A stretch of 64,000 bases of DNA from an uncultured Gemmatimonadales bacterium. Its GTDB lineage: Bacteria; Gemmatimonadota; Gemmatimonadetes; Gemmatimonadales; GWC2-71-9. This document shows positions 1 through 64,000 of the stretch, one piece after another. The notes under the pieces are model-generated. The model searched no databases. It saw only the letters and a list, made by a program, of their open reading frames with translations, and was not told where the DNA came from. The stretch covers positions 79,511 through 143,510 of the forward strand of contig CAWJMT010000012.1 in NCBI GenBank assembly GCA_963844035.1, given 5' to 3'. Position numbers and translations under genes: made by a program. Position 1 is the stretch's first letter. The number at the start of each line of letters is the position of its first letter.

Positions 1-282
1 CAACTGTACCTCCTCCAAGTATCCGAGCGCCTCCACCATCGCAAGAATCGCCTCGATTTCGTGCAGCGAGCTTCGCGCCATGTCGAGATAGCGACGAAAC
101 TCCTTCGGGCCGCGACGGCTCGCCCCCTCCGTGATGTTGAGCACAACGCTGTACGCGGCCCGCCGCCACTGATCCCCGAGCGCGAACCGCTCGGTCGCGG
201 GCAGCATGTTGGCGGCTTTGCTGGATAGTACTGCGAGATCGACTGCCCGTTGCCAGGCTCGGAGCTTCCGAAAATCTCCCAC
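1..282 (-). CDS. Four-helix-bundle protein (23S rRNA IVS-protein-like family), runs off the window start
   Basis: Not in the ORF track. Manual translation from GTG at 282: MGDFRKLRAWQRAVDL...ERFALGDQWRRAAYSVVLNITEGASR...EFRRYLDMARSSLHEIE, the family pattern. Confidence 0.85.
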   Translation of the reverse strand, partial: MGDFRKLRAWQRAVDLAVLSSKAANMLPATERFALGDQWRRAAYSVVLNITEGASRRGPKEFRRYLDMARSSLHEIEAILAMVEALGYLEEVQL

Positions 283-353
283 GGGCGGGAATCTTGCACC
301 GCGCCACCTTCAGCCGAACATCATTTCGCCGCACGGAGGCTCATTCCCACGCA

Positions 354-397
354 CTCTTAGCGTCTTGCAACTTGCGTCTTACCGTCTTAGCGTCTTT
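354..397. repeat. Degenerate 7-8-nt tandem repeat, about 6 units of CGTCTT(A)G
   Basis: ctcttag cgtcttg caacttg cgtcttac cgtcttag cgtcttt, between the PTS IIA stop and the four-helix-bundle gene. Confidence 0.8.
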
Positions 398-398
398 G

Positions 399-851
399 TC
401 AGATGCTCTTCTCCTCCAGCAGCTTCAGGAATTCCTGCGGCGTCTTCAATCGCGCCAACCGCTCCGCAATATCCGCTTCCTTCGCGAACTGGGCGATCTT
501 GCCGAGCACGGGGAGATACTGGTTCGAGACCTCGAGCGGTGGGGCGACGATGAGAAAGAAGTAGTGAACCGGCTTGCCGTCGATGGAACCGAAGTCGATC
601 CCCGAGAGCTTGCGGGCGAAGGCGACCCGCAAGTGGTCGACCACCAGCGAGCGGCAGTGGGGGATGGCGATGTTCTGGCCGATGCCGGTGGACCCAAGCG
701 TCTCGCGGCGCTTCAGCATCTTGACGAGCATCGCGTCGGACTTTTCGTCCAGGTTGAGCAGGCCGACGAGCTCCTTTAAGACGTCGTCCTTGGCGGTGCT
801 CTGGAGGTCGAGGTTGATAGCGTCTTCGGCGACGAACTCGCGTAGCTGCAC
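399..851 (-). CDS. PTS IIA (Ntr/fructose-type) domain protein
   Basis: RETLGSTGIGQNIAIPH phospho-His motif and DFGSIDGKPV; AAGGAG RBS upstream. Confidence 0.9.
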   Translation of the reverse strand: MQLREFVAEDAINLDLQSTAKDDVLKELVGLLNLDEKSDAMLVKMLKRRETLGSTGIGQNIAIPHCRSLVVDHLRVAFARKLSGIDFGSIDGKPVHYFFLIVAPPLEVSNQYLPVLGKIAQFAKEADIAERLARLKTPQEFLKLLEEKSI

Positions 852-931
852 GGCAGGGGTTCTCCTTAGGTTGACGGGCGCAACGTAATGAATGGTTGCC
901 CATGACGCAACGCGCCATTACGTTGTCCCGC

Positions 932-1922
932 ATGCGGTTCCCGTATCCCGTCGCACACGATGTGCCGCTCTTTTTGGCGCCCATGGCCGGCGTATCCGAG
1001 TCGCCGTTCCGGCTGCTGTGCCGGCGGTTCGGGGCGGACGTGGTCGTGTCGGAATTCATCTCCTCGGTGGGCGTGGCCCGGGGGATCGATCGGGTGATCG
1101 ATGACGCCCGGTTCGACCCCGCCGAGCGCCCGTACGGCGTGCAGCTCTACGGGGCCGAGGAGGACGTCATGGCGCGTGCCGCGGCGATGGTGACTGAGCG
1201 CGTGCAGCCGGACTTCCTGGACATCAATTTCGGCTGCCCGGTGAAGAAGGTCGTCCGCAACAACGGGGGCTCGGGCTGCCTCAAGGACTTGGAACTGGTG
1301 CAGCGCATCATCCGGGCGGTCCGCGCCGCGACCCACCTTCCGGTGACGGTAAAAATCCGCAGCGGGTGGGACGAGCTCAAGCGGGACCCGCTCACCATCG
1401 CGCTGCGCTGCCAGGACGCGGGCGCCCAGGGCCTGACCCTGCACGCGCGCACCCGGACCCAGATGTTCTCAGGGAGAGCGAACTGGGACGAGATCGCTCT
1501 GCTGGTCGAGCGGCTGGAGATCCCGGTGATCGGGAACGGGGACATCGAAACCCCCGAGGACGTGGTGGCCATGCACACGCCATACCCGGTGTGCCGGGGT
1601 CATGATCGCCCGCGGCTCGTTTGGCAATCCGTGGATTTTCGCGCAGGGCCGCGACCTGCTCGCGGGGAGGGCCAAGCGTCCCGATCCCACCCCCGCGGAG
1701 CGGTTTGCCACGGCGCTCGAGCACGCGCGGCTGGCGGTGCGCACGCAGGGAGACACGCGCAAGACAGCGCTCGAGTTCCGGAAACACTTCGGCTGGTACA
1801 CGAAGGGCGTGCCGGGCGCGTCGGGCCTGCGCGAGCAGCTGTTCCGCATCGAATCGATGGCCGAAGCGGAGATGATTTTCGCCGCCTCCCTCGAGGTCCG
1901 GGAGGTCGAGGCGGCGGCGTGA
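932..1922 (+). CDS. dusB: tRNA-dihydrouridine synthase B, one frameshift near 1580
   Basis: LAPMAG, DINFGCP, VTVKIR, IGNGDI; the C-terminus (MIARGSFGNPWIF...RKHFGWY) continues in the 1602..1922 frame. Confidence 0.9.
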
Positions 1923-2605
1923 GGCTCGACGACCTGGCGCGGCTGATCGAGCAGCTGCCCTTTGCTTCCATCGATCACCTCCGGCCCGCGACGCAGGGGC
2001 ATCAGGAGGTGATTTTTTGTCCCGGTAAGACGCCGGGGCAGGTGGCGGCGATCGCCGAGCGGTTGGAGGTCGCGGGCGGACAGTTCCTGGCCACGCGCGC
2101 CGACGCCGGCCAGATCGCCGCGTTGGCCGAGCGGTTTCCGCGCGCCGAGATCAATGAGCTGGGCCGCACCGTGTACCTGCCTCCGGACCCCGATCCCGCG
2201 CCCACTGGACGAGGTACGGTGTTGATCGTCACGGCGGGGACGAGCGATCTCCCGGTCGCTGAGGAGGCGGCCGTCACCGCACGCGCGTTTCGCAACCGGG
2301 TGGAGCGTCTCACCGACGTCGGCGTGGCGGGGATTCACCGCATCCTCACCCAGACCGACGTGCTGCGCAGCGCCGCCGTGATCATCGTGGTGGCGGGAAT
2401 GGAGGGAGCGCTGCCGAGTGTGGTCGGCGGACTCGTGAAGGTGCCGGTGATCGCCGTGCCGACCAGCGTCGGCTACGGCGCGTCGTTTGGCGGCATCGCC
2501 GCGCTGCTCGGCATGCTGAACTCCTGCGTTGCCGGGATCACGGTCGTGAACATCGACAACGGGTTCGGCGCCGCCGCCGCGGCCAGTCGCATCAACCACA
2601 CATGA
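1919..2605 (+). CDS. larB: Nickel-pincer cofactor biosynthesis protein LarB (PurE-like)
   Basis: EVIFCPGKT, TAGTSDLPVAEEA, DVGVAGIHR, AGMEGALPS, VPTSVGYG, VNIDNGFGA; GTG overlaps the dusB TGA. Confidence 0.88.
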   Translation: MRLDDLARLIEQLPFASIDHLRPATQGHQEVIFCPGKTPGQVAAIAERLEVAGGQFLATRADAGQIAALAERFPRAEINELGRTVYLPPDPDPAPTGRGTVLIVTAGTSDLPVAEEAAVTARAFRNRVERLTDVGVAGIHRILTQTDVLRSAAVIIVVAGMEGALPSVVGGLVKVPVIAVPTSVGYGASFGGIAALLGMLNSCVAGITVVNIDNGFGAAAAASRINHT

Positions 2606-4122
2606 AGCAACCGGTGGTCTGGGTCGGGCGCGCTCTCGCCGTGCTCGGCCTCGCCGCCATCGTTCCTCCGTTCCTGCACGCCTCGCAGTGGGCGGTGCTC
2701 GCCGCGATCGGGGGATTCCTCGCAGCCACCGGCCTGGTGCTCGCGCCCCTCGTCCGCGTCTGGCTCGCCGAGCGTCCGCTCGCCCGTCCGTCCGACTTCA
2801 CGCACCTCCTGGACCTGTTGCGCCGCGCGCACGGCGGCCGCGCCGGCTGGCTCGTCGGACTGCCGGAGGGCGATGCGGAGGTCGCGGGCGACGACGATCT
2901 CGGGAAGGACGTGCGACAGCGCGGCGAAGGACTGGTGCAGCTCGCGTCGATTGATGGTCGGGCCCACGTGGAGCGCGACCGCGCCGGCACCTATGTGGCG
3001 GTGGGAGACTTTCCGATCGGCGCAGGCGTACTGCTCGCCCAGCCCGACGCGACACCGGCACAGGCCGCGGCGGTGGTGGAGGAGCTGCGACGCGTGGTGG
3101 CGGCCATGCGGCTCAGCGGGCAGCCCGAGCACGGGGAGCCGGCGCAGCTGGTGGCGAAGCAGCTGGCGGTGATCGCGGGCGGCGCGATGACCCTCGAAGG
3201 CGTGGCGAAGGCGGGGGTCGAGCTGGCGCAGCAGTTCACGCACCAGGGGGCGGTCATCGTGCTTCAGGCCGTGGATCCGAAGCAGGCGATTCACGTGTTC
3301 GCGGTGTCGACGGGCGCGGACAAGCGGCTGATGTCGTTGGCGGTTCCCGACAATTCGCCGGTGGCGCGCGCCATTCACTCGGGGTTGCGCGTCGTGTCGC
3401 ATGGGGAAGAGGACGTGTTTGGTGCCACGATCGCCGACCGGCGGCGGCGCGAGCGGGCGGGGACCGCCTACCCCCTGATGGACGGCCATTTCGCGATCGG
3501 CGCGCTGGTCATCACGGGACCCCCGGCCGACCCCGACAGTCTCCTCGCCGAGCAGTTGGACCGCCTGGTCCTGGAGTTGGGCTCGCGCCTCGCTGCTGCC
3601 CGGGCGGTGTACGAAGCGGAGCAGCGTGCGGTGGTGGATGTGCTCACCGGGCTCCGCAATCGCCGTGAGCTGGAACGCCGCATCAGCCGGCATCGTTCGC
3701 TCGAGGGGCCGCGGCAGGCGTCGCTCATCTACCTCGACCTGGACCGGTTCAAGATGCTGAACGACACGCTGGGTCACGCGGCCGGCGATGCGGCGTTGCG
3801 ACACATCGCCGCGATTCTTCTGTCGGCAGTGCGAGATCGCGACTTGGCCGCGCGCATCGGCGGGGAAGAGTTTGCGGTGTGGATGCCCGAGACGCCGCTC
3901 GCGGAGGGGCTCGACGTTGCTGAGCGCATCCGCCGCGCCATCGAGACGACCACGTGGCGCTGGAACGGCGAGCCGTACCCGATCACCGCGTCGTGCGGCG
4001 TGGCGGCCTACCCTGAAAGTGTCTCCGACATCAACAACTTGCGCGGCGCTGCGGACGCGGCGCTGTACCGCGCCAAGGAGGCGGGCCGCAATCGAGTTGA
4101 AAAAGCTACGGCGGGCGGCTAG
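2602..4122 (+). CDS. Membrane-anchored GAF-like + GGDEF diguanylate cyclase
   Basis: Two N-terminal hydrophobic segments; DLDRFKMLNDTLGHAAGD, RxxD I-site (RDRD) and GGEEF active site. Confidence 0.9.
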   Translation: MKQPVVWVGRALAVLGLAAIVPPFLHASQWAVLAAIGGFLAATGLVLAPLVRVWLAERPLARPSDFTHLLDLLRRAHGGRAGWLVGLPEGDAEVAGDDDLGKDVRQRGEGLVQLASIDGRAHVERDRAGTYVAVGDFPIGAGVLLAQPDATPAQAAAVVEELRRVVAAMRLSGQPEHGEPAQLVAKQLAVIAGGAMTLEGVAKAGVELAQQFTHQGAVIVLQAVDPKQAIHVFAVSTGADKRLMSLAVPDNSPVARAIHSGLRVVSHGEEDVFGATIADRRRRERAGTAYPLMDGHFAIGALVITGPPADPDSLLAEQLDRLVLELGSRLAAARAVYEAEQRAVVDVLTGLRNRRELERRISRHRSLEGPRQASLIYLDLDRFKMLNDTLGHAAGDAALRHIAAILLSAVRDRDLAARIGGEEFAVWMPETPLAEGLDVAERIRRAIETTTWRWNGEPYPITASCGVAAYPESVSDINNLRGAADAALYRAKEAGRNRVEKATAGG

Positions 4123-4142
4123 GTTGCGCTCGGTATCACTTT

Positions 4143-4503
4143 GGGGGCGACAGGCTTCGACGGGTTTGGCGATGGTATCGTTGCGTGCCCAGGTTCTCAG
4201 TCACCTGGTATAAACCACTGGGAAATTATTAACTGCCAATTCAAACCTGGCACTGGCTGCGTAAGCTTTTAGCTTCACGCACCTGCGTGAGTGGCAGCCC
4301 GCCTGAGGCGGCGCTCACGTATCGCAAAGTCGGGCTGGCGTAACCCGGGGTCTCAACGGGTTGCGTAAGAGTCAGGTAGAGGCTGGTCGCTGCCAGGGCT
4401 GACGATGCGCCGAGGTGGCGAGAACACAAGAAAGCGTCGTCTACGCACGTAGTAGCGCTATCGGAGTCTCTCTCGGACCGGGGTTCGATTCCCCGCGCCT
4501 CCA
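4143..4503 (+). ncRNA. ssrA: tmRNA; tag peptide ANSNLALAA (4235-4264)
   Basis: 5' GGGGGCGACAGGCTTCGACGGG; 3' T-arm GGGTTCGATTCCC then CGCCTCCA acceptor strand; internal gcc aat tca aac ctg gca ctg gct gcg taa. The CCA end does not appear to be encoded. Confidence 0.95.
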
Positions 4504-4523
4504 TGCAGACGACGGGAAGAGGG

Positions 4524-4563
4524 ACGGGGGAAGGGTGCCATCGGCGCTCTTCCCCCGTTTCAT
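4524..4563 (+). terminator. Intrinsic terminator-like hairpin after ssrA
   Basis: ACGGGGGAAGGGTGCC-atc-GGCGCTCTTCCCCCGT followed by TTCATGTT. Confidence 0.65.
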
Positions 4564-4642
4564 GTTGCGTCGGTCCATGAGGCGGTCCGCCGGGGTAGAG
4601 AGGCTGTGGTCATCCTGCCTTTCCCGTACCTCGGAGGAACCT

Positions 4643-4972
4643 ATGCGCAGATTCGCCTATCCCTTCCTGCTCATGTTGGCCCTCACGCTCCCCGCGCTGG
4701 CCTGCGGGGATGACGAAACGTCAGCGGTGAGCGTCAAGGACGACTCGTTCGACCCGACCAGCAAGACGGTCAGTGTCGGAGCGAGCGTGTCCTGGCAGTG
4801 GACGGGCACCCATCAGCACAATGTCACGTGGGTCGTCGCGAGCACAAACTCCGCTACGCAGACGACCGGCACCTTCATGCGCACGTTCAGCACCGCGGGT
4901 TCGTATGTCTACTACTGCACGATTCATGGCACGCCTACGGGCGGCATGATGGGGACGATCGTCGTACAGTAG
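4643..4972 (+). CDS. Plastocyanin/azurin-family cupredoxin lipoprotein
   Basis: GGAGG RBS; lipobox LAC; HNV ... YYCTIHG...M type-1 copper ligands. Confidence 0.85.
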   Translation: MRRFAYPFLLMLALTLPALACGDDETSAVSVKDDSFDPTSKTVSVGASVSWQWTGTHQHNVTWVVASTNSATQTTGTFMRTFSTAGSYVYYCTIHGTPTGGMMGTIVVQ

Positions 4973-4990
4973 GATGGAGATGGGAGTGGG

Positions 4991-5030
4991 ATAGGGGACG
5001 AGTGGTCCTGCCGCTCTTCCCCTGTTTCAT
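4991..5030 (+). terminator. Terminator-like hairpin after the cupredoxin gene
   Basis: ATAGGGGACGAGTGG-tcctg-CCGCTCTTCCCCTGT followed by TTCATTT. Confidence 0.55.
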
Positions 5031-5037
5031 TTGTGCG

Positions 5038-5229
5038 ATGCGCCCACCCCTTCCCCCACCGCGCCGCGCGCGCGAGCGGCACCCGCTGGTCTACTTCGCG
5101 GGCCTCAGTTTGTTATTCGCGATTATCGCCCTATTGGCGCGGTTCGATTTTGTATTCGTCGCCGGTGGAGCACTCGGGGCGGTCATCCTGGCCGTTGCCG
5201 CCATCGTCATCGCATTGCGGCGTGGGTGA
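5038..5229 (+). CDS. Small two-TM hypothetical membrane protein
   Basis: MRPPLPPP...LVYFAGLSLLFAIIALLA...FVFVAGGALGAVILAVAAIVIAL. Confidence 0.55.
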   Translation: MRPPLPPPRRARERHPLVYFAGLSLLFAIIALLARFDFVFVAGGALGAVILAVAAIVIALRRG

Positions 5230-5287
5230 GCAAGGCGTTTCACTCCCGCATCTACCATCGATCCATTAGAGTAGTTGCGTAGAGTAG

Positions 5288-7513
<2,226 letters not shown>

Positions 7514-7521
7514 TTGCGGCC

Positions 7522-8921
7522 CTACGAGATGGCGACCAACACCGGCTCGGCGTGTCTCGCGTCGGCGGCTCCGCCGGGGATCTCGGTGGGATACTCGCCG
7601 GAGAAGCAGGCATGACAGAACTCGGCCGGATCGCCTCCCGCCGAGCGCAGCATCCCGTCGAGCGACAGATAGCCGAGGCGTGTCCACACCCAGGTGGCGG
7701 CGGATTTCCTCGACGCTGTGGTTCGAGCCGATCAGCTCGCTCTTCGTGGGGGTGTCGATGCCGTAGTAACACGGCCCGGTGATCGGTGGCGACGCGACCC
7801 GGAGGTGGACCTCTTTCGCGCCGGCCTGGCGGATCAGCTGCACCAGTGCCTTGCTGGTGGTGCCGCGCACGATCGAGTCGTCCACCACCACGACCTTCTG
7901 TCCCTCCAGCACCTCTCGCACCGGATTGAACTTGATCTTCACCCGGGCGGTGCGGCCCGCCTGCAGCGGCTGGATGAACGTGCGGCCGACGTAGTGGTTA
8001 CGAATCAGCGCATGCTCGAGCTTCACGCCGGAGGCCTCCGAGTACCCGAGCGCCATCGCATTGGAGGAGTCGGGCACGGAGAAGACGCAGTCGGCGTCGG
8101 GCGCCGGATGCTCCCGCGCCAGCTCGCGGCCCAGGGCACGCCGCACGCGCGTCCACGGAGCGGGTGAACACGCGGCTGTCGGGACGGGAGAAGTAGACCA
8201 GCTCGAACACGCAGCGCCGATGCGGCTTGGGGGCGAGCGGGGGCAGCCGGTCCACCGTGTTTCCCTGGATGCGGAGGAAATCCCCGGGCTCGAGCTCGCG
8301 TACCAGCGTAGCGCCCATGATGTCGAGCGCGCACGTCTCCGAGGCGACCACCCACCCGTCGCCCAGGCGGCCGAGGACGAGCGGGCGAAAGCCGCGCGGG
8401 TCCACGACGGCGTACAGGGTGCGGCCGATCGTGATCACGAGGGAGTAGGCGCCCTCGACGCGCTCCAACGCGTCGAGCAGCTGATCCTCGGGCTCCCGCG
8501 CTTCCGACCGGGCGATCAGGTGGAGCAGCACCTCGGTGTCCGAGGAGCTTTGGAAGATCGAACCCTTGTTGACGAGGTCGGCGCGGAGCTGGACGGCGTT
8601 GGTGAGGTTGCCGTTGTGGCCGAGGGCGAGCGGACCCTCGCGGTAGCGGGCGAGCATCGGCTGGGCGTTGGCGAGCACCGATGTGCCGGCGGTGGAGTAG
8701 CGCGTGTGACCGATCGCGACGTCGCCCCGCAGCCCGGCGAGCGCTGCCTCGCTGAACGCGTCGGACACGAGGCCCATACCGCGATGCGAGCGGGCGACAC
8801 CCTCACCGTCGACGGCGACGATGCCCGCCGCCTCCTGGCCGCGGTGTTGCAGGCTGTACAACCCGAGGTATACCTGTCGGGCTGCGTCGGGAACGGCGGT
8901 GACTCCGATGATGCCACACAT
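7522..8921 (-). CDS. purF: Amidophosphoribosyltransferase, frameshifts near 8155 and 7680
   Basis: MCGI N-terminus, LQHRGQE, GHTRYST, VVVDDSIVRGTT, PCYYGID; last frame FCHACFSGEYP...VAIS* ends at 7522. Confidence 0.95.
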
Positions 8922-8927
8922 CGTGCT

Positions 8928-11200
<2,273 letters not shown>

Positions 11201-11201
<1 letters not shown>

Positions 11202-11849
11202 TACGGTGCGGTCTGCAGCGTGTCTGAGCGTCATCGGCACGGTGTCCGGAAGCATCGGGACGGTGTCGGGCAGCATCGGCACCGTGTCGGGCTCTGTCAT
11301 CTCGAGGGGGGTCCCCCCCAGCTGCCCGTCATGCCTGCCGCCACTCGGGGAGCTGGATTGACCGCCGTATCCGTGACCGGGCCAGCGAACCACGGCGTCA
11401 GTCACTTGACCGTTCTGTAAGGTCACGAGATCCAGATGCCCGCAGCTGTGTTCGCAGCCATTCGGGAAATAGAGGTAGGTGAACGCGCCCGTGCGGCGGA
11501 CCGCGACCGGCGCTCCCCACAGTGAGTACACGTCGCGCTCCGCCATGCCCGGAAAGATCGTTCCCGTGTCCTGTGACACGTACGGGACATCCCGCACGCG
11601 TGGAGGATTCGCGACCTCCTGGACGGGCGGCGGCTCCGGGGGCGGGGGGGCGGGAGCGGGCGTTGGAGCCGGCGCTGGGGCCGCAGGTGCTGCGGCGACG
11701 GGCGCCTTCTTGTGGAAGAAGCGCTCGCGCAACGTTGCAATCTTGCCCTTCACGGTGGTGCCGAACGTCGCGGCTTGGTCCTTGACCTTGTCACACCCGA
11801 AGGTGGTGGTCACCAACAGCGCGCACATCCACAGCGTGCTGCGTCGCAT
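11201..11849 (-). CDS. Hypothetical Pro-rich lipoprotein with C-terminal PDTVPML repeats; likely 1-nt indel near 11225
   Basis: Signal [33 protein letters not shown] resembles the SmpA/OmlA motif; TAG at 11203-11201 overlaps the purL GTG. Confidence 0.65.
11232..11291. repeat. Three 21-nt coding tandem repeats (PDTVPML)
   Basis: catcggcacggtgtccgga / agcatcgggacggtgtcggg / cagcatcggcaccgtgtcggg. Confidence 0.8.
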
Positions 11850-12507
11850 TGCCAGCCTCCATCGATTGAAAGACACGGGCTCCGTCATCGCCGCCAAGAG
11901 CCGGAGCCGTGCGGCGCTCCGGGTGGGGCATGATGCCTACCACGTTGCGGCCGGCATTGCAGATGCCGGCGATATCGTTGGTCGATCCGTTGGGATTGTC
12001 GCGGACGTAACGCCAGACCACCTGGTCCTGCGCTTCGAGGTCGGCCGCGGTGCGTGGGTCCGCCACGAACCGGCCGTCGCCGTGCGCGATGGGGATCTCG
12101 ATGACCTCGTCCTGCTCGTACAGGCGGGTGAAGGGTGTCTCCACGGTCTCGACGCGGACCGACACGGGGCGCGAGAGAAACCGCAGCCGCGCGTTGCGCA
12201 TCAGCGCGCCGGGAAGCAATCCGGCTTCACACAGCGTCTGGAACCCGTTGCAGATGCCCAGCACCGCGCCTCCCGCCTGCGCGTGGGCGTTCACCGCCGC
12301 CATGATGGGCGAGAATCGGGCGATCGCACCGGAGCGGAGGTAGTCGCCGTAGCTGAACCCGCCTGGCAGGATCACGACGTCCGCCTGGCGGAGGTCCGTC
12401 TCCCGGTGCCACACGGCGTAGGCGTCCGATCCCGCGGCGCGGGCGGCCGCGATCGTATCGGTGTCGCAGTTCGACCCGGGGAAGACGACCACCGCGACGC
12501 GGCGCAT
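11791..12507 (-). CDS. purQ: FGAM synthase glutaminase subunit PurQ
   Basis: [31 protein letters not shown]. Confidence 0.95.
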
Positions 12508-12761
12508 CAGCCGGTCCTCACGGCCACGTCGAAATCCTCGGTGACCGGGTTGGCGAGCAGCCGGTCGCACATCACGCGCGCCTGTGCCGCCGCCGCTTCG
12601 CTGCTCGCCGCATCGAGATCGAGCACGAGGTGCTTGCCCACGCGGACCTTGGCCACGTCTTTGAACCCGAGCGCGTGCAGCGCGTGCTCGACGGCCTGCC
12701 CCTGGGGATCGAGCAGCGCGGCGCGGGGCATCACGCGGATCTCCACCCGATAGGCGGTCAT
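12507..12761 (-). CDS. purS: FGAM synthase subunit PurS
   Basis: LDPQG, VRVGK, LLANPVTE. Confidence 0.95.
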   Translation of the reverse strand: MTAYRVEIRVMPRAALLDPQGQAVEHALHALGFKDVAKVRVGKHLVLDLDAASSEAAAAQARVMCDRLLANPVTEDFDVAVRTG

Positions 12762-13594
12762 CCTGCGGCTCCGCCGCGCGGGACGTCTTGATCGCCGTCG
12801 TCGTCGCCGTCGGCGATCATGATCGGTCCCGAGTCTTCATCCTCGTCTTCGGATTCGCTCACCAGTCCGAGCACGAAGGCCCGGATCACGCCGTACGCCA
12901 TGTATGCGATTCCCAAAGGAAAGAAGAAAACGTCGTGCTCCCAGATCCCGAACGCCGCGATACAGAGTATCGTCGCCAGCCCCAGGGCGCCCCGCAGTGA
13001 GCGCGTGCTGGCATGCGGCAGCGCGGCATACTGGACGCTGCTCACCATGAGCATCGCCAGGAGGATCATCAGGAGTTGGAGGAGATGGTGCCAGGGGAGG
13101 CCGCGGAGCGCATTCTGGTACAGGTCGCTTTGCGTGAACGGATAGTACGTCGCGAGGGTCATCCCGGCGGCCGGCGACGGCAGCCCGATGAACGAATGCT
13201 TCGCCTTTCCCGCCGAAGCGACGTTGAAACGCGCGAGTCGGATCGCGGCGGCCATGACGTAAAAGTAGCAGAAGATCCATTCCGCCTGGCCGGCGCTGCC
13301 GAAGGCCAGCATGTACATCAAGAACGCGGGCGCCACGCCGAAGCTCACGATGTCGACCAGGCTGTCCAGCTCTTCGCCGAACCGCGATCCGGTATTCGAC
13401 AAGCGCGCGATGCGGCCGTCCAGCGTATCGAGGATGCCGGCGAATACGATGTACCACCCTGCGCGATAGAACTCGCCGCGGGAGGCTTGCACCATCGACC
13501 AGATTCCAAAGAACAAGTTGAAAAGCGTGAACAAGCTCGGCACCACCACCACCACGCGGCGCATGTTCGGACGCGGCAACCGCGGCCGCATCAC
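12758..13594 (-). CDS. pssA: CDP-diacylglycerol--serine O-phosphatidyltransferase
   Basis: DTLDGRIAR...FGEELDSLVDIVSFGVAP, RLARFN, FIGLPSP. Confidence 0.93.
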   Translation of the reverse strand: MMRPRLPRPNMRRVVVVVPSLFTLFNLFFGIWSMVQASRGEFYRAGWYIVFAGILDTLDGRIARLSNTGSRFGEELDSLVDIVSFGVAPAFLMYMLAFGSAGQAEWIFCYFYVMAAAIRLARFNVASAGKAKHSFIGLPSPAAGMTLATYYPFTQSDLYQNALRGLPWHHLLQLLMILLAMLMVSSVQYAALPHASTRSLRGALGLATILCIAAFGIWEHDVFFFPLGIAYMAYGVIRAFVLGLVSESEDEDEDSGPIMIADGDDDGDQDVPRGGAAG

Positions 13595-14244
13595 TCCGGG
13601 TACTCCGCCAGCACTGAGGCGCCCACGCGCACCCGGTCGCCCACCGCGACGCGGACCGTGTGCCGGCTGGTGTGGGGCAGGAACACGTCCACCCGCGAGC
13701 CGAACCGGATCATGCCGAGGCGGGCGCCCTGCGCGGCGGGATCGCCCACCTTGCTGTCGGTCACGATGCGGCGCGCGATGAGGCCGGCGATCTGGCGCAC
13801 GAGCAGCGGGCCGTGCGCGCCGCGGATGCCGACCGAGGACTGCTCGTTCTCGAGGCTGGCTTTATCGGACGCGGCGTGCAAGAACAAGCCGGCGTTGTAA
13901 TGCGTCAGCTCGACCTGTCCCGAGATCGGGTACCGGTTCACGTGTACGTCGAACACGTTCATGAAGATCGAAATGCGCGTTGCCTCCGCCTTCAAGTACA
14001 TCGGCTCATGCACCGACGCGACCTCTACGATCCTGCCGTCCGCCGGCGAAATGACCATCCCAGGGCCCCGTGGACCCGCGAACAGCGGATCGCGGAAGAA
14101 CACGAGCAGCCATATCGCGACGGCGAGTGCGGGCGCTTCCGCCAGCCAGAACCAGGGCCCGTGGCGAGCCACCGCCCAGGCGCCCACGCCCGCGAGCGCC
14201 CATCCCGTGAGGATGAAGGGCCAGCCTTCCGGCGCCAACCTCAC
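13591..14244 (-). CDS. psd: Phosphatidylserine decarboxylase proenzyme
   Basis: [32 protein letters not shown] cleavage motif. Confidence 0.93.
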
Positions 14245-15167
14245 CGCGCGCGGGCATTCAGGACATGCCCCGTAATCAGCCGATACGCGTCGCGATAGCG
14301 CACGCTGGTGGCTTGAACGACCTCGGCGGGCAGCGGCGGCGGCGGTGCATCGCCGTTCCATTCTCCGCGACGCTTTACGCCCGCCAGATAGTCCCGCAGC
14401 GGCTGCTTGTCGAAACTGGGCTGGCTCCGTCCCGCCTGGTATCGGTCGGCGGGCCAGAACCGTGACGAATCGGGCGTGAGGATCTCGTCGATCACGAGCA
14501 GGGTGCCGTCGCGCGCAGTGCCGAATTCGAACTTCGTGTCCGCGATGATGATGCCCCGCGGCCCCGCATAGGCCCGGCCCGCTTCATACAGCGCGAGGCT
14601 CGCCTGGCGGAGCCGCTCGGCCATGGGGCGTCCCAGTGCCTGGGCGACGTGCGCGAAGGTGACGTTCTCGTCGTGACCCGTTTCGGCCTTGGTCGCGGGA
14701 GAGAAAATGGCGGGCTCGAGCCGCGCGCTCTCGGTCAGGCCGGCGGGCAGGCGCTCGCCCGCCAGCGTCCCCGATTTCTCGTACTCCGCCCACGCCGAAC
14801 CCGTGATGTATCCCCGGACGACGCATTCGAACGGCACCGGCGTGGTCCGGCGCGCGAGCATGGCGCGGCCGGTGAGCATGGCGCGCGCGCCCGCCACCGC
14901 GGGCACGCGCCGTACGATCTCGTCGGCGTCGGCGGTAATGAGGTGGCTCGGCATCACCGACTCCAGGCGCTCGAACCAGAACGCGCTCAGCTGGGTGAGC
15001 ACCGCGCCCTTGTGCGCTACCGGCTCGCGCATGACCACGTCGAACGCGCTCACGCGGTCGCTCGCTACGAGCAGCAACGTGTCCGCATCCACCTCGTAAA
15101 CCTCGCGAACCTTGCCGCGCCGCAGCAGCGGCAGGGGCAGAGCGCTGGCGACCAGGGGAGCGGTCAT
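14241..15167 (-). CDS. purC: SAICAR synthase
   Basis: [37 protein letters not shown]. Confidence 0.96.
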
Positions 15168-16585
15168 ACGTTCACCTCCGCGGCCACGGCGCTGGGCGCA
15201 ACCGGCTCGATGCGGCGGAGCAGCGGCGGGAGCACGTGCGCGAGGAAGTCGTCCACCTGGCGCGGCGCCCGGCCCACGTAGCGCGACGGGTCCATCTCGT
15301 CCGGGAGGATGGTCACCTTGAGCGTCTTGAACGCCGGATCTTCGCTGAGCCGTGCCAGCAGCTGGTCAGCGGTACCGTGCTCGACCGCCGCGAGGCTGTG
15401 GACCCGGATCACCTCGTGCAGCCGCTGGCGATCGCCGCCCGCTTTTACCGCGCGCATCAGCAGACGCTCCGTGACGAGGAAGGGCAGCTGCGCTGCCACG
15501 TGGCGGGCGATTGCCGTTTCACGCACTTCGAGTCCGGCGGCGACATTGGTCGCCAGCACGAGAATGGCATCCGTCGCCAGGAATGCTTCGGGGATGGTGA
15601 GGCGCCGGTTCGCGCTGTCGTCGAGCGTGCGCTCCAGCCATTGCTCCGCCGCGGTGTGCCAGCCGTTCCCTTCGAGCTCGATGACGAAGCGCGCCAGACC
15701 CGTCATGCGCTCGGCGCGCATCGGGTTCCGTTTGAAGGGCATGGCGCTCGAGCCCACCTGCTCGGCCTCGAACGGCTCCAGCATCTCTCCTTCGTGCTGC
15801 AACAGCCGCAGGTCGGTCGCAAACTTGGCCGCGGTCGCCGCGATCCCCGCCAGCGCCGCCAGGATCTGCGCGTCGAGCTTGCGGGTGTAGGTCTGGCCCG
15901 TCACGGGAAACACTTTCGCGAATCCCATCTTGCGGGCCACGCGCGCATCGAGCTCCTGCACCTTCTCGTCCTGCTCGCCGAACAGCTCGAGGAAGCTGGC
16001 CTGGGTTCCGGTCGTTCCCTTGACGCCGCGGAACTGGAACGCGTCGAGCCGGTGCAGCAGCTCCTCCGCGTCGAGCAGGAAATCCTGCATCCACAGCGTC
16101 ACGCGTTTGCCCACCGTCGTGAGCTGGGCAGGCTGGAAGTGGGTGTAGGCGAGGCAGGGAACGGCGCGGTGGCGGCGCGCGACTTTCCCGAGTGCGACGA
16201 GGACCGCCGCCAGGCGGCCGAGCAGCAGCGTGAGCGCTTCGCGCATCACCAGCTGGTCGGCGTTGTCGGTGACGTAGGCGCTCGTCGCGCCGAGATGGAG
16301 GAACGGGCGGGCGGCAGGTGCCTGCTCGCCGAGGTGGTGGATGTGCGCCATCACGTCGTGACGCAGCCGCTTCTCGTGCTCGGCCGCGCGATCGAGATCG
16401 GCGTCGTCCAAATGCGCGCGCAGCTCCGACAGAGCTGCGGGAGGAATGGCGAGGCCGAGCTCCTGCTCCGCTTCCATCAGCGCCAGCCAGAGCCGGCGCC
16501 ACAGACCGATTCGTTTCCGGTCCCCCCACAGCAGCTGCATCGCAGGGGAGGCATAGCGCTGGCCCAGCGGCGACTGGTAGGTCAA
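15164..16585 (-). CDS. purB: Adenylosuccinate lyase
   Basis: [46 protein letters not shown] start overlaps the truA stop. Confidence 0.95.
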
Positions 16586-17385
16586 CCGGTTGCCTGCATC
16601 GGTCGCGCCTCGGCGTAGAGATCGGGAGGGTAGCGGACGGCCATCAGGTAGAGCCCCTGCGGTGGAGCAGGCGGGCTGGCCGCCTGGTTGTCGGTCGCGG
16701 CCAGCAATGCGGAGAAGTCGGACAGCGGGCGCCGGTGCAACGCGATGTCGATCATCGCCCCTACCAGGAAGCGCACCATGTGGTGTAGGAATCGGTCGGC
16801 TTCGATCGTGAACACCATCCCCGTTTCGTCCGCTCGCGGCGCCCAGTCGGCCAGCGCCACGCGGCAACGGTAGTGCGGCTTCGGCGCTCCGCCCTGAGAA
16901 GCGAGGCCACGGAAATCGTGCTCGCCGACCGTCAACCCGGCGGCGGCGGCGAGCAGCGGTGAGTCGAGCGAGCGTCCCAGGGCCCACTCGTACGGGCGCC
17001 GGAACGGTGATTGCGCACCGTCATCGGTCCCGACCAGGTAGCGGTACCGGCGCGCCACGGCGCTGCGTCGCGCGTCAAACCCCGGTCGCATGGGGTGCAC
17101 CTGCTCCACCCAGATGTCGCGCGGCAAGAGGGCGTTGAGCGCGCGTCGCAGACCCGGCGGATCATCCCCCCACCGCTCATCGGTCAGGAAACCAACACCC
17201 TGACCGAGGGCGTGCACGCCGGTGTCGGTCCGCCCCGCCCCCGTGACCGGGGTGCGCCGCCCCATCAGACGCTCGAGGACCGTCTCGAACTCGGCTTGCA
17301 CCGTGCGCCCTTCCGCCTGGCGCTGCCAGCCGACGAACTGGACCCCGTCGTAGTGGACCACGGCGAGGCAGGGCCGGCTCGTCAC
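16582..17385 (-). CDS. truA: tRNA pseudouridine(38-40) synthase
   Basis: YDG..F.GWQ.Q, GAGRTDTGVHA, FLHHMVR, APPQGLYL. Confidence 0.95.
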   Translation of the reverse strand: MTSRPCLAVVHYDGVQFVGWQRQAEGRTVQAEFETVLERLMGRRTPVTGAGRTDTGVHALGQGVGFLTDERWGDDPPGLRRALNALLPRDIWVEQVHPMRPGFDARRSAVARRYRYLVGTDDGAQSPFRRPYEWALGRSLDSPLLAAAAGLTVGEHDFRGLASQGGAPKPHYRCRVALADWAPRADETGMVFTIEADRFLHHMVRFLVGAMIDIALHRRPLSDFSALLAATDNQAASPPAPPQGLYLMAVRYPPDLYAEARPMQATG

Positions 17386-17435
17386 GGGCGAAAGATAGGG
17401 AAAACGGGTACCTTTTGCCAAGCCGACCAACACCG

Positions 17436-18482
17436 ATGCCCGACACCTCCCCGCCGCTCCAGCAAGCGATTTCCGCCCTCGCCAACCGCCAGTCCCTCAG
17501 CGAGCGACTCGCCGCCGACGTGTTCAATGCGGTGATGCGCGGCGAAGCGAGCCCTGCACAAATCGCGGCGCTCCTCATGGGCCTGCGGGTCAAGGGAGAG
17601 ACAGCGGAAGAAGTCGCCGGCGCCGCTCGGGCCCTGCGCGACGCGATGGTACGGGTCGAGGCCGACACGACCCACCTTGTCGATACCTGCGGCACCGGGG
17701 GAGGCACCGTCGGGACCTTCAACATCTCGACGGCCGGAGCGCTGATCGCGGCGGGCGCCGGGGCGAGCGTCGCCAAACACGGCAATCGGTCGTTCACCTC
17801 GAAGTGCGGCTCGGCAGATGTCTTGGAAGCCCTGGGCGTGACGATCCGTCTCGATGCCGCCGCCGCCGCGCGCGTGCTCCGCGACGCCTGCATCACCTTT
17901 CTGTTCGCACCGACGTTTCACCCCGCGATGCGCCATGTGGGCCCGGTGCGGGGTGAGCTGGGGATCACATCCGTCATGAACATGATCGGTCCGCTTGCCA
18001 ACCCGGCGGGGGTGCGGCGCCAGGTCTTGGGCGTGGCGGATCGGGAGCGCGCCGTGTTGATGGCGGACGCGCTGGCACGGCTCGGGGTGGAGCACGCGAT
18101 GGTGGTACATGGACGGGTGGGGATGGACGAGATCTCTCCCCAGGGAGTGACGGATGTGTGGGAGGTGCGGGGTGGCGCCGTCACGCTGTGGGAGATTGAC
18201 CCCGCAGCGCACGGGTGCGCGGTCGCGGATGTCACGCTGTTGCGCGGCGGCGTGCCGGCCGAGAACGCCGGGCGGATCGAGCGGCTGTTGAGTGGGGCGA
18301 AGGACGGTGACGCGGCCGGACGCGCGGCGTCCCTGCTGAATGCCGGGGCTGCCCTGTACGTGGCGGGGCTCGCTCCGACCTACGCCGCGGGCGTGACGCG
18401 GGCCGGTGCGGCGTTGGACTCGGGCGCGGGCCGGGCCGCCCTCGAGCGGCTGCGCCGGGCGAGTGCTAGCACTTCCGGATGA
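17436..18482 (+). CDS. trpD: Anthranilate phosphoribosyltransferase
   Basis: DTCGTGG, FNIST, KHGNRS, GSADVLE, GPLANP. Confidence 0.96.
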   Translation: MPDTSPPLQQAISALANRQSLSERLAADVFNAVMRGEASPAQIAALLMGLRVKGETAEEVAGAARALRDAMVRVEADTTHLVDTCGTGGGTVGTFNISTAGALIAAGAGASVAKHGNRSFTSKCGSADVLEALGVTIRLDAAAAARVLRDACITFLFAPTFHPAMRHVGPVRGELGITSVMNMIGPLANPAGVRRQVLGVADRERAVLMADALARLGVEHAMVVHGRVGMDEISPQGVTDVWEVRGGAVTLWEIDPAAHGCAVADVTLLRGGVPAENAGRIERLLSGAKDGDAAGRAASLLNAGAALYVAGLAPTYAAGVTRAGAALDSGAGRAALERLRRASASTSG

Positions 18483-19074
18483 CGCCGACGACGATGCCCT
18501 GGACCATGATGTCGCGCTCGTTCACCCGCAGCGGGGCCATGCTCGGATTCGCCGGCTGAAGGCGAATCCAACCACCGGGTTCACGGTAGAACTTTTTGAC
18601 CGTGGCGCTGTTGCCGTGAACCAGGGCCACGACCATCTGGCCGTTGTCGGCCTGGTTCCGCTCATGTACGATGACGAAGTCGCCATCCCGGATCTGCTCG
18701 TCGATCATCGAGGTGCCGCGCACCTTGAGCACGTAGCTCCGCCCGCGGCGCGGAATCAGCTCGTCCGGAACCGCGATGGTGTCCGTGCCGTCGATGGCTT
18801 CGATGGGCTCGCCCGCGGCCACGAGGCCGAGCAGCGGCAGCTCGGTGGCCCCGGTCTGGCCCTTGGGGGGCACGATCTCGATCGCCCGGCTTTCGTTATG
18901 AGCGCGGCGGATGAACCCCTTCCGCTCGAGGTTCGTGAGGTGCTCGTGGACCGTCGCGAGCGACTGAAAACCGAACTGCTGGGCGATTTCTTCGAAGCTT
19001 GGGGCGTACCCCTTGTCGTCGATATGATGAGCGACAAAGTCGAAGATTTCGCGCTGGCGGCGTGTTAGCGGCAC
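18466..19074 (-). CDS. lexA: LexA SOS repressor
   Basis: LTRRQREI, GYAPSFEEIA wHTH, VAAG cleavage site, GTSM catalytic Ser, TVKK catalytic Lys. Confidence 0.97.
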   Translation of the reverse strand: MPLTRRQREIFDFVAHHIDDKGYAPSFEEIAQQFGFQSLATVHEHLTNLERKGFIRRAHNESRAIEIVPPKGQTGATELPLLGLVAAGEPIEAIDGTDTIAVPDELIPRRGRSYVLKVRGTSMIDEQIRDGDFVIVHERNQADNGQMVVALVHGNSATVKKFYREPGGWIRLQPANPSMAPLRVNERDIMVQGIVVGVIRKC

Positions 19075-19082
19075 CTGGTCTC

Positions 19083-19124
19083 CCGAAAATAAACCGAAGT
19101 TAATCTACCCGATAAAAGCCCGAA
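19083..19124. promoter_or_regulatory. Candidate LexA operators: two CCGAW-N6-CCGAA direct repeats flanking the lexA -10 (TAGATT, minus strand)
   Basis: CCGAA-aataaa-CCGAA (19083-19098) and CCGAT-aaaagc-CCGAA (19109-19124) in the 57-nt lexA/trpC spacer. Confidence 0.6.
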
Positions 19125-19131
19125 CGCAAGC

Positions 19132-19935
19132 ATGGCCCAGATTACCCTCGACACGATCCTGGCGGCGACCCGAACCCGGGTGGCAGCCCTTCGGGCACGC
19201 ACCCGGGAGCTGGAGCGGCGGGCGGCCCAGGCGCCCACGCCCCGCTCCTTTGCGGCGGCGCTGCGCGGAACCACCGTGGGAGTGATCGCGGAGGTCAAGC
19301 GCCGCTCGCCGTCCGTGGGGGCGATCGCGGAGGGTCTGGACCCCGTGTCGCATGCGGCGGCGTACGTTCGGGGCGGTGCCGTGGTCATCTCGGTGCTGAC
19401 CGACGAGGCGCATTTCGGTGGCTCGCTCGAGGATCTGGAGCGAGTGGCGCGGGAGGTTTCCTGTCCAGTGCTGCGCAAGGACTTTATTCTCGATGAGCTG
19501 CAGATCGTCGAGGCGCGCGGGGCGGGTGCGAGTGCGGTCCTGCTCATCGTCCGGGCGATGGATGCCCAGCGGCTGCGGGACCTTTCCCGTACGGCCCGCG
19601 ATCTCGGACTGGGCGTTCTGGTCGAGGCCCACAATGCACCAGAGCTCGAAGCGGCGTTGGCTGCCGAGCCGACCGCGCTGGGCGTGAACAGTCGGGATCT
19701 GGCGACATTTACCGTCGATCATAAGGCGGCTGAGCGACTCGTCGCGCGCGTGCCGCCCGGCATCGCCGCCGTTGCCGAGAGCGGCATCGAGCGGCGCGCC
19801 GATGTCGAGCGGTTTGCGGCCGCGGGTGCAGACCTGGTGCTGGTGGGGACGGCGGTAGCGCGCACGGCGGATCCGGCCGCCGCCGTCCGGGAGTTGTGTG
19901 GTGTGCCTCGGCGCGGGCGGCCGGGGGTGGCATAG
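19132..19935 (+). CDS. trpC: Indole-3-glycerol phosphate synthase
   Basis: [32 protein letters not shown]. Confidence 0.96.
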
Positions 19936-19964
19936 TGGGCGCCTCCAAGCGGAAGGATCAGAGC

Positions 19965-21173
19965 GTGAGCGTTTCTCCCCCAGTCGCGGCTGATACGGTG
20001 GGCAGGTTCGGTCCCTACGGGGGCCGATACGTGCCCGAGACATTGATGGCGGCGCTCGAGGAGCTGACGAGCGTGTATGCCGCTGCCCAGGCCGACCCGG
20101 CCTTCGCGGCCGAGCTTGACGGTCTGCTGAGCGACTTTGTCGGCCGGCCCACGCCGCTGACGGAGACGCCGCGTCTCTCGGCCGCGGTCGGAGCGGGCGT
20201 TCGCGTAGTGCTCAAGCGGGAAGACCTGAACCACACCGGCGCGCACAAGATCAACAACACGCTGGGTCAGGTCCTGCTGGCACGTCGCATGGGGAAACGC
20301 CGCATCATCGCCGAAACCGGGGCGGGCCAGCACGGGGTGGCTACCGCCACGGTGTGCGCGCGGTTCGGGCTCGAGTGCGTGGTCTACATGGGCGAGGAAG
20401 ACATGCGCCGGCAGCGTCTCAACGTGTACCGAATGGAATTGATGGGTGCGAAGGTAGTTCCGGTGACGTCTGGAACGCGGACGTTGAAGGATGCCACGAA
20501 CGAGGCCCTGCGCGACTGGGTGACCAACGTTACGGGGACGCACTACATCATCGGGTCGGTCGTGGGCCCCGATCCGTTTCCCCGCATTGTGCGGGACTTC
20601 CAGGCCGTGATCGGGCGGGAGACGCGACGGCAGGTGCTGGAGCGGTTCGGTCGCCTGCCGACCACCGTCGTGGCGTGCGTCGGCGGGGGGTCGAACGCGA
20701 TGGGGATATTCAGCGCTTTCTTGGACGATCGTGGGGTCGAGCTGGTTGGGGTGGAGGCTGCGGGTGAGGGAATCGGGACGACCCGCCATGCCGCCTCGCT
20801 CAGCCTCGGCAAGCCGGGGGTGTTCCACGGGAGCTTGAGTTACCTGCTGCAGGACGCGGACGGGCAGGTGCAGCCCGCTCATAGCGTGTCCGCGGGGCTC
20901 GACTATCCGGGTGTCGGGCCCGAACACGCTTTTCTGAAGGACTCGGGACGCGTATTGTATGAAGCGGTCACGGACCGGGCGGCCCTCGAGGCGTTTGCGG
21001 GGCTCTCCCGGCTCGAAGGGATTTTGCCAGCATTGGAAAGCGCGCATGCCGTGGCGTGGGTGTTGGGCCGCCGGGGCCACTGGAGTGAGGGCGATATCGT
21101 GATCATCAACTTGAGTGGTCGTGGCGACAAAGACGTCGCCATGGTGGCCGAGCTCTCCGGAGCTACGATCTGA
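19965..21173 (+). CDS. trpB: Tryptophan synthase beta subunit
   Basis: [50 protein letters not shown]. Confidence 0.97.
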
Positions 21174-22849
21174 CCGGGACGCCGATTCCTGAGCTGGCGC
21201 TCCCGCCGTCACATGTCGAGGACCTGCTTCAGGTTCTCGTGAAGGGCCTCCGCGCCACTCAGCTGTACCTCCCCAACAACCCGGTTTACCAGCGAGCCGT
21301 CGAGAATATCCGCGCGGCCTTTCGCAAGGTCTGGCAGTCGATCGACGTGCTCAACCTCGACGTGGGGGAGACCGCGCTGAGCTGGGAGGAGGCGGTCGTC
21401 TACAATCAGGAGCAGCGCGCGGAAAGCGTAGCCTGGACGCTGTACAAGGACGGCATCCGATCAATCGCGCTGCGGCCCGGCGTCGAGGAGACCGAAATCG
21501 TCCGCTTTCTCGCGGTGCTCCACAAGTCGAAGAATGTGACCTCCGACGCCGCCGATGACCTGCTGACGCTGCTGTGGGCGGAGGACTTCCATTTCATCGC
21601 GTACACGTTCCGCGAGCTCGCCACCGAGAACGCGACGCCGATCGAGGCGGGAGAGACGATCCCCTCCGCGGCGCCGGCCACGATCCGTACCGCCGTCGAG
21701 GAAGAGGCTCCGCCGCGGCCTGCCGGCATCGTGTCGATGGAGGATTTCGACACGACGCTGTATTTCCTCGAGGACCGCGAAGTCGAGTATCTGCGGAAGG
21801 AGGCGGAGCGCGAGTACGGGCAGGATCTCCGCCGCAACGTTCTGGCGATGCTGTTCGATCTGCTCGAACTGCAAACCTACGGCACGGTGCGGGCCGAGCT
21901 GATCGGCATCGTCGAGAACTTCATCCCGTACCTGCTGGGCGCGGCGGACTTCCGATCCGTCGGATATATCCTGCGAGAGACGCGGGTGGTGCTGGAGCGG
22001 GCGCGGGAGCTGATTCCCGAACAGCGCGCGATCCTGGTGGGGCTCCCCGCCCGGCTCTCCCAGCCCGAGCCGCTGGCGCAGCTGCTGCAGTCGCTGGACG
22101 AAGCGACGATGCCACCGTCCGAGGAAGAGCTCGCTGAGACGTTCGGTGAAATGCGGCCGGAGGCGCTGCCCACGCTGATGGGATGGATTCCACGGCTCAG
22201 CAACCCGATGGTGCGGGATCTCGTCAATGCGTCCGCCTCTCGTCTGGCACAGGAGCACGCCGGCGAAGTGCTCAAGGTGCTGGGGAGCGCGGAGGACCCG
22301 GGCGCGCAGCTCGAGATGGTGCGCCTGGCGGGCCGCCTCAAGCTGCCCGGCGCCATCGAAGCGATGGGCCCGCTGTTCACAGCCGGCGACCGGACGCTGA
22401 AGCTCGCCATCGTCGACGCGCTGCTGCAGGTCGCCTCGCCGACGGCGCTGCGGCTGCTCGAAAAGGGTGTGGACGATACCGATCGGGACGTGCGGATCGC
22501 CGCTGTAAAGTTTCTGGCGGCGCGCGGGCATCGCAACGCGCTCGCCCGCGTGGAGGCGGCGTTGACGAGTCCACAGCTCAAGGCGGCGGACCTCACCGAG
22601 AAAATGGCGTTCTACGAGGCGTTCGGCACGCTGGCGGGCGCGAAGGGAGTGCCGGCCCTCGCCAAGGTGCTGGTGACCAAGGGGGTGTTCGCGCGGAAAG
22701 AAGATCCTGAGACGCGCGCCTGCGCCGCCATGGCGCTCGGCAAGATCCGCACGCCGGACGCGCGCGCGGCGCTGGAGGCGGCGACCCAGGACAAGGAGCC
22801 GCTGGTTCGGAACGCCGTGACCCGCGCGCTGCGCGAGGTGGGATTGTGA
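21170..22849 (+). CDS. HEAT-repeat protein with an uncharacterised N-terminal domain (start uncertain, 21170-21239)
   Basis: C-terminal HEAT-like repeats ([30 protein letters not shown]); the frame is open back to the trpB stop. Confidence 0.8.
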
Positions 22850-24310
22850 GCGAGCCGGGCGCCCGCCGCTCCACGATGGTCGAGACCGTCCAGACCACGG
22901 ACGGGTTCCTGCGCCACGCCGGCCGGGACTTTCTCGTCGTGCTCTACACGGCGTTTCGCTCGCTCAAGCTCTACCCGATCGAAAACGCGCAGGTGCAAAA
23001 GGCGCTGGACGAGCTGCTGACCACGACGAAGCACCTGCTCGAAGTGGAGCGTGAAATCGAGCTGCGCATGCAGGGGGAATTCATCTTCGTGAACTCCACC
23101 CGCCTGCGCCTCGACCTCGATAACTACGCGTCGTTCTCGCACATCCTCGGGGTGTTCAAGCAGTGCAGCATCGGCGGCATCCGCATTGACGAAGGCGTGG
23201 ATCGCCGCCAGCTGCAGATTTTCGTGTCGCTGCTCCTGTCGTACGCCGCCCGGGAGGCCACGCCGGAAAAAATCGCCGAGATCGCTCAGAAGATGATCGA
23301 TGGCGGAGTCACGTTCATCAGCGTCGAGCCGCCCGTCGAGAGCGACGAGGACGTGCAGGACGCGGAGCGGCAAAAGGAAGCAGCGAAGCGCACCTATGCG
23401 CAGTCGGTGGCGGTGACCAAGGAGGTCATCAACAGCGTGCGCCTGGGCCGGACCGCCAACGTGAAGAAGGTCAAGCGCGCGGTGCAGGCGATCGTGGACC
23501 AGGTGCTGAACAACGAAGCGTCGCTGGTGGGCCTCACGACGCTGCGGGACTACGACGAATACACGTTCACACACTCGGTGAACGTGTGCATTTTCTCGGT
23601 CGCACTTGGCCGCAAGCTCGGCTTTGAGAAACTGCAGCTGTACGATCTCGGCCTGGCGGCGTTGTTCCACGACGTGGGCAAGTCGCGGGTGCCGCTCGAC
23701 GTGCTGAACAAGGTGGGTGGTCTGTCGGACGAAGAGTGGCGTATCATGACGGCCCACCCGTGGCTGGGCGTGCTCACCCTGTTCGGGATCCGCGGCTACG
23801 GTGAGATTCCGTACCGGGGGATGATCGTAGCCTACGAGCACCACATGAAGACCGACCTGACCGGCTATCCCAAGTCCATCCGGCCGCGCGAGATTTCGAT
23901 CTTCTCGAAGATCGTGGCGGTCGCGGACGGGTTCGATGCCGCGACCAGCCGCCGCACCTACCAGACCGTGCCGATTCAACCCGACCAGGTGCTCAAGGAA
24001 ATGTGGGAGAACCCCCGGCGCGGATACGACGGCGTCGTGGTGAAGGCGTTCATCAACCTCATCGGGATCTATCCGGTCGGCACGTGCGTCATTCTCGACA
24101 CGCACGAGCTGGCCGTCGTCCACGCCGCGAACGCGAACGTGAGCGAGGTGCACCGGCCGGTGGTGCGCGTCGTCGCGACGCCGGAAGGGGCGCTGCAGCA
24201 CCCCGGTGTCCTGGTGGATCTCGCGGAACGCGACGCCGATGGCAAATATCCCCGCACGATCGTCAAGGTGACCGACCCGCAAAAGTACGGCATCAACGTC
24301 AGCGACTATT

Positions 24311-24318
<8 letters not shown>
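22846..24318 (+). CDS. HD-GYP domain cyclic-dinucleotide phosphodiesterase
   Basis: YTFTHSVNV, HDVGK, HHMKTDLTGYP, VADGFDA. Confidence 0.9.
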
Positions 24319-27178
<2,860 letters not shown>

Positions 27179-27196
27179 CGGGATTACCATTCCGCT

Positions 27197-27625
27197 GTGC
27201 CGAAGGCCGAGCGGGTGTACGTGGCGCTGGGATCGAACGTCGGTGATCGGGAGACGCACCTGGCGCACGCGCGGGCCCGGCTGGCGGCGTTGCCGCACAC
27301 CAAACTGAGCGCCGTCTCCACCGTGGAGGAGACCGCACCGCTTGGCCCCATTCCACAAGGTCCCTACCTCAACCAGATGGCGTTGCTCGAAACCGAACTC
27401 ACGCCCGCCGAGCTGCTCGCCCACCTGCAGGCCATCGAGGCCGAGCGGGGCCGGGTGCGGTCGGTGCGGTGGGGGCCTCGCACCCTGGACTTGGATATCG
27501 TGCGGTTCGGCGACGCCCGCGTCCGGGAGCCGTCCCTGACGCTGCCACATCCGGAGCTGCCGGCGCGCGATTTCTGGCGGCGTGAAATCGCGGAGCTCGA
27601 CCAGGCGCGGACGCTTCATGAGTGA
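27197..27625 (+). CDS. folK: HPPK (6-hydroxymethyl-dihydropterin diphosphokinase)
   Basis: ALGSNVGD, YLN, WGPRTLDLDI, LTLPHP. Confidence 0.95.
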   Translation: MPKAERVYVALGSNVGDRETHLAHARARLAALPHTKLSAVSTVEETAPLGPIPQGPYLNQMALLETELTPAELLAHLQAIEAERGRVRSVRWGPRTLDLDIVRFGDARVREPSLTLPHPELPARDFWRREIAELDQARTLHE

Positions 27626-28427
27626 CGCCCGCGTGCCGCTCACCATCCAGGATCTGAAGGATCGAAAGACCCGCGGCGAGCGTATCGTCAGCCTCACCTG
27701 TTACGACGTTCTGTTCGCGCGTCTGCTGGATGGGTGCGGCGTGGACGTGCTGCTGGTCGGGGATTCGGTGAACCAGGTGCTCGCCGGGGCCGAGACCACA
27801 CTGTCCGCCACGCTGGACCAGATGATCTACCACACCAAATCCGTGCGGCGCGGCAGCGAGCGCGCGCTCGTGATCTGCGACATGCCGTTCCTCACGTATC
27901 AGGTGTCGCGCGAGGAGGCGATCCGTAACTGCGGACGGGTGCTCGCGGAGACCGGGTGCCACGGCGTGAAGCTGGAAGGCGGGGAGCCAATCGCCGGCAC
28001 GGTGCGCGCGCTGGTGGATGCGGGGATTCCGGTCATGGGCCATCTCGGGTTGACGCCCCAATCGGTGCATGCGTTGGGCGGGTACCGGGTCCAGGGGCGG
28101 GACGAGGCGGCCGCGGGACGCCTGCTCCAGGATGCCAAGGCGCTCGAAAGCGCAGGGGCGTTCGCCGTCGTACTCGAGCTCATCCCGGCGCCGCTCGCAT
28201 CGCGAGTCACCAAGGCGCTGACGATTCCCACCATCGGGATCGGAGCCGGGCCGGCGTGCGACGGGCAGGTCCTCGTGCTGCACGATCTGTTGGGCCTGAA
28301 CGACACGTTCAACGCCAAATTCGTCAAACGCTACGCGACCCTGGCTCAGGACGTGCGCGAGGCGGTCGAGCTGTTCGCGGCCGAGGTGCGCGAGGGACGC
28401 TTTCCAGGCCCGGAGCATTCGTTTTGA
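27618..28427 (+). CDS. panB: 3-methyl-2-oxobutanoate hydroxymethyltransferase
   Basis: LLVGDS, VKLEGG, GHLGLTPQ, IGIGAG, DGQVLV. Confidence 0.96.
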   Translation: MSDARVPLTIQDLKDRKTRGERIVSLTCYDVLFARLLDGCGVDVLLVGDSVNQVLAGAETTLSATLDQMIYHTKSVRRGSERALVICDMPFLTYQVSREEAIRNCGRVLAETGCHGVKLEGGEPIAGTVRALVDAGIPVMGHLGLTPQSVHALGGYRVQGRDEAAAGRLLQDAKALESAGAFAVVLELIPAPLASRVTKALTIPTIGIGAGPACDGQVLVLHDLLGLNDTFNAKFVKRYATLAQDVREAVELFAAEVREGRFPGPEHSF

Positions 28428-28428
28428 G

Positions 28429-29298
28429 ATGCAGGAGATCACTGTGCCGGCGGACATGCGCGCGTGGTCCCGCGCCGCGCGCAAGCGCGGCCAACGCGTC
28501 GGACTCGTGCCGACGATGGGATTTCTGCATGAGGGGCATCTGCGCCTCGTGGACCGGGCGCGGGAGCGCAGCGATCGCGTAGTCCTCAGCATCTTCGTCA
28601 ATCCGCTGCAATTCGGCGCCGGTGAAGATTTCACGAGTTATCCCCGCGACCTCGAGCGGGACCGGGCGCTGGCGGCCGCGCGCGGGGTGGACTGCCTGTT
28701 TGTGCCCGAGACTCAGGCGATGTACCGCGACTCGCCGCTCGTCCGGATCCGGGCGGGCACCATGGCCGAAACGCTCGAAGGGGCTGCGCGCCCCGGACAC
28801 TTCGACGGCGTGCTCACCGTGGTCGCCAAGCTGTTTCATCTCGCCGAGCCCGACATCGCGTGCTTCGGCCGCAAGGATTTTCAGCAGGCGACCCTGGTGC
28901 GCCGCATGGTGGCCGATCTGGATTTCGCGCTCGAAGTGGACGTGGCCGCCACGGTGCGCGAGCTCGATGGACTCGCGCTGTCATCGCGCAACAGCTACCT
29001 CAGCGCCGACGAGCGGCGTGCCGCGTTGGCATTGTCTCGCGCACTGCGCGCCGTCGAGCAGGCGTGGCGCGGTGGCGAAGCCGATCCCGCGGTCATCGTG
29101 CGGCGGGGAATGCAGGTGCTCAGTGCGCCGGGCGTGGTTCCTGAGTACGTCGCGCTGGTGGGCGAGGACATGCGGCCCGTCGAGCGCGCCGATGCGCGCA
29201 CGGTTGCGGCCGTGGCGGCCAGGGTAGGGCGCACACGCCTGATCGACAACGTGGTGCTGGGTGAAGGGGTGGCTGCCGACCCGGTGGTGCGAGGGTGA
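28429..29298 (+). CDS. panC: Pantoate--beta-alanine ligase
   Basis: VPTMGFLHEGH, FVNPLQF, RPGHFDGV, LSSRN, RLIDN. Confidence 0.96.
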   Translation: MQEITVPADMRAWSRAARKRGQRVGLVPTMGFLHEGHLRLVDRARERSDRVVLSIFVNPLQFGAGEDFTSYPRDLERDRALAAARGVDCLFVPETQAMYRDSPLVRIRAGTMAETLEGAARPGHFDGVLTVVAKLFHLAEPDIACFGRKDFQQATLVRRMVADLDFALEVDVAATVRELDGLALSSRNSYLSADERRAALALSRALRAVEQAWRGGEADPAVIVRRGMQVLSAPGVVPEYVALVGEDMRPVERADARTVAAVAARVGRTRLIDNVVLGEGVAADPVVRG

Positions 29299-29798
29299 GC
29301 GCTACCCTGCCGCCCTGGGCTCAAGTCTCGGCGAAACGGCAGGCGCATATCGAGCGCGTCGCCGGCCTGACCGCTGAGTGGGCGGACGCCATGGGGGTTC
29401 CGGCGACGGAACGCGGGCGCTGGCTCAAGGCGGCGTACCTGCATGACGCGTTGCGCGACGCCCCACTGGCCGACCAGCTGGCGCACGGGCCGGCTGCCGC
29501 CGATCGTGCTGCTCGCGAGGGCGAAACCGACCAGGGGGTTCTGGACGCGGTGCGCTACCATACGGTGGGCTACGCCGGATGGGACGACGCCGGCCGCATG
29601 CTCTATCTCGCCGACTTTCTCGAGCCGGGACGGACGTTTGCCGCGGACGAACGGCGGGCGCTGGCGCGGCGTGTTCCCGCAGAGCGGGACGCAGTGCTCA
29701 AGGAGGTGGTGCGGTGGCGCATCGAATGGGTGCTGCGCTCCGGGTGGCCGCTCGTTCCGGAAACGGTGGGCTTGTGGAACGCGCTCGCCTCGCGCTGA
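29295..29798 (+). CDS. YqeK-like HD-domain hydrolase
   Basis: HIERV, LHD, HGPAAA, AVRYHT, YLADFLEPGR. Confidence 0.8.
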   Translation: MSATLPPWAQVSAKRQAHIERVAGLTAEWADAMGVPATERGRWLKAAYLHDALRDAPLADQLAHGPAAADRAAREGETDQGVLDAVRYHTVGYAGWDDAGRMLYLADFLEPGRTFAADERRALARRVPAERDAVLKEVVRWRIEWVLRSGWPLVPETVGLWNALASR

Positions 29799-30176
29799 TC
29801 GCTGGGTGTCTGGGCGCTCGGCGCGTGCCGGAGCGACGCCCGGGACGCACCGCTGCCGCTCCCTGGCGAACGGGGACCGCGGATGATCGTCGAGGTATTC
29901 AATGCCAGCGGGCGTGCGGGGCTGGGGCGCGTGGGGACGCGCGTGCTGCGGCGGGAAGGCATCGACGTGGTCGCCCTGGGGACCGTGTCCGACGGCGAAG
30001 GGACGCTCGACACCACGCGCATCGTCGTGCGCCGGGGCTCGCTCGCCGCCGCCACGGCGATTCGCAACGCGTTGGGGGTGGGACGCGTGTTGATGCAGCC
30101 CGACAGTACGCGGCTACTCGATGCGAGCGTGTTCCTCGGGGGCGACTTTTCGCCGCGCCTCGAGTTCCACCCGTAG
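29774..30176 (+). CDS. LytR C-terminal domain protein, probable frameshift near 29820-29880
   Basis: VEVFNASGRAGLG...LDASVFLGGDF; the signal-like N-terminus (VERARLALIAGCLG) is in another frame. Confidence 0.7.
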
Positions 30177-31178
30177 CTGCCCGCAGGCGGCGCTGATGTC
30201 CATCCCACGGCTGCGGCGCAGCACCACATGCACACCGCGGCTCTGGAGCCGCTGCTCGAACGCGAGCATGCGCTGACGCGAGCTGGGGGTGAGGTCGGGC
30301 GCGCCCCCGGGATGGAGCGGCAGGAGATTCACCAGCGCGCCGAGCGGTGCGGCGAGGGCGGCGAGCTGGTCGGCCATCTCGGGCGCATCGTTCCGTCCCC
30401 CGATCAACACGTATTCGAGCGTCACCCGCCGGCGAAACTGCTGCAGCGCGCCGAGGACGTCCGCCAACCCGTACTTCTTTTCGATCGGCATCAGCTCGAG
30501 CCGCAACGCCGGCGTCGGCGCGTGCAGTGAGATGGCAAGCCGGAACTGCTCCGGCCGTTTGGCGAGCTGCGCGAGCTGGGGCACGATGCCGACGGTCGAG
30601 ACCGTGATGTGCCGCGCCCCGATGCCGAGCCCCTCGGGGTGATTGAGAATCGAAAGGGCGGTATCGACCGCGGGCCAGTTGAGCAGCGGCTCTCCCATGC
30701 CCATGAAGACCACGTTGGTCGGGCGCGCGGCCGGATCGCGCAACACCAGCTCTCGCACCTGATTCGCGATCTCGCCGGCGGAGAGATTGCGCCGGAATCC
30801 CATGCGGCCGGTGGCGCAGAAGATGCAGCCGAGGGCGCACCCCACTTGCGACGAGATGCACAGCGTGCGCCGCTTCCCTTCGGGAATCAGCACCGATTCA
30901 ATCGCGTCGCCGTCGGCCGGGAGCCACAGGAACTTCTCGGTTCCGTCGCTCGACACCTGGTGGGTGCCAAGGATGAGGCCGGTGAGCGGGAAGCTCTCTG
31001 CGAGCGCCGTCCGTAACCCCGCGGGCAAATCGGTCGCCTCGTCCCAGGTACGTACCGGTCGCTCCCACAGTCGCGGCAGGATCTGGCGGACCCGGTACCC
31101 GGGTTCGCCGCGAGCCGCGCTCCACTGTTCGAGCGCCGCCCGCGCCTCGGGGACCGGGAGCGACAGGAGATCGGTCAC
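30114..31178 (-). CDS. rlmN: 23S rRNA/tRNA m2A methyltransferase RlmN
   Basis: CISSQVGCALGCIFCATG, MGMGEP, ISLHA, DISAACGQL. Confidence 0.96.
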   Translation of the reverse strand: MTDLLSLPVPEARAALEQWSAARGEPGYRVRQILPRLWERPVRTWDEATDLPAGLRTALAESFPLTGLILGTHQVSSDGTEKFLWLPADGDAIESVLIPEGKRRTLCISSQVGCALGCIFCATGRMGFRRNLSAGEIANQVRELVLRDPAARPTNVVFMGMGEPLLNWPAVDTALSILNHPEGLGIGARHITVSTVGIVPQLAQLAKRPEQFRLAISLHAPTPALRLELMPIEKKYGLADVLGALQQFRRRVTLEYVLIGGRNDAPEMADQLAALAAPLGALVNLLPLHPGGAPDLTPSSRQRMLAFEQRLQSRGVHVVLRRSRGMDISAACGQLRVELEARRKVAPEEHARIE

Positions 31179-32071
31179 TCGGTCCCCGCGTCGAGCCCGA
31201 CGCGGTACGCGGACCCGATCTCACTGGCCCCCGCGTCGCGCGCGTAAGTCACGCCATAGTGCCCGACGGTCACCCGAATTCCGGCGCTGCCCCGCCACAG
31301 CGGGGCGCCATAGCCACCTTCCCGCACGACCCGCACGTCCAACTTGAATTGCGCGCCGACCTTGAGCCCCAGCCCGAGTTGATGGTCGGCGCTCACACCT
31401 CGGCCGAGCGAGAAGCCGTAGCGAGCAGTCAGGGATGACGGGCCGCTGCCGTCCCATAGGCTGCCGCGCCACATGCGGCGCTCCACGCCCCCCGAGAAAT
31501 CCTGGTGCGGATCGCCCGGCACGAGTGGGGCAAACAGGTGTGCGGCTCCCGCGACGCGAAACGCGGCGGGGAGTTCCTGGGAAATTCCGACGTCGCCCCC
31601 GAGCTCGTGTGCGTGGACGTCGTCGAGCGTCACGTCTTGCAGTCCCAGCGTTGCCCCCAGCGTGGTTCCCCCCAGCGTCATCGTCCAGTTCCCGCCGACG
31701 AACTGCGCATAGTAGGGAATCGGTCCCGACTCCTCCATGGTACTCGTCCCAGTGCGGATCAAGTCGGACATCTCCATGTTGCCGTACACCAGGCCCAGTT
31801 CTCCCAGCGGATGCAGCCGGAGCCGTCCCACGGCCAGCAGCCCTGTGGCGCTCACAGCCGACGGAGTCTGAATGATCTCCAGGGACAGGCTTGCGCGCCC
31901 GGCCGGGGGCCGTTGGGCCGGGTTCCATATGGCACTCGCGCCACTGGTGGACAGGGCCGACGGAACCGTCAGGGTGGTGCCGGCGAGGCGCCAGAGCTGC
32001 GTTGCCGCCGCCCCTTGGGCCGCCAGCGCCCCGGGGGCACATACCGCCAGCAAGGTGGCAATGCGTTGCAT
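31175..32071 (-). CDS. Secreted hypothetical protein, possible outer-membrane beta-barrel
   Basis: Signal peptide, WNPA motif, alternating beta-strand-like pattern. Confidence 0.55.
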   Translation of the reverse strand: MQRIATLLAVCAPGALAAQGAAATQLWRLAGTTLTVPSALSTSGASAIWNPAQRPPAGRASLSLEIIQTPSAVSATGLLAVGRLRLHPLGELGLVYGNMEMSDLIRTGTSTMEESGPIPYYAQFVGGNWTMTLGGTTLGATLGLQDVTLDDVHAHELGGDVGISQELPAAFRVAGAAHLFAPLVPGDPHQDFSGGVERRMWRGSLWDGSGPSSLTARYGFSLGRGVSADHQLGLGLKVGAQFKLDVRVVREGGYGAPLWRGSAGIRVTVGHYGVTYARDAGASEIGSAYRVGLDAGTE

Positions 32072-32148
32072 GTTGATCGGTTACCGTGCCAAGTGGCGCT
32101 GTCAATTCAAGTTAACTATCTTCAATCGGTTACGACACTTGGCATCGC

Positions 32149-32607
32149 ATGCGGCTGTCTGAGCTATTGCCTCCCAGCAGTATCCGGGTCCCCCTCCAGG
32201 CGCGCGACAAGCCGGGAGTGCTTCGGGAGTTGGCTACCCTGATCATGCCAGGAAGCGGCGGGCCGTTGGAGGAGGTGCTCAGCGCCATCCTCGAGCGCGA
32301 GCGTCAATTTCCAACGGGGATCGGCTACGGCGTGGCCGTCCCGCACGGAAAGTGCCCGGCCCTATCGAGGCTTGGAGCCGTGGCGGGCACGACGCCCGAC
32401 CCCGTGGCCTACGAGACGGTAGACGGAGCGCCGGTGCGGATCTTCTTCATGCTGGTGGGTCCTGAGTCCGAGGCCGGAGCCCACGTGAAGGCGATCAGCC
32501 GCATCTCGCGGCTGGTGCGCCACGAGGTGGTGCGGGCCCACCTGCTCGAGGCTCGCACCCCAGAGGAGTTCCATCGCGTGCTGTGCGAAGCCGAAGGAGT
32601 TCAGTGA
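32149..32607 (+). CDS. PTS IIA domain protein (second paralog in the window)
   Basis: RERQFPTGIGYGVAVPH, DGAPV. Confidence 0.9.
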   Translation: MRLSELLPPSSIRVPLQARDKPGVLRELATLIMPGSGGPLEEVLSAILERERQFPTGIGYGVAVPHGKCPALSRLGAVAGTTPDPVAYETVDGAPVRIFFMLVGPESEAGAHVKAISRISRLVRHEVVRAHLLEARTPEEFHRVLCEAEGVQ

Positions 32608-32608
32608 C

Positions 32609-34381
32609 TTGAGTGCGACGAGTTTGCGGACCCACCTCTGCGGCGCGCTGCGCCTGGAGCACGCGGGGCAGCGTGTGCGCCTCGGCGGCTGGGTGCATCG
32701 GCGCCGCGACCTTGGCGGCATCGTCTTCCTCGACCTGCGCGACCGGGCTGGCCTGATCCAAGTGGCGTTCGGGCCCGGCTGGGCGGCGGAGGCGGTGATA
32801 AAGCAGTCGGGGAGCCTGGGGAGCGAGGCGGTCGTCCTCGTCGAGGGTGTCGTCGTGGCTCGTCCGTCCAACGCCAAGAACCCCGAGATGCCCACCGGGG
32901 ACGTCGAAGTTCACGCCGATGCGGTCACGCTGGTCGGCCCGGCCGTCACTCCGGTGATTCCGGTCGCGGGGGGGAAGAACGACGAGCTCCCCGCGGAGGA
33001 GCTGCGGCTCAAGTACCGCCACCTCGATCTGCGCCGTCCCGAGCTGCAGGCCAACCTGATCCTGCGCCACCGGCTGCTGCAATGCGCCCGGCGCACGCTG
33101 TCCGACCTGGGGTTTCTCGAAATCGAGACGCCGATTCTCACCAAGCCGACTCCCGAAGGCGCGCGAGACTACCTCGTGCCGTCGCGCGTCCATGCCGGCG
33201 AGTTCTACGCGCTCCCCCAGTCGCCCCAGCTCTACAAACAGCTCCTGATGGTGTCGGGGTTCGACCGCTACTTCCAGATCGCCCGCTGCTTCCGGGACGA
33301 AGACCTCCGCAACGACCGGCAGCCGGAGTTCACGCAGATCGACCTCGAGGCGTCGTTCGTCGGCGTCGAGGACGTGTGCCGCGTGGTCGAGACCTTGCTG
33401 GTCGCGCTGTGGGCCGAGGCGGGGCACACCATTCCGCATCCGTTCGTGCGGATCTCGTACCGCGACGCGATGGAGCGGTACGGGACCGACAAGCCCGATC
33501 TTCGCTACGAAGATTTTCCGATCGCCGACTGGACCGCGCGAGTGCAGCCGTTGGGTGTGCCGTTCGTCGAGTCGGCCTTGAAGAACGGGGCGCGCGTTCG
33601 CGGCGTGGCGGTGCGGGGCGGGAGCGTGTTGTCGCGCAAGGACGTCGACCAGCTCGCGGCGGCGGCCAAGGAGATGGGCGGTACGGGACTCGCCTGGGCG
33701 AAGCGCCAGGGTGCGGAGATCACGGGCTCGGTCGGGAAGTATTTCTCGGCCGGCGTGCTGGACGAGCTCGGCGTCGCCGACGGTGACGCCGCATTGCTGA
33801 CGGTCGGCCCGGACCGCGTGACATCGCCCGTGTTGCACCGCGTGCGCCAGGAGGTGATCCGCCGCCTCGCGCCGCCGCCCAAGGCTGAACATGCGTTCTG
33901 TTGGGTGATGGACTTTCCGCTGTTCGAGCCGGATCCGGAGACGGGCCGCCCCGTGTTCACGCATCACCCGTTCACGGCGCCCCATCCCGACGACACCGGA
34001 CTGCTCGAGCGCGATCCGTTTGCGTGCCGGGCGCTGCACTACGATGCCGTGTACAACGGTACCGAGCTCGGCTCCGGGTCGATCCGCATCACCGACCCCG
34101 CAGCGCAGCGGGCGGTGCTGGCCCAGCTCGGCATTACCGGCGCGGACGCCGACGCGCGATTCGGGTTCCTCCTCGCTGGGTTAGCCGCGGGCGCTCCGCC
34201 GCACGGCGGGTTCGCGATCGGGTTCGATCGCGTGACGATGCTGCTCGCCCGCGCGGGGAGCCTGCGCGACGTGATCGCGTTCCCGAAGACCACCGCGGCG
34301 CGCGCATTGTTTGAAGGCGCCCCCGGTCCGGTCAGCCCTGCCGACATGGCGGCCCTCCACATCGCAGTGAAGGAATCGTGA
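32609..34381 (+). CDS. aspS: Aspartate--tRNA ligase
   Basis: LRTHLCG, GWVHRRRDLGG, PEGARDY, ARCFRDEDLR, GAPPHGG. Confidence 0.97.
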   Translation: MSATSLRTHLCGALRLEHAGQRVRLGGWVHRRRDLGGIVFLDLRDRAGLIQVAFGPGWAAEAVIKQSGSLGSEAVVLVEGVVVARPSNAKNPEMPTGDVEVHADAVTLVGPAVTPVIPVAGGKNDELPAEELRLKYRHLDLRRPELQANLILRHRLLQCARRTLSDLGFLEIETPILTKPTPEGARDYLVPSRVHAGEFYALPQSPQLYKQLLMVSGFDRYFQIARCFRDEDLRNDRQPEFTQIDLEASFVGVEDVCRVVETLLVALWAEAGHTIPHPFVRISYRDAMERYGTDKPDLRYEDFPIADWTARVQPLGVPFVESALKNGARVRGVAVRGGSVLSRKDVDQLAAAAKEMGGTGLAWAKRQGAEITGSVGKYFSAGVLDELGVADGDAALLTVGPDRVTSPVLHRVRQEVIRRLAPPPKAEHAFCWVMDFPLFEPDPETGRPVFTHHPFTAPHPDDTGLLERDPFACRALHYDAVYNGTELGSGSIRITDPAAQRAVLAQLGITGADADARFGFLLAGLAAGAPPHGGFAIGFDRVTMLLARAGSLRDVIAFPKTTAARALFEGAPGPVSPADMAALHIAVKES

Positions 34382-35340
34382 GCGACGACGTCGCCCACCG
34401 CCTCTCGACGGAAGGGGTCGATTCGCTGTCACTCGCCGGGGTCAACGACGGCAACCTGGTCGAGCTCGCGAAGCGCACCGGAGTGCGCATCTCGTTGCGC
34501 GGCGACACGCTGTTTCTCGCCGGCTCGCCCGATGCGGTCGAGCGCGCCACGCCGGTTGCTCAGGCGCTCGTCGACCTTGCCCGCATGGGCGAAGTGCTCG
34601 ATGTCACCGACGTGGCGCGCGTCGCGAGTGAAGGAGGCCGGGCGACGAACGCCCAGGGCGGGAATGGGGAGGGGGACCAAAAGATCATCCTTCCCGGCCT
34701 GCGGCGGGTGATCCAGCCCAAGACGCCGGGGCAGCGCGAGTATCTGAAGGCGATCGCGCAGAACGACATCGTCGTCGGCATCGGCCCCGCCGGGACGGGC
34801 AAGACGTACCTGGCAGTCGCGGCCGCGGTCGATGCCCTGTCGCGCAAGCGGGTCCGCCGCATCGTGCTGGCGCGGCCCGCCGTAGAGGCCGGGGAAAGCC
34901 TCGGGTTCCTTCCCGGCGACCTGCAGTCCAAGGTGGATCCCTACCTCCGCCCGCTGTACGACGCGCTCGAGGACATGATCCCGCGCGACCGCGTTCAGAA
35001 AGCGATCGAGGACGGCACGATCGAGATCGCGCCGCTGGCATACATGCGCGGCCGCACCCTGGCCGACGCGTTCGTCATCCTCGACGAGGCCCAGAACGCG
35101 ACCGGCATGCAAATGAAGATGTTCCTCACCCGGCTCGGCGTGAACTCGCGCGCCGTGATCACGGGGGACAAGACACAGATCGACCTGGAAATCCGCGAGG
35201 ACTCGGGGCTGTTGCAGATCGAGCGCATCCTGCCCGGAATCGAGGGGATCGGCTTCTGTTTCCTCGACGAAGGCGACGTCGTGCGGCATCGCCTGGTGCG
35301 CGACATCATCCGGGCGTATGCGGAGGATGGCCAGGGCTAG
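34378..35340 (+). CDS. phoH: PhoH-family ATPase
   Basis: GPAGTGKT, RPAVEAGE.LGFLPG, YMRGRT, DEAQN. Confidence 0.93.
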   Translation: MSDDVAHRLSTEGVDSLSLAGVNDGNLVELAKRTGVRISLRGDTLFLAGSPDAVERATPVAQALVDLARMGEVLDVTDVARVASEGGRATNAQGGNGEGDQKIILPGLRRVIQPKTPGQREYLKAIAQNDIVVGIGPAGTGKTYLAVAAAVDALSRKRVRRIVLARPAVEAGESLGFLPGDLQSKVDPYLRPLYDALEDMIPRDRVQKAIEDGTIEIAPLAYMRGRTLADAFVILDEAQNATGMQMKMFLTRLGVNSRAVITGDKTQIDLEIREDSGLLQIERILPGIEGIGFCFLDEGDVVRHRLVRDIIRAYAEDGQG

Positions 35341-37513
35341 CATGCGCATCCCGTCCAAAGAACGAGTGCGCTATCACGCGGCGCGCTGGGCCTGGGTCGT
35401 GGGGCTCGCGCTGACCGCGTACCTCGCGTTTCCGTCCAGTGCGATCGATTTCGCGCCGCTGCTCGAGGCGAGCAAGGTGGCGGACCGCGACGTGGTCGCG
35501 CCGTTCACGTTCTCGGTGAGCAAGACCGACCAGGAGCTGGTGCGTGAGGCCGAGGAGCTCGCCAGTACCGTCAAGCCGATCTACGAATTCCAGCAGCGTG
35601 CGCTCGACAGCGCGCGCGCGACGCTCCGGGTCGTCTTCGCCGCGCTCGATGCGGCAGATCAGACATCGGCCGCCGTGCGGGGCGTCGCACAACAGTACGG
35701 GATCACGCTCACGCAGGATGAAGCGGCGTACCTGGCGAACGGCAAGCGGCGGCGCCGCATCGAATCGGCGCTGGCCGGGCTGTTCGACCGTACGCTGGCC
35801 GTCGGGGTTACGGCACCGGGTGTGCTGCAGGTCGAGCAGTCGTCCGAGCTGATCATCCGGCGCCGTTCGTCGGAAACCGCCGTACCACGCGAGCAGGTGC
35901 AATCCTACGCGCAGTACCTCGTCCGAGTTCGGGCCACCCACCCCGACAAGGGCTCGGTGGCGGGGGACGCTGTGTACGTGCGGTTGGCGGGGTACTTCTT
36001 CCGGCCGACTCTGGTGCCGAACGTGGTCGCCACGGAACGCCGCCGTGACGAGCTGCGACGCAGTGTGGACCAGACGAAGTACGTGGTCCGCGCGGGCGAG
36101 CGGATTGTTGGTGCGCACGAAGTCGTGACCAGCGAAGCCCGCGAACGGCTCGTCGCGCTGCAGCAGGAGCTGCTGCGGCGTGGCGCCGCGACCAGCCATT
36201 CGGTGCGCGGCGTGCTGGGGCCGTTGCTGCGCGATTCGCTGGTGATCGGAATCTTCTGGGTGTTGATGCTGTTTTATCGCCGCGAGACCTATCGCGAGCA
36301 ACGCCAGGTGGCCCTCGTCGCGTTGCTCTTGGCCGCCTCGATTCTCGGTGCGGCGGCGGTGGCCCGCTGGCAGCCCCAGCATCCCGAGCTCATCCCGCTG
36401 CCGTTCACCGCGATGATGTTGACCGTGCTGTTCAACGGGCGGGTCTCGCTCACCGCCGCGATGATTATCTCGCTCGTCGTCGGGTTGCAGCCGGTATTCC
36501 ACGACAGCCCGGCCCTGTTCTTCACCGCCGCGGGCGGCGTGACCGCTGCGCTGTCCATCCGCGTGTTGCGGCGGCGCAGCCATCTGATGGTCGTCGTGCT
36601 GCTCGTCGGGGCGGGGTATCTGGTCGGCGCCATCGCCATCGGTCTCTCGAGCGCCGCGAGCGCCGGGGAGATCCTGGTGCGGGCATTGGGGGGCACCGTC
36701 AACGGGCTCGTGTCCGCGGGCCTGACCCTGTTGCTCCTGCCGGTGGCCGAAGCGCTCACCCACATCACGACCGACCTCACACTGCTCGAGCTGTCCGATC
36801 CGAGCCGGCCGCTGCTGCGGCGGTTGTCGCTGGAAGCACCCGGCACGTACGCGCACAGCGTCGCCATGGCGAACCTCGTGGAGGCGGCGTGCAATCGCGT
36901 CGGGGCGAACGGGTTGTTGGGTCGGGTGGGCTGCTACTACCACGACGTGGGGAAGGTGAAGAACCCGCAGTATTTCGTCGAGAACCAGACGCGCGGCAAC
37001 AATCCGCACGACCGTCTGGACCCGCGCGCGTCCGCCCAGATCATCAAGGCGCACGTCACTGATGGCCTGGCGCTGGCGGCGGAGGTCGCGCTCCCGGACG
37101 CCGTGGCGGCGTTCATCCCCGAGCATCACGGCACCATGGAGATCACGTACTTCCTCGACCGGGCCAAGAAGCTCGAGGCGGGGACTGCCCCCAGGCCGGT
37201 GGACTTCGCCTATCCGGGCCCGAAACCGCGATCGGTCGAGACGGCGGTCACCATGCTCGCCGACTCGGTCGAAGCGGCGCTGCGGGTGCTCGAGGATCTC
37301 ACGCCCGCGAAAATCGAGGAAGCGATCAACCACATCGTCCGCACCAAGCTCAATCAGGGCCAGCTGGACGACGCGCCGATCACTCTGCGGCAGATCAACC
37401 AGGTGAAGGCGGAGTTCGTGCGCAGCATCGCCGGGATGTACCACAATCGCATCGACTACCCCGAGTCTAGTGGCGGCATCTCGGCGAGCTGGCAGCCCAC
37501 AGCAAAGGCGTGA
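35327..37513 (+). CDS. 7TM-HDIG membrane phosphohydrolase (PgpH/YqfF-like)
   Basis: Extracellular domain, multiple TMs, APGTYAHS, YHDVGK, EHHGT, YPGPKP, MLADSVEAA. Confidence 0.9.
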   Translation: MARASMRIPSKERVRYHAARWAWVVGLALTAYLAFPSSAIDFAPLLEASKVADRDVVAPFTFSVSKTDQELVREAEELASTVKPIYEFQQRALDSARATLRVVFAALDAADQTSAAVRGVAQQYGITLTQDEAAYLANGKRRRRIESALAGLFDRTLAVGVTAPGVLQVEQSSELIIRRRSSETAVPREQVQSYAQYLVRVRATHPDKGSVAGDAVYVRLAGYFFRPTLVPNVVATERRRDELRRSVDQTKYVVRAGERIVGAHEVVTSEARERLVALQQELLRRGAATSHSVRGVLGPLLRDSLVIGIFWVLMLFYRRETYREQRQVALVALLLAASILGAAAVARWQPQHPELIPLPFTAMMLTVLFNGRVSLTAAMIISLVVGLQPVFHDSPALFFTAAGGVTAALSIRVLRRRSHLMVVVLLVGAGYLVGAIAIGLSSAASAGEILVRALGGTVNGLVSAGLTLLLLPVAEALTHITTDLTLLELSDPSRPLLRRLSLEAPGTYAHSVAMANLVEAACNRVGANGLLGRVGCYYHDVGKVKNPQYFVENQTRGNNPHDRLDPRASAQIIKAHVTDGLALAAEVALPDAVAAFIPEHHGTMEITYFLDRAKKLEAGTAPRPVDFAYPGPKPRSVETAVTMLADSVEAALRVLEDLTPAKIEEAINHIVRTKLNQGQLDDAPITLRQINQVKAEFVRSIAGMYHNRIDYPESSGGISASWQPTAKA

Positions 37514-37920
37514 GCGCGTGGTGAGTCATGCTGCGCGGCAAGTGCTGACCTGGGAGCGGGCCCGCAACACGCGTGTGGAGGTGACGTTCCTGCGTCCCGA
37601 CGCGATGCGTCGCCTGAACCGCCGCGCCATCGGACGCCGCGGCCTCACCGACGTGATCGCGTTCGCGCTTCCCCAACCCGATGGCAGCGTGGTAGGCGAC
37701 GTGTACCTGTGTCCCGAGGCGGCCGCTCGGTGGGTCAAGAATCAGGGACCGGGGAAGGGGGACGGGGGAAGGGTGGACGGAAGAGATGATGCGGCTCGCC
37801 GTGCACGGCACGCTGCACGTCCTCGGGTACGACCACCCTGAGGGCCCCGGCCGGACGCGCTGCGCCATGTGGAGGAAGCAGGAGGGCTACGTGCGTCGCC
37901 TGCTCGCCCCACGCCGGTAA
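37470..37920 (+). CDS. ybeY: rRNA maturation endoribonuclease YbeY, frameshift near 37770, start uncertain
   Basis: TDVIAF, GDVYL; HGTLHVLGYDH in the next frame, ending TAA at 37920. Confidence 0.88.
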
Positions 37921-39095
37921 TGCTCACCGCGACAGCCGTGCAGCTCGGCGGGGCGATCCTCGCGCTCGGGGCCGCCCTGTGGGCGGCCCTTCTCGCCCTG
38001 GGCGAAGAAGTCGCCGTGGGGGAAGCGCTCCACACACTGGGCGACGCGCCACCCGCGGCCCCCGGCGCTCGGGTGCCGCTGCACCGGGCGCTCCACGTCG
38101 CGCGACTCGCGCTGCTGGTGCTCGGTGCCGTCGCTGCCGGGAACGCCCTGGGGTGGTGGCAGCGCCCGTGGCCCACGGCCCTCGCCGATCTGGGACTGGC
38201 GACGGCGCTGCTGTTCGTGGTGGGCGATGCGCTCCCGCGCACCCTGGTGCGGCTGGCCCCGGAGCTGGGCGAGGCCGCGCTGCCGCTGGCCCGCCGATCG
38301 CTCGCTCCCTTCAATCTTCTCCTCTGGCTGCTCGCGTGGGCGGACCGCGGGCTGCACGCTCTGGTGATTACTCCGCCACTGCTCGCCCCGCCGCTCGGGA
38401 TTGCCCAGCGAGACATGCTGCTCGGCGTATTCACGTTGGCCGACACCACGGTCGAAGAGGTGATGACGCCCCGGCTCGACATCGTGGCCGTCGACCAGGG
38501 CGCATCCACCGAAACGTTGCTGGAAACATTCCGGCAGAGCGAGCACTCGCGCCTGCCGGTGTACGACGGTACGCCGGACGCCATCGTTGGGATCGTCGAC
38601 GCCAAGGATGTGGTCCCGGTGGCGATGGGGATGAGCCACACGGATGGCCGCTGGCAAGACCTCGTCCGCCCCGCGGCGTACATCCCGGAAACCAAGACGC
38701 TCGACCAGCAGCTGCGCGATTTTCAGCGTGGGCCGACACACTGCGCCATCGTCGTGGATGAGTTCGGCGGCACCGCCGGACTCATCACGCTGGAAGACAT
38801 TCTCGAAGAAGTCGTGGGGGAGATCCATGACGAGCAGGATGTCGACGTTCCGTCCCCGATTCAGCGGGACGGCAATGGCTATTGGGTGGATGGGCGCGTC
38901 ACGCTGGACGATTTGGCGGGCGCGCTCGGCACCTCGTTCGACCACCCCGACGTGTCCACCGTCGGCGGCCTGGTCTACCAGGCGCTGGGGCGCGTACCGC
39001 GGCCCGGTGAAGAGCTGCTCCTCGACGGCTTTCGCGTCGTGGTGGAGCGCGTCGACCGACGCCGCGTGACCCGCGTCTACTTCGAGAAACAATGA
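37920..39095 (+). CDS. CNNM/HlyC/CorC family protein (TM + CBS pair + CorC domain)
   Basis: VMTPR, HSRLPVY, VVDEFGGTAGLITLEDILEE, TVGG. Confidence 0.9.
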   Translation: MLTATAVQLGGAILALGAALWAALLALGEEVAVGEALHTLGDAPPAAPGARVPLHRALHVARLALLVLGAVAAGNALGWWQRPWPTALADLGLATALLFVVGDALPRTLVRLAPELGEAALPLARRSLAPFNLLLWLLAWADRGLHALVITPPLLAPPLGIAQRDMLLGVFTLADTTVEEVMTPRLDIVAVDQGASTETLLETFRQSEHSRLPVYDGTPDAIVGIVDAKDVVPVAMGMSHTDGRWQDLVRPAAYIPETKTLDQQLRDFQRGPTHCAIVVDEFGGTAGLITLEDILEEVVGEIHDEQDVDVPSPIQRDGNGYWVDGRVTLDDLAGALGTSFDHPDVSTVGGLVYQALGRVPRPGEELLLDGFRVVVERVDRRRVTRVYFEKQ

Positions 39096-40296
39096 TCGTC
39101 CCGCTGCTCGTGCTGGTTCTCGGGTTGGTGCTGGCGGGCGCCGCCGCCACGGTGGGGGCGGCGGCGGCCGCGGTGGGCCAGCTCGAGCTGACCCGCTGGG
39201 TGTCCGCACCGGCTGCGCGGCGTGGCGGAGGCCGCGCGCCTGCTCGAGAATCCCGGGCACGTGCTCGCCGTCGCCAATGCGCTCACGACGCTGGGGATCG
39301 TGTGTGCGGCGCTTGGCATGCCCGCCTTGCTCGCCGAAACCACCCCCACGTTTCTGGGAGTGTTCACGCTGACCGCCGGGGTGCCGCTGTTCGTGAGCGC
39401 GGTCTACCTCGTGCCCCGGGTGGTCGGACGCCGCTGGGCGGAGTCCATCGTCGGGCGTGCGGTGCCCTGGTTGGATGGCGTGGGTCGCGCGTTGTCGCCG
39501 CTGATTCCGGTGCGGGACGCGTCACCACGGACCGCCCTGGTCGCGGCCCTGTCGGGGGCAGGCACCGACACGCTCTCCGGGTGCCGATGAGATCGCGGTG
39601 GTCTCGGCCGTGCTGGCCTTCGCGGACCGCCCTGTCCGCGAGCTGATGATTCCGCGCACGAGCATCGTCGCGCTTCCCGAAGGAATGGCGGCGGCCGAAG
39701 CGGCGCACGTGTGCGCCCAGGCCGGATTCAGCCGATACCCGGTGTATCGCGGGTCGTTGGATGACGTGATTGGGGTGGCACACGCCTTCGATCTTCTGCG
39801 GCTTCAGCCGGAGGACCCGGTCCCGGTGCGGCCGATGCGTGCCGTACCCGGCACCACTCGTGCGGCGGACTTGATGTTCGAGATGCAGCGAGGGCGGGGC
39901 CACCTGGCGGTGGTGCTGGACGAGTTTGGCGGGACCGCGGGGATGGTCACGCACGAGGACCTCCTGAAGAATCTGGTGGGGGAAATTTTCGGCGAGAGCG
40001 GCTCACGCACCCAGACCGCTGCGGCGCCGGTGCGTCTGGTCGAGCTCGGAGGCAATGCACCGGTGGCCAGTCTCCAGGAGGCGTTCGGCGTCGCGGTGGA
40101 AGGACTGGAGGCGCAGACGGTCGGCGGCTTCCTCGTGCACGCCCTGGGACGCATCCCGCACCCGGGCGAGCGGTTCTTGATCCGCGGTCTGGAGTTCGAT
40201 ATCCTGGCGGCCACGTCCACCAAGGTCGAGCGAGTCGTCGTGCGCCCGGGGAGCATCCGGCCGGTCGCATTGGACCGCACCGAAGAGCGCTCGTGA
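39092..40296 (+). CDS. Second CNNM/HlyC family protein, frameshifts near 39205 and 39585
   Basis: Three frame segments; LMIPR, FSRYPVY, LDEFGGTAG, TVGG. Confidence 0.85.
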
Positions 40297-40334
40297 CCGG
40301 GGGCGTTATCTTGAGACGTGGAGCCTGATTAGCG

Positions 40335-41369
40335 ATGGCGATCGGCGGCATCCTCGAGGGACTGGAGCGCCGGGACCGGGCGGCGCTCGCCCGGGCGATC
40401 AGCCTGGTCGAGAACCAGGGGGACGGATTCGAGCGCGTTCTGACGCACGCGCATGCCCAGGTGGCTCGAGGACAGGCCCGGCGGATCGGAATCACCGGGC
40501 CCCCGGGCGCGGGCAAGAGCACCCTGACCGAGCGTCTCATCCAAGAGTTTCGGGGACGGGGACTTCAGGTCGGCGTCGTCGCGGTCGATCCCACGAGCCC
40601 GTTCACGGGCGGAGCACTGCTCGGCGATCGTATCCGAATGGAGTCCACGACCCTGGATCCGGGCGTGTTCATTCGCTCAATGGCGACCCGCGGATCCCAT
40701 GGCGGTCTGGCCACCACGACCGACGAAGTGGCGGATCTGCTCGCGGCAGCCGGGTTCGAGCGCATTCTCATCGAGACGGTCGGGGTGGGACAGACAGAGC
40801 TGGACGTGGCGGCGACCGCGGAGACCACGGTGCTGGTGCTCGTGCCTGAATCGGGCGATGGCGTCCAAACGCTCAAGGCGGGGGTGATGGAGATCGCCGA
40901 CGTCTACGTCATCAACAAGAGCGATCGACCGGGCTCGGACAAGCTGCGGCAGGAGGTGGAGGTGATGCTCGGCATTCGGCGCGGAGGGAAGGCGGGAAGG
41001 CGGGCAGGCGGGAAGGCGGGTGGTTCGGATGCGGCCGCCCGGCTACCCGCCCTCCCGCCCAGCTGGGAGCCCCCCGTGCTCGCGACGGTGGCGGTGCAGG
41101 GCACCGGCGTTGTCGAGGTCGTGGATGCGCTGGATCGCCATCATGCGTATCTCGAGGCGAGCGGCGTGCTCGAGACCCGTCGTCGTGAGCGGCTGCGCGC
41201 GCGCATGCGCAGCGTGGCGGAGCGAGTGGTCCGGCAATGGGTGTGGGACACCACGCGGGTCGAGGAGCTGCTGGATGAGCGGCTCGACGATGTCGTGCAT
41301 GGGCGTCGGAGTCCGTACGACGTGGCGACGGAACTTCTGGAACAGGTGAAGACCGGAGCGTTGCGATGA
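40335..41369 (+). CDS. meaB: B12 mutase-associated GTPase chaperone MeaB/ArgK
   Basis: GPPGAGKST, VDPTSPFTGGALLGDRIRM, ETVGVGQ, NKSD. Confidence 0.93.
   Translation: MAIGGILEGLERRDRAALARAISLVENQGDGFERVLTHAHAQVARGQARRIGITGPPGAGKSTLTERLIQEFRGRGLQVGVVAVDPTSPFTGGALLGDRIRMESTTLDPGVFIRSMATRGSHGGLATTTDEVADLLAAAGFERILIETVGVGQTELDVAATAETTVLVLVPESGDGVQTLKAGVMEIADVYVINKSDRPGSDKLRQEVEVMLGIRRGGKAGRRAGGKAGGSDAAARLPALPPSWEPPVLATVAVQGTGVVEVVDALDRHHAYLEASGVLETRRRERLRARMRSVAERVVRQWVWDTTRVEELLDERLDDVVHGRRSPYDVATELLEQVKTGALR
40986..41060. repeat. Octamer (GGGAAGGC)n with an imperfect inverted copy, in frame inside meaB
   Basis: gggaaggc gggaaggc gggcaggc gggaaggc ggg ... ccc ggctaccc gccctccc gccc. Confidence 0.75.
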
Positions 41370-42933
41370 GCGACAATGTGCGGAATGTCGTGTACACGCC
41401 GGGGGACCTCGCCGATCTGGACTACGCGCGGCACCTAGGGCGATCCGGGCGAGTATCCCTTCACGCGCGGTATCCATCCCACGATGTACCGTGGGCGGCT
41501 TTGGACCATGCGACAGTTTGCCGGGTTCGGCTCAGCCGAGGATACCAACCGGCGCTACAAGTTCCTGCTCGCGCGCGGTCAGACGGGCCTGTCGGTCGCG
41601 TTCGACTTCCCGACGCTGATGGGCTACGACTCCGACCACCCCCGTTCGGAGGGCGAGGTAGGGAAGTGCGGCGTCGCGATCTCATCGCTGGCCGACATGG
41701 AGGATCTGTTTCGGGGCATTCCCCTCGACCAGGTCTCTACGTCGATGACCATCAACGGACCCGCGGCGATCCTGTTCTGCTTCTACGTCGCCGCGGCGGA
41801 GCGTCAGGACGTGGCAAGCGCCCAGCTCCGGGGCACGGTACAGAACGACATTCTCAAGGAATACATGGCCCAGCATGCCTGGGTCTATCCGGTCGAACCC
41901 GCCCTGAAGATCATCGTGGACATGTTTGAGTGGTGCGCCGACCACGCGCCGCAGTGGAATTCGATCTCGATTTCCGGCTACCATATCCGTGAGGCCGGCG
42001 CCACGGCGGCGCAAGAGTTGGCGTTCACGCTGGCGAACGGCTTCACCTACGTCGAGCGCGGCCAGGCACGCGGCCTGGACGTGGACGCGTTCGCCCCGCG
42101 GCTCTCCTTCTTCTGGGATATTCACAACGACTTCTTCGAGGAGATCGCCAAGCTGCGCGCCGCGCGCCGGATCTGGGCGCGCCACATGCGGGAGCGCTAC
42201 GGAGCCAAACTGCCGCGCTCGTGGATGATGCGGTTCCACAGTCAGACCGCCGGCGTGACGCTCACCGCGCAGCAGCCGATGAACAACGTGGTGCGGGTCG
42301 CCTATCAGGCTCTCGCCGCCGTGCTCGGCGGCACGCAATCGCTGCATACCAACTCACTCGATGAAACCCTCGCGCTGCCCACCGAGCAGGCGGCCCAGCT
42401 GGCGCTGCGCACGCAGCAGATCATCGCCGCCGAGACCGGTGTCGCCGATGTGACGCGATCCACTCGGCGGGTCGTACTACGTGGAAGCCCTGACGGATCA
42501 GCTGGAGCGCGAGGCGGAAGCCCTGTTCGCCGAGATTCAGTCGGTGGGCGGGGTGGTGCAGGGCATCGAGAACGGCTGGTTCCAACGTCAGATCGCGCGC
42601 TCGGCCGCCCAGGCCCAGCGTGACGTCGAGGCGGCCTCCAGCGTGATCGTGGGGGTGAACGACTTTCTGAGCGACGACGATCACCCGGTCGAGATTCTGA
42701 AGATCTCCAATCACGTGGAGGACGATCAGCGCCGCCGCCTCGCACGGCTGCGCGCCGAGCGCGACAACCCTCGCGCCGCCGCGTGCCTGGAAGCGCTGCG
42801 CCAGGCGGGCGAGAACGATCACAATGTGATCGCTCCGATGCTCGACTGCGCCCGCGCCTACTGCACGCTACACGAGATTCGCGAGGCGCTCGAGCGGGTG
42901 TACGGGGCGTACCGGGAGCCGGTGTTCTTTTGA
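41366..42933 (+). CDS. B12-dependent acyl-CoA mutase large subunit, isobutyryl-CoA-mutase-like; frameshifts near 41440 and 42455
   Basis: [46 protein letters not shown]. Confidence 0.88.
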
Positions 42934-42935
42934 CC

Positions 42936-44053
42936 ATGGTCCAGCGGGCGGCGCTGCCGAGCGAAGGGGCCGTGCGGGACGCGGTGAAGCGTCTGGCACG
43001 TGTGAAGCCGGGCGCATTTCTCGTGGTGTCGTGCTTTCTCAAGCTCGAGCCCCGCGACAAGACGCGTGGCAAGTACCTGATCAAGATGAAGAACCGTGTG
43101 CGGCAGGCGCTCCACGGAGCTCGATGGGCTGGGCGCGGAGCGGCGCGTGCGGGACCAGGTGGCGGAGGACCTGAACCGGGTGCTGCGCTTCTTCGAGGAG
43201 CCGGCGCGCCTGCCGGCCGCTCGTGGGGTCGCCTTGTTCGCGTGCGGAAAGCTGGGCCTGTTCGAGGTCATCCCGCTGCCACACGTGCATCGGTCACGCC
43301 TCGCGGTGCGTCCGGTGCCGCTCGTCGGTGAGCTCGTGGCCCTGGAGGAGGAATTCGGCACAATGCTTGCCGTCGCTTGTGACCGCAAGGGTGCACGGTT
43401 CTTTGAAGTCACGGCGTATGACGTGGTCGAGTTGCCCGGACTGACGCCCGCCGGTCGGCCGGACGACGGGGTTTCGCGCGTCGAAACAGCGGCTGGCTCC
43501 CGGGGGACACATCACCGGCGGCGCGGGCGAGGGGAAGCACCACACGCGGATTCGCGAGGAGAAACAGCGTCTGTACGCTAGCGTCGCCGACCAGGTGTTC
43601 CGGATCCACTCCCAACGTCCGGTGGCGGGGCTCGTCGTCGCGGGCGTCGGGGTGGACGCGGGTGCGTTGCTGCCCCATCTGCACACGTACCTGCACGATC
43701 TCGTGCTGGGCGTCGTGCGGATCGCGTCGAAGCGTCCGACCGCGCCGGAGGTGCGGGAGGCGGCGCTCGCCCTGCGCGAGGAGCGCGAGCGTGCCTGGGA
43801 GCGCGCGCACGCCGAGGCGATGCGTGACGGCGTGGGCACCGGATGGGCGGTGAACGGAGTGGAGGCGACCCGCGCCGCGCTGGCGCGCGGGCAGGTGCGT
43901 ACGCTGCTCGCGGACGGCCTCGCCGTGGACGAGCGTATCGACGACGCGATCGAGGACGCATTGGCTGAGCGCGCGCAGATCGACGTGCTATATGACGCGC
44001 GCGCGCGCCGCGCGGTGGACGGTCTCGCCGCATTGCTGCGGTTCCGGCGCTGA
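42936..44053 (+). CDS. Bacterial archaeo-eukaryotic release factor (baeRF, eRF1-like) family protein; frameshifts near 43115 and 43455
   Basis: [31 protein letters not shown] and C-terminal GLAALLRF, the eRF1 domain-3 ending. Confidence 0.75.
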
Positions 44054-44484
44054 TGACGCCCGGGGCAGGCACGGCGCGCAAGCGGCCGATTCGCGTCCTC
44101 GTGGCGAAGCCGGGCCTCGACGGTCACGATCGCGGTGCCAAGGTCGTGGCTGCCGCGCTCCGGGACGCTGGGATGGAAGTGATCTACACCGGGCTCCACC
44201 AGACGCCGGAGCAGATCGCGCAGGCGGCGATTCAAGAGGACGTCGACGTTGTCGGCCTGTCGATTCTTTCCGGGGCCCACATGACCCTGTTCCCGCGCGT
44301 CAAGCAGCTGCTCGATCGCGCCGGGCGCGGTGATATCCTGGTGACGGGCGGCGGCATCATTCCACCCGAGGACATGGCCGAGCTCGAGCAGCAGGGCGTG
44401 GGAAAATTATTCGGGCCGGGTACGCCCACGTCGGACCTCATCAAGTACATCGGCGCGTGGGCGGCCTCGCGTGTCACGACCTGA
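44053..44484 (+). CDS. Cobalamin-binding small subunit of the acyl-CoA mutase
   Basis: [12 protein letters not shown] (DxHxxG), [14 protein letters not shown]. Confidence 0.93.
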
Positions 44485-44502
44485 CCCGCCAGCCAGGCTT
44501 CG

Positions 44503-46077
44503 ATGAGCCGCCTCAGGACCCTCACGGCCGAGTTCCGCGCGCTGAAGGCGCGCGTGGAAGGTGGCGGCGGTCCTGACAAGGTGCGGCGCCAACACGAGCA
44601 GGGAAAGCTGACGGCGCGCGAGCGGGTGGGGGGGTTGTTCGATCCCGACAGGCCATGGTTCGAAGTTGGATTGCTGGTGGCATACGATCGCTACGACGGG
44701 CAGGCGCCCGCTGCCGGCGTGGTCACGGCCCTGGGTCTCATCGGGGGCCGTCCGGTGGTGGTCGTCGCCAATGACGCGACCGTCAAAGCCGGAGCGTGGT
44801 GGCCGGAGACCATTCAGAAGATCCTTCGCACGCAGGAGATTGCGATGCGCGAACGGATCCCTATCGTATACCTCGTGGATTCCGCAGGCGTGAACCTGCC
44901 CTACCAGGATGGCGTGTTCCCCGGCCAGTACGGGGCGGCCCGTATCTTCTACTATAACTCGCTCATGCGGCGGTACCTCCGGGTACCGCAAATCGCGGCG
45001 GTCATGGGGCCCTGCATTGCGGGGGGGGCGTACCTCCCGGCGCTCTCCGACGTGATTTTCATGGTCGAGGGGACCTCATTCATGGGGCTGGGTGGTCCGA
45101 ATCTTGTAAAAGGGGCTACCGGGCAGACCGTGGATGCGGAGGCGCTGGGGGGCGCGGCCACGCACACTGTGACGAGCGCCGTGGCGCATTATCGGGCGAA
45201 GAGCGACCGTGAGTGCCTGGAGCAGCTGCGCGAATACGTCGCGCGGCTGCCGTGGACGCATGCTCCACAGCCGGCGGGGCGGGCGGCGGCGCGCGCAGTG
45301 GGCGATCTATACGACCTGCTCCCCGCGGATCACCGCATGAGCTATGACGTTAGGGCGGTGCTCGACTGCCTGCTCGATGCCGGTGGGTTGGCGGAGTTCC
45401 AGCCCGGCGTCGCGCCGGAGCTGATCTGCGGGCACGGGGCGGTCGCGGGACATCGGGTCGCCGTGATCGCGAACTCGCGCGGGGTCATCAAGGGGCGCTC
45501 TGGTGTAGCCACTAAGATCGGCGGTATCATCTACACCGAGAGCGCTGAAAAAGCAGCATATTTCATTGAGAACGCCGACCGGGAACGGCTCCCGCTGCTG
45601 TTCCTTCAGGATGTGTCGGGGTTCATGATCGGCGTCGAAGCGGAGCACTCGGGGATCATCCGGGCGGGTGCGCGTTTCGTGGAGGCGATGGCGACGGCGA
45701 CGGTGCCCAAGATCGTGCTCACCGTCAATCACGCTTCAGGCGCCGGGTACTATGCGATGGCCGGGCAGGGGTTCGACCCGGACTTCATTCTCACCTGGCC
45801 GACGGGGCGAATGGGAGTGATGGAAGGAGAGTCTGCGGTGCAGGCAGTGTTTGGAGAGACGGTGGCGACGGCGGAAAGCGCCGGCGCGGCTGATGCGATG
45901 CGGGCCGACTATGAGCGGCAGCTCGATGCGAAATTCGCTGCCGCCCGCGGTTTTGTGGACGCGATCGTGACTCCCGAAGAGACCCGCGATGTGCTGGCCC
46001 TGCTGCTCGAGACCACTCGCGGATGGGACGGACCCCACCTGGGGCCGTTCGTACTGTCCGGAAGGGGGGGCGCATGA
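44503..46077 (+). CDS. Acyl-CoA carboxylase carboxyltransferase (beta) subunit, MCC/LiuB-like
   Basis: GKLTARER, ANDATVKAG, VDSAG, CIAGGAY, GAGYYAM. Confidence 0.9.
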   Translation: MSRLRTLTAEFRALKARVEGGGGPDKVRRQHEQGKLTARERVGGLFDPDRPWFEVGLLVAYDRYDGQAPAAGVVTALGLIGGRPVVVVANDATVKAGAWWPETIQKILRTQEIAMRERIPIVYLVDSAGVNLPYQDGVFPGQYGAARIFYYNSLMRRYLRVPQIAAVMGPCIAGGAYLPALSDVIFMVEGTSFMGLGGPNLVKGATGQTVDAEALGGAATHTVTSAVAHYRAKSDRECLEQLREYVARLPWTHAPQPAGRAAARAVGDLYDLLPADHRMSYDVRAVLDCLLDAGGLAEFQPGVAPELICGHGAVAGHRVAVIANSRGVIKGRSGVATKIGGIIYTESAEKAAYFIENADRERLPLLFLQDVSGFMIGVEAEHSGIIRAGARFVEAMATATVPKIVLTVNHASGAGYYAMAGQGFDPDFILTWPTGRMGVMEGESAVQAVFGETVATAESAGAADAMRADYERQLDAKFAAARGFVDAIVTPEETRDVLALLLETTRGWDGPHLGPFVLSGRGGA

Positions 46078-48902
46078 GAAGGTTGCGCTGGTGGTCGTTC
46101 GTTGCCGGGACGAGCGTGGCCTGCGGTGGTGGGGGCACGGGCCGGCAGGCCGCCCCGCCGGTTCCGCGTCCGACGGCGACGCGGTCGGCGGCGGGAGCAC
46201 CGGTGATCACGACGCCGGGCCCGAACCTTCCGCGGACGTCCGAGCCTGTGTTCCCGCCCCGCGTCGCCTACGACGCGGGGTACCTGCCTGTCGCGGCCAC
46301 CGGCGTAGACCAGTTCCGGCTCCGCCACCCCACGTACGACGGGCGTGGCGTGCTCATCGGGATTTTGGACTCAGGGTTGGACCCCGGCGTCGATGGCCTC
46401 CGTAAGACGAGCGACGGCACGCCGAAAGTCCTCGACGTACGAGACTTCGCGGGCGAAGGCGCCGTGGCGCTCAAGCCTGTGACTCCGCGACTCGACGGCA
46501 CGATCCGCGTGGACGATCGCACGCTCATGGGTGCCGGGCGGATCGCGCGCGTCACCGGGAGCACCCTGTGGTACTCGGGTGCGCTGCGCGAGCTCTCGAT
46601 GGGCAGTCTGTCCGCCGCCGACTTGAACGGCAACGGCACCAACACCGACGCGTTTCCCGTCGTCGTCGTCAAGGCGATCGATGGCTGGGTCGCGTTTATC
46701 GATACGAACCTGGACGGCACGTTCGAGGACGAGACGCCCCTGCACGACTATCGCCAGGGGCGGGAGACGACGGCGTTGGGCGAGAAGCCGCTCACCGTCG
46801 CCGCCAACTTCGACGAGGTCAACGGCCACCCGGTGCTCGGCTTCGTCTTTGACAATTCCGGTCACGGCACGCATGTGGCAGGGATCGCCGCCGCGCACAA
46901 CCTGTTCGGCGTTGCCGGCTTCGACGGCGTCGCCCCGGGAGCGCAGCTCATCGGCCTGAAGATTGCCAACAACGCCCGCGGGGGCGTGTCGGTCACGGGC
47001 AGCATGCAGCGCGCCATGGCGTACGCCGCGCGGTTTGCCGAGGCGCGCGGGCTCCCCCTCGTGTTGAACCTGAGCTTCGGCCTCGGCAACGAGTTCGAAG
47101 GGCGTGCGGCGATCGACTCGATCATCAACGCATTCCTCATCGCGCACCCGACGGTGGTGTTCGCGATCAGCGCAGGCAACGACGGCCCGGGGCTTTCCAC
47201 CGTGGGATTTCCGGCGTCAGCCGATCTGGCGCTTTCCACCGGTGCCGTGCTGCCCGGGGCGTTCGCCCGCTCGCCCTACGCGGCGGGACCGCGGGCACGC
47301 GACGTCATCGGATGGTGGAGCTCCCGCGGCGGCGAGCTTGCCAAGCCGGACATCATTGTCCCCGGCGTCGCCTTCTCGTCGGTCCCGAAGTTCGACACCG
47401 GAGGTGAGGTGAAGGGCGGCACCAGCATGGCCGCCCCCCATGCGGCGGGCCTTGCGGCATGTCTGGTGTCTGCGATGGAGCAGGAGGGCCGGAGCGTGGG
47501 TGCCGCGGAAGTGACCCAGGCGCTCCGCGTCTCCGGCCGTCGGTTCGCCGGCGCGAATGCGCTCGATCAGGGCGCGGGCGAGCCGCAGCTCGAGACGGCT
47601 TACCTCTGGCTCAGCGCCGGTCATCAGGGCTCCCAGTATCTCGTGCGCACCGCCGCCGGGACGTCGGCGGCGTTCCGGCGCGACGGGTTCGCGGGCCCCG
47701 GTGACACCCTGGAGGTGTTCCGTGTGCGTCACGTCGCTGGGCTGCGGGCTGCGGAGTTCCTGCTGCGCAGCAACGTTCGTTGGCTGTCGGTGCCCGATTC
47801 CGTCACGGCAGGTTCCGTCGAGACGGCGATCACCGTCCGATACGCCGCCGGGAGCCTCGTCGCCCCGGGCGTGTACATGGGCAGCGTGAGCGCCTGGAAT
47901 CCGAGCGATACGCTCGCGGGACCCCTCTTCACGCTCGTCAACACCGTGGTCGTGCCGCACGATCTTGCCGCTCACCCCCTGGTGGACGAAGCGAGGGCGA
48001 TCGGCCCCGCGAAAGTGCAGCGCTACTTCCTGCGGGTGCCGGAGGCGGGCGGGACGTTGCGGGCCACCGTCACCCTGGCCGATTCCGTGGGACAACGCGC
48101 GACCACGCGGTTGTACGAACCCAGCGGCCAGCCATTCCGGGGTGCTGACGAAACTCCCCTGGGGGTGCGGGATCCCGGCTCGGCGCAGTTCGTCGTTCGC
48201 AGCGAGGACCTCATGCCCGGGGTGTACGAGCTGGACGTGTTTTCGCCCCCGCTCGCCTTGGCCACAGCGACGGTGCGCGCGGAGCTCTCTCCCCTGACGT
48301 TCGATGTCGGAAGCGATGGTCTGGAGATCGCAAGCAGCGGCGCGATCACCGTGGCCGGACGTGCCGCGGTCGCACTGCTCGGCGCGGGGCGCGACTTCGA
48401 GGTCACCGGACGGGGTGCGCTTGCCGAGACGCTCACCGTGCGGGTGCCAGAGTGGGCGTCAATCCTGCAGATCGACGTCACCATGCCGCCGTTCCAATGG
48501 AACACCCTCACGGGACTTGCCGCGACGGAGTTCGATTCGAGCGGGCAGCAGGTGGCGCAACAGTCCCTGACGTACTCGTCGGGACGGCAGCGCCTGGCGA
48601 TTCCGGCGAACCTGCGGCGGCGGGCACTCGCGATCGAGCTGTTCCCGGCGTTCGCCCGGCCTGAGGGCCCCCACCAGTGGCGGGCCACCGTGCGATTCCG
48701 TTTTCTCCTCGCGCGCGAGCAGACGGCGGGCGATGCCAAAGAGGTATCCGTCGTTCCCGGCGGGCGCATCAAGGTCGAAATGCCGGAGCTGCCGGCGTTG
48801 ACACTCACCGAGGGCTTCACGCCGTTCGTGGAAGTGCGCGTGCGTCCTCAGAAGGGGCCCGGAGTGACGGCCGTCCGTCGCGTCCTGATCGCGCGGCGCT
48901 GA
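46074..48902 (+). CDS. S8 subtilisin-family lipoprotein, tripeptidyl-peptidase II-like
   Basis: Lipobox [39 protein letters not shown]. Confidence 0.88.
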
Positions 48903-50281
48903 TGCCTAAGGGCGGGAGCGTGCGGGTCGCTGCCGCCCAGGGATTTTGGGGGGATTGGCTCGAAGCCCCGTTCCGCCAGGTGACCGGGGGGCCCATCGAC
49001 TACCTGATGTTGGACTACCTGGCCGAAGTGACGATGTCGATCCTCCAGAAGCAGAAATCGCGGGATCCCACGCTTGGCTACGCCACCGACTTCGTTCCGG
49101 CGATGGAGCGGATTCTTCCCCTCCTCGCACGCCGGGGGATCAAGGTCACCGCCAACGCCGGTGGCCTCAACCCGCGCGCCTGCGCGCAGGCCCTGGCCGA
49201 GGCGGCGCGCCAGGCGGGGCTCGGAGGCCGATTTCGAATCGGCGTCGTAACCGGGGATGACCTGCTGGACCGTCTGGATGCACTACTCGCGGCCGGGCAC
49301 TCGTTGCACAACCTCGATACCGGCCGGCCGCTCACCGACGTGCGTGACCGGGTCGTCGCGGCAAACGCGTACCTCGGTGCCGCACCGATCGTTGACGCGT
49401 TGCGGCGGGGCGCCAACGCCGTAATTACGGGGCGGGTGACCGATGCCGCGCTTACGCTCGCGCCGCTGATGCACGCGTTCGACTGGCGGCCCGATGATTG
49501 GGATTTGCTCGCGGCGGGCGTCGTGGCCGGTCACACGATCGAGTGCGGAGCGCAGGCCAGCGGAGGGAACTGCCTCGTGGATTGGCACCGGATTCCCGAC
49601 CTCGCCAACGTCGGGTATCCGATCGCGGAGGCAGCCCGAGACGGGACGTTCGAGATCACCAAGCATCCCGGTACCGGCGGCCGCATCACCGTGGCCGGCG
49701 TGACCGAGCAGCTCGTGTACGAAATCGGCGACCCAACGCAGTACATCACGCCCGATTGCATCGCCGATTTCACGACCATCAGGCTGCGCCAGGCCGGCAA
49801 GGACCGTGTCCGGGTTTCAGGGATAGGCGGCCGCGCCGCCACGGACAAGCTCAAGGTCTCGCTCGCGTACTTCTACGGCTACAAGGCGGTGGGTACCCTG
49901 GTGTACGCGTGGCCGGACGCCTACAAGAAAGCTCGGGCCGCCGACCGGATCTTGCGCGAGCGGCTGCGGGATTTGGGGCTCGAATTCGAGGCGATTCACA
50001 CCGAATTTCTGGGCGTGGATGCCACCCACGGCCGCCTGGCGCGCGGGACACCGCCCGACGCCGACCTTCCCGAGGTGCAGCTGCGCATCGGCGTGCGGTC
50101 CCCCGAGCGGCCGCCGGTCGAGCGGTTCACCCGGGAGATCGCGCCGCTGGTCCTGAACGGGCCGCCGAGCGTCACGGGGTTCGCCGGCGGCCGGCCGAAA
50201 CCGGAGGAGATCGTCGCGTTCTGGCCGGCGCTGATCGATCGCCGCGCAGTCGGCCCGGTTGTGGAGGTGGTGGAGGCATGA
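48902..50281 (+). CDS. AtuA (DUF1446) family protein
   Basis: [46 protein letters not shown]. Confidence 0.9.
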
Positions 50282-50607
50282 CGCGCACCCGGAAGGTGCG
50301 GCTGCTCGATCTGGCGCACGCGCGGTCGGGCGACAAAGGCGATACGGCGAACATCGGGCTCATCGCGCTCAAGCCCGAGTACTATCCGCTGCTCGTGAAG
50401 CATGTGACGGCTGCGCGTGTCGGAAAACATTTCAAGGGAGTCGTCCGGGGCCCTGTGAAGCGCTACGAGCTGCCGAACCTGCGCGCGCTGAACTTCCTGC
50501 TGCCCGGGGCGCTGGACGGCGGCGGCACCGTCTCGCTCAAGACGGACGCCCAGGCCAAGGTCTTCTCGACGGCGCTCCTGCGCATGGAGATCACCCTACC
50601 TCGATGA
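50278..50607 (+). CDS. AtuA-related small protein (stand-alone C-terminal domain)
   Basis: [30 protein letters not shown]...SLKTDAQAK. Confidence 0.85.
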
Positions 50608-51374
50608 CCGCAGTCGACCGCGTGCTCGGCACCGTGGAGGGAGGCATCCTCACGGTCACGCTCAACCGCCCGGAACAGCACAACGCGCTCGACGCCGCGA
50701 TGATCGAGGCCCTGATCGCAATACTCGATCGCGCCGATATCGATGCGGAGGTGCGGGTGGTCGCCGTGCGCGGCGCCGGGCGGGATTTCTGCTCCGGGCT
50801 GGACCTGCGCGAGCTGCTGGCCTCGGCCGACAGATCCGTCGTCGACAACCGGCACGCGGCGTTGCGGTTTGGGGAGGTCTTCCTCAAGATGCGCCGGCTC
50901 CCGAAGCCGATCGTCGCCGTGGTGCAGGGGCGGGCGTTGGCGGGCGGGTGCGGGCTGGCCACGGGATGCGACCTCGTGCTCGCGGCGCAGTCTGCCCAGT
51001 TCGCCTACCCTGAGGTGCACCGCGGGTTCGTGCCCGCCCTCGTTCTGACGCTGCTGCGGCGCACCGTGGGCGAGAAGGTGGCGTTTGACCTGGCCGCGAC
51101 CGGTCGCGTGCTCAGCGCGAGCGAGGCAGCCGCCCACGGTCTGGTGTCGCGGGTATATGACGACGCCGAATTCCCGGCGCGGGTGGACGAAGTGCTGCGC
51201 GCCCTGGCCGCGACCAGCACGACCGCCCTGGCGCTGACCAAGCAGCAGTTCTATCAGCTCGACGGGCTCTCACTGGACGCAGGGCTGGACCTCGGCGCGG
51301 ACGTCAACGCGATCAGCCGCACAACGCCGGACTTCCGCGCGGCGCTCGAGGAGTTTCTCGCGAGGCGTCCGTGA
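50604..51374 (+). CDS. Enoyl-CoA hydratase/isomerase (crotonase) family protein
   Basis: LNRPEQHNAL, FCSGLDL, ALAGGCGLA, YPEV. Confidence 0.9.
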   Translation: MTAVDRVLGTVEGGILTVTLNRPEQHNALDAAMIEALIAILDRADIDAEVRVVAVRGAGRDFCSGLDLRELLASADRSVVDNRHAALRFGEVFLKMRRLPKPIVAVVQGRALAGGCGLATGCDLVLAAQSAQFAYPEVHRGFVPALVLTLLRRTVGEKVAFDLAATGRVLSASEAAAHGLVSRVYDDAEFPARVDEVLRALAATSTTALALTKQQFYQLDGLSLDAGLDLGADVNAISRTTPDFRAALEEFLARRP

Positions 51375-51535
51375 CCAGAGTGTTCGTGTACAAGGCGTCG
51401 AGTAGTGGCGCCGGGCTGGTGGCGGGTCTGTTGGGGATGGCATTGGCACAACGCTGGCTGGTGTGGGTCGGCGTGGCCCTGCTCGCCGTGGCATTCACAC
51501 TCAGGTTCGTTGAACGGAAGGCGCCCAACCCGTGA
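51371..51535 (+). CDS. Small membrane protein (54 aa)
   Basis: Not in the ORF track. MTRVFVYKASSSGAGLVAGLLGMALAQRWLVWVGVALLAVAFTLRFVERKAPNP*; GTGA overlaps at both ends. Confidence 0.7.
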   Translation: MTRVFVYKASSSGAGLVAGLLGMALAQRWLVWVGVALLAVAFTLRFVERKAPNP

Positions 51536-52972
51536 CCGTGACCCTGCCGCTCCTGCATCCCCTGCGCCAACCGGGAGCGCTGCTGCTCCTCTCGTGCTAC
51601 GAGCTGGGGCACCAACCCCTCGGGATCGCCTGGCCGCGAGCGTTCCTCGAGCGTGCGGGCTACGCCCCGGACGTGCTCGATCTGGCGGTAGACGCGTTCG
51701 ACGAGGCCAAAGTGCGGCGCGCGCAGCTTCGTGGGTATCGCCGTGCCGATGCATACGGCGCTGCGGCTCGGCGTGCGGGCCGCGGAGCGCATCCGCCGGA
51801 TCAACCCGGAGTGTTTCATCTGTTTCTACGGCCTCTACGCCCTGCTGAACGCGGACTACCTATTGGCGCACGTCGCAGACGCGGTCCTCGGCGGTGAGCT
51901 CGAGGGTCCGCTGGTCGCCCTCGTCGACCGGCTCACCGTGGAGGCTCGGCCCGCGTCGCCGCCGGCGGCGGCCTTGGGTCGGCTGTCGTATCCCGTTCCC
52001 GACCGGCGCGGGCTTCCTGAGCTGCAACGCTACGTCCACCTCGATCGGGGCGACGGGACAGTCACCCCGGCGGGATACGTCGAAGCGAGCCGCGGGTGCC
52101 TGCATCTTTGCCTGCATTGTCCCATTCCGCCCGTATACGGCGGGCGGTTCTTCGCGGTGCCGCGCGAGGTGGTGCTCGAGGATATCCGGCGCGTGGTGGC
52201 GCAGGGCGCGGGACACATCACCTTCGGCGACCCGGACTTCCTGAACGGCCCCGGACACGCTCTCAAACTGACCCGCGCGTTGCACGAGGAGTTTCCGGCC
52301 GTCACCTACGACTTTACGGCGAAGATCGAGCACATTCTCAGAGATAGGGAGCTATTCCCCGAGTTCGGTGCAACGGGGTGCGCTTTCGTGGTCTCCGCGG
52401 TCGAATCGCTCAGCGACGTGGTGCTCGCCAACCTGGACAAGGGGCATACTGCCGCGGATGTGCCGCGCGCCCTCGCCATCGTCCGCGGCGCCGGCATCGC
52501 GTTGCGACCGTCGTTCGTCGCGTTCACGCCGTGGACGACGCTTGAGGACTACGACCGGCTGCTGGATTTTGTCGAGCAGCACGACTGGATCTCCGAGGTC
52601 GATCCGGTACAGTACGCGATCCGACTGCTCATCCCACCCGGATCGCTGCTGGTGCCGCATCCAGCCATGCGCCCGCACCTTGGGGCGCTCGATGCTGCCA
52701 CGTTCAGCTACCAGTGGAGCCATCCCGACCCCAGAATGGATCGCCTTCACGTCGCGGTGCGCGGCGTGGTGGAAGCTGCGGCTCGCGACGGTGAAGCCGC
52801 AGCGGTCACGTTCGCAAGCGTCCGGCGTGCGGTGCGTGCGGCGCTGGGTGTGACCGCGCCGCGGACCAGCGTAACCGGGCAGCCCGCGCCGATCTCCTCA
52901 CGATCCCCGCGGCTCACCGAATCATGGTTCTGCTGCGCCGAGCCGACCGAGACTCAATTGGACCGGGTGTAG
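51532..52972 (+). CDS. CUAEP/CCAEP-tail radical SAM protein, Cys form; frameshift near 51730
   Basis: N-terminal SCYELGHQP, CLHLCLHC (CxxxCxxC), C-terminal RLTESWFCCAEPT. Confidence 0.85.
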
Positions 52973-53010
52973 GTATATTGCGGGCGAGACCACCTTCACT
53001 CGAGGATGAG

Positions 53011-53445
53011 ATGGCGAGCTTGAACGTTTCGATGTACGACCCGCGCCTGGTGCAGCCCATGCGGGACGAGTTGACGCGAATCGGGTTTGAAGAGCTACGC
53101 ACCCCGGAACAGGTGGATGCCGTGCTGGGGACCACCAAGGACACCACGCTGGTCCTGGTGAACTCCGTGTGCGGCTGCGCGGCGCGCAATGCGCGCCCGG
53201 CGGCGGCGATGGCGATCCAGCAGGTGCAGCGTCCTGCGAAGCTGCTGACGGTGTTCGCCGGTCAGGACGCGGACGCGACCAACCGGGCCCGCAGCTACTT
53301 CACGGGGTACCCGCCGTCGTCGCCGCAGATGGGGTTGTTCAAGGACGGCAAGCTGGTGTTCATGCTCGAGCGGAAGAACATCGAAGGGCGGCCCGCGCAG
53401 GATATCGCGGCGGATCTGAAGACGGCGTTCGAGAAGTACTGCTAG
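53011..53445 (+). CDS. BrxA/BrxB (YphP) family bacilliredoxin
   Basis: PMRDELT, VNSVCGCAA..ARP, TVFAGQD.DAT, PPSSP, IEGR. Confidence 0.92.
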   Translation: MASLNVSMYDPRLVQPMRDELTRIGFEELRTPEQVDAVLGTTKDTTLVLVNSVCGCAARNARPAAAMAIQQVQRPAKLLTVFAGQDADATNRARSYFTGYPPSSPQMGLFKDGKLVFMLERKNIEGRPAQDIAADLKTAFEKYC

Positions 53446-53453
53446 AAACGCCA

Positions 53454-53511
53454 TCAGTCATCAGCCTTCAGCCGTCAGTAGAACCCCTGATGGCTGAAGG
53501 CTGATGGCTGA
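53454..53511. terminator. 25-bp-stem hairpin built from heptamer repeats between convergent genes, probable bidirectional terminator
   Basis: TCAGTCATCAGCCTTCAGCCGTCAG-tagaaccc-CTGATGGCTGAAGGCTGATGGCTGA. Confidence 0.75.
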
Positions 53512-53514
53512 ATG

Positions 53515-54273
53515 CTAGATTATTTTCCCCCGCCGTACGCGGAAGTCCACGATCTTGTTCATCCAGCTCAACAGCGAGTCCTGCTGCTCCATCGGCACGC
53601 CGGCGATCTGATGCCGGCGCCAGCCCTTCATGATGTCCGCATCCTGGGTCCAGACGCGCACGCGCTTGTGCGGCACCAGACGCTCCCAGCTCTGCGCCAC
53701 CTGCGGCCTGACGTACAGCACGCGCAGCGACACGCTGCGGGACAGGAACTCGAGCGGGCTCATGTCCACCTTGGCGAATCGTGCTTCGTTTGTCAGGCGA
53801 CCGGCTCCCGGGAAGTCGGGGAGCCCGTCGGTGAACATGACCACGTTGAGCGGCGCCAGCACCAGGTTCTGCCGCCTGATGTGGACCGAGAGGCGCTCGA
53901 AAAATCCGTTGTAATCGGTGATCGGGTCGGTCTCCGGGAACCAGGCTCGGAGCGATGCCGCGATCTGTTCCGGGGACTTTTCAGTCAGGTCCTGAATCGG
54001 ATGGAACGTCTTCGGCTGGCCGGGACGCTCGCCGCCCAGCGAGCCCACGAAGATGTCCGTCGCCTGCTTGAGCCCCTTCAACCCGTGCAGATGTGCGTAG
54101 ATGTACAGCGCCGCAAAGTCGACCGCCTCGTTGAAGTAGGGCGTTGAGCGGAACGAACCGGACACGTCGAGCCCCACGACGAGGGTCGACCGGGGGGGCG
54201 GGGCGTTCTCAGGCGGCTTGCAGGTGATCAACGCCCCGAGCAGGACCGCTGCTGCGAGTACTCTGGCGCGCAT
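53515..54273 (-). CDS. VWA-like (MIDAS) lipoprotein
   Basis: Signal ending ITC; LVVGLDVSGS (DxSxS) and VMFTDG. Confidence 0.75.
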   Translation of the reverse strand: MRARVLAAAVLLGALITCKPPENAPPPRSTLVVGLDVSGSFRSTPYFNEAVDFAALYIYAHLHGLKGLKQATDIFVGSLGGERPGQPKTFHPIQDLTEKSPEQIAASLRAWFPETDPITDYNGFFERLSVHIRRQNLVLAPLNVVMFTDGLPDFPGAGRLTNEARFAKVDMSPLEFLSRSVSLRVLYVRPQVAQSWERLVPHKRVRVWTQDADIMKGWRRHQIAGVPMEQQDSLLSWMNKIVDFRVRRGKII

Positions 54274-55493
54274 CAGCGGCCTCCCTCGGTGGCGGCCTTA
54301 CCGCTGAAGGGTGTGCTGGCGAGCACGTCGTCCAGCGACCGGAACGGCAGCGTGAAGTGCGGCCGGCCCGTGATCAGCACCACGCCGAAGTTGAACCCCG
54401 CCGCGAGCAGCTGCAGGATCGGCAGTGACATCAGCTCGAACACCTCGCGGCCTTCCTTCTTGAACCACTCACGCTCGGCCTTGAGGGCGCCAATCGGCCC
54501 CTTCCAGAAGTCGAGACCCCGTGCGTCGGCTTGCCCCACGGCGAACTCTTCGCCCAGCGCCGTCCGCCCCAGCAACCCGATGAGCGCGGGCGTGCCGAAC
54601 CGCCCGAACAGGAACCAGGTCATGCCGCGGACGCCCACCCAGGCGAACAGCGACAGGCCGATGGTGCCGAACACGCCGAGGGTGAACCCTTGCTGCGCCA
54701 GCCAGGGCGTAATCGCGTCCACCAGCTCCCGGTAGAGGAACAGCACCTCGAACAGCGCCACCGCGAATTCCACGAGCACCATCGAGATGATCTGCCCGAT
54801 CTGGCGGGTCTTGATCGCCTCATTGAGGACCTGGATGCAAGCGAAGCTGCCCGCGATCAAAACCCACAGGAAGACCCACAGGATCAGGACGAGGAAAATG
54901 GGGTTGACCTCGTACCCGGTCAGGTCGGTGAGCAGCTCCGCCATGGTCGGGCGCAAGGTGAACGTGAAGATGGTCGCTTCGATCGCCGACCACACGACGA
55001 GCAGGAAGAACGCCGGCCACGGCACCCCCGGACGCCGCGAGGTGGCATCGAGCATCGCCAGCGGCGAGGTGACCGCGCCCTTCAAGGTGCCCCACACGAG
55101 TTGGACACCGAGCTTGAGCATGCCCCACACCCAGCCCACGAGCACGACGAGAAACCGCACGAGGCCGGCCCAGTAGAACCACGCCATTCGGAGGCCGTCC
55201 CACCACGACATTAGGATGGCGGTAAGCAAGGCGCCGGCGCGGCCGAGACGGAACGGCAGGGTGTAGAGCGAGACCATCGTTCCCCACACGCCCGCCACCA
55301 GTACGCATGCCGGGGGAAGCAAGAGGACGCACTTGCCGACGATTCCCCAGACGCTTCCCTCGCTCAGGAGCTGTTGGAACAGGAGCGCCTGCCAGTCGAT
55401 GATCCACGACAGCCCTGCCCAGATCCAATCCACCACGGTGGACAGTACCTGACTCCACTGATCGGTCTGGAGGTTGGTTGCGGCGTCTTGCAT
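54273..55493 (-). CDS. Polytopic hypothetical membrane protein
   Basis: 406 aa with several hydrophobic segments; GGAGG RBS; TGATG coupling to the VWA gene. Confidence 0.8.
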   Translation of the reverse strand: MQDAATNLQTDQWSQVLSTVVDWIWAGLSWIIDWQALLFQQLLSEGSVWGIVGKCVLLLPPACVLVAGVWGTMVSLYTLPFRLGRAGALLTAILMSWWDGLRMAWFYWAGLVRFLVVLVGWVWGMLKLGVQLVWGTLKGAVTSPLAMLDATSRRPGVPWPAFFLLVVWSAIEATIFTFTLRPTMAELLTDLTGYEVNPIFLVLILWVFLWVLIAGSFACIQVLNEAIKTRQIGQIISMVLVEFAVALFEVLFLYRELVDAITPWLAQQGFTLGVFGTIGLSLFAWVGVRGMTWFLFGRFGTPALIGLLGRTALGEEFAVGQADARGLDFWKGPIGALKAEREWFKKEGREVFELMSLPILQLLAAGFNFGVVLITGRPHFTLPFRSLDDVLASTPFSGKAATEGGR

Positions 55494-55591
55494 GTACGTG
55501 CCCCTCCCTGAGGTGGGATTTCGGGTGGCGGCTGCAGGGGGCGAGTCGTGACGGCGGTTGGAAGACGCGACACCCCGACCGGCAGCGCCAC

Positions 55592-55620
55592 ATTGATATA
55601 GACGGTTCGGAGCCTGTCAA
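55592..55620 (-). promoter_or_regulatory. Sigma70-like promoter for the membrane protein/VWA operon
   Basis: Minus strand TTGACA-ggctccgaaccgtc-TATATCAAT. Confidence 0.6.
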
Positions 55621-55695
55621 GCACGGCACGTGATTCAGGTCACCAGTGAGCACGCATGCCTTGCGAATCAGCGCGTGCGCGCGTACTCATGACCC

Positions 55696-56079
55696 ATGGC
55701 AGACGACGCTCCCGACGCTCCCAAACGGCTGGTGGTGGTGGGTGATCGCGTGTTGATCACCCCCGAGCAGGGCGAAGAGCGCACGAACGTGGGGCTCTAT
55801 CTCCCCGCTACCGCGGTGGAAGGCCGCCAGGTGCAGGGGGGGCGGATCATGGCGACCGGGCCCGGAATTCCGATGTCCGAGCCGGCCAGCATGGATGAGG
55901 AGCCGTGGAAGATTCACTCGCCTGAGGTTCGCTATATGCCGATGCAGGCGGAGGTAGGTGACTACGCTCTGTTCTTTCGCAAAGCCGCGGTGGAGATCAC
56001 CTTCGAAAAGCAGATATATCTCGTCGTCCCGCAGGCGGCGATCCTCGTGCTCGTGCGCAACGGTACTAAGGTTGAGTAG
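55696..56079 (+). CDS. Orphan GroES (Cpn10)-family co-chaperonin
   Basis: VVGDRVLI, RTNVGLYLP, G.IMATGPG, VGDYALF, ILVL. Confidence 0.85.
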   Translation: MADDAPDAPKRLVVVGDRVLITPEQGEERTNVGLYLPATAVEGRQVQGGRIMATGPGIPMSEPASMDEEPWKIHSPEVRYMPMQAEVGDYALFFRKAAVEITFEKQIYLVVPQAAILVLVRNGTKVE

Positions 56080-56119
56080 CGGGTCTGGCGGTCCGGACCA
56101 GGGGAGGGCATGTTAGCGC

Positions 56120-56437
56120 ATGGCCGATCTAGGGTGGGCCCGCAGCCGCGGGGAGAAAGCGGAAAAGGAAGGTTTGCGCCGGGGCGCCTGGTATCGCGTG
56201 GTGGAGGACACCGGGAAACCGTGGATTGTCCTTGACGTGCATCACGTCGAGATCCGGGTACCGAAGGACGACCTGGAGGTGAAACGCGACTCGCCTAAAG
56301 GGTGGAGCGTGGTGCACACACACCATCTGGTGTGCCCGGGTTGCAACCAACGCCGGCACCTATCGGGACAACCGAAGGACGTCAAGTGCACTGAGTGCGG
56401 CAACAACTACTCGGTAGACTGGTCGGATAAGGCATAG
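56120..56437 (+). CDS. Small protein with a C-terminal Zn ribbon
   Basis: CPGC-x13-CTEC; GGAG RBS. Confidence 0.75.
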   Translation: MADLGWARSRGEKAEKEGLRRGAWYRVVEDTGKPWIVLDVHHVEIRVPKDDLEVKRDSPKGWSVVHTHHLVCPGCNQRRHLSGQPKDVKCTECGNNYSVDWSDKA

Positions 56438-56489
56438 CCCGGGCTGTTAAGCCCGGTAGCCGCGCAACCAAACGTACCACGCTGCGTGA

Positions 56490-56526
56490 AACGGGCCCCG
56501 ATGCTTCCTCGGGGCCCGTTCTCTTT
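56490..56526 (+). terminator. Intrinsic terminator
   Basis: AACGGGCCCCGA-tgcttcc-TCGGGGCCCGTT-ctcttt. Confidence 0.75.
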
Positions 56527-56531
56527 GCGGG

Positions 56532-57714
56532 ATGGGAATGTTTCCGGGCGGCCTCACCCGCGCCCGCGAGTTGCTCCGCACTCACTTCGGCCATCCCGTG
56601 TTGCGGGTGCACCAGATCCGAGTGCTCGGCGCGCTGTTCGCCGGGCGCAGCGTCCTCGCGGTGCTGCCGACCGGCGCTGGCAAGTCGCTCTGCTACCAGG
56701 TGCCCGCCCTGATGGCCGACGAGCTGACGCTCGTGATCTCGCCCCTCGTGGCGTTGATGCAGGATCAGGTAGCGGCGTTACAGCGCCGAGGGTTGCCAGC
56801 CGCGTACGTGAACAGCCTGCTCACCCCTGACGAGCGGCGTGCGGTGATTGCGGCAGCCTGTGCAGGAGAGGTGCGATTGCTCTACTGCGCGCCCGAACGA
56901 CTGGCGTCGCTTGCGCCGCGGCTCCGCGCGGCGGGTGTGCGGGTGGCGTTCCTGGCCGTGGATGAGGCGCACTGCATCGTCGAATGGGGGAATGAGTTCC
57001 GCCCCGTGTACCAGCAGCTCGGCAAGTACCGCTACCTGCTCGGCAACCCGGTCACTCTCGCTGTAACGGGCAGCGCCACACCCGATACGCGCGCCGAGAT
57101 CGTGCGGGTCCTGCGTGTGCCCGATGCGGATGTGATCACCACGTCATTCGATCGGCCCAACCTCGTATTTCTGGTGCAGCGCGTGCGCGACGACCGCGAG
57201 CGATTCGCAGAAGTACGCCGGCTCGTCCGGCACGCAGCGGGACACACCGTGCTCTACACGCCGACGCGGCGGCTCACCGAGCTGGTAGCGCGGGCCCTGC
57301 TGCGGGCCGGTATTGCCGCAGCGCCGTACCACGCAGGGCTCCTGCCCGGAGACCCGCCGCCAGCTGCTCGTCGATTTCCTCAACGACCGTGTGCCGGTGG
57401 TGGTCGCCACCAGCGCGTTCGGGATGGGGATCGACAAGCCCGACGTGCGGCGGGTCATCCACTGGGGCCCGCCGTCCACCCTCGAGGCCTATTACCAAGA
57501 GGCAGGGCGGGCAGGGCGCGATGGCGCGCGAGCTATGTGCACCATTCTGTGGCATTCCGCGGACTTCGCGTGGGGCGATCGTGACCCCGCCATGCGCCGC
57601 TACGTTGAGGCCCCATTTTGCCGCCGCCGCATGGTGCTCGAGTACTTCGGGGAAACGGGTGTGCGATGTGGCGGGTGCGACCGATGCGGAGTGGGGTATT
57701 CACTTGTGTGCTAG
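56532..57714 (+). CDS. Short RecQ-family DNA helicase, frameshift near 57345
   Basis: PTGAGKSLCYQ, VDEAHC..EWG..FRP, YHAG, VATSAFGMGIDKPDVR, YYQEAGRAGRDG, CRR..CGGCDRC; no winged-helix or HRDC domain. Confidence 0.9.
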
Positions 57715-57760
57715 TCGTCCTGTGAGCATGATTTCCCTCGTACCACATCACGGAGGGTTT

Positions 57761-58228
57761 ATGCCGCGGAGCATTACGGCCTTCCTCGCGTCACTCTTGC
57801 TGCTTCCCGCGTGCGGTGATCCAGATGCTCCGACGGTCACCAGCCTTTCGACAGACGCACCCCAGTACACACTCACCCCGACATCGTCTGTCTACCGGGG
57901 CAATGTCACCTTGTCCTTCACAAACGCAAACAGCTTCCCGGTAACCATCCCGGTTGCAGCGGGCTGTGGTCGGCTTCGCTGGAAAGGAAGCGGGCGACGG
58001 ACGGGGTGTGGGAATACGCCGCGTGGTTGGGACCTTTTACCAAGGGTCTCGAGGCGACTGTCGTCCCTGCGGGTGGGACGCGTAGCAAGGTCGTCGCATT
58101 GGCATTTCCTGAACTCGTCCTTTGCGGGCGAGTATCGCGTTGTGTTGGAGGTGTGGACGCCGCCTGATGAGTGGCCGCCGGAATACTTCACGTCGAACAC
58201 GTTCACGCTGTTGCCGAGTGCCCCGTAG
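57761..58228 (+). CDS. Hypothetical lipoprotein, tandem copy 1 (two compensating indels)
   Basis: Lipobox LPAC; homologous to 58253..58705, with the middle part in a shifted frame. Confidence 0.7.
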   Translation: MPRSITAFLASLLLLPACGDPDAPTVTSLSTDAPQYTLTPTSSVYRGNVTLSFTNANSFPVTIPVAAGCGRLRWKGSGRRTGCGNTPRGWDLLPRVSRRLSSLRVGRVARSSHWHFLNSSFAGEYRVVLEVWTPPDEWPPEYFTSNTFTLLPSAP

Positions 58229-58252
58229 GATCGGCGATCACGGGAGGGTTTC

Positions 58253-58705
58253 ATGCCGCGCTTCATGACAGCCTTCGTCGTAGCACTTCCGCTGCTTGTC
58301 GCGTGTAATCTCTTTTCTCCAAAGGACACCCACCTTTGGGCAGATGCTCCCCACTACACCCTTACCCCGACATCGTCTGGCTACGGGGGCCAAGCCACCT
58401 TGTCCTTCAGCAACGCGAACAGCTTCGCGGTAATTATCCCTGGCTGCGGGGCGTGGGGGGCTTGGCTGGAAAGGAGACGGGCCACCGACGGGGTGTGGGA
58501 GCACGCCGCGTGGTTGGGAAGCTATCTCAAGTGTGGTGGCGAGACGAACGTCGGCCCAGGTGCGACGGTCCACGAAGTCGTCCCATTGGCTCTCTCTGAC
58601 CCGTCCCTTGCCGGCGCATATCGCGTCACAATGGACGTGAGGATAAATGGGGGACTGGAACCGTTCACGTCCAACACGTTCACGCTGTTGACGAGAGCCC
58701 CGTAG
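58253..58705 (+). CDS. Hypothetical lipoprotein, tandem copy 2
   Basis: Lipobox LVAC; ends FTSNTFTLL like copy 1; GGAGG RBS. Confidence 0.75.
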   Translation: MPRFMTAFVVALPLLVACNLFSPKDTHLWADAPHYTLTPTSSGYGGQATLSFSNANSFAVIIPGCGAWGAWLERRRATDGVWEHAAWLGSYLKCGGETNVGPGATVHEVVPLALSDPSLAGAYRVTMDVRINGGLEPFTSNTFTLLTRAP

Positions 58706-58855
58706 GGCCGGCGCCCGGGGGTGCGTGATTGACGAGTAATGTTCTCGGGTAAGGGACTTACCTGAAGGGGCGAATTAAGCCAATATACCGGCTGGGAACG
58801 GCCCCCAATTGGTGCGGCCGGTCAGGGGCGCGCAATGAGCAACCCCAGCTAACTT

Positions 58856-58887
58856 AAGCGAGAGCCTGAGGTTCTCGCTTTGTTTTT
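58856..58887 (+). terminator. Terminator-like hairpin immediately upstream of sga
   Basis: AAGCGAGAGCC-tga-GGTTCTCGCTT-TGTTTTT. Confidence 0.65.
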
Positions 58888-58923
58888 CATTCCTTTCTTC
58901 TCGAGCTTCTGAGGACCAAGACA

Positions 58924-60178
58924 ATGGCAGGCCGTAACTTCCTCTTCGTCCCCGGTCCTACCAACGTTCCCGACCGGATCCTGCGGTCCATGCACCGCGC
59001 CATGGAGGATCACCGCTCCTCGGCGTTTCCCGAGCTCGCCAACACCCTGTTTCCGGAACTGAAACGGCTCTTCAGGACCACGACGGGGCAGCCGTTCATC
59101 TTCCCCGGCAGCGGCACGGGGGCCTGGGAAGTAGCGCTGGCGAACACCCTGTCGCCCGGCGACCGGGTGATCGCCCCGCGCTACGGCCAGTTCAGCCACC
59201 TGTGGATCGAGCTGGCGAAGCGGATCGGGATCCGGGTGGACATCCTGGACGTGGAATGGGGCGAGGGGGCGCCGCTCGAGCGCATCGCCGAGATCCTCCA
59301 GGGGGATGCGCAGCACGAGATCAAGGGCGTCATGATCGTGCACAACGAGACGGCCACCGGCGTCACGAGCGACGTGGCCGGCGTACGGCGGGCCCTCGAT
59401 GCGGCCAAGCATCCCGCGTTGCTCTACGTGGATGGCGTGAGCTCCATCGGAAGTATCGACTTCCGTATGGACGAGTGGGGCGTGGACATGGCCGTCACCG
59501 GGTCCCAGAAGGGTCTCATGCTCCCGGCCGGCCTCGGGATCCTGTGCGCCAGCCCGAAGGCGCTTGCTGCGCGCGAGCAGGCCAAGTGCGCGCGCGCGTT
59601 TTTCGACCTGGGCGACATGATCAAGGCCAACGCGACGGGCTACTTCCCCTACACGCCCGCCGTCCTGATGCTCTACGGCCTGCGGGAATCGCTGGCCATG
59701 ATCTTCGAAGAGGGCCTCGAGACCGTGTACGCCCGTCACCAGCGGCTCGCCGACGGCGTGCGTGCCGCGATCCGCGCCTGGGGCCTGAAGCTCTGCGCCA
59801 AGGCGCCGAAGTGGAACTCCAATACGGTCAGTGCGATCATGGTGCCGGAAGGGATCGACGGCGCCCAGGTGATCGACGTCGCGTACCGGCGCTACAACCT
59901 CGCGCTCGGCGCCGGGCTGGCGCGCATGGCCGGCAAGCTGTTCCGTATCGGCCATATGGGGGATTTGAACGAAGTCATGCTGCTCGGCGCGCTCGCCGGG
60001 ACGGAGATGGCCATGCGCGACGTCGGCGTCCAGATCACACCGGGGTCCGGAGTCGCTGCGGCTGAAGAATCGTGGCGCGCGACCGCCGCGCCGCTCGCCC
60101 CGCGCCCGTCAGCGGTGCAGCCCCCCGACGCCAAAGCCGGCGGCGGGCAAGCCCGCCATGGCGAAAGCGGCGACATGA
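58924..60178 (+). CDS. sgaA: Serine--glyoxylate aminotransferase (class V PLP); likely 1-nt indel near 60133
   Basis: GRNFLFVPGPTN, HNETATGV, VDGVSS, GSQKGL, YFPYTP, FRIGHMG; TGA at 60176-60178 overlaps the mcl ATG. Confidence 0.88.
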
Positions 60179-61143
60179 GCCTGACCCGGTACGAACCGGC
60201 CCGTCCCCGGTTGCAGCGCAGCGAGCTCGCGGTACCGGGCTCGCAGCCGGCGATGTTCAGGAAGGCGCTGGACAGCGACGCCGACTACGTCTTCCTCGAT
60301 CTCGAAGACGCCGTCGCGCCGGCCGACAAGGAACAGGCCCGGAAGAACGTCGTGGCGGCGCTGCTCGAACACGATTGGCGCGAGCGCGGCAAGACGATCA
60401 GCGTGCGCATCAACGGGATCGACACCCACTACATGTACCGCGACGTGGTGGATGTGGTGGAGCAGGCGGGCCACCGCCTCGACACTCTCCTCGTCCCGAA
60501 GGTGGGAACGCGAGATGACGTATACCTGGTGGATGCCCTGCTCACTCAGATCGAGACCGCACGCGGCATCCCCGTGCCGATCGGGATCGAGGTCTTGATC
60601 GAGACGGCGTTGGGGATGGCGAACGTTGAGGCGATCGCGCAGTCGAGCCGCCGGCTCGAGGCGATGCACTTCGGCGTGGCCGATTTCGCGGCGAGCGTGC
60701 ATGCGCGCACGGTGAGCATCGGCGGGCTGAACCCGGACTACCCCGGCGACCAGTGGCACGCGGCGATGTCGCGGATGGTGACCGCCAGTCGCGCGTATGG
60801 CTTGCGCGCCGTGGACGGGCCGTTCGGGGACTTCAAGGATCGCGAGGGGTTCCTGGCGGCGGCGCGCCGGGCGGCGGTGCTCGGGTACGAAGGGAAGTGG
60901 GCGATCCATCCCACACAGCTTGCGCTCGCGAACGACGTGTTTACACCCCCCGCGGCGGAAGTCGAGCGCGCGCGGCGCATTCTGCGTGCCTTGAGCGACG
61001 CGGCGCGCGAAGGACGCGGCGCGGCTCAGCTCGAGGGTCGCATGATAGACGCGGCGTCGGCCCGCATGGCGCAGAACATCGTGGAGATCGCCGCGGCGAT
61101 CGACGCGAAGCGATCACCCTCCCTGGCCGGCGCAGGGGCGTAA
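60175..61143 (+). CDS. mcl: Malyl-CoA/beta-methylmalyl-CoA lyase
   Basis: RLQRSELAVPGS, FLDLEDAVA, RINGIDTHYMYRDV, FGVADF, GKWAIHP. Confidence 0.85.
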   Translation: MSLTRYEPARPRLQRSELAVPGSQPAMFRKALDSDADYVFLDLEDAVAPADKEQARKNVVAALLEHDWRERGKTISVRINGIDTHYMYRDVVDVVEQAGHRLDTLLVPKVGTRDDVYLVDALLTQIETARGIPVPIGIEVLIETALGMANVEAIAQSSRRLEAMHFGVADFAASVHARTVSIGGLNPDYPGDQWHAAMSRMVTASRAYGLRAVDGPFGDFKDREGFLAAARRAAVLGYEGKWAIHPTQLALANDVFTPPAAEVERARRILRALSDAAREGRGAAQLEGRMIDAASARMAQNIVEIAAAIDAKRSPSLAGAGA

Positions 61144-61146
61144 CCC

Positions 61147-62322
61147 ATGGACATTCACGAGTACCAAGCCAAAGAACTGTTGGCGGGGTTCGGTGTGCCG
61201 GTGCCGCGGGGCGGTGTGGCCTACAGCGCCGAGCAGGCCGTGTACCGCGCCGTGGAGATCGGCGGCGACCGCTGGGTGGTGAAAGCCCAGATCCACGCCG
61301 GCGGCCGCGGCAAGGTCGGTGGCGTGCGGCTGTGCGCCAGCGATGCCGACGTGCGCCAGGCCGCAAAGGATTTGCTCGGCACCACCCTGGTGACCGCGCA
61401 GACCGGACCGGAAGGCCTCCCGGTGCACCGCTTGCTCGTCGAGCAGGCGCTGCCGGTCGAGCGCGAGGTGTATCTGGGGCTGGTCCTCGATCGCAAGCGT
61501 GAGCGGATCGCGGTCGTGGCGCACCCGCACGGCGGCATGGAGATCGAGGAGATCGCGCGCCGCGAACCCGACGCGATTCTGCGCGAGGTGGTGGAGCCGG
61601 CGGTCGGCATGCAGGCGTTCCAGGCGCGCGAGCTGGCGTACGGCCTGGGGATTCCCGCGGGCCTGGTCAGCCAGACCGTGACCACGATTCAAGGCGCGTA
61701 CCGTGCCTTCCGTGACCTCGACGCGACGATGGTGGAGGTCAATCCGCTCGTGGTGACCAAGGAGGGCCAGATTCTGGTGCTCGACGTCAAGATGAGCTTC
61801 GACGACAATGCCCTGTTCCGGCGTCCCAACGTGGCGGAGCTGCGCGACCATGCGCAGGAGGATCCCCGGGAGGCCGAAGCCGCCGAGCACGGCCTGAGCT
61901 ATGTGGGGCTGGAAGGCGACATCGGGTGCATCATCAACGGAGCCGGGCTGGCCATGGCGACGATGGACATGATCAAACACGCGGGTGGGGAGCCGGCCAA
62001 CTTCCTCGACATCGGCGGCGGAGCGTCGCCGGCGCGGGTGGCCGTGGCGTTCCGCCTGGTCCTGTCGGACAAGAACGTCAAAGCGATTCTCGTCAACGTG
62101 TTCGCGGGGATCAACCGGTGCGACTGGGTCGCGCAAGGCGTGGTCCAGGCCGTCAAGGAGGTCCAGATCCCCGTGCCGCTCGTGGTGCGGCTCGCGGGAA
62201 CGAACGTCGAAGAAGGCCAGCGCATCCTGCGCGACAGCGGCCTGCCGATCATCACTGCCGACTCGCTCGCCGAGGCGGCGGAGCGGGTGGTCGCGGCGCG
62301 CGACCGGGCGAGGGCCGCATGA
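61147..62322 (+). CDS. mtkA: Malate--CoA ligase (malate thiokinase) beta subunit
   Basis: [36 protein letters not shown]; SucC-like, in a sga/mcl context. Confidence 0.85.
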
Positions 62323-63233
62323 GCATTCTGCTCGACGAGAAGACGCGCGTCATCGTCCAGGGCTTCACGGGTGACAAGGGGACGTTCCACGCGAAGGAAA
62401 TGATCGCGTACGGGACGAATGTCGTGGGCGGGGTCACGCCGGGAAAGGGTGGCGCCACGCATCTGGGGAAGCCGGTTTATGACACGGTGAAGGAAGCCGT
62501 CGCCGCCACCGGTGCGACCGCGAGCCTGATCCTGGTGCCGGCGCCGTTCTGCGCCGACGCGATCATGGAAGCGGCTGACGCAGGGATCCGCCTGATCGTC
62601 ACGATCACCGATGGCGTGCCGGCGCAGGACATGATGACCGTGAAGCGCTACCTGTGGCGCTACCCCAAGGAGCGCCGCACGCGGATGGTCGGTCCCAACG
62701 GGGCGGGTGTCATCAGCGCCGGCAAGGCGATGATGGGGATCATGCCCGGGCACATCTACACGCGCGGTCCCGTGGGTGTCGTGGCACGCTCGGGGACGTT
62801 GGGGTACGAGGCGGCGGCGCAGATGCGCCTGCTCGGCATCGGGATCACCACGAGCGTCGGCATCGGGGGCGACCCGATCAACGGCACCTCGTTCCTGGAC
62901 ATGCTGGCGTTGTTCGAGCAGGACCCCGAGACCGAAGCGGTCATGATGATCGGCGAGATCGGCGGGCCGCAGGAAGCCGACGCCGCGTTGTTCGTGAAGG
63001 AGAACATGACGAAGCCGGTCGTCGGATACGTCGCCGGCCTCACGGCTCCCAAAGGGCGCCGGATGGGACACGCCGGAGCGATCATCTCGGCATTCGGCGA
63101 CACGGCCGCTGAGAAGGCGCAGATCATGCGCTCGGCCGGTCTGGTCGTCGCGCCAAGTCCGGCGGAGCTCGGGACCACCATGGCGGCGGTGTTGGCGCGC
63201 AAGCCTTCGCGGCGGGTGATGGTCCCGCAGTGA
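62319..63233 (+). CDS. mtkB: Malate--CoA ligase alpha subunit
   Basis: [37 protein letters not shown] phospho-His. Confidence 0.85.
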
Positions 63234-64000
63234 GCGGACGGCCGCGGGTCGTCGTGACCCGGCAGCTGCCGGCGGCAGTGGAAGAACAGCTGGCGCGCGA
63301 GTTCGACGCGCAGCTGAACCGCGACGACCACCCGTTCAGCGCCGCCGAGCTGCAAGAGGCGTTGCGCACCGCCGACGCCGTCCTCCCCACCGTCACGGAC
63401 AAGCTCACGGCCGACGTCCTGTCCGCGGAGCCGCTGCGGGCCAAAATCCTCGCGAACTACGGCGTCGGGTTCAACCACATCGATCTCGGGGCGGCGAAAG
63501 CGCGCCGCCTGGTGGTGACCAACACCCCCGACGTGCTCACCGACGACACGGCGGACGACGCGATCATGCTGATGCTGATGGTGGCGCGCCGCGCCGGGGA
63601 AGGAGAGCGGCACGTGCGCTCCCGCGCCTGGACCGGCTGGCGGCCGACCCATATGGTCGGGACGAAGGTCTCCGGGAAGACGTTCGGGATGGTGGGCATG
63701 GGCCGCATCGCGCGCGCGGCGGCGCGCCGCGCCCGGCTGGGCTTCGGGATGCGGGTGGTGTTCCATGATCCGTACCCGCCGCCCCCCGAGCTGATGGCGG
63801 AGCTCGCGCTCGAAGCGCGCCCCAGCGTCGAGGACGTGATTCGCGAAGCGGACTTCGTGTCGTTGCATTGTCCCGCCACGCCCGAGACGCGCCATCTCAT
63901 GGACGCGCGGCGGCTCGCCCTCATGAAGCCCACGGCGTTCCTGATCAACACGGCCCGTGGCGACGTGGTGGACGAGGCGGCGTTGATTGCGGCCCTCAAG
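63230..64000 (+). CDS. D-glycerate dehydrogenase / hydroxypyruvate-glyoxylate reductase family, runs off the window end
   Basis: Not in the ORF track. GTG start; [44 protein letters not shown]. Confidence 0.88.

What the first reader, a model, noticed from the sequence alone, without database searches (positions are those of the whole stretch)
19083..19124. Candidate new SOS box: direct repeat CCGAW-N6-CCGAA, twice, at the lexA promoter
Seen: the AT-rich 57-nt lexA/trpC spacer holds two copies of an 11-bp-period direct repeat (CCGAA-aataaa-CCGAA; CCGAT-aaaagc-CCGAA), one on each side of the lexA -10 (TAGATT). No E. coli CTGT-N8-ACAG or Gram-positive GAAC-N4-GTTC palindrome is present. Known: lexA usually autoregulates through promoter-proximal boxes, and alphaproteobacterial LexA binds a direct repeat of the same period (GTTC-N7-GTTC). 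Inference: a distinct direct-repeat LexA motif for this lineage, which I do not know to be described. It may also affect the divergent trpCB promoter.
Basis: partly seen in the sequence, partly recalled or inferred. Interest (0 to 1): 0.7.

Follow-up and report, generated by a model that had tools for sequence, protein, structure and literature searches.

The report
LexA SOS box of Gemmatimonadota
The two short repeats in front of the lexA gene are real, are conserved across a little-studied group of soil bacteria and recur before their DNA-repair genes, so they are likely the sites where the DNA-damage repressor LexA binds: a known kind of switch, of the same repeat type as in Patescibacteria, seen in another phylum.

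Summary
Observation confirmed. On the lexA strand the spacer holds TTCGG-N6-TTCGG twice (19109-19124, 19083-19098): one copy between the -35 and -10, one over the inferred start site. The host is a Gemmatimonadales bacterium. All 108 distinct relatives' lexA promoters carry it (104 twice; shuffles 1.3). It precedes recA in 31 of 31 loci and an SplB-like gene in 22 of 30, but uvrA in only 2 of 30 and ruvA in 0 of 30. The four best genome-wide sites lie before lexA, recA, imuB-dnaE2 and the SplB-like gene. In other classes of the phylum, LexA residue 44 is Lys instead of Glu and the box reads TTCGC. Patescibacteria (Microgenomates) lexA promoters carry the same repeat at the same place, with the same recognition helix, and a LexA motif is published for that group (paper not held). 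So this is very likely a true SOS operator, but not a new motif type. I found no Gemmatimonadota description in print. No conserved trpC promoter lies under the boxes. Binding is untested. The scan reported this motif 13 times before on other genomes.

The parts
19109..19124 (-). Box 1 (distal): TTCGG-N6-(A)TCGG, one mismatch; fills the spacer between the lexA -35 and -10
   Evidence: In 145 of 150 lexA promoters a box is flanked by TTG and TAnnnT, 16-17 nt apart in 144 of them
19083..19098 (-). Box 2 (proximal): perfect TTCGG-N6-TTCGG; covers the inferred transcription start and abuts the GGAG ribosome-binding site; best-scoring site in the genome
   Evidence: Begins 2-4 nt after the -10 in 116 of 141 promoters with a second box
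19102..19107 (-). Predicted lexA -10 hexamer TAGATT
   Evidence: Sequence; TAnnnT conserved after box 1; start site not measured
19124..19129 (-). Predicted lexA -35 hexamer TTGCGT, 16 nt from the -10; its last base is the first T of box 1
   Evidence: Sequence; TTG conserved before box 1
18466..19074 (-). lexA, 202 aa, GTG start; recognition helix S38-L-A-T-V-H-E44-H; Ala87-Gly88 cleavage site, Ser122 and Lys160 present
   Evidence: TIGR00498; PF01726 + PF00717; alignment to solved LexA structures
19132..19935 (+). trpC, divergent neighbour; its start codon is 2 nt from the lexA -35; not shown to be controlled by the boxes
17415..18482 (+). trpD, convergent neighbour overlapping the lexA 3' end by 17 nt (context only)

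Best explanation
The two TTCGG-N6-TTCGG repeats sit on the predicted lexA promoter and are likely LexA operators (SOS boxes) through which LexA would repress its own gene, and the same box before recA, imuB-dnaE2 and an SplB-like gene likely puts these under the same control. Shown: the repeats; their fixed position and orientation; their conservation; their presence before these genes; an intact canonical LexA. Inferred: one LexA dimer binds each 11-bp-period repeat, with both DNA-binding domains facing the same way on one face of the helix. Box 1 would block RNA polymerase at the -35/-10 spacer and box 2 at the start site. After DNA damage, RecA filaments would trigger self-cleavage at Ala87-Gly88 and release a small regulon centred on recombination and error-prone synthesis, mostly without uvrA or ruvA. 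Residue 44 of the recognition helix likely helps read the fifth base of the half-site.
For: Conservation at lexA: 108 of 108 distinct upstream regions, 104 with exactly two boxes; shuffles average 1.3 (max 5); 0 on the opposite strand at spacer 6. Also 25 of 25 more distant Gemmatimonadetes. Position: between TTG and TAnnnT in 145 of 150. Own genome: the top four of 244 PWM-scored sites precede lexA, recA, imuB-dnaE2 and an Rv2578c/SplB-like radical SAM gene. Relatives: recA 31 of 31 (shuffle 0.36); SplB-like gene 22 of 30 (shuffle 0.41); single cases before dnaE2, imuA-like genes, imuB, a UvrD helicase and gyrB. Exact motif 547 times in 41 genomes against 131 for the reversed control (my sums). 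Protein-site covariation: with Glu44 the fifth base is G in 575 of 582 half-sites (150 loci); in other classes with Lys44 it is C in 41 of 44 and never G (15 loci). TTCGC boxes there also precede a dinB and a umuD-like gene. Residue 44 aligns with E. coli Glu45, a DNA-contact residue according to PMC11442139. Microgenomates LexA has the same helix and the same repeat between TTGAC and the -10 (65 of 71 within one mismatch).
Against: No binding, expression or start-site data; the RNA runs held only contigs and were uninformative. uvrA has the box in 2 of 30 and ruvA in 0 of 30. In Lys44 classes recA had no core box within 1.4 kb in 9 of 10. The residue-44 rule fails for the second half-site in Microgenomates (Glu44, yet T 41, C 20, G 0 of 61) and is loose at recA (first half T in 8 of 33). 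Six of the 10 exact sites in the own genome are not before known SOS genes. The genomes are related, so the counts are not independent.
Confidence: 0.93

Rival explanations
1. The box is a real DNA-damage operator, but a different regulator binds it (for example a WYL-domain activator of the PafBC or DriD type, or a DdrO-like repressor; examples recalled), and lexA is only a target.
For: Binding is untested. The regulon lacks uvrA and ruvA. Gemmatimonadota may encode other damage regulators (not searched).
Against: Two copies cover lexA's own promoter. The box position (between -35 and -10, and over +1) fits a repressor. The box's fifth base switches with LexA residue 44 between classes. An unrelated phylum with the same LexA helix has the same repeat at lexA.
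Confidence: 0.05
2. The repeats are sigma-factor promoter elements or an RNA hairpin/terminator, conserved for transcription itself and not for repressor binding.
For: Box 1 touches the -35. In recA/imuB/splB boxes the spacer often reads TATAT followed by TT, like a -10. A weak terminator-like hairpin overlaps box 1 (1 found, 1.1 expected).
Against: The half-sites are invariant while the spacer varies freely. The same word occurs at different promoter positions (spacer, over +1, around the -10). It is confined to damage genes and absent before uvrA and ruvA. Direct repeats cannot pair with each other.
Confidence: 0.015
3. The boxes mainly serve the divergent trpC-trpB genes (a tryptophan or shared regulator).
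For: lexA sits between trpD and trpC in 103 of 125 loci. All 119 trpC-adjacent promoters have two boxes, against 19 of 26 others. The trpC start codon lies 1-2 nt from the lexA -35 in 87 of 120.
Against: Boxes persist at all 26 lexA promoters without a detected trpC. They are oriented and spaced on the lexA promoter. No conserved trpC-strand promoter was found (at most 4 of 120 at any position). The same box precedes recA and imuB.
Confidence: 0.01

Closest known systems
Patescibacteria LexA-binding motif (Sanchez-Osuna, Barbe, Erill 2017, Environ Microbiol 19:3465, PMID 28618189; paper not held)
   Same: Microgenomates-type lexA loci (relatives named Shapirobacteria/Woesebacteria) have helix SL[AS]TVHEH and TTGAC-TTCGG-N6-TTCG(T/C) between the -35 and -10, the position of box 1 here. 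Collierbacteria and Parcubacteria LexA are listed as experimentally validated from this paper. It is cited for direct-repeat recognition. I recall its consensus as TTCGG-N6-TTCGG but could not see it.
   Different: Different phylum. In my Microgenomates sample there is one box at lexA, not two, and no exact TTCGG-N6-TTCGG (0 of 71; the second half mostly ends in T or C). DNA-binding domain identity is only 50-54%.
Alphaproteobacteria / Acidobacterium capsulatum LexA box GTTC-N7-GTTC (passages of PMC8565304 and PMC3323433; Acidobacterium paper seen by title only)
   Same: Direct repeat with an 11-bp period; shares the TTC-N8-TTC core in register.
   Different: Here the base before TTC is free (A46/C84/G64/T20 of 214) and GG after it is nearly invariant. 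No exact GTTC-N7-GTTC at this promoter.
Gram-positive LexA box GAAC-N4-GTTC (passage of PMC3323433)
   Same: Related half-site core (GAA/TTC).
   Different: A palindrome, not a direct repeat; absent here.
Balneolaeota direct-repeat LexA motif (PMC7739468, passages)
   Same: Direct repeat; small regulon of lexA, recA, translesion polymerases, a helicase and a radical SAM protein.
   Different: Unrelated sequence (TTACA(C/T)A-type repeat).

Membership tests
LexA operator (SOS box) | Adjacent gene encodes a canonical LexA (winged-helix domain + S24 peptidase, Ala-Gly site, Ser/Lys dyad) | tested here: met
LexA operator (SOS box) | Conserved sites overlapping lexA's own promoter | tested here: met
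   108 of 108; 145 of 150 between -35 and -10
LexA operator (SOS box) | Same site before recA and translesion-polymerase genes | tested here: met
   recA 31 of 31; imuB-dnaE2 and SplB-like gene in own genome; 22 of 30 SplB-like genes
LexA operator (SOS box) | Site before uvrA / ruvA (common but not universal regulon members) | tested here: not met
   uvrA 2 of 30, ruvA 0 of 30. An optional feature: PMC8565304 names lexA, recA and error-prone polymerases as the core
LexA operator (SOS box) | Sequence-specific binding by LexA and RecA-dependent induction after DNA damage | not testable with these tools
   Needs gel shift and expression assays; RNA contigs uninformative
Patescibacteria-type direct-repeat LexA box | TTCG-N7-TTCG repeat at lexA with the same recognition helix | tested here: met
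   65 of 71 within one mismatch of TTCGG-N6-TTCGG; helix SL[AS]TVHEH in 73 of 73
Patescibacteria-type direct-repeat LexA box | Identity with the published consensus | tested here: inconclusive
   Paper not held; no paper quoting the motif was found; consensus recalled only
Alphaproteobacterial GTTC-N7-GTTC box | Conserved G before TTC in both half-sites | tested here: not met
   G in 64 of 214 at the first half and 43 of 214 at the second
Palindromic boxes (E. coli CTGT-N8-ACAG; Gram-positive GAAC-N4-GTTC) | Inverted repeat at the lexA promoter | tested here: not met

The most novel reading that the evidence does not exclude
Gemmatimonadota, Patescibacteria and probably Acidobacteria share one widespread, under-recognised class of LexA that reads TTCG-N7-TTCG head-to-tail. 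Within it, one helix residue acts as a switch (Glu44 gives TTCGG, Lys44 gives TTCGC) that has flipped more than once. This would be a natural one-residue recognition code, and a direct handle on how a symmetric LexA dimer binds a direct repeat.
Probability: 0.4. Interest if true: 0.5.

Novelty: new member of a known kind. Interest (0 to 1): 0.3.

Why it matters
It gives an abundant, barely studied soil and water phylum a predicted SOS box and a predicted small regulon: lexA, recA, imuA/imuB/dnaE2 and an SplB-like gene, mostly without uvrA or ruvA. This can be tested with one gel-shift series. The Glu44/TTCGG versus Lys44/TTCGC contrast within one phylum is a ready-made test of LexA base recognition. 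It does not change the picture of the SOS response: direct-repeat LexA boxes are known, and this repeat is shared with Patescibacteria.

Tried and rejected
Literature: nine full-text searches found no Gemmatimonadota LexA motif and no paper quoting TTCGG-N6-TTCGG. The list of validated LexA proteins in Table S2 of PMC8565304 has no Gemmatimonadota entry. The 2017 Patescibacteria paper, the Verrucomicrobia paper and the LexA-DNA structure paper were not held, and most subscription journals are not searched, so absence from print is not proven. RNA: three small-share metatranscriptome runs held only contigs and cannot show a start site or strand. One 248-nt contig spans the spacer without mismatch but could come from DNA. 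The sigma-70 consensus scan did not call the lexA promoter; the -35 and -10 rest on conservation. recA in Lys44 classes gave no second-locus support (1 of 10); dinB and umuD gave one case each. Ten TTCGG-type matches in five Lys44 genomes (12 in the control) were not annotated. dnaE2 orthologues were counted but their upstream DNA was not fetched; dinB was not surveyed. The LexA tree (42 chosen proteins, FastTree, midpoint root) has weak deep support, so I draw no conclusion on origin or transfer. I could not obtain named Acidobacteria or Parcubacteria lexA loci. A conserved trpC-strand promoter was sought and not found.

Full report
Observation. The window shows CCGAA-aataaa-CCGAA at 19083-19098 and CCGAT-aaaagc-CCGAA at 19109-19124. 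They lie in the 57-nt spacer between lexA (18466-19074, - strand) and trpC (19132-19935, + strand), both identified with NCBIfam. On the lexA strand they read TTCGG-N6-TTCGG, with one mismatch in the distal copy. Two matches in 64 kb are not rare as such (10 of 100 shuffles), but four copies of one 5-mer in two same-period pairs arose in only 1 of 5000 shuffles of the spacer. No E. coli, Gram-positive or exact alphaproteobacterial box is present. All 80 closest named lexA loci are Gemmatimonadota, mostly Gemmatimonadales.

Conservation at lexA. Of 110 loci, two were duplicates. All 108 distinct 150-nt upstream regions hold the box with at most one mismatch: 104 have two boxes, 3 have one and 1 has three. 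Shuffles give 1.3 regions on average, and the opposite strand gives none at spacer 6. Over 214 sites the ten half-site positions are almost invariant, while the spacer is free except for a T preference two bases before the second half. A phylum-wide search supplied more distant genomes. I fetched 40 of them; all 25 from the class Gemmatimonadetes have the box. In 145 of 150 promoters a box lies between TTG and TAnnnT (16-17 nt apart in 144), and a second box starts 2-4 nt after the -10 in 116 of 141. In the window this gives -35 TTGCGT (19129-19124), box 1, -10 TAGATT (19107-19102), then box 2 and the GGAG ribosome-binding site. These promoter elements are inferred from conservation; the consensus scan did not call them.

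Regulon. The own genome has 10 exact sites. With a matrix built from lexA sites alone, the four best of 244 candidates precede lexA, recA, imuB-dnaE2 and an Rv2578c/SplB-like radical SAM gene. The other six exact sites are not before known SOS genes. In relatives the box precedes recA in 31 of 31 loci (the 30 best-scoring relatives from 41 genomes plus the own; shuffle 0.36). It precedes the SplB-like gene in 22 of 30 (shuffle 0.41), uvrA in 2 of 30 and ruvA in 0 of 30 even over 1.4 kb. It always points in the direction of transcription of these genes. Thirty sites from five further genomes included dnaE2, two imuA-like genes, imuB, a UvrD helicase and gyrB, along with several unrelated genes. 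The exact motif occurs 547 times in 41 genomes, against 131 for the reversed control (my sums). This small regulon centred on error-prone repair resembles that described for Balneolaeota (PMC7739468, passages). Related genomes are not independent samples.

Is LexA the binder? This is not shown directly. The protein is a canonical LexA with its cleavage site and catalytic residues, and its recognition helix (residues 38-46, SLATVHEHL) is invariant in all 108 sequences. With Glu44 (150 loci) it is G in 575 of 582 half-sites. In 15 genomes from other classes of the phylum LexA has Lys44; 14 have a core box, and the base is C in 41 of 44 half-sites and never G. There, TTCGC boxes also precede a dinB and a umuD-like gene, but recA had none within 1.4 kb in 9 of 10. 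Residue 44 aligns with E. coli Glu45, which PMC11442139 (one passage) names among the DNA-contacting residues. A Glu-cytosine versus Lys-guanine contact on the opposite strand would explain the switch (my inference). Two divergent Glu44 proteins that fall outside the main Gemmatimonadetes clade also have TTCGG, but the tree is weakly supported. The rule is not strict: see Microgenomates below, and the first half at recA is T in 8 of 33.

Comparison with known boxes. A profile search returned a LexA with the same helix whose named relatives are Shapirobacteria and Woesebacteria. Eighty metagenome loci of this type (73 distinct, 71 with at least 100 nt upstream) carry TTGAC-TTCGG-N6-TTCG(T/C) followed by a -10. 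Of the 71, 65 are within one mismatch of the Gemmatimonadota box and none is exact; shuffles give 0.15. So the repeat, its promoter position and the helix are shared with Patescibacteria, although Glu44 there goes with T or C at the end of the second half (T 41, C 20, G 0 of 61). LexA proteins of Collierbacteria and Parcubacteria are listed as experimentally validated from PMID 28618189 (Table S2 of PMC8565304), and PMC7739468 cites that paper for direct-repeat recognition. I could not read it; my recollection that its consensus is TTCGG-N6-TTCGG is untested. The alphaproteobacterial GTTC-N7-GTTC box (passages) shares the period and the TTC core but not the flanks. Nine searches found no Gemmatimonadota LexA motif, and Table S2 lists none. 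What I saw of each paper: passages of PMC7739468, PMC8565304, PMC3919608, PMC11442139 and PMC3323433; two parts of the PMC8565304 supplement plus term searches of its supplement and of PMC7739468's; the rest as listings only. Supplements and text of the papers not held could bear on novelty.

trpC. lexA lies antisense between trpD and trpC in 103 of 125 loci. Boxes persist at all 26 promoters without a detected trpC (19 with two boxes, 7 with one), and no promoter-like pair is conserved on the trpC strand (at most 4 of 120 at any position). Direct control of a trpC promoter is therefore unsupported. No terminator-like site was found on the + strand between trpD and trpC, so read-through across lexA, with bound LexA as a possible roadblock, remains open. 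The RNA contigs could not decide this.

Verdict. The feature is real and very likely (0.93) the LexA operator of the class Gemmatimonadetes, with a TTCGC variant in the phylum's other classes. It is a new member of a known kind: direct-repeat SOS boxes are established, and this repeat is shared with Patescibacteria. The scan noted the same motif in 13 findings on other genomes; these are unchecked AI notes and not independent support. Interest 0.3. The testable extra is the residue-44 switch.

Noticed in passing
window 17415-21173: lexA sits antisense inside the trp genes: trpD overlaps its 3' end by 17 nt and the trpC start codon abuts its -35. Both neighbours are present in 103 of 125 loci. 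With no + strand terminator and no conserved trpC promoter, trpD transcripts may read through lexA as antisense RNA.
   Followed up: partly
window 21239-24318: A HEAT-repeat protein gene and an HD-domain protein gene (PF13487) lie between trpB and the trpA-like gene.
   Followed up: no
L111:6040-10938 (G000:C1): The own genome's imuB and dnaE2 are split over several reading frames, while close relatives have open frames of over 1000 aa for dnaE2; probably assembly errors.
   Followed up: partly
L551 (G027:C4:96206) and L540 (G004:C55:1892): Perfect boxes directly before gyrB and before a UvrD-family helicase gene: possible lineage-specific regulon members.
   Followed up: no
L217 and L237 (uvrA loci): Two genomes have a perfect box close to the uvrA start (about 35 nt before the matched region) while 28 have none, suggesting occasional gain of uvrA control.
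   Followed up: no
L117, L118, L120, L122, L127, L132, L133 (recA, family f2): In one family the first half-site at recA is TTCGT instead of TTCGG.
   Followed up: partly
L199 (G129) and L203 (G139): Two Gemmatimonadetes genomes have divergent LexA proteins outside the main clade, yet keep Glu44 and TTCGG boxes.
   Followed up: partly
G025, G027, G029, G031, G033, G035, G039, G005: Seven of the eight genomes of family f2 show a second, distant LexA-like match (26-34% identity), and G005 one at 40%; their targets are unknown.
   Followed up: no
e.g. P0037, P0049-P0051, P0059: Many LexA relatives are 430-840 aa fusions with an N-terminal LexA and a long C-terminal part that was not annotated here.
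   Followed up: no
G000:C27:94953-95100 (L113): An intergenic stretch with a perfect box and several further TTCGG/CCGAA words, with no SOS gene recognised nearby.
   Followed up: no
G000:C11:5161 and C25:37615: Two perfect matches lie inside near-identical paralogous coding regions; probably not operators.
   Followed up: no

What the first reader, a model, noticed from the sequence alone, without database searches (positions are those of the whole stretch)
58924..64000. Serine-cycle gene cluster (sga-mcl-mtkA-mtkB-hpr) in a probable Gemmatimonadota genome
Seen: five tightly coupled genes whose products match serine-glyoxylate aminotransferase, malyl-CoA lyase, both malate thiokinase subunits and a hydroxypyruvate/glycerate dehydrogenase; the operon continues past the window. 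Known: these are the signature enzymes of serine-cycle formaldehyde assimilation, best studied in alphaproteobacterial methylotrophs. Inference: this organism may assimilate C1 compounds using a horizontally acquired module. Methylotrophy in this phylum has been proposed from metagenomes but is poorly characterised.
Basis: partly seen in the sequence, partly recalled or inferred. Interest (0 to 1): 0.7.

Follow-up and report, generated by a model that had tools for sequence, protein, structure and literature searches.

The report
Serine-cycle operon in a lapsed methylotroph
This is a real gene cluster predicted to build biomass from one-carbon compounds, shared by many Gemmatimonadales bacteria whose methanol use was proposed in 2016, but this genome lacks the methanol-oxidising genes its relatives carry and likely cannot grow on methanol.

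Summary
The cluster is real: sga, mcl, mtkA, mtkB and a glyoxylate/hydroxypyruvate-reductase-like gene, cut by the contig end; ppc follows in 12 of 13 relatives. MtkA passes the malate–CoA ligase cut-off; sucCD lies elsewhere. Three corrections. (1) sga and mcl form one 739-aa ORF here, most likely an assembly indel: all 13 relatives keep them separate, and 13 of 32 tested genes are frameshifted. (2) It is no recent transfer: MtkA occurs in 74 of 401 phylum genomes, 70 of them with the H4MPT enzyme Mch and 65 with a close XoxF, and the Gemmatimonadota copies form one clade. (3) This genome keeps H4MPT genes, GlyA, GlxK and isocitrate lyase, but xoxF, pqqBC/E and ftfL are missing at intact syntenic sites, so methanol growth is unlikely; two-carbon use is the main rival. 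Butterfield 2016 already reported XoxF, H4MPT and the malate-type serine pathway in Gemmatimonadetes. Possibly new: the breadth, the modular loss, and a divergent isocitrate-lyase-like protein in 47 of the 74 MtkA genomes.

The parts
58924..60178 (+). sga, serine-glyoxylate aminotransferase-like gene (about 417 aa); its likely stop TGA 60176-60178 overlaps the mcl start but is out of frame in this assembly
   Evidence: relatives' Sga are 410-422 aa and 10 of 13 end in an ATGA/GTGA overlap; the +1 frame gives a tail ending at this TGA
60120..60178 (+). sga-mcl junction with an apparent one-base frame slip (near the C6 run 60121-60126 or the A3 run 60133-60135) that fuses the two genes; likely assembly error
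60175..61143 (+). mcl, malyl-CoA lyase (322 aa); R78, E143, D170 and D292 match the positions of R76, E141, D168 and D299 of the Rhodobacter enzyme
   Evidence: alignment; residue roles from PMC3832036 passages
61147..62322 (+). mtkA, malate--CoA ligase beta subunit (391 aa)
   Evidence: NF010647 696 bits, cut-off 604; tree
62319..63233 (+). mtkB, malate--CoA ligase alpha subunit (304 aa)
   Evidence: SucD/MtkB family; 56% to the separate SucD on C3; tree
63230..64000 (+). D-2-hydroxyacid dehydrogenase, GyaR/GhrB-like, likely the hydroxypyruvate reductase; cut by the contig end (324 aa in relatives)
   Evidence: function inferred from gene context

Best explanation
The operon encodes the predicted core of an isocitrate-lyase-type serine cycle inherited from a likely methylotrophic Gemmatimonadales ancestor, and this genome keeps it although it lacks the methanol-oxidising front end. 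In typical relatives the inferred route is: XoxF oxidises methanol; Fae, Mtd, Mch and Fhc take formaldehyde to formate; FtfL and FolD (or the MtdA-like enzyme) make methylene-THF; GlyA makes serine; Sga, the reductase, a glycerate kinase, enolase, Ppc, Mdh, MtkAB and Mcl yield acetyl-CoA plus glyoxylate; an isocitrate lyase supplies the second glyoxylate. Shown: gene identities, order, co-occurrence and the three syntenic absences. Inferred: all enzyme activities, flux direction and the growth phenotype. In this genome the H4MPT genes would only remove formaldehyde, and with no FtfL there is no evident enzymatic route from formate into the cycle.
For: MtkA over cut-off and far from the genome's own SucC. 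Operon sga-mcl-mtkA-mtkB-reductase-ppc conserved; ppc follows in 12 of 13 relatives, the 13th contig ends early; a MOFRL glycerate kinase is adjacent in six other genera. Phylum sample of 401: MtkA 74, Mch 85, both 70, MtkA only 4, Mch only 15, neither 312; 65 of the 74 have an XoxF at least 73% identical to that of G004, whose best solved relative is XoxF 6OC5. Ccr over cut-off in 0 of 41. G000 has AceA (718 bits, cut-off 562), GlyA (33), FolD (34), GlxK (32), Mdh (90), enolase by motif (80) and the H4MPT block on C9 (26, 90). Mcl+MtkA+MtkB tree: 19 Gemmatimonadota rows form one clade, support 99. Losses: the xoxF site is closed (3 nt between the RFAP-synthase gene and mnmE), no ftfL between tatD and ridA, orphan pqqD.
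Against: No activity was measured. G000 is 83.7% complete and composite: C3/C35 duplicate 51 kb at 85% identity and C2 begins with about 8 kb of archaeal-looking DNA, so contigs C12, C9, C3 and C37 may not come from one population and missing genes could lie elsewhere. The operon's ppc is not assembled. Relatives' Ppc scores below the NCBIfam cut-off (751 vs 815) and the reductase is not an HprA orthologue. GlxK could not be assigned as 2- or 3-kinase. G003 (100% complete) has the operon without Mch, FtfL or isocitrate lyase, and G006 without Mch or FtfL, so the operon can persist without the C1 modules. G002, which has XoxF, Mch and FtfL, showed no isocitrate lyase and no formate dehydrogenase. 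Kin are not independent, so the co-occurrence may reflect few gain events.
Confidence: 0.7

Rival explanations
1. In this genome (and in G003, G006) the operon now works mainly in two-carbon assimilation. Mcl and MtkAB would run in reverse (glyoxylate + acetyl-CoA to malyl-CoA to malate + ATP) in place of malate synthase, and Sga, the reductase, GlxK, glycine cleavage and GlyA would handle glyoxylate from glycolate, as in plant photorespiration. This is compatible with a methylotrophic origin.
For: G000 has AceA but no malate synthase; 10 of 14 operon-bearing genomes in the 41-genome set have no malate synthase match, whereas all 8 operon-free genomes with AceA have one. G000 has GlcD/GlcE-like, GcvT (43) and GcvP by motif (80). 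The operon is kept in 7 of 7 genus members while C1 modules are patchy.
Against: Absence of malate synthase is also expected in an isocitrate-lyase-type serine cycle (own knowledge). In Methylobacterium extorquens Mtk, Ppc and Sga activities are higher on methanol than on acetate (PMC2948502 Table 1 passage). Only 4 of 74 MtkA genomes lack Mch. An acetyl-CoA synthetase motif search found nothing (weak test).
Confidence: 0.3
2. G000 is still a methanol or formaldehyde user, and xoxF, pqq and ftfL lie in unassembled or unbinned DNA.
For: 83.7% completeness; genes that follow the operon in relatives (ppc, prolyl oligopeptidase, RNase E/G) are missing from the bin; all 6 other genus members have a PQQ dehydrogenase over cut-off or nearly so; the H4MPT block is retained.
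Against: Three separate loci on three long contigs are closed without the genes, and pqqD is left behind with pqqBC and pqqE gone on either side; no PQQ dehydrogenase candidate at all.
Confidence: 0.2
3. The Sga-Mcl fusion is a real bifunctional enzyme that channels glyoxylate from Mcl to Sga.
For: One 739-aa ORF; 11 other Sga+Mcl fused proteins stand at the top of the homologue list.
Against: 0 of 13 relatives are fused; the closest database Sga proteins (87-90% identical, one cluster with 38 members) are 418 aa and unfused; the 11 fusions are singletons, each joined at a different place and mostly lacking part of one partner; two environmental contigs across the junction differ by -4 and +8 bases, both restoring separate genes; 13 of 32 genes in this assembly are frameshifted.
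Confidence: 0.08
4. MtkAB is a second succinyl-CoA synthetase, or the cluster is a recent horizontal import into this genome.
For: MtkB scores as SucD because NCBIfam gave no separate alpha model; nearest non-Gemmatimonadota relatives are proteobacterial.
Against: MtkA passes the malate--CoA ligase cut-off; sucCD is separate; GC content matches the genome; the genus forms one clade (99) inside a phylum-wide clade; same flanking genes in the genus.
Confidence: 0.03

Closest known systems
Gemmatimonadetes methylotrophy of Butterfield et al. 2016 (PMC5103831; passages and figure legends read)
   Same: XoxF next to the H4MPT genes, PQQ synthesis, THF-to-serine route, 'glycerate kinase', and the 'canonical malate-intermediated serine' pathway; matches the layout in G001, G002, G004, G005 and G009.
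   Different: G000 lacks xoxF, pqqBC/E and ftfL. The passages read give no operon structure, phylum-wide count, tree or divergent isocitrate lyase; Figs S3 and S4 were not opened.
Serine cycle of Methylobacterium (Methylorubrum) extorquens AM1 (PMC2948502; passages read)
   Same: Sga, MtkAB, Mcl, Ppc, GlyA, Eno, Mdh and a glycerate kinase; Mcl close to 5UGR; Mtd of the H4MPT block is MtdA-like (1LU9, E 6e-86 for the G002 protein).
   Different: No ethylmalonyl-CoA pathway (Ccr 0 of 41 over cut-off); isocitrate lyase instead; reductase is GyaR/GhrB-like rather than HprA; GlxK instead of a MOFRL kinase in this genus; no fch match.
sga-mcl-mtkAB(-reductase-ppc) clusters of Mesorhizobium, Aminobacter, Hyphomicrobiaceae, Roseovarius, Pseudonocardia and uncultured Gammaproteobacteria (loci L066-L145)
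   Same: Same gene order in many loci; MtkA 62-74% identical.
   Different: Separate clades in the tree; the sister group to the Gemmatimonadota clade is Burkholderiales/Beijerinckiaceae-like with a different order (mtkAB-ppc-mcl, mtdA-fch).
'Ca. Methylotropicum kingii' (seen only through passages of bioRxiv 10.64898/2026.02.02.703227)
   Same: A Gemmatimonadota genome proposed to use C1 compounds through the serine cycle.
   Different: That preprint reports sga and hprA missing and pmoCAB likely misbinned. Here sga is present and no AMO/PmoA match was found in 5 genomes (without a positive control).

Membership tests
Serine cycle | Malate thiokinase MtkAB distinct from SucCD | tested here: met
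   696 bits vs cut-off 604; separate sucCD on C3; tree
Serine cycle | Malyl-CoA lyase with lyase-type catalytic residues | tested here: met
   Asp, not the thioesterase Glu, at the last catalytic position
Serine cycle | Serine-glyoxylate aminotransferase | tested here: met
   best solved relative 6PK1; BhcA model below cut-off; amino-donor preference not testable
Serine cycle | Hydroxypyruvate reductase | tested here: inconclusive
   GyaR/GhrB-like, below cut-offs; 36% to HprA-type; context only
Serine cycle | Glycerate kinase making 2-phosphoglycerate | tested here: inconclusive
   GlxK family over cut-off, 2- and 3-kinase models both below; MOFRL type in 0 of 7 genus genomes
Serine cycle | GlyA, enolase, malate dehydrogenase | tested here: met
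   (enolase by recalled motif only)
Serine cycle | PEP carboxylase | tested here: inconclusive
   operon copy beyond the contig end; a different, frameshifted ppc on C32, 38%; present in 12 of 13 relatives
Serine cycle | Glyoxylate regeneration (isocitrate lyase or ethylmalonyl-CoA pathway) | tested here: met
   AceA 718 bits vs 562; Ccr not found
Methanol-growing methylotroph (G000 itself) | Methanol dehydrogenase and PQQ synthesis | tested here: not met
Methanol-growing methylotroph (G000 itself) | Formaldehyde oxidation (H4MPT) | tested here: met
   fae intact; mtd, fhcADC and mch present but several frameshifted
Methanol-growing methylotroph (G000 itself) | Formate entry (FtfL) and formate dehydrogenase | tested here: not met
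   FtfL; three FDH models; PurU also below cut-off (71)
Methanol-growing methylotroph (G000 itself) | Growth on a C1 substrate | not testable with these tools
   needs culture or isotope probing
Beta-hydroxyaspartate cycle | bhcA over cut-off and clustered with bhcBCD | tested here: not met
   BhcA 593 vs 650 and neighbours are mcl-mtkAB; bhcBCD were not searched genome-wide
Methanotroph | pmoA | tested here: inconclusive
   0 of 5 genomes, but no control genome rang either

The most novel reading that the evidence does not exclude
About a sixth of sampled Gemmatimonadota genomes carry one ancient, vertically inherited methylotrophy package (XoxF, H4MPT, serine-cycle operon) that regenerates glyoxylate with an undescribed isocitrate lyase subfamily (about 378 aa, RTCGH instead of KKCGH, 52 of 401 genomes, 47 with MtkA, never seen together with AceA). 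One genus is dismantling the package piece by piece while keeping the operon as an ATP-yielding replacement for malate synthase, G000 being such a lapsed methylotroph.
Probability: 0.35. Interest if true: 0.6.

Novelty: new member of a known kind. Interest (0 to 1): 0.36.

Why it matters
Gemmatimonadetes XoxF was reported as the most abundant protein in a grassland soil proteome (PMC5103831), so whether these cells assimilate methanol carbon or only burn it bears on soil carbon budgets. The counts here suggest the assimilation operon travels with XoxF and H4MPT in a defined, large part of the order, and that the operon alone is not proof of methylotrophy: G000, G003 and G006 have it without the full route. 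Two phylum-wide surveys do not mention the trait in their main text (PMC10581226: 0 hits for methanol, serine, methylotroph; PMC11596202 likewise). The divergent isocitrate-lyase-like protein is a concrete enzyme to assay. The finding at the given coordinates is itself a further example of a pathway already reported for the phylum.

Tried and rejected
Looked for the contig that continues the operon: none among the 39 contigs. The one RNA run (X20, share 0.05) gave only short pieces: no expression claim is made. Small shares were not used to name a habitat. Tested whether H4MPT genes are decaying: they are frameshifted, but so are dnaA, yidC and mnmE beside them, so decay and error cannot be told apart. 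The MtkA tree with SucC as outgroup finished only as a quick tree and SucC is a very long branch, so its root is not used; no donor is claimed and test_one_clade was not run. No matches in G000 for fch, a second glycerate kinase type or MttB, and only weak paralogue hits for MgsA and dimethylglycine dehydrogenase. Promoter scan: nothing; one terminator-like hairpin at chance level. Literature: searches found no paper on this operon's distribution or on the divergent lyase; the library lacks most subscription papers, one paper on glyoxylate use in AM1 was not held, and no supplements were read, so Butterfield Figs S3/S4 may hold more. Earlier scan notes: nothing. No structure or complex prediction was run.
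Full report
Observation. The region 58924-64000 holds, on the + strand, an aminotransferase, a CitE-family lyase, two CoA-ligase subunits and a truncated 2-hydroxyacid dehydrogenase. The window is the last 64 kb of contig C12 of a 3.47-Mb, 39-contig genome, 83.7% complete; no other contig continues the operon. MtkA exceeds the curated malate--CoA ligase cut-off (696 vs 604 bits) and the genome has separate sucC and sucD on C3 (45% and 56%). Mcl is closest to solved malyl-CoA lyases and keeps residues at the positions given for the Rhodobacter enzyme in PMC3832036 (passages). The aminotransferase is closest to a solved serine--glyoxylate aminotransferase. The dehydrogenase is GyaR/GhrB-like and 36% identical to an HprA-type protein; its role is inferred from context.

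The apparent fusion. sga and mcl are one 739-aa ORF. In 13 of 13 relatives they are separate, 10 with an ATGA/GTGA overlap; the same overlap exists here one frame off. The assembly is indel-rich: 13 of 32 orthologues tested change frame, about 0.5 per kb, including dnaA, yidC, secD and mnmE. Related environmental contigs lack one base at 57343 in the split recQ gene, and two that span the sga-mcl junction differ by -4 and +8 bases, both unfusing the genes; these are other strains. Eleven fused Sga+Mcl proteins top the database search, but each is a singleton with its own joint, while the nearest Sga proteins are 418 aa. I treat the fusion as an assembly error (about 90%).

Taxonomy and history. 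The closest named loci (85-86% MtkA identity, same flanking genes) are titled Gemmatimonadales, and database hits to Sga carry that label. In a FastTree of Mcl+MtkA+MtkB (78 rows: G000 plus the 77 of 93 loci with all three genes), the 19 Gemmatimonadota rows form one clade (99), the genus rows a sub-clade (99), next to Burkholderiales- and Beijerinckiaceae-like rows. GC content equals the genome's. This fits one old acquisition followed by inheritance; the donor was not tested.

Distribution. Among 41 genomes, 14 have a close Mcl (76-100%): G000, 6 of 6 other genus members, 13 of 24 in the family, 0 of 16 in two other families; two weak hits (36-38%) were set aside. The operon continues with ppc in 12 of 13. 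In 401 genomes drawn across the phylum, MtkA matched in 74 (70 over cut-off; 65 of 166 in this family), Mch in 85; 70 have both, 4 only MtkA, 15 only Mch, 312 neither. An XoxF at least 73% identical to the G004 enzyme (best solved relative XoxF 6OC5) occurs in 74 genomes, 65 of them with MtkA; 64 have all three (only three candidates per genome were scored, so misses are possible). Kin are not independent, so no statistic is given.

This genome. Present: GlyA, FolD (34), GlxK (32), Mdh and AceA (90), GcvT (43), enolase and GcvP by recalled motif (80), and the H4MPT block at C9:72.5-91.4 kb, whose Mtd is MtdA-like. Not found: any PQQ dehydrogenase, PqqC (42), FtfL (15), formate dehydrogenase under three models (41, 70, 72), PurU (71), Ccr (16), malate synthase (28), PmoA (83, no positive control). 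Three absences are at closed syntenic sites: where G001, G002, G004, G005 and G009 have xoxF after the H4MPT block, G000's last H4MPT gene stops 3 nt from mnmE; where G002, G004 and G005 have tatD-ftfL-ridA, G000 has tatD-ridA; where G002 and G004 have pqqBCDE, G000 has pqqD alone. This points to real loss. Against it: the bin mixes populations (C3/C35 duplicate at 85%; archaeal-looking start of C2) and lacks the DNA after the operon.

Mechanism. Most likely the operon is the core of an isocitrate-lyase-type serine cycle (enzyme list as in PMC2948502, passages) that in typical relatives assimilates methanol carbon via XoxF, H4MPT, formate and FtfL. G000 likely cannot oxidise methanol or feed formate into the cycle. 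The main rival for its present role is two-carbon assimilation: 10 of 14 operon genomes have no malate synthase match, against 0 of 8 operon-free genomes with AceA, and G003 and G006 keep the operon without Mch or FtfL. All activities are inferred.

A side result. Many MtkA genomes have no AceA but a 378-aa isocitrate-lyase-family protein, 31% identical to AceA, below all NCBIfam cut-offs, with RTCGH for KKCGH. It aligns to solved isocitrate lyases far better than to methylisocitrate lyases and keeps the Trp, Phe and Thr that I recall as isocitrate-specific (recalled; one search found no paper). It occurs in 52 of 401 genomes, 47 with MtkA, none also matching as AceA-like; 13 MtkA genomes have AceA-like hits and 14 neither with this query, which misses some known AceA copies. 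JGI already names many members 'isocitrate lyase'. G000 does not have it.

What is known. Butterfield et al. 2016 (PMC5103831; passages and legends) report XoxF beside H4MPT genes, PQQ synthesis and the canonical malate-type serine pathway in Gemmatimonadetes. PMC6784897, PMC10875860 and PMC11264602, all read as passages, report xoxF or methanol dehydrogenase in the group. bioRxiv 10.64898/2026.02.02.703227 (passages) finds sga and hprA missing in 'Ca. M. kingii'. PMC13661901 and PMC13300288, passages, added background only. Term searches in PMC10581226 and PMC11596202 found no mention of methanol or serine. No supplements were read.

Verdict. A real, well-conserved serine-cycle operon; a new member of a kind already reported for the phylum; the fusion is likely an artefact; this genome is probably a lapsed methylotroph. 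Interest 0.36.

Noticed in passing
L165:5499-6632 (minus strand; G018), also L164, L166, L167, L168: Divergent isocitrate-lyase-like protein (about 378 aa, RTCGH motif, 31% to AceA) in 52 of 401 phylum genomes, 47 of them with MtkA; candidate glyoxylate-regenerating enzyme.
   Followed up: partly
G000:C9:98094-102969 (L180): Glycine/sarcosine/betaine reductase-like cluster (GrdG/E-, GrdB/F-, GrdC-, thioredoxin- and GrdA-like genes) next to dnaN; unexpected in this lineage by my recall.
   Followed up: partly
window 56532-57714: recQ is split by a frameshift; related environmental contigs lack one base at 57343, so likely an assembly error.
   Followed up: yes
window 51532-52972: CUAEP/CCAEP-tail radical SAM gene (598 bits, over cut-off), split near its start by a frameshift; ends in a CCAEP motif.
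   Followed up: partly
window 57740-58705: Two tandem, similar small lipoprotein-like ORFs just upstream of sga with no family match; related environmental contigs skip 58213-58724, i.e. carry one copy.
   Followed up: partly
window 58856-58890: Hairpin followed by a T-run about 35 nt before the sga start; one found versus 0.4 expected in shuffles, so not significant.
   Followed up: partly
G000:C2:1-8000; C3 versus C35: The bin is composite: C2 starts with about 8 kb of heavily frameshifted, archaeal-looking genes (SMC, glyA, folD, cof-like; judged by eye) joined to bacterial uvrB, and C3/C35 duplicate 51 kb at 85% identity.
   Followed up: partly
G000:C37:183101-183385: Orphan pqqD with pqqBC and pqqE missing relative to G002 and G004.
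   Followed up: yes
G003 (L023, L064) and G006 (L017, L063, L174): Both keep the operon but lack Mch and FtfL; G003 has a divergent XoxF-like gene (59%) at the usual site, G006 a formate dehydrogenase with an in-frame TGA.
   Followed up: partly
L086, L109, L111, L091, L132, L142, L145: MtkA-type genes, often with sga and mcl, in records titled Verrucomicrobiia, Ca. Cybelea, Deltaproteobacteria, Acidimicrobiales and Pseudonocardiaceae.
   Followed up: no
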